Source: an uncultured Nitrospiraceae bacterium (GTDB lineage Bacteria; Nitrospirota; Thermodesulfovibrionia; Thermodesulfovibrionales; Dissulfurispiraceae). Taken from it: a stretch of DNA of 20,668 bases. The stretch's first letter is position 1; every line of letters begins with the position of its first letter. Positions 1-20,668 of this stretch are shown here, piece after piece. The stretch spans positions 1-20,668 of the forward strand of contig CAMTVO010000033.1 of the NCBI GenBank assembly GCA_947085205.1, read 5' to 3'. The notes beneath the pieces were generated by a model. That model ran no database searches. It was not told the origin of the DNA and worked only from the letters and a program-made list of their open reading frames with translations. Position numbers and translations under genes: made by a program.

Positions 1-30
1 GAAATTCTTAAAAAGATCAATTTATTTTGA

Positions 31-131
31 ATGATAGCGGAGCAGTCCTTCACCACCCTCGTTGACCAAATTCTCTCCGCCAAACAAAAAGACCCTAATG
101 CCGACACGTGTGGCAGGTTGACGAAATGGTC
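31..131 (+). pseudogene. C-terminal remnant of a type IIG/Eco57I-like restriction-modification enzyme
   Basis: Frame 1 reads QSFTTLVDQILSAKQKDPNADT. After a frame change, 114-131 reads QVDEMV. This matches the typical C-terminal tail of these proteins (LVDQILxAK..DP.ADTSALExQIDxLVYxLY), with the SALE part missing. REP-like palindromes then interrupt it. The rest of ORF 31..243 is repeat-derived. Confidence 0.6.
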
Positions 132-214
132 AGGGCAGGCTACAACCTGCCCCTGCCTGTCGGCAGACAGGTGCGAACTGGACACACCCCTTTATCCCCT
201 CTTAATAGAGGGGA
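132..214. repeat. Stack of three different REP-like palindromes
   Basis: gggcagg-ctacaa-cctgccc (133-152), cctgcctg-tcgg-cagacagg (152-171), and acacacccctttatcccctct-taat-agagggga (182-214, hairpin 195-214). Confidence 0.65.
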
Positions 215-250
215 ACAGGCTTGATAAGGCAAGGAGTGTGTGAGGAGGAG

Positions 251-285
251 TTGACTACAGTATATATATGATATACGATATATAC
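251..285 (+). promoter_or_regulatory. Sigma70-type promoter with overlapping inverted repeat (probable RHH antitoxin operator)
   Basis: TTGACT (251-256), 17 bp, TACGAT (274-279). Inverted repeat gtatatat (260-267)/atatatac (278-285) overlaps the spacer and -10. Confidence 0.55.
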
Positions 286-309
286 AAAATATGTTCTGGA
301 GGTAACGAC

Positions 310-558
310 ATGACAACACAGATGATTATAAGGATAGACGATGAGATTAAGAGCAGACTTAACAAACTTGCAAGGCTTGAAGGCAAAACAACAAGCGAAA
401 TGGTCAGGGAACTTATAGAAGAGCGTATTAAAGAACGTGATATCGGCGCATACATTGATGGCCTGTGGAACAGAATCGGGAAGAAATTGAAATCAAAAGG
501 CGTAACGTCCACAACGATAGAGAAGGCAATAAAAGCGTCGAGAAGAAAACAGGGATGA
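310..558 (+). CDS. CopG/ribbon-helix-helix antitoxin-like protein (82 aa)
   Basis: GGAGGT SD at 298-303, ATG at 310. MTTQMIIRIDDEIKSRLNKLARLEGKTTSEMVRELI is an RHH signature. Its stop overlaps (ATGA) the start of a PIN toxin stub. Confidence 0.85.
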   Translation: MTTQMIIRIDDEIKSRLNKLARLEGKTTSEMVRELIEERIKERDIGAYIDGLWNRIGKKLKSKGVTSTTIEKAIKASRRKQG

Positions 559-593
559 AGGTAGTTATTGATACAAATTTGACCAGCTTGTGA
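555..593 (+). pseudogene. Truncated PIN-domain (VapC-like) toxin, first 8 codons only
   Basis: ATG at 555 overlaps the antitoxin stop. It reads MKVVIDTN, the canonical PIN beta1/catalytic Asp motif, then LTSL-stop. Confidence 0.75.
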
Positions 594-880
594 TAGTGGG
601 TTCATCAAACTTTACGCCCTCCGGACTCACCCATAACACAGAGCTGAATTCCGTCTCCCTTGAATCAGAGGCCCTGTATGTTCGGTCGCACTGGTTTGAC
701 AAGTTCTGGAATGAGGCTATGGATTTCAAGGCCGGGCTTATTGAGCTTCTCGATGCCTCCAGGTTCGGAAGCAAAGAATATACACCGTATGATGTCTATA
801 TAAAAGCGCTCTTTGAGCTTCAGAAAGAGGACATTGAGGCAACGTACAAGGAAGTCGAGCAAAGGGAAACGGATGATCCG
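578..880 (+). pseudogene. Internal fragment of a PLD-nuclease domain, of the type found N-terminal to SNF2-like helicases
   Basis: FDQLVIVGSSNFTPSGLTHNTELN...WFDKFWNEA...YTPYDVYIKAL contains the GSxN and ExN half of the PLD motif. The upstream HxK and the downstream helicase are absent. ORF 590..1006 runs on into the antisense of the next gene. Confidence 0.7.
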
Positions 881-932
881 GCTCTCGGCGAACTGATGCC
901 GGATAAACCGCTATCCTCATACGACCTCCGTT

Positions 933-1430
933 TTACTGTTTTTCAGCTTCAGGAAAGGCACAGACCGCTTTATACAACGATTCGTCGCCCGTTCCCGGGA
1001 CAATAGGCTTCCATTCAGCATACGGAGATTCGGATTTTGACAACAGATTACTGTCCTTTGTGTAATCTGCTTCTGATATTGAACGAGACATCTTATCGGA
1101 ACAGTTTATTTCTTTTAAAAAAACTGTGTATTCATAATTTTCGTATCCCTTTATAGACAGTCCAAGCCTTTTATTTTCCTGTATCTGCCAGTTTTTGCCA
1201 TTTTCGCCCTTTGTAACACGCTTTGTCCATACCGTGACTATTTTCTTCCTGAAGATATCGAGGATGAGCTTTAAGGGATCCGGTTTGTCCACATTATGAT
1301 AGAAATAGAAATTTTGAGTTTCAGCATAAAGTTTCCAGTCTGCTCCATATGCATAATTGCAGCAAAGGGCTATCAGCCCAAAGGCTAAAATGACAATCCC
1401 ATGTTTTGATAATAATCCGATTTTTGTCAT
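933..1430 (-). CDS. Secreted surface-adhesin E-like family protein
   Basis: Signal peptide ending AYG-ADW, VTVWTK, EINC..K, and C-terminal WKPIVPGT..E.LYKAVC, all characteristic of this family. Confidence 0.65.
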   Translation of the reverse strand: MTKIGLLSKHGIVILAFGLIALCCNYAYGADWKLYAETQNFYFYHNVDKPDPLKLILDIFRKKIVTVWTKRVTKGENGKNWQIQENKRLGLSIKGYENYEYTVFLKEINCSDKMSRSISEADYTKDSNLLSKSESPYAEWKPIVPGTGDESLYKAVCAFPEAEKQ

Positions 1431-1436
1431 ACCTTA

Positions 1437-2843
1437 TCACTCCCTCCTTGCAACTCCGGTTTTATGTGCTGCTTCTGAGACCCTGGCAGCGACCTCTGTA
1501 ACCACTCTTCTGTCGAATATGCTCGGCACTATATAGTCTTCACTCAAATCCTTTTCGTCTACTATCGATGCTATTGCCATTGAAGCAGCAAGCTTTATCT
1601 TGTCATTCACCTCTTTTGCCCTTGAATTCAGAAGTCCTCTGAAGATGCCCGGAAAGCAGAGCATGTTGTTAATCTGATTCGGATAATCAGACCTGCCTGT
1701 TGCGAATATCCTTGCATGCGGTATGGCATCCTCCGGAGAGATCTCCGGCTCCGGATTTGCAAGGGCAAATACTATAGGGTCATGAGACATTTTTTTAATA
1801 TCATCAACACTTATGAGATTAGGCGCTGATACGCCTATAAATATATCCGCACCGGCCATCGCATCTGAAAGACTTCCCTTAATCATCCCCGGGTTTGTGT
1901 TTTCAGAAATCCATTCCTTTACGGCATTCATATGCTCTTTCCTGCCTTTATAAATCGCACCTGCCCTGTCGCAGACAATGATGTCTTTTATGCCGATTTT
2001 TAAGAGCATCTTGCATGTTGCTGTTCCTGCAGCGCCTGCACCGGATATTACTGCCTTTAAATCTTCTAATCTTTTCCCAACTACCTTAACCGCATTAATC
2101 AGAGCTGCAAGTATTACTACTGCTGTGCCGTGCTGGTCATCGTGAAATACAGGTATATCAAGCTCTTTCTTCAGTCTCTCTTCTATCTCAAAGCATCTCG
2201 GAGCCGATATGTCTTCGATGTTTATTCCTCCAAAAGCCGGTGAAATGTATTTCACGACCTTTATTATCTCTTCCGATTCCCTTGTTGAAAGGGCAATGGG
2301 AAATGCATTGATATCTGCAAATTCTTTAAAGAGCATTGCCTTTCCTTCCATTACAGGCATTGCCGCCTCAGGCCCTATGTCTCCGAGACCGAGCACAGCG
2401 CTTCCGTCTGTGATGATTGCAACGGAATTTCTCTTTATAGTGAACCTGTATGCCTTTTCTTTGTCTTGGTGTATTGCCGTGCAGACCCTTGCGACTCCTG
2501 GCGTATAAACCATCGAGAGGTCATTGCGGTTTTTCACCGGGACTTTGTTGTGTATCTCTATTTTGCCTCCGTGATGCATAAGGAATGTCCTGTCAGAGAC
2601 ATGGAGAATCTTTACGCCTTCCACTCTTTTTACGCTCTCGATTATCTCTCTTTCGTGGGCCTCGTTCCTTGCATTTACCGTGACATCCCTGACTATCATG
2701 CCTTTGCCGGCAGTTACGATATCGACTGCACCGATATCGCCTCCTGCATTTCCAATGGCAGTTATTATTTTTCCAAACATCCCTACCTTGTTAATTATTT
2801 CGAGTCTGAGGGTTATACTGTAGCTTGGGCTTGGTATTTTCAT
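1437..2843 (-). CDS. NAD(P)-dependent malic enzyme with N-terminal ACT domain
   Basis: YTPGVA, TDGSAVLGLG, VMEGKA, INIEDI, FHDDQHGTA, GAGAAG, FALANP and ATGRSDYPNQINN motifs. The N-terminal ~75 aa is ACT-like. Confidence 0.95.
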   Translation of the reverse strand: MKIPSPSYSITLRLEIINKVGMFGKIITAIGNAGGDIGAVDIVTAGKGMIVRDVTVNARNEAHEREIIESVKRVEGVKILHVSDRTFLMHHGGKIEIHNKVPVKNRNDLSMVYTPGVARVCTAIHQDKEKAYRFTIKRNSVAIITDGSAVLGLGDIGPEAAMPVMEGKAMLFKEFADINAFPIALSTRESEEIIKVVKYISPAFGGINIEDISAPRCFEIEERLKKELDIPVFHDDQHGTAVVILAALINAVKVVGKRLEDLKAVISGAGAAGTATCKMLLKIGIKDIIVCDRAGAIYKGRKEHMNAVKEWISENTNPGMIKGSLSDAMAGADIFIGVSAPNLISVDDIKKMSHDPIVFALANPEPEISPEDAIPHARIFATGRSDYPNQINNMLCFPGIFRGLLNSRAKEVNDKIKLAASMAIASIVDEKDLSEDYIVPSIFDRRVVTEVAARVSEAAHKTGVARRE

Positions 2844-2850
2844 GGGATAA

Positions 2851-3095
2851 TTATATCAAAATCTTCGTAATGTGAATTGCAATAGGTAAGGTAATAAAAG
2901 AAATGACTGTTGGCACCACGATTATAAATGCTGACAAAGATGTGTCGAGTTTGAACCGCGCAGCTATAATGAGAGATAGCACCATGGTAGGCATTACACC
3001 TTCATGGAATCGGCGCTCTCTTTGCCGACTCCAAATCTCCTGAAAACAGCGCCTATTAAAATGATTAAGATAAATGAAAAAAGTGTATCATGCAT
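2851..3095 (-). pseudogene. AEC (auxin efflux carrier/malate permease-like) transporter with a large internal deletion
   Basis: ATG at 3095 gives MHDTLFSFILIILIGAVFRRFGVGKESADSM. Near 3003 it joins out of frame to EGVMPTMVLSLIIAARFKLDTSLSAFIIVVPTVISFITLPIAIHITKILI-stop (2851). These resemble the first and last TM helices of AEC proteins. The stop is 7 bp before the malic enzyme ATG. Not in the ORF track. Confidence 0.8.
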
Positions 3096-3120
3096 GATAA
3101 ATTGATTAATTATTATTAGG

Positions 3121-3358
3121 AATCATTGCTGTCCAAAATAATTGTTTTAAAGGCATATAGCTCAATTTCCTTGCAAAAGAACTACCTTTATGCAAACGCA
3201 TATCATTATTTGACCATAATGTCTTTAGCAAAATATTTTACTCGGCTTCCGCTTCGACTTCAGCCGAGTTGAGGTAACCCGTGCTTTTGACTGCTGAAAT
3301 TGAGCAGTATGCCTTGATTTTATTGTTTATCATAAATTTATTTTGGACAGATATGATT
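3121..3358. mobile_element. MITE-like element with imperfect terminal inverted repeats and an internal hairpin
   Basis: aatcattgctgtccaaaataa (3121-3141) vs reverse complement of 3338-3358 (aatcatatctgtccaaaataa), 19/21 match. A second inverted block aaggcata..gctcaatttc lies at ~3150-3169 vs ~3296-3315. Internal hairpin actcggct/agccgagt at 3240-3269. No ORF. Confidence 0.55.
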
Positions 3359-4373
3359 AAGAATAAAGAATATCCTTGCTGACTGCTTTTACATCTGCTG
3401 TGCCTGTTAATAACATAGTCTGTAAGAGTTCGCCCTTTATTTTATTGAGCAAAAAGGCAACGCCGTCCTTCCCGCCTCCAAAGGCGCCGACAATGAGCGG
3501 CCTGCCGACCAGCACAGCATTGGCACCAAGGGCAAGAAGCTTAAGTACATCTGCGCCTGTGCGAACTCCGCCGTCAGCGAAAATGATGAGTTTACCCTTG
3601 ACCCTATTTGCTATTTCTGGCAAAACATCGGCTGCTCCAGGTGTGTGATCCAGAACCCTTCCTCCATGATTTGACACCACAATGGCTGATGCCCCTGCCT
3701 CCGCAGCCATTTCCGCCTCTTCCGGCGTCATGATGCCTTTAAGAATAAATGGCAGTTTAGTGGATGATATGAGTTCTTTGATTTCATTCAGAGTTTTTGG
3801 ACTGACAGGCTGTCCCTTTAAAGCCATTGTAACCAGCCCTGCGCCGTCAATATCCACCCCAACTGCTATTGCACGTGCATCCTCTGCAAGGCGAATACGA
3901 TTTATTATTTCTTCCTGTTGTCTCGGTTTGATTATGGCTATGCCCTTTCCATTGTTTGATATGATGGCCTTCAAACCGCTTCCATACATTACCGGGTCTG
4001 CGCCGTCGCCTGTCATGCCATAGGTTCCGGCTTTCAGGCATCCTGATATTATCTCTTCTGTGAATTCCTCTTCTGTCATTTTTCCGCCCAAGTTGTAGGT
4101 GGTGCCTGTCATAGGTGCTGCCAGAATCGGCATCGAGAGAGTCGCACCCCATAACATTATAGAAGTATCCGGCATTTTTGCATTATGAATAGTGCGCATG
4201 TTAAAACGGTAACGAGCCAGTGCTTCCAGATTTGCCTTGAAGGCGCTTCCGGTTCCAACTCCTCCGATGCCTGGCACTTCGCCTGCACACGCGCGCCCGT
4301 CGCAAACAAGGCATACCCTGCAGTAGCCTTTAAGTTTTTCACTTGCAGTTTTTTTCAATGTCGCCAAGTCCAT
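3357..4373 (-). CDS. FMN-dependent alpha-hydroxy-acid dehydrogenase (L-lactate dehydrogenase/glycolate oxidase family) with N-terminal Cys cluster
   Basis: PILAAP, ILKGI, VVSNHGGR, DGGVRTG.DV.K.LALGA..V.VGRP motifs. ATG at 4373 (MDLATL) is preceded by AGGAG. CRVCLVCDGRAC lies at the N-terminus. Confidence 0.9.
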   Translation of the reverse strand: MDLATLKKTASEKLKGYCRVCLVCDGRACAGEVPGIGGVGTGSAFKANLEALARYRFNMRTIHNAKMPDTSIMLWGATLSMPILAAPMTGTTYNLGGKMTEEEFTEEIISGCLKAGTYGMTGDGADPVMYGSGLKAIISNNGKGIAIIKPRQQEEIINRIRLAEDARAIAVGVDIDGAGLVTMALKGQPVSPKTLNEIKELISSTKLPFILKGIMTPEEAEMAAEAGASAIVVSNHGGRVLDHTPGAADVLPEIANRVKGKLIIFADGGVRTGADVLKLLALGANAVLVGRPLIVGAFGGGKDGVAFLLNKIKGELLQTMLLTGTADVKAVSKDILYS

Positions 4374-4469
4374 CCGTCGCTCCTGTTTTAATTGTTTTCG
4401 AATTATGATAAGCAAGTCTTTTTGTTTAAATCAATATTATTTTTCTTTCTGGAATGTTTATAATTTACT

Positions 4470-4688
4470 ATGCCCAAAGACCTCTGGCCAAAAGACATTT
4501 CAAAGGCAAAAGAGATACAGGATGGATTGAGAAAGAGGGTGGAGATTATATCTCTGAAAAAGACACCCGAAATAATCGCGGGGGTTGATGCAGCTTTTGT
4601 TGACGACAAGATTATAGCAGTTGCCACCCTCTATTCAGAAGTGCGGACATTTTTTCAAAGAGGCTTAAGCGCCTCGTCTCTTCCTTAG
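4470..4688 (+). pseudogene. nfi: 5' fragment of endonuclease V
   Basis: WPKDISKAKEIQDGLRKRV...IIAGVDAAF...IIAVATLY matches the EndoV N-terminus with its first catalytic Asp. Similarity ends near 4634 (~55 of ~220 aa), and the ORF then runs into the convergent gene. Confidence 0.75.
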
Positions 4689-5021
4689 ATAAAGCCATGC
4701 ATTGAATATGCATATGAAAACGGTGAGTATAAAGATTGCATAGCGCGGAAGCCCTATATAAATTATTTTTTCTGCATAGTGTGCAATGAACGAGCCTGTA
4801 TACGCCAAATAGGGATCGTGTTTCGACCGCAGCCATATTTCAAGGTGTGTAAGAGGACAGTACCAGTCAAATGCCTGTATGATGAGTGCAAAGACAATGC
4901 CTGAGATGTGAAAGATTTTTACGGCTTTGTATTTTATTCCTAAAAAGGCGCCGAATACCAAGAATACTATCCAGAGGAAATGGACAGTGACGACTATATC
5001 AGCGAGGATTTTGAATGTCAA
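4665..5021 (-). CDS. DUF2784-family membrane protein
   Basis: LADIVVTVHFLWIVF...WYCPLTHLE.WLR...Y.GSFIAHY. The probable TTG start at 5021 overlaps the purL stop (TTGA). Confidence 0.8.
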   Translation of the reverse strand: MTFKILADIVVTVHFLWIVFLVFGAFLGIKYKAVKIFHISGIVFALIIQAFDWYCPLTHLEIWLRSKHDPYLAYTGSFIAHYAEKIIYIGLPRYAIFILTVFICIFNAWLYLRKRRGA

Positions 5022-8000
5022 TTCCCTTCGCACCACTCTCTTGCATTCTGAAACATCTTAAGCCACGGCGATGCCTTAAGGTCTTTCTTCATCTCCTCCG
5101 GTATCCATGCCCACTGCCACTTCAGGAATGTCCTTTCAGGATGGGGCATAAGGGCAAGATGTCTGCCGTCGGGTGTGCATAATGCCGTAATCCCGTACGG
5201 CGAGCCATTTGGATTGAGCGGATATTTTTCTGTGAACTCTCCGTTGTCATCCACATATCTGATGGGTGCAAGCTTTTTGTCGATTATTTCATTCATTATC
5301 TTTTTGTCGGGGAAATGCGCGAGACCTTCTCCGTGGGCTATCCAGACACCTAAAACAGAGCTTTCCATATCTTTCAGCATTATTGACGGACTCTCAATAA
5401 TCCTGACTGTGGCGAATCTGGACTCAAATCTCCCGGACTTGTTATGTATGAACCTCGGCTGGAATTTATCATCGATCCCCTGCCATGGAACCCAACCGAG
5501 GAGCGCCATTAACTGGCACCCGTTGCATACGCCGAGACTGAAGGTGTCGGTCTTGTTGTAAAAACTATTGAACTGCTCATAGAGTGTTTTATTGAATCTT
5601 ATTGTTCCTGCCCAGCCTTTTGCAGAGTCGAGGACATCGGCATAGCTGAAGCCGCCCACAAAGGCCACGCCTTTAAATCTGGAGAGATTTATTTTTTCAT
5701 TCAGAAGATCTGTCATTGTTACATCCCATGGTTCAAATCCTGATAGGTAAAAGGCCGATGTCATCTCCCTGTCGCCATTGCTTCCTTCCTCGCGGATTAT
5801 TGCCACTGCAGGTTTTACATTTCTCTTTAAGATTATTTCAGGCGTCTGCTCAGGCGTGAACGGTATACGATACGATGGGCCGGTTCTGTCATAAATAACC
5901 TCTTTCTCTTCAATGACGCATTCAGGATTTGCCTGAAGCATGTCCAGTCGATGGCTGGTCTCTTCCCATATCGACCTTAGCTCTCTCATATCTTTATCGA
6001 CGATATTAATAGTTGAAGCATCAGGGGTATGGAGATTTATTTTTATTCTCTTTTCCGATAAAGTCCTGCCGATGATTTGATAAGGCACCGAATATCCCTT
6101 AAGGATTGAGGCTACAATATCTTCGTTCTCAGGAAGATATTCTATGACGAGACCCAGTTCTTCAGAAAATAGCATCGGTATTATATTCTTTTCCAACTCC
6201 TGATTTTTGACTCCTGACTGCTGACTTAAATTAACCTCCATGCCGCAATTCCCTGCGAATGCCATCTCCAGAAGTGTTGTTATGAGTCCGCCGTCGCTCC
6301 TGTCATGCCCTGAGAGTATGAGTCCTTTGTCTATCAATTCCTGAATCGCATTGAATGCATCCTTGAGGAGTTGAGTGCTGTCCACATCCGGCGACTCGTC
6401 GCCTACCTGTTTATAACAATGTGCGAGTGCAGAGCCTCCAAGCCTGTTTTTTCCGCTACCGATGTCTATGTGGATAAGCTTGGTTCTATCCGGCATTTTC
6501 AAATCAGGCGTAATAACCTTTGTAATGTCGGGACATGCGGCATATGCAGAAATTACAAGGGTTCCGGGCGATTTAACAGTCTCTGTCTCTCCTGACGGAT
6601 GTACAACCTTTGCAGCCATCGAAAGGCTGTCTTTGCCGCCGTCTACTGCAATGCCTAACTCAAGCATGACATCCCTCATTGCGATTGCCGCATCATAGAG
6701 CTTTGCTCCCTCTCCGGGAAGCTTCGGCGCCCACATCCAGTTTGCAGAGCATTTGATGTCTCTGAGAGAGCTTATTTTTGCCCATACGATATTTGTTAAT
6801 GCTTCGCCCACACTAATTCTCGCCATTGCAGACGGATTGATGAGACCTTTTATCGGCTGCTCGCCGATTGATATTGCCGCGCCCGATAATCCTGATTCAT
6901 GGCCGAAATGACTCTGTGCTATTACTGCAACATCGGATACCGTAAGCTGAAGCGGGCCTGCGCACTGCTGTCTTGCAATCAGGCCTGTGACAGACCTGTC
7001 CACTTTATTGGTAAGGAATCTCTTTGAACCTACCGAAACAAGCCTCAATACCCTATCGACGGCATCTATGATAGTTATGTCTTCAGGAAGGCGGAGCGGC
7101 TGCGTGTACATCGGAGTGCGTTCCATGTTGAAGGTCTTCTGAGGCATATCGCCAAGGACCTTTTCAAGTTTGAGGTTTTCGATGATATTGCCGTTATTTC
7201 CGTCATAGAGGACTATATATCCATCGCCTGTTATTTCGCCTATAACAGCAACAGGGACATTTTCCCTTTCGCATAAATCCCTGAACATTCCTATTTTGGT
7301 TGAATGTATAAGAAGCGCGTCCTGCTCCTGATATTCGGCGCCCCATATTTCAAGGACAGAGAGTGTATTGTCTCCGAGGATAATCTTTCTTATGTCTATT
7401 TTTGCGCCGGCAGGGTGGATAATCTCTTTTACCACATTGCAGTTTCCGCCTGCTCCCTGGTCGTGTATGCTCACGATTGGATTGTCGTAGCCGAGTTCAA
7501 CACATGTCCTTATGACCCTGTTCAGCTTCTGTTCCATCTCTGCGTCACCGCGCTGCACTGCGTTGAAATCCAACTCCTCTATATTTTCACCTGATATCAT
7601 GCTAGAGGCGGCTCCGCCGCCCATTCCTATGCGGTATGCAGGGCCTCCTATCTTTACGACCACCATGTCTTTTTGAGGCTCGCCTTTTTCGAGGTGTCTT
7701 GCATCTATCTGCCCGACACCGCCTGTGAACATGATGGGCTTTATCCATTCCCTGCGCTCGCCGTTTGGCATTTTCAATCCGAAAGACCTTGTGAAACCCT
7801 GTATTACAGGCTCTCCAAACTTGTTACCGTAGTCTGATGCGCCATTGCTCGCCTCTATTTCTATCTGTAAGGGAAAGGCGAGATTTTTGGGGTAAACAAA
7901 AGAGCCGTGCTCCCATGGAAGCGGATAGCCGGGAATGAAGAGGTTTCCAACGCAATAGGCAGCAGTGCCTGCAATCACAAGACTTCCCTTGCCTGTGGCA

Positions 8001-9103
8001 TGGACATCCCTTATTCTTCCGCCTGTGCCTGTTTCTGCACCGGGGAATGGGGCAACGCCTGTCGGGAAATTGTGTGTTTCGGCAGTGAAGATTATGTGGT
8101 AAGTTGCCTCCATTTCCCTGAAAGGAGACGGCTTTCCCGGATTATCGGGCAATATCGTATGTATAGTGTAGCCTCTTATGGCGCTGGAATTGTCTTTAAA
8201 CGCAATGACGCTGTTGTTGGGATTTCTTTTGTAAGGCTCTTTGACGATCTGCATAAGGCTTTCAGGGATCTCTTTGCCGTCTATAATGAGCCTGCCTCTG
8301 AAAAACCAGTGTCTTGAATGTTCGCTGTTTGACTGGCTTAAGTCGAAGCACTCGACATTTGTAGGATTTCTCTTGAGGTCATTCACAAAAAGATTGTAGT
8401 AGTAATCAATGTCCCAGTCATCTAACCCCAGCCCCATTTCGTGATTAATCCGTATAAGGGCTGATGGGCCTTCTTCTATAAGGGGGATGGTCTTTACAGG
8501 TTCTGGTGTTATACCTGTCTCAAATGTTGTTAATGGCTCAGGATATGGGCATTCCGTCATACGGTCATGGATGAGTTCTAAAAAGGAGTGATGGAGTGAT
8601 GGAGTGATGGAGTGATGAGATAACGTTGAGCGTTGAACGTTGAGCGTCAGATATTTTTGACTTATGGTTTCTGTCTCTTGGCACTTGACGCTTGACGCAT
8701 CACGCATCACGAATCTATATCTCCTCGACCTTTCTATGCGATTAATCTTTGTCAGTCCGCAGGCATGACATATAGAGACAGCATTTGTAGACCATGCAGT
8801 GGTAAAATTCATCCTCGGACCGACCTCAAAAATACTTTGCTGGAGTGATGGAGTATTGGAGTGACGGGCTAAAAAACTTTTGGAAGAAAAATTTTCAGGT
8901 TCAAAGGTTTCGGCTAAAAGCCATCTTAGGGTACTGAGTTCTTTATCTGTAAGTGGCTCTGAGGCATTTATATTAAAACAAAACTCTGTCTCTATATCTA
9001 CAATATCAGGGCGTATTGTTTCATTTACTGTTTTCAGAAGGACATTTTTTTTATATGAAGAAATGGAAGGTGCGCGGTACATATGTATGAACTTTTGCGG
9101 CAT
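5018..9103 (-). CDS. purL: Phosphoribosylformylglycinamidine synthase, large single-chain type
   Basis: QSNSEHSRH, AETHNFPT, IHDQGAGG, GGKDSLSM, HDRSDGG, REEGSNGDREM, LGVCNGCQ and MPHPER motifs. ATG at 9103 has AAGGAG upstream. ATG at 9124 is an alternative start. Confidence 0.97.
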   Translation of the reverse strand: MPQKFIHMYRAPSISSYKKNVLLKTVNETIRPDIVDIETEFCFNINASEPLTDKELSTLRWLLAETFEPENFSSKSFLARHSNTPSLQQSIFEVGPRMNFTTAWSTNAVSICHACGLTKINRIERSRRYRFVMRDASSVKCQETETISQKYLTLNVQRSTLSHHSITPSLHHSFLELIHDRMTECPYPEPLTTFETGITPEPVKTIPLIEEGPSALIRINHEMGLGLDDWDIDYYYNLFVNDLKRNPTNVECFDLSQSNSEHSRHWFFRGRLIIDGKEIPESLMQIVKEPYKRNPNNSVIAFKDNSSAIRGYTIHTILPDNPGKPSPFREMEATYHIIFTAETHNFPTGVAPFPGAETGTGGRIRDVHATGKGSLVIAGTAAYCVGNLFIPGYPLPWEHGSFVYPKNLAFPLQIEIEASNGASDYGNKFGEPVIQGFTRSFGLKMPNGERREWIKPIMFTGGVGQIDARHLEKGEPQKDMVVVKIGGPAYRIGMGGGAASSMISGENIEELDFNAVQRGDAEMEQKLNRVIRTCVELGYDNPIVSIHDQGAGGNCNVVKEIIHPAGAKIDIRKIILGDNTLSVLEIWGAEYQEQDALLIHSTKIGMFRDLCERENVPVAVIGEITGDGYIVLYDGNNGNIIENLKLEKVLGDMPQKTFNMERTPMYTQPLRLPEDITIIDAVDRVLRLVSVGSKRFLTNKVDRSVTGLIARQQCAGPLQLTVSDVAVIAQSHFGHESGLSGAAISIGEQPIKGLINPSAMARISVGEALTNIVWAKISSLRDIKCSANWMWAPKLPGEGAKLYDAAIAMRDVMLELGIAVDGGKDSLSMAAKVVHPSGETETVKSPGTLVISAYAACPDITKVITPDLKMPDRTKLIHIDIGSGKNRLGGSALAHCYKQVGDESPDVDSTQLLKDAFNAIQELIDKGLILSGHDRSDGGLITTLLEMAFAGNCGMEVNLSQQSGVKNQELEKNIIPMLFSEELGLVIEYLPENEDIVASILKGYSVPYQIIGRTLSEKRIKINLHTPDASTINIVDKDMRELRSIWEETSHRLDMLQANPECVIEEKEVIYDRTGPSYRIPFTPEQTPEIILKRNVKPAVAIIREEGSNGDREMTSAFYLSGFEPWDVTMTDLLNEKINLSRFKGVAFVGGFSYADVLDSAKGWAGTIRFNKTLYEQFNSFYNKTDTFSLGVCNGCQLMALLGWVPWQGIDDKFQPRFIHNKSGRFESRFATVRIIESPSIMLKDMESSVLGVWIAHGEGLAHFPDKKIMNEIIDKKLAPIRYVDDNGEFTEKYPLNPNGSPYGITALCTPDGRHLALMPHPERTFLKWQWAWIPEEMKKDLKASPWLKMFQNAREWCEGN
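6196..6226. repeat. Heptamer tandem array inside purL
   Basis: actcctg atttttg actcctg actgctg act, translated as SQQSGVKNQEL. Confidence 0.55.
8585..8711. repeat. Octamer and inverted heptamer tandem arrays inside purL
   Basis: (ggagtgat)x4 at 8585-8616, cgttgag cgttgaa cgttgag cgtcaga at 8624-8651, and cttgacg cttgacg catcacg catcacg at 8684-8711. Confidence 0.85.
8842..8865. repeat. Octamer tandem array inside purL
   Basis: ggagtgat ggagtatt ggagtgac (24 nt, frame-preserving), translated as HSNTPSLQ. Confidence 0.75.
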
Positions 9104-9175
9104 GATTTTCTCCTTGTTATCCATTAAGCATTACCATTTTAACATAACCTTAGAATTGCATAAAATGGCAGGCAT

Positions 9176-9332
9176 AAAAAAAACCCTGCTCCGGCTCAAG
9201 ACAGCCCTTTTGGCCTCGCCTTAACTTAAGCAGTAAACAGTAAGCAGTAAGCCGAAAACTGTTCACTGCTCACTGTTCACTGTCTGTTCTCTACGGTTAT
9301 GACAGAAGATATTGACCCCTTTAAGCAGAGTT
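9176..9332 (-). ncRNA. Candidate rod-like structured RNA or long terminator, with a heptamer hairpin tip and 3' U-run
   Basis: Nested pairings 9323-9332/9182-9191, 9312-9318/9193-9199 and 9296-9303/9218-9225, with an apical heptamer hairpin at 9227-9283. U8 run on the minus strand (9176-9183). No family recognised. Confidence 0.4.
9227..9283. repeat. Inverted heptamer tandem arrays
   Basis: taagcag taaacag taagcag taagccg, aaa, actgttc actgctc actgttc actgt. Confidence 0.85.
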
Positions 9333-9337
9333 AAGAA

Positions 9338-9772
9338 TTATGGCATTTGACGGTTAAACATTTTTGATCCTCTCCATAATGGCCTGCAATAGGAATCCCT
9401 TAAGAGTATTATTCCCCCTGTAGCAGGGTTTTTTATCTGTCTGCCTATAATATACAGGCTACCATCTTTGCTAAAATATTTGGAGCCTGTAATCTCCAAT
9501 TCTGAGTCTGGATTAAAACTTATCCCTTCTCGCAATAAATACCATGGAGGTGCTGTAACCACATTATAATTTTTGTTGCCAGCCCTTATTTTTACAATCA
9601 GAGGGCCTCTCATTTCCCGCATTATCTCAATTACTGTTCCCTTGATTGTTACTTCGGTGTTTTCATCGTAACCCTCTGTGAGATCGGATTCTGCATATGC
9701 CAATGAAAACAGGCAGAACAGAAAACATGTCATGAATAGAGCTATTATTTTTGTTTTGAAAATACTCTGCAT
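9338..9772 (-). CDS. Secreted/periplasmic OB-fold-like protein
   Basis: Signal peptide (..SLAYA-E), and a YDENTEVTIKGTV...APPWYL...LEITGS...LRD...PLWRG pattern seen in a conserved family resembling the MamS/MamX beta domain. Function unknown. Confidence 0.6.
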   Translation of the reverse strand: MQSIFKTKIIALFMTCFLFCLFSLAYAESDLTEGYDENTEVTIKGTVIEIMREMRGPLIVKIRAGNKNYNVVTAPPWYLLREGISFNPDSELEITGSKYFSKDGSLYIIGRQIKNPATGGIILLRDSYCRPLWRGSKMFNRQMP

Positions 9773-9793
9773 AAGTATCTAATCCAAGTAATC

Positions 9794-9860
9794 AAGCAAT
9801 AGGCAATAGGCTATAGGTTGAGAAATTTTTCTATCGCCCATTGCCTCTTGCCCATCGCCT
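9794..9860. repeat. Inverted heptamer tandem arrays (intergenic)
   Basis: aagcaat aggcaat aggctat agg ... ctatcgc ccattgc ctcttgc ccatcgc ct. Confidence 0.8.
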
Positions 9861-9868
9861 TTCAGTTT

Positions 9869-10264
9869 TTACATTCCCATTCTCCCCATTCCCATACCCA
9901 TGCCGCCCCTTCCGCACATGCCTGGACCGAAAGCCGTTAAACCAGCCCCCGATGCCTTTTTCTGAATTTCTGTCCTTAAATCAATCATCTCTTTCTGTTT
10001 CTCAGCAATTGCCTTCCAGTCAGGTGTTGTCTGTGTGCGGAGCGTCATCAATTCGGTCTTAAACTGGAGCATCTTCTGACGGAGCGGCAGGATGTCCTTC
10101 TGGAACTGTGCATACTTCTGGGGTTGTTCAGGCGTTAGATTGCTACCCCTCATACCATAGCATGGTCCCATGCCTCCAACGTATCCAGGGCCGATAGCCA
10201 GTGCTACTCCTGCAATGACAATTACAAGGACTGCTACAAGTCCTATGGTTAATACCTTTCTCAT
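9869..10264 (-). CDS. ZraP/Spy/CpxP-family periplasmic protein
   Basis: Signal peptide, Gly/Met-rich ends, LTPEQ motif, LRQKMLQFKTEL..L...PDWKAI helical core. ATG at 10264 with AGGAGG 8 nt upstream. Confidence 0.8.
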   Translation of the reverse strand: MRKVLTIGLVAVLVIVIAGVALAIGPGYVGGMGPCYGMRGSNLTPEQPQKYAQFQKDILPLRQKMLQFKTELMTLRTQTTPDWKAIAEKQKEMIDLRTEIQKKASGAGLTAFGPGMCGRGGMGMGMGRMGM

Positions 10265-10303
10265 CTTATTCACCTCCTATCCTTTTTTATCTGACATTAA
10301 TTA

Positions 10304-10319
10304 AGCAACTGCTATGCCA
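10304..10319 (-). promoter_or_regulatory. Sigma54 (-24/-12) promoter
   Basis: Minus strand reads TGGCATAGCAGTTGCT, matching TGGCAy-N5-TTGC, about 40 bp upstream of the ZraP-like gene. Confidence 0.85.
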
Positions 10320-10370
10320 GATAGAAGAGAGAAGGAATTTCAATAAGTTTTTCTCTTTAAGGAAATTACA

Positions 10371-10407
10371 AATGCAATTTTTGCATTATGGAAGTGCAAA
10401 TTTTGCA
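10371..10407. promoter_or_regulatory. Tandem palindromic enhancer (UAS) sites for the adjacent sigma54 activator
   Basis: aatgcaa-ttt-ttgcatt (10371-10387) and tgcaaattttgca (10395-10407), 22 bp apart. A weak IHF-like site tttcaataagttt (10338-10350) lies between the UAS and the promoter. Confidence 0.65.
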
Positions 10408-10470
10408 TTGATTAAGCACAGAGGACTAATTAATTTTGCGAAATACAGACTCATCACCTATGTCCATTCT

Positions 10471-11796
10471 TCAAATCCCATATTCCTTTATCTTATACTG
10501 TAATGCCCGTAATGATATGCTTAAAATCTCCGCTGCCCTTTTCCTGTTTCCACCAGTTTTCCTGAGGGCATTCTCAATGGCTGTCTTTTCAACTGTCTTC
10601 ATATCTCCTTCAATGCGTTGCGCTTCAACCGTTGAAGGCTTGAGATCAGGCAGGATTAGCTGTTTCCCGCGGCTTATAATAATGCTTCTTTCGATTACAT
10701 TCTCAAGCTCCCTTATGTTTCCCGGCCATGGATAATCAGCTAACATTTGAAATCTATCCTCTGAAAAGGGGTTAAACTCTTTACCGTGCCTTGCTGAAAT
10801 TGTTTTTAAAAGGTAATTTGCAATATCTGGTATATGCTGTTTTCTATCCCTTAAAGGAGGGATGCTTATGGGAAATACATTGAGGCGGTAATAGAGGTCT
10901 TCCCTGAATTTCTTTTCATCCACCAATTCTCTTAGATTTCTGTTAGTTGCTGCAATAACCCTTGCATTGGTCTTGATTGTATTTAACGAACCGAGCCTTT
11001 CAAATGTCTTTTCCTGAAGCACCTTTAAAAATTTTGCCTGCAACAGAGAACTCATCTCTGAAACCTCATCAAGGAATATTGTGCCGTCATTTGCGAGCTC
11101 AAACTTGCCTTTCTTTTGAGAAGATGCTCCTGTAAATGCACCTTTTTCATAGCCGAACATTTCTGATTCAAGGAGGCTTTCGGGTATTGCAGCACAGTTT
11201 ATGTCAACGAATGGTCCCCTTCTGCCGCTCATGTGGTGGATTGTCTTTGCTATTAAACTTTTTCCTGTGCCTGTCTCGCCGTAAAGCACTACAGTTGCAT
11301 CGGTTGGCGCTACATTCTTAACTTCTTTGAGAATATCTTCCATCCCTGCAAATATAATTTCAACGGGAGGCATGTCCTGAAACGTCTCTGATTTGAGGAG
11401 CCTGTTTTCTGTTATGAGCATCTGTTTTTCATAAATCTTTGAGACGGCTATTCTCAACTGCTCGGGGTCTTTGAGGGGTTTAATGATATAGTCGGCGGCT
11501 CCAATCTTCATTGCAGAAACAGCGGTATCAACAGTTGCAAATGCAGTAATCATGATGAAGTCTATATCGAGGTTCTTATTTTTTGCCTCTTCCATGAATT
11601 TAATGCCGTCCATCTTAGGCATCTTCAGGTCTGTGATTATGAGGTTTGGTGAAAAGGAATCCATGGTTTTTAATGCGGTCTCAGGGTCTGCCAGACCTTT
11701 CACCGTATATCCTGTATCCTCCAGTATCTTTGTCATAAGCAGTAAAAACGATTTTTCGTCGTCAACGATTAATATCCTGAAATTTTCTCTGGTCAT
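10471..11796 (-). CDS. Sigma54-dependent response regulator (ZraR/AtoC/NtrC family)
   Basis: Receiver domain (VDDE, TDLKMP, KP), GETGTGKS, GAFTGA, FLDE, FREDLYYRL, WPGNIREL, and a Fis-type HTH. Confidence 0.95.
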   Translation of the reverse strand: MTRENFRILIVDDEKSFLLLMTKILEDTGYTVKGLADPETALKTMDSFSPNLIITDLKMPKMDGIKFMEEAKNKNLDIDFIMITAFATVDTAVSAMKIGAADYIIKPLKDPEQLRIAVSKIYEKQMLITENRLLKSETFQDMPPVEIIFAGMEDILKEVKNVAPTDATVVLYGETGTGKSLIAKTIHHMSGRRGPFVDINCAAIPESLLESEMFGYEKGAFTGASSQKKGKFELANDGTIFLDEVSEMSSLLQAKFLKVLQEKTFERLGSLNTIKTNARVIAATNRNLRELVDEKKFREDLYYRLNVFPISIPPLRDRKQHIPDIANYLLKTISARHGKEFNPFSEDRFQMLADYPWPGNIRELENVIERSIIISRGKQLILPDLKPSTVEAQRIEGDMKTVEKTAIENALRKTGGNRKRAAEILSISLRALQYKIKEYGI

Positions 11797-11809
11797 ATTT
11801 AATTATAAA

Positions 11810-13081
11810 TCATATGAGATTTCTTGGGATTGTTATCCTGAAAGTGCTGCCTTTATGCGGTTCGCTTTCAAGTTCAATGGTTCCGCTAATGGATTTTATC
11901 AGTTTGTCCACAATGGCGAGTCCGAGTCCTGTGCCCATTGTTTTTGTGGTAAAGAACGGTTTAAATGCCCTTTGTTTTGTCTCATTGTCCATTCCGCGGC
12001 CATTGTCTGACACAAGAATTGTTATTTTATCATCAGAGGGTTCGGTCTTTATTTCTATAATTCCGTTTTCATTTACCGCGTCTATGGAGTTCTGGATAAT
12101 ATTGATAAGTATCTGTCTAAGTTTGTCCCTGTCGGAGTTAACCTTTATATCTGTCGGCACTAATGTTTTTATATCAATGTTTGAGGATGTATTATGTGTC
12201 GGCTGAAGTGATTGGACTACATCATTTATGAGTTCATGAAGGCTAATTTCCTCCAATCTCAATTCAACAGGTCTCGCGTATACGAGCATGTCGTCGGTTA
12301 ATCTTTCAAGCCTCTTTGACTCTGAGACTATTATGTCAAGCAATTCTTTTTTTGCTGAATCTTGCTCTGAAAGATACTGGGCAAATCCCTTTATGCTGCC
12401 CAATGGATTTCTTATTTCATGGGCAAGGACAGATGCCATTTCTCCAAGCATGGCTAGCCTCTCCTTTTCTACTATCACCTTTCTCAATTCCTCGGAGCGG
12501 TTCACCGCCTTTATAAAGAAATACCCTGTAATCCAGAGAAGCAGAATTACAATGGATATGCTTATCAGCTGAAGTCTTGCCTGCCTTACAATGTTCTGGG
12601 CAGGATAGGTGTGAAGGGTGAGTCTCAATATTTTTTCAGAATTATGAATATGTGCCGGAAAATTGATCGCAAAGACCCTCTCGCCTGTGCCAAGTGTGAT
12701 ATATTCGTAAACAGGCTTGCCTGTGTCAGCCGCTGCTTTAATGGATTTGTTCTGCACCTGTCTGCCTATCAGATTTTCATTTGAATGCAAAAGCGTTGTG
12801 CCGCTTTTATCGTAAAGGGCTATAAATGCTATACCTTCCCATTTACCTTCAGTGATAATGTCTTTAAAGATATTTTCGCTTCTTAAAGATGTTTTTGACA
12901 GAGATGCTTCAAGGCTTACTGCTATGCCCAGTGTCTGGAGTTTTAAAGAGTCTTCAGCCGCATTTATGGAATTTCTATAGGTTAAAAGACTGCTTGTTAC
13001 TGTAACGGCAGTTGCAAATGCGAGGATAATAATAAGATAGATGCGGTTTCCATTTGAGTATTTGTCAGACATGTCAATCAT
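11810..13081 (-). CDS. Membrane sensor histidine kinase (ZraS-like)
   Basis: Two TM helices around a Cache-like periplasmic domain, H-box LAHEIRNPL, N-box, DNGRG, PFFTTK and GTGLGL. The start may be 13072. Confidence 0.93.
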   Translation of the reverse strand: MIDMSDKYSNGNRIYLIIILAFATAVTVTSSLLTYRNSINAAEDSLKLQTLGIAVSLEASLSKTSLRSENIFKDIITEGKWEGIAFIALYDKSGTTLLHSNENLIGRQVQNKSIKAAADTGKPVYEYITLGTGERVFAINFPAHIHNSEKILRLTLHTYPAQNIVRQARLQLISISIVILLLWITGYFFIKAVNRSEELRKVIVEKERLAMLGEMASVLAHEIRNPLGSIKGFAQYLSEQDSAKKELLDIIVSESKRLERLTDDMLVYARPVELRLEEISLHELINDVVQSLQPTHNTSSNIDIKTLVPTDIKVNSDRDKLRQILINIIQNSIDAVNENGIIEIKTEPSDDKITILVSDNGRGMDNETKQRAFKPFFTTKTMGTGLGLAIVDKLIKSISGTIELESEPHKGSTFRITIPRNLI

Positions 13082-13130
13082 GGTTATATGTTAAAATATT
13101 TCCCACACTATTATATAGAGGTGTTCGTTT

Positions 13131-15011
13131 ATGGAGTTAAGGCTTACATCGGATGAAGTCATAAAGCTGAAGGAAAAGGAAGACATCTATTCTGCACTAA
13201 AGGGGTCAGGCGTTTATCTTGTTGCTTCCTGCGGCGGCAAGGGTACATGCGGCAAGTGCAAGGTAAAGATTGTAGAGGGAGAGTGCGATGTAATTTCTTA
13301 TGGAAAGCTCACTCAAAAGGAAAGGGAATCGAATATAGTCCTTGCCTGCCAGACCATTCCGAAAAGTGATGTTTTTGTTGAGATACCAAAGGAGTCCCGA
13401 CTTGTTGTTGGAGATAAAATAGCCATTGCAAGGACAAAAGACCTTGTCGAATATTTAAGGTCTTACGGCGTTGACATAAACCCTGCTGTAAAAAGAATGT
13501 ATCTCGAACTGCCGCCGCCGACCATCAGCGACAACATAAGCGACCTTGAGAGACTAAAGAGGGTGTTGGATAAAAAAGGCCTAAGCAATATAAGGTTTTC
13601 CCATGGCTTTGTATCAACAATGGCAGATACCTTGAGGCTTGGGAACTGGAAGGTTGAGTTGACATATGTCGGGGGCGACGGTATTCCGTATGAGGCAATA
13701 TTCCTGAGTTCGCCGGATGCATGCAACAGAAGATACGGAATAGCAGTAGATATTGGTACCACAACAGTTGTTGTCTATATCGTAAATCTCTTAACCGGTG
13801 AGATTGTGGATGTAGGCTCAACATATAACTCCCAGATGAGATACGGAGATGATGTTATTACGAGGATAGTTCATGCAACGGAAGGAGGCGGACTGCCTGA
13901 GTTGAGGGATACAGTTGTTACCGACATAAATACCATCGTGGATTCTTTGATGGAAAGGCACAGTATAGAGGCATGTGAGATAGACACTGCAACCATCGCA
14001 GGGAATACAACAATGTCCCAGATATTCTGGGGACTTAATCCAGGCTCCATAAGGGAAGAGCCTTACATCCCCACGCTCAACCAATTCCCCCAGTGGAAAG
14101 GCGGGACTGCAAAGCTCTCCATTAATCCTCAATCTACGGTTTATACTGTTCCCTGCGTTGCGAGCTATGTAGGAGGCGATATTGTTGCAGGCGTGCTTGC
14201 GTCAAAGATGCACAGGAATCCAGAAGTAGCCCTTTTCATGGACATCGGCACGAACGGCGAAATAACCATCGGCAATAATGAATGGCTTATGACCGCTGCA
14301 TGTTCTATGGGCCCGTGTTTTGAAGGAAGTGGCATCAGGCGCGGTATGAGGGCAACATCAGGAGCAATTGAATCAGTGAAGATAGACCCGAATACTTACG
14401 AGCCGACCATAAGCGTAATCGGAGGAGGTCATCCAATGGGCATCTGCGGCTCAGGCATGATTGACGCCATATCAGAGATGTTTTTGACAGGCGTGATAGA
14501 CCAGAAGGGCAAGTTTGTCAAAGGAAAGACGGACAGGATAATGGAAGGCGAAGAAGGACCGGAGTTTATGCTTTACAAAGACGAAGCCCATCATAAAGAT
14601 ATTGCGCTTACAGAAGTTGATGTCGAAAACATAATCAGGGCAAAGGCAGCCCTGTATGCAGGAATAAAAACCCTCCTGACTGAGGTCGGATTTACTATGG
14701 ATGCAATAGAAAGGGTCTATATAGCAGGGGGCTTTGGAAATTACATTGATATCGAAAAGGCAGTGATAATGGGAATGCTTCCAGATATTCCGAAGGAAAG
14801 ATTTGTGTTTATGGGCAACACATCCATCACAGGAGCTTACCTCTGCCTGCTTTCCGAGGAATTGAGAAAAGAGGCCGAGGATATTGCGTCAAAGATGACA
14901 TATATAGAACTTTCCGTTTATAGGAGCTTCATGGACGAATACATGTCGGCATTATTCTTGCCTCATACGGACATGAGCCAGTTCCCTACAGTGGCAGGTA
15001 TGATAAAATAA
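13131..15011 (+). CDS. RACo/AcsV-like ASKHA ATPase with N-terminal [2Fe-2S] domain (reductive activator of corrinoid proteins, DUF4445)
   Basis: CGGKGTCGKC...LACQ ferredoxin domain, DIGTTT, YGDDVITRI, GNTTM, YVGGDI, DIGTNGE, GICGSG and IAGGFG. GAGGTG SD. Confidence 0.92.
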   Translation: MELRLTSDEVIKLKEKEDIYSALKGSGVYLVASCGGKGTCGKCKVKIVEGECDVISYGKLTQKERESNIVLACQTIPKSDVFVEIPKESRLVVGDKIAIARTKDLVEYLRSYGVDINPAVKRMYLELPPPTISDNISDLERLKRVLDKKGLSNIRFSHGFVSTMADTLRLGNWKVELTYVGGDGIPYEAIFLSSPDACNRRYGIAVDIGTTTVVVYIVNLLTGEIVDVGSTYNSQMRYGDDVITRIVHATEGGGLPELRDTVVTDINTIVDSLMERHSIEACEIDTATIAGNTTMSQIFWGLNPGSIREEPYIPTLNQFPQWKGGTAKLSINPQSTVYTVPCVASYVGGDIVAGVLASKMHRNPEVALFMDIGTNGEITIGNNEWLMTAACSMGPCFEGSGIRRGMRATSGAIESVKIDPNTYEPTISVIGGGHPMGICGSGMIDAISEMFLTGVIDQKGKFVKGKTDRIMEGEEGPEFMLYKDEAHHKDIALTEVDVENIIRAKAALYAGIKTLLTEVGFTMDAIERVYIAGGFGNYIDIEKAVIMGMLPDIPKERFVFMGNTSITGAYLCLLSEELRKEAEDIASKMTYIELSVYRSFMDEYMSALFLPHTDMSQFPTVAGMIK

Positions 15012-15014
15012 GAC

Positions 15015-15212
15015 ATGAGCGAATATTCAAATTTTAGCTCTGAAAATAATGTCGAGCTTATCTGCCCTGCATGCGGCTCTGTTCTTACGGAACATGAACG
15101 CACCGAGGGAGGCTGGAACTGCAAATGCGGAGATTTTATTCCAGAAGGCATAGCGATAAATCCTTATAAGGGATTATCTAACCAGCACAAGCAGAATTCG
15201 CCATGGAGATGA
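15015..15212 (+). CDS. Small zinc-ribbon-like protein (65 aa)
   Basis: CPACG...WNCKCG. Starts 3 bp after the RACo stop. Confidence 0.6.
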   Translation: MSEYSNFSSENNVELICPACGSVLTEHERTEGGWNCKCGDFIPEGIAINPYKGLSNQHKQNSPWR

Positions 15213-15306
15213 CCCCTATCCCTTAGATGGAATACAGGAATTTCTTTTATTCTTAGACGCTTCTATCTTTCTTTAAATCCTTTCCATATTATATAATTCA
15301 ACAATA

Positions 15307-17436
15307 GTGGGCTTTTTTCATGACATAAGAAGAGATTTACATGCTGTTTTTGAGCGCGACCCTGCCGCGCGGAATGTGGCGGAGGTTATACTTGCATATC
15401 CGGGCTTTCATGCCATTTTTATGCACAGAATAAATCATGTTTTGTGGAGACTTAAAATTCCGGTCATTCCGAGGCTTTTGTCCCATATTGCACGGTTTCT
15501 CACAGGCATAGAAATACACCCTGCAGCAAAGATTGGAACTGGTTTCTTCATAGACCACGGGATGGGCGTTGTGATAGGCGAGACAACAGAGATAGGCGAA
15601 GATGTGTTGCTGTATCAGGGCGTTACATTGGGCGGTACTGGAAAGGAAAAGGGAAAGAGGCATCCGACTTTGGGAAACCATGTTGTTGTAGGCGCTGGCG
15701 CAAAAATCCTAGGGCCTATAAAGATCGGCGATTATGCTAAGGTAGGTGCGAACTCTGTTGTTCTAAAATCAGTCCCTGACCATTCAGTAGTTGTCGGTGT
15801 GCCCGGAAAGATTATCAAGAAAAAGGTTATGCGCATTGAGCAGGAAGGGCTTGTTGAGGCGCTTGACCATGTAAGGCTTCCGGACCCTGTGGAAGAGGAA
15901 ATCCATGAGCTTAAAGAGCATATAGTGAGACTTGAAAGCAGAATAGAGAGATTGGAAGGCAAAGGAGAGAGGATGAAGATATTCAATACGATGACTGCCA
16001 GGAAAGAGGATTTCGTCCCGATTTTAAAAGACAAGGTTGGAATTTACGCATGCGGCGTCACTGTATATGACTACTGCCATATAGGACATGCAAGGAGCGC
16101 AGTGGTTTTTGATGTTATAAGCAGATACTTACGATACAAGGGATTTAATGTCAAATTCGTAAGGAACTTTACTGACATTGATGACAAGATAATCAAAAGG
16201 GCCAATGAAGAAGGCATCTCATGGGATGCTATTGCCCAAAAATATATTAATGCGTATTACGAAGACATGGACAAGCTCGGCATTGCAAGGGCAGATGTAG
16301 AGCCAAAGGCAACGGAACATATAAAGGAGATGATTGATGTAATCAGTGCGCTTATTAAGAAAGGTTATGCCTATGCTGTTCAGGAAGGAGAGAACCAGAG
16401 CGTTTATTTCTCGGTTGATAAATTTTCCGAATACGCAAAGCTGTCCAAGAAAGGCATGAAGGATTTGCTCGCGGGAGCGCGCGTTGATGTGGATGAAAGG
16501 AAAAAGAATCCTATGGACTTTGCCCTGTGGAAGGCTTCAAAGGAAGGAGAGCCCTGGTGGAAAAGCCCCTGGGGAAAGGGCAGGCCCGGCTGGCATATCG
16601 AGTGCACTGCAATGGCGATAAAGCATCTTGGCGAATCCATCGATATACACGGAGGCGGTGCAGACCTCATCTTCCCGCACCATGAAAACGAGATTGCGCA
16701 GTCAGAGGCATTCACAGGAAAGCCCTTTGCAAAATACTGGGTGCATAACGGCTTTATTACCATAGATAAGGAGAAGATGTCCAAGTCCCTCGGAAACTTT
16801 TTCACCATCAGAGAAATTTTGGATAAATACGATGCCGAGGTTATCAGGCTCTTCCTGCTTTCGAGCCATTACCGTAGTCCGATAGAGTTTTCCAATGAAC
16901 AACTGCATGATGCAGAAGCATCGTTGGAAAGGTATTACAGCACAATAGCAAGGATTGATGATTTTCTGTCCCATGTTCCTGAGACCACAAAAAAAGTACA
17001 GACAGCAGAACTTGAAGCCACTCTCGAAAAATTCAAGAGCAGGTTTGAAGAGGCAATGGATGACGATTTTAATACAGCGCTGGCAATCGGGCATATATTT
17101 GAGCTTGTGAGAGAGGTGAATAAATTCCTTGATTCAAAGCCTTCTGGAGAAACAGCAAATGCATTGATAAAGAGGGCAAGGAATATATTCACAACTGTTG
17201 GCGAAGTCCTTAATCTCTTTAACAGGACGCCTGCCCGGTGGAATATTGATTTGCTCAAGATTAAGGAGATTCCACTTTTAGAGTCAGACATAGGAGCCAA
17301 AATTGAGGAAAGGCGTATTGCAAGGCAGGACAAGGACTGGGCAAAGGCGGACTCCATCAGAAAAGAGCTTGAAGAAAAGGGGATAATCCTTGAGGACAAA
17401 AGGGATGGGACATCGTGGAAGGTGAAGATTATCTGA
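15307..17436 (+). CDS. cysE-cysS: In-frame fusion of serine O-acetyltransferase (CysE, aa 1-222) and cysteine--tRNA ligase (CysS, aa 223-709)
   Basis: CysE motifs [37 protein letters not shown], hexapeptide repeats, LPDP plus coiled coil. CysS motifs [37 protein letters not shown]. No stop codon between them. Confidence 0.93.
15973..17436 (+). CDS. cysS: Cysteine--tRNA ligase translated from an internal start (487 aa)
   Basis: AAAGGAGAGAGG (15961-15972) directly precedes the in-frame ATG at 15973. [14 protein letters not shown] is a typical CysRS N-terminus. Confidence 0.7.
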
Positions 17437-17449
17437 GGATAAGGAGCTC

Positions 17450-17779
17450 TTAATCCACCAACATTTCTTTGATAACAGCCTTTACTTTTTTGATTTCAGC
17501 CGGAGTGATTCTGTCCAGATGCTTGACGAGCCGCCGTCTGTCAACAGTCCTTATCTGGTCGAGGACTATCCAACCCTTTTTGTTCTGAAACATCACGGCT
17601 ACTCTTGTAGGGTATTCATGGGATTTGGTGGTCATGGGAGCTATGATTGCCGTTTGGATATTCCTGTTTATTTCATCAGGCGAGATAACAACGCATGGCC
17701 GTGTTTTCCTGATTTCATGGCCGATAACAGGATCGAGATTAACGAGGTAGACTTCGTATTGGGTTATTTCCATTCCCAA
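17450..17779 (-). CDS. PemK/MazF-family endoribonuclease toxin
   Basis: VYLVNLDPVIGHEIRKTRPCVVISPDE...IIAPMTT...LDQIRTVDRRRL. Overlaps the antitoxin 3' end. Confidence 0.93.
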   Translation of the reverse strand: MGMEITQYEVYLVNLDPVIGHEIRKTRPCVVISPDEINRNIQTAIIAPMTTKSHEYPTRVAVMFQNKKGWIVLDQIRTVDRRRLVKHLDRITPAEIKKVKAVIKEMLVD

Positions 17780-18015
17780 TCCTTTATCTCTGAATCCATG
17801 TAGTCGTCTACGAGAAGCTCATCTTCATGCCGTTCGTGCATTAGCCTGAAGGCATTGTCCCATCCCTGCCTCGGCATTGTTTTGACGGGCTTTAAGACTA
17901 TCATGTTTTTTTTCACTTCGAGGGTTACTTCATTTTCGATGTGGCACTGCTTTAATATTGTCATCGGTATTCTTATCCCTTTTGAGTTGCCTATTGATAC
18001 AAGCTTTGCTTTCAT
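17764..18015 (-). CDS. AbrB/MazE-family antitoxin (83 aa)
   Basis: MKAKLVSIGNSKGIRIP, PRQGW..AF, acidic tail EWEW-like. AGGGAG SD before ATG at 18015. Confidence 0.92.
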   Translation of the reverse strand: MKAKLVSIGNSKGIRIPMTILKQCHIENEVTLEVKKNMIVLKPVKTMPRQGWDNAFRLMHERHEDELLVDDYMDSEIKDWEWK

Positions 18016-18037
18016 AGTTAGCTCCCTAATCGTTTCT

Positions 18038-18056
18038 GTAATTATAAAGTAATTAC
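18038..18056. promoter_or_regulatory. Probable TA autoregulatory operator
   Basis: Near-palindrome gtaatta-taaag-taattac just upstream of the antitoxin start. Confidence 0.55.
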
Positions 18057-18129
18057 GCATATGAAATCAATTGTATGTATTGCCGTATTTCTTGTAAAGT
18101 ATGTGTGAAATACTTTAAGAGGTCTGTAA

Positions 18130-18879
18130 TTGAAAAAGGATAAAGGTGCAAAGGAAGAGTGGCTTTATGGTTTTAATCCTGTACTTGAGGCAATCAAGTC
18201 AGGCAGAAAGATAACCTCCATCTATATCTCGAAGCAAAGGCATGAGAATATCAGAAAAATTACAGAAGAGGCAGAAGCCAGAAAAATTCCGATAAAGTTC
18301 GCTGAAAGGGATTTCTTTGACAGCAGGTTTCATAAGGGACATCAGGGTATTGCAGCTCTTGTCGCGCAGAAGAAACTCTTAAGCATAGACGAGCTTTTAG
18401 CCATCCCTGAAAAAAGAGAGGAATCAGCTTTTTTTCTCATCCTCGACCTTATAGAAGACCCGAGGAATTTCGGCGCAATATTAAGGGTTGCCGATGCTGC
18501 AGGTGTTCATGGCGTGGTATTTCAGTCCCACAGGTCGGCAGGGATTACGCCTGCTGTCTCAAAGGCATCGGCAGGTGCACTTGAGCATGTTAATCTTGCC
18601 GAGGTCGTGAATATAAAGCACGCCATAGATAAGATGAAAAAATTGGATATTACGATAATTGGTGCAGAGGCTGGTTCGGAGCTGACGCCGTGGGATATCG
18701 ATATGAAGGCTCCTCTGGCTTTTGTCATAGGTTCAGAGGGCGAGGGATTAAGGCGGACCGTAAGGGAGATGTGTGATTTTGTGGTGAGTCTGCCCATGAG
18801 GGGAATGGTGAATTCACTGAATGTATCTGTTGCCACAGGTATCATGGCATACGAAGTTATGAGGCAGAGACTAAAGTAA
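18130..18879 (+). CDS. rlmB: 23S rRNA (guanosine-2251-2'-O)-methyltransferase
   Basis: LYGFNPVLEA, HQGI, LD.IEDPRNFGAILR, KASAGA, IGSEGEG and SLNVSVA SPOUT motifs. Usual synteny after cysS. Confidence 0.93.
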   Translation: MKKDKGAKEEWLYGFNPVLEAIKSGRKITSIYISKQRHENIRKITEEAEARKIPIKFAERDFFDSRFHKGHQGIAALVAQKKLLSIDELLAIPEKREESAFFLILDLIEDPRNFGAILRVADAAGVHGVVFQSHRSAGITPAVSKASAGALEHVNLAEVVNIKHAIDKMKKLDITIIGAEAGSELTPWDIDMKAPLAFVIGSEGEGLRRTVREMCDFVVSLPMRGMVNSLNVSVATGIMAYEVMRQRLK

Positions 18880-18938
18880 TAGAGGCAAGCCAGTCCTGCC
18901 TGCCTCAGCTTACCTATCTTTAAAAATTCATGTAGTAG

Positions 18939-18982
18939 TTGAAATTTTGTGATTGACAAGTTTATAATATCTTCCTTATATT
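18939..18982 (+). promoter_or_regulatory. Overlapping sigma70 promoters for the tRNA-tuf operon
   Basis: TTGAAA (18939)-18 bp-TATAAT (18963) and TTGACA (18953)-18 bp-TATATT (18977). Confidence 0.6.
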
Positions 18983-18995
18983 AATAAGTTATCTC

Positions 18996-19068
<73 letters not shown>

Positions 19069-19079
19069 TTTGTTTAAGC

Positions 19080-19161
<82 letters not shown>

Positions 19162-19163
19162 TG

Positions 19164-19198
19164 TAAATTTGAAATCTCAAATTTCAAATTTGAAATTT
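19164..19198. repeat. Self-complementary heptamer array between tRNA-Tyr and tRNA-Gly
   Basis: taaattt gaaatct caaattt caaattt gaaattt. 11-bp inverted repeat 19165-19175/19181-19191. Confidence 0.7.
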
Positions 19199-19206
19199 TG
19201 ATAGTT

Positions 19207-19281
19207 GCGGGAGTAGCTCAGTGGTAGAGCGTCAGCCTTCCAAGCTGAGGGTCGCGGGTTCGAATCCCGTTTCCCGCTCCA
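19207..19281 (+). tRNA. tRNA-Gly(TCC)
   Basis: gcgggag...ttcccgc, anticodon loop cttccaa, CCA encoded at 19279-19281. Confidence 0.95.
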
Positions 19282-19286
19282 TAATC

Positions 19287-19359
19287 GCCCATGTAGCTCA
19301 GTCGGCAGAGCACATCCTTGGTAAGGATGAGGTCACCGGTTCAATTCCGGTCATGGGCT
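19287..19359 (+). tRNA. tRNA-Thr(GGT)
   Basis: gcccatg...catgggc, anticodon loop ttggtaa. CCA not encoded. Confidence 0.95.
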
Positions 19360-19366
19360 TGGGAAT

Positions 19367-19453
19367 ATTGCAGATTTATGATTTATGATTGGTGATTATA
19401 AATTTAAAATTTAGAAATCGTAAATCATAAATCTGCAATCGTAAATCATAAAT
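19367..19453. repeat. Inverted heptamer arrays forming a 24-bp hairpin in the tuf leader
   Basis: attgcagatttatgatttatgatt (19367-19390) pairs with aatcgtaaatcataaatctgcaat (19416-19439) with one G-U. Further aatcgta/aatcata units run to ~19453. Confidence 0.85.
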
Positions 19454-19469
19454 TTTAAGAGGAGGAGTT

Positions 19470-20668
19470 ATGGCCAAGGCAAAATTTGAGAGGGTAAAGC
19501 CGCATGTCAACGTAGGAACAATAGGGCATGTTGACCATGGAAAGACGACACTCACAGCAGCAATAACAAAAGTATTGGCAATAAAAGGGCTTGCACAATT
19601 CAGGGCATACGACCAGATAGACAACGCACCTGAAGAAAAGGCAAGAGGAATCACCATAGCAACAGCGCACGTTGAGTATGAAACAGACAAGAGGCACTAT
19701 GCCCATGTTGACTGTCCTGGACACGCAGACTACGTCAAGAACATGATAACCGGAGCAGCGCAAATGGACGGAGCCATACTCGTAGTCAGCGCAGCAGACG
19801 GCCCGATGCCTCAGACAAGAGAGCACATTCTCCTTGCAAGGCAGGTAGGAGTGCCTTACGTAGTAGTATTCATGAACAAAGTAGACATGGTAGACGACCC
19901 TGAGCTCCTTGACCTCGTAGAGTTAGAAGTAAGAGAACTTCTCAGCAAATACGGATTTCCCGGAAACGACATACCGATAGTAAGGGGAAGCGCACTAAAG
20001 GCAATGGAGACAACAAGCAACGACTTCAACGCGCCTGAGTACAAATGCGTAATTGAGCTCATGGACGCAGTAGACAGCTACATACCCACACCGGAGAGAC
20101 CGATAGACAAACCATTCTTAATGCCTATAGAAGACGTATTCACAATCTCCGGCCGTGGAACAGTCGTAACAGGAAGGGTAGAGAGAGGAATAGTAAAGGT
20201 AGGAGAAGAAGTAGAGATAGTCGGACTGAGAGAGACAAGAAAGACAGTAGCCACCGGAGTAGAAATGTTCAGGAAACTCCTTGACGAAGGAAGGGCAGGA
20301 GACAACATCGGAGTATTGCTCAGGGGCATAGGAAAAGAAGATGTAGAAAGGGGAATGGTATTGGCAAAACCCGGCAGCATAACCCCGCACACAAAATTCA
20401 AGGCAGAAGCATACGTATTGACAAAGGAAGAAGGAGGAAGGCACACACCATTTTTCAACGGATACAGGCCGCAGTTTTACTTCAGGACAACAGACGTTAC
20501 AGGAATAGCGCACCTGCCTGAGGGAGTAGAGATGGTAATGCCCGGAGACAATATAACCATGACAATAGAACTGATAGCGCCTATAGCAATGGAGAAGGAA
20601 TTGAGATTTGCGATAAGAGAGGGCGGAAGGACAGTAGGCGCTGGAGTCGTAACTGAGGTTTTGGAGTA
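19470..20668 (+). CDS. tuf: Elongation factor Tu (399 codons; stop codon cut by the window edge)
   Basis: [53 protein letters not shown], ending [19 protein letters not shown]. Missing from the ORF track because it is open-ended. Confidence 0.98.

Follow-up and report, generated by a model that had tools for sequence, protein, structure and literature searches.

Can a bacterium make the committed enzyme of cysteine synthesis and the synthetase that charges tRNA with cysteine as one polypeptide, and also supply the synthetase on its own? The question is raised by a 20,668-nucleotide stretch of DNA (the window) from an uncultured Nitrospiraceae bacterium, in which cysE and cysS share one open reading frame on the plus strand (15307..17436; 709 amino acids, 80.5 kDa calculated). 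A sequence-only reading had proposed that two complete enzymes are joined here by a coiled coil, and that the linker also carries a ribosome-binding site for free CysRS.

Two enzymes in one frame

The frame opens with GTG at 15307, closes with TGA at 17434-17436 and holds no stop in between. Residues 7-168 exceed the cut-off of the cysE model TIGR01172 (247.5 versus 210.65 bits) and residues 223-706 that of the cysS model TIGR00435 (596.7 versus 340), which bears out the claim of two enzymes in one stop-free frame of 709 codons. Family models and residue conservation delimit a short-type serine O-acetyltransferase core (residues 7-173; 15325..15825, plus strand) and a cysteinyl-tRNA synthetase of 487 residues (15973..17436, plus strand; 55.9 kDa calculated). 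The CysE half also passes NF041874 (EpsC-type) and does not pass the long-type PRK11132; the CysRS half falls below the MshC cut-off. At the junction the DNA reads AAA GGA GAG AGG ATG, with AAA at 15961 and ATG at 15973. The fused locus is the single cysE-like and the single cysS-like match in the whole genome (89.7% complete), and cysK lies on a different contig of the same genome (TIGR01139 above cut-off).

A stop in the linker, such as TAA for AAA at 15961, was looked for in other sequencing runs and is absent. A contig from run X2 crosses the linker (15613-16026) with no differences, and a contig from run X6, which comes from another study and represents a relative, spans 15593-16985, linker included, with no stop-making change or gap in the linker among the 40 differences listed of 124. 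Close relatives likewise show no such stop, the fusion being conserved across their genomes. An RNA-library contig (X8) from the sample of X6 covers 15628-16002, 29 letters beyond the ATG, and is uninformative on transcription, ends and strand.

Distribution and history of the fusion

Full-length, stop-free matches to the fusion are present in 33 of 41 genomes, with one further match covering residues 1-669; five of the same genomes are unfused, and two incomplete ones lack a strong match. Within the order Thermodesulfovibrionales, the junction query was matched in 234 of 251 genomes, and all 150 junction matches, among the matches listed, span the junction without a stop. By a hand count that split the best E-values at their gap (no worse than 1e-41 on one side, no better than 1e-36 on the other), about 175 of the 251 look fused and 59 do not. 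In a sample of the phylum (n = 151), junction-spanning matches are confined to the class Thermodesulfovibrionia, including two genomes of other orders; among the Nitrospirota sampled, the fusion was not found outside this class. The source names of the matches indicate Nitrospirota, Thermodesulfovibrionales and Thermodesulfovibrionia. Only one protein (P0103) covers both halves among the best 150 matches of 1.84 billion 50%-identity representatives. Eight longer matches that could have marked independent fusions elsewhere all lack a CysE domain, although a fusion behind a stand-alone representative would stay hidden in such a search. Two loci considered as fusions (L191 and L198) have adjacent, unfused genes. 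Separately, P0193 is a CysRS with a 226-residue N-terminal part that belongs to no Pfam or NCBIfam family and looks nuclease-like by eye.

In a CysRS tree (FastTree, 171 rows; the duplicates L172 and L174 and partial or short loci left out), one clade with a support of 100 comprises 121 fused, 27 stand-alone and 3 adjacent-gene loci. The tree includes split genomes by design, so its 121/43/7 composition is not a frequency. The fused label requires at least eight changes on starred branches, and unfused rows nest among fused ones in the clade. From the CysRS tree alone, we read the history as one ancestral fusion, which probably dates back to the ancestor of the class, followed by a single fission (in genus g27 of family f4) and by the loss of the CysE half in several lineages. 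The putative fission is represented by adjacent separate genes in one f4 clade (L038, L039 and L211).

On repeated occasions, the CysE half appears to have been lost and cysS retained with its start unchanged: 26 of the 27 stand-alone cysS genes within the clade begin at that position. Two of these loci (L235 and L167) have a TATAAT, an ATG at the distance of the cysE start, a short remnant and then a Shine–Dalgarno sequence (SD) with ATG, the layout that a deletion of cysE would leave. A whole-protein search found no orthologous cysE in 15 unfused genomes, at least 8 of which have a more distant, longer CysE (45-50% identity). Such a longer CysE (314-356 amino acids), a possible replacement, is encoded elsewhere in several genomes that lack the fused CysE half (L232-L234, L242, L243 and L253-L255). 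No cysE match was obtained in five of five genomes of family f10 (G033, G045, G056, G098 and G135; 99-100% complete) in a search without a positive control.

Conservation and predicted assembly of the two halves

In the CysE half, D83, H84, R118 and H119 are invariant in 114 of 114 loci and D18 is present in 112; these five align to H. influenzae residues 153, 154, 188, 189 and 88, respectively, and we take them to be active-site residues. In the E. coli numbering used by a survey of CysE, the active-site His and Asp are His158 and Asp92 (PMC13040420). The alignment begins at residue 80 of H. influenzae CysE (1ssq). This half is thus complete only as the short isoform, which qualifies the claim of two complete enzymes; for CysRS the claim stands. 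Because the N-terminal helices that build the hexamer are missing, a trimer is predicted, and the hexamer that the earlier reading had allowed is not borne out. Short isoforms are predicted to be trimeric in the same survey, which describes their feedback inhibition by cysteine as unmeasured (PMC13040420).

The C-terminal helix of CysE (residues 194-220; 15886..15966, plus strand) is predicted to form a three-stranded coiled coil that leads into CysRS, in agreement with the coiled-coil junction first proposed: a single-chain model has a helix at 194-216, and a trimer model has heptad-spaced contacts between copies at 195-220. The trimer model, of three copies of residues 1-235, scored 0.93 (best of three controls, 0.02) where similar trimers are already solved; its runs had at least 83% contact agreement and a pLDDT of at least 80. 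Of 30 solved pairs, 20 attain the mark that it passed, as does 1 of 23 single chains; this mark applies only roughly here, and the pass may reflect the similarity of the protein to CysE trimers of solved structure. Over the beta-helix and residues 148-195 the single-chain model is of poor quality. According to these models, the CysE tails would form a bundle that displays three CysRS units.

Conservation is similar in the CysE core (0.83) and in the catalytic domain of CysRS (0.82), and the linker varies in length and sequence among loci. As CysE continues into CysRS, it has no free C-terminal Ile. Binding of CysK through the terminal Ile-Ile of the fusion was considered and rejected: Ile is last in 18 of 138 fused frames and 6 of 59 stand-alone ones.

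The CysRS half has the features of a class I cysteinyl-tRNA synthetase, with the zinc ligands, HIGH (258-261) and KMSKS (490-494) present; C249, C433, H458, E462 and the His residues of HIGH are invariant in 114 of 114 loci. The earlier reading had linked KIIK (294-297) and KMSK to persulfide synthesis, an activity to which the lysines of both motifs are tied (PMC5660078). All four lysines are present in the window protein, but K297 of KIIK is Lys in only 34 of 114 loci. Because KIIK is not conserved, the persulfide link does not appear to be special here.

A constrained, probable internal start for CysRS

The proposal that linker codons double as an SD holds. AAGGAG lies within Lys219-Gly220-Glu221 (15962..15967, plus strand), ahead of ATG 15973..15975 (Met223), which is homologous to the start of stand-alone CysRS in the class. 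The codon for Gly220 is GGA in 82 of 89 loci, against a background of 24%, and in 26 of 29 loci of a subset below 75% identity. Only five parsimony changes (0.056 per sequence) are needed at this column, the lowest value of 163 four-fold columns; the other 162 have a mean of 0.40, a standard deviation of 0.05 and a minimum of 0.18. Codon context as the cause of GGA was rejected, other Lys-Gly and Gly-Gly columns having only 11-46% GGA.

At the CysRS start column, 115 of 121 loci have ATG (99), GTG (9) or TTG (7); the six exceptions are CTG (twice), ATA, ATC, CTT and GTA, the last with GTG one codon earlier. In the codon alignment of 114 fused loci the counts are ATG 96, GTG 9, TTG 7, GTA 1 and CTG 1. 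In control Met-rich columns, by comparison, GTG makes up 16 of 45 Val codons and TTG 22 of 260 Leu codons, and Ile is seen 127 times. Single GTG or TTG cases prove little, as both are one step from ATG. The long-branched f5 clade has TTG at the start column in 7 of 8 loci, as none of its 26 other all-Leu columns does; the corresponding test for the GTG clade is weak, because 4 of 42 other all-Val columns likewise share GTG. Ile stands at the CysRS start position in four database proteins. The loci L129, L130, L204 and L120, with ATA, ATC, CTT or CTG at the start, are natural candidates for fusion-only expression.

SD energies of -6 kcal/mol or better occur in 95 of 114 loci, against 111 of 1,571 other internal ATGs; the SD is weak in the remaining 19, and that of the window is moderate (-7.1 kcal/mol). 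The anti-SD was taken from a paper, the 3' end of the genome's own 16S rRNA not having been found. Taken locus by locus, the SD outperforms synonymous recodings (p no higher than 0.1) in just 10 of the 114 loci, since Gly-Gly codons supply much of an SD anyway. A 6-mer SD precedes only 46 of 7,734 internal ATGs in this genome, and the spacing is a usual one (a gap of 4 in 43 of 268 GGAGG sites). The junction is weakly folded, ranking on average among the weakest 14% of windows. Free CysE made by frameshifting into the TGA of ATGA is not supported, as Arg224 is AGR in 35 of 54 loci, in line with the background of 66%.

On this comparative evidence, the SD and start codon are under constraint at the DNA level, with a signal that is real at the level of the clade and lost in some lineages. 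Because selection on DNA appears to hold both elements, the locus likely makes two proteins, of 80 and 56 kDa, as had been suggested from the single sequence.

Promoter-like signals inside and ahead of cysE

A second constrained site lies within cysE and is absent from the earlier reading. Codons 142-146 are the most constrained of 502 five-codon windows (z = -5.7; the SD window, -3.5). Here the window has TATG-C-TAAGGT (15733..15743, plus strand; codons 143-146), a site that resembles an extended -10 promoter (TRTGnTAnnnT) and that we call P2, with a predicted start at about 15750. TGnTAnnnT is found at this position in 74 of 114 loci, whereas synonymous randomization gives 13 (maximum, 22) and the next best position has 16; among 44 divergent loci it is found in 28 (4.5 expected; maximum, 11). 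The full TRTGn form is present in 59 of 114. The third-position T is retained under Val and Ala alike, and family f2 spells TATTAT here with different residues. A preference for GTT in Val codons before Lys was rejected as the cause at codon 144, because Val in this context shows no GTT bias.

TRTGnTATAAT is described as an extended -10 promoter (PMC5036317), a type in which TRTG or TG lies at -17 to -14 ahead of TAnnnT and transcripts start 6-8 nucleotides downstream. In this genome, the density of TRTGnTAnnnT is 0.76 per kb in DNA upstream of genes, 0.30 per kb for the reverse strand and 0.046 per kb in coding DNA, a 16-fold excess of upstream over coding sequence and a 2.5-fold excess of the sense strand over the reverse. 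The P2 hexamer of the window (TAAGGT) has only three of six matches, the motif is absent in 40 of 114 loci (L129, L130 and L204 among them), and the minus strand of P2 also carries TAnnnT hexamers. We predict that the constrained site, promoter-like by sequence, is an internal promoter.

P2 and the SD may trade off. The motif, a strong SD or both occur in 108 of 114 loci, and neither in 6; weak-SD loci have the motif in 33 of 39 cases, and motif-less loci have a strong SD in 34 of 40. As related loci are not independent, this is only a lead. The stretch from P2 to the ATG does not behave as a structured leader (z = +0.41), and Rfam matches in the search were tRNAs only.

A TATAAT -10 box (15292..15297, plus strand; predicted promoter P1) lies 9 nucleotides before the GTG of the fusion, with no SD. 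A strict TATAAT 5-10 nucleotides before the fusion start occurs in 56 of 107 loci, against a shuffled mean of 1.3 and a maximum of 5, and an SD-like sequence at that start in 5 of 107. With the box so close and no SD, the fusion mRNA looks leaderless or nearly so. A plain promoter scan reported neither P1 nor P2, because neither has a -35 box. Strong synonymous bias in single columns was also seen at codon 7 (15325-15327; ATA in 81 of 93 loci) and codon 40 (CAC in 90 of 103), perhaps through leaderless initiation or by chance.

How the two products may be made

We favour, with rather more confidence than doubt, an old class-wide in-frame fusion that gives two proteins through a leaderless P1 transcript and the internal promoter P2. 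P1 would yield a leaderless mRNA, beginning at the GTG, for the 80-kDa fusion, and P2 a shorter mRNA with a leader of about 220 nucleotides, from which the SD and ATG 15973 would direct synthesis of free 56-kDa CysRS. In lineages that lack P2, a strong SD on the long mRNA would give free CysRS. With two such routes, the cell could adjust the amount of an essential synthetase independently of CysE. The addition of P2 and the leaderless-type start, which the sequence-only reading had omitted, thus changes how free CysRS would be made.

The strongest alternative is about what the fusion is for, and two products could still be made under it. The fused form may have no function of its own, the stop having been lost once, the read-through tolerated and the old operon signals kept for the essential CysRS. 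We regard this as a serious contender, though the less probable account. It would fit the many losses of the CysE half, the f4 clade with separate adjacent genes and a linker that is variable in length and sequence. Against it, the linker codons AAA, AGA, GGA and GAA are each one change from a stop that would be harmless given an internal start, yet there is one fission clade against 121 fused loci. The lack of stops in such a linker points to selection for keeping the fused form; the scarcity may also reflect a need for the CysRS activity that this form provides.

An unlikely alternative is that free CysRS comes solely from SD-led initiation on the full-length mRNA, with codons 142-146 acting as a regulator site or an antisense promoter. 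In keeping with a single transcript, 34 of 114 loci, including most of f11 and f12, lack the motif but have a strong SD, and the junction is weakly folded; the consensus TATGTTAAGATA is a near-palindrome. However, the palindrome is broken by GCT in 20 loci while TG-n-TA is kept, and there is no covariation: AAT at codon 143 pairs with ATA, not ATT, at codon 146, which weakens a palindromic regulator site. This class of motif, moreover, marks upstream DNA on the sense strand in this genome.

It is improbable that only the fusion is made, with the SD-like sequence making ribosomes pause while the protein folds or the trimer assembles, or both signals serving downstream genes such as rlmB, and Met223 being structural. 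The start codon is lost in L129 (ATA), L130 (ATC) and L204 (CTT), so the fusion alone can suffice in some lineages, and rlmB lies directly downstream in 52 of 114 loci, with flanks often too short to tell. A pause or a structural role leaves the choice of GTG or TTG at codon 223 and the near-absence of Ile unexplained, and on a P2 transcript the SD with its ATG would be the first strong start. Finally, an assembly error or recent private read-through found no support even in this metagenome-type assembly (89.7% complete) and can be dismissed, given the stop-free fused genes of relatives, the contigs of other runs over the linker, the clade-wide distribution in the tree and a complete-genome record with the same fusion (P0044; 710 amino acids).

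Possible role of the fused form

CysE makes O-acetylserine, not cysteine, and CysK is needed for the next step. The physical coupling of synthesis to charging that had been proposed for this locus is therefore excluded in its direct form, as channelling between the two active sites is impossible with CysK encoded elsewhere; any coupling that remains would be regulatory, and a regulatory use of the fused form is most likely. The 80-kDa protein would be a CysE trimer that carries three CysRS units on its coiled coil, and the attached CysRS may drain cysteine beside feedback-sensitive sites of CysE. Alternatively, fusion may stabilize a CysE that has no free C terminus. A fuller version, which we consider speculative and rather doubtful, is a protein-level sensor of cysteine demand that needs no T-box: charging would tune CysE in a trivalent CysE–CysRS trimer made from the leaderless mRNA, with housekeeping CysRS made from P2.

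Relation to known systems

The gene order gltX-cysE-cysS, with a short-type CysE beside cysS, is familiar from Bacillota. The present locus resembles that operon in its short CysE, in a C-terminal helix placed directly before cysS and in rlmB downstream; it differs in its single frame, its leaderless-type start, a promoter-like site in cysE and the lack of a free CysE C terminus. In Bacillota, T-box control of cysE-cysS is described (PMC7927825). A T-box leader was rejected here: none was found in the window's own genome (89.7% complete; the control registered in 5 of 14), and TATAAT lies 9 nucleotides before the start. The fusion layout derives from the cysE-cysS operon, with no T-box found.

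The truncated CysE of S. aureus and M. tuberculosis likewise lacks about 75 N-terminal residues, has a long C-terminal helix and is predicted to be trimeric (PMC13040420); here, by contrast, the tail runs into CysRS, and the C-terminal Ile for the cysteine synthase complex is absent. The main text of that survey does not contain the words fusion, fused or Nitrospir- (PMC13040420). The bacterial genes infB, arcB, speA and rpn have in-frame internal starts (bioRxiv 10.1101/520783); with them the locus shares full-length and N-terminally shortened products (predicted here), an internal SD and local synonymous conservation. In contrast to those genes, the shorter product here would be a whole essential enzyme to which the longer one adds a second, unrelated enzyme, and the predicted internal promoter would be dedicated to it.

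Cysteine synthesis is also physically tied to the charging of tRNA(Cys) in the SepRS–SepCysS–SepCysE complex, a likeness that extends to SepRS–SepCysS. In the SepRS route cysteine is made on the tRNA and handed over directly, whereas here the CysE product passes through a separate CysK. The tRNA-dependent route of SepRS and SepCysS is outlined in PMC7373986.

No description of a CysE–CysRS fusion was found in the literature covered, mostly the main texts of open-access papers, whose supplements could list one. Both enzyme families and in-frame internal starts are known; the fusion, the constrained P2 site and the leaderless-type start appear to be new in the literature covered. If the proposed arrangement is true, it would be a rare instance, class-wide, of an aminoacyl-tRNA synthetase joined to the enzyme that commits the cell to making its own amino acid, with a built-in way to produce the synthetase by itself. 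The loci offer natural variants for asking why genes fuse and split: fused with the start, fused without it, one fission and many CysE losses. The only cysE of these genomes is annotated as 'cysteine--tRNA ligase' or 'hypothetical protein', so metabolic reconstructions may be misled. The fusion can be tested, because a named species with a complete genome, Dissulfurispira thermophila (P0044), carries it; this species is presumably in culture.

Neighbouring genes

Directly upstream of the fusion, an AcsV/RACo-type corrinoid activation protein is encoded at 13131-15011. Between acsV and cysE, a small open reading frame (15016-15211) has CPAC and CKC motifs and is zinc-ribbon-like; the contig of the X6 relative skips 15027-15277. 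Between cysS and rlmB, the minus strand carries a MazF/PemK-like gene (NCBIfam, below cut-off) with a small upstream partner (17450-18060). In a relative (L003), cysS and rlmB overlap directly, and the pair in the window is likely an inserted toxin–antitoxin pair. Farther downstream, two strong sigma-70 promoter matches (18939-19359) precede tRNA-Thr, -Tyr, -Gly and -Thr, an ordinary arrangement.
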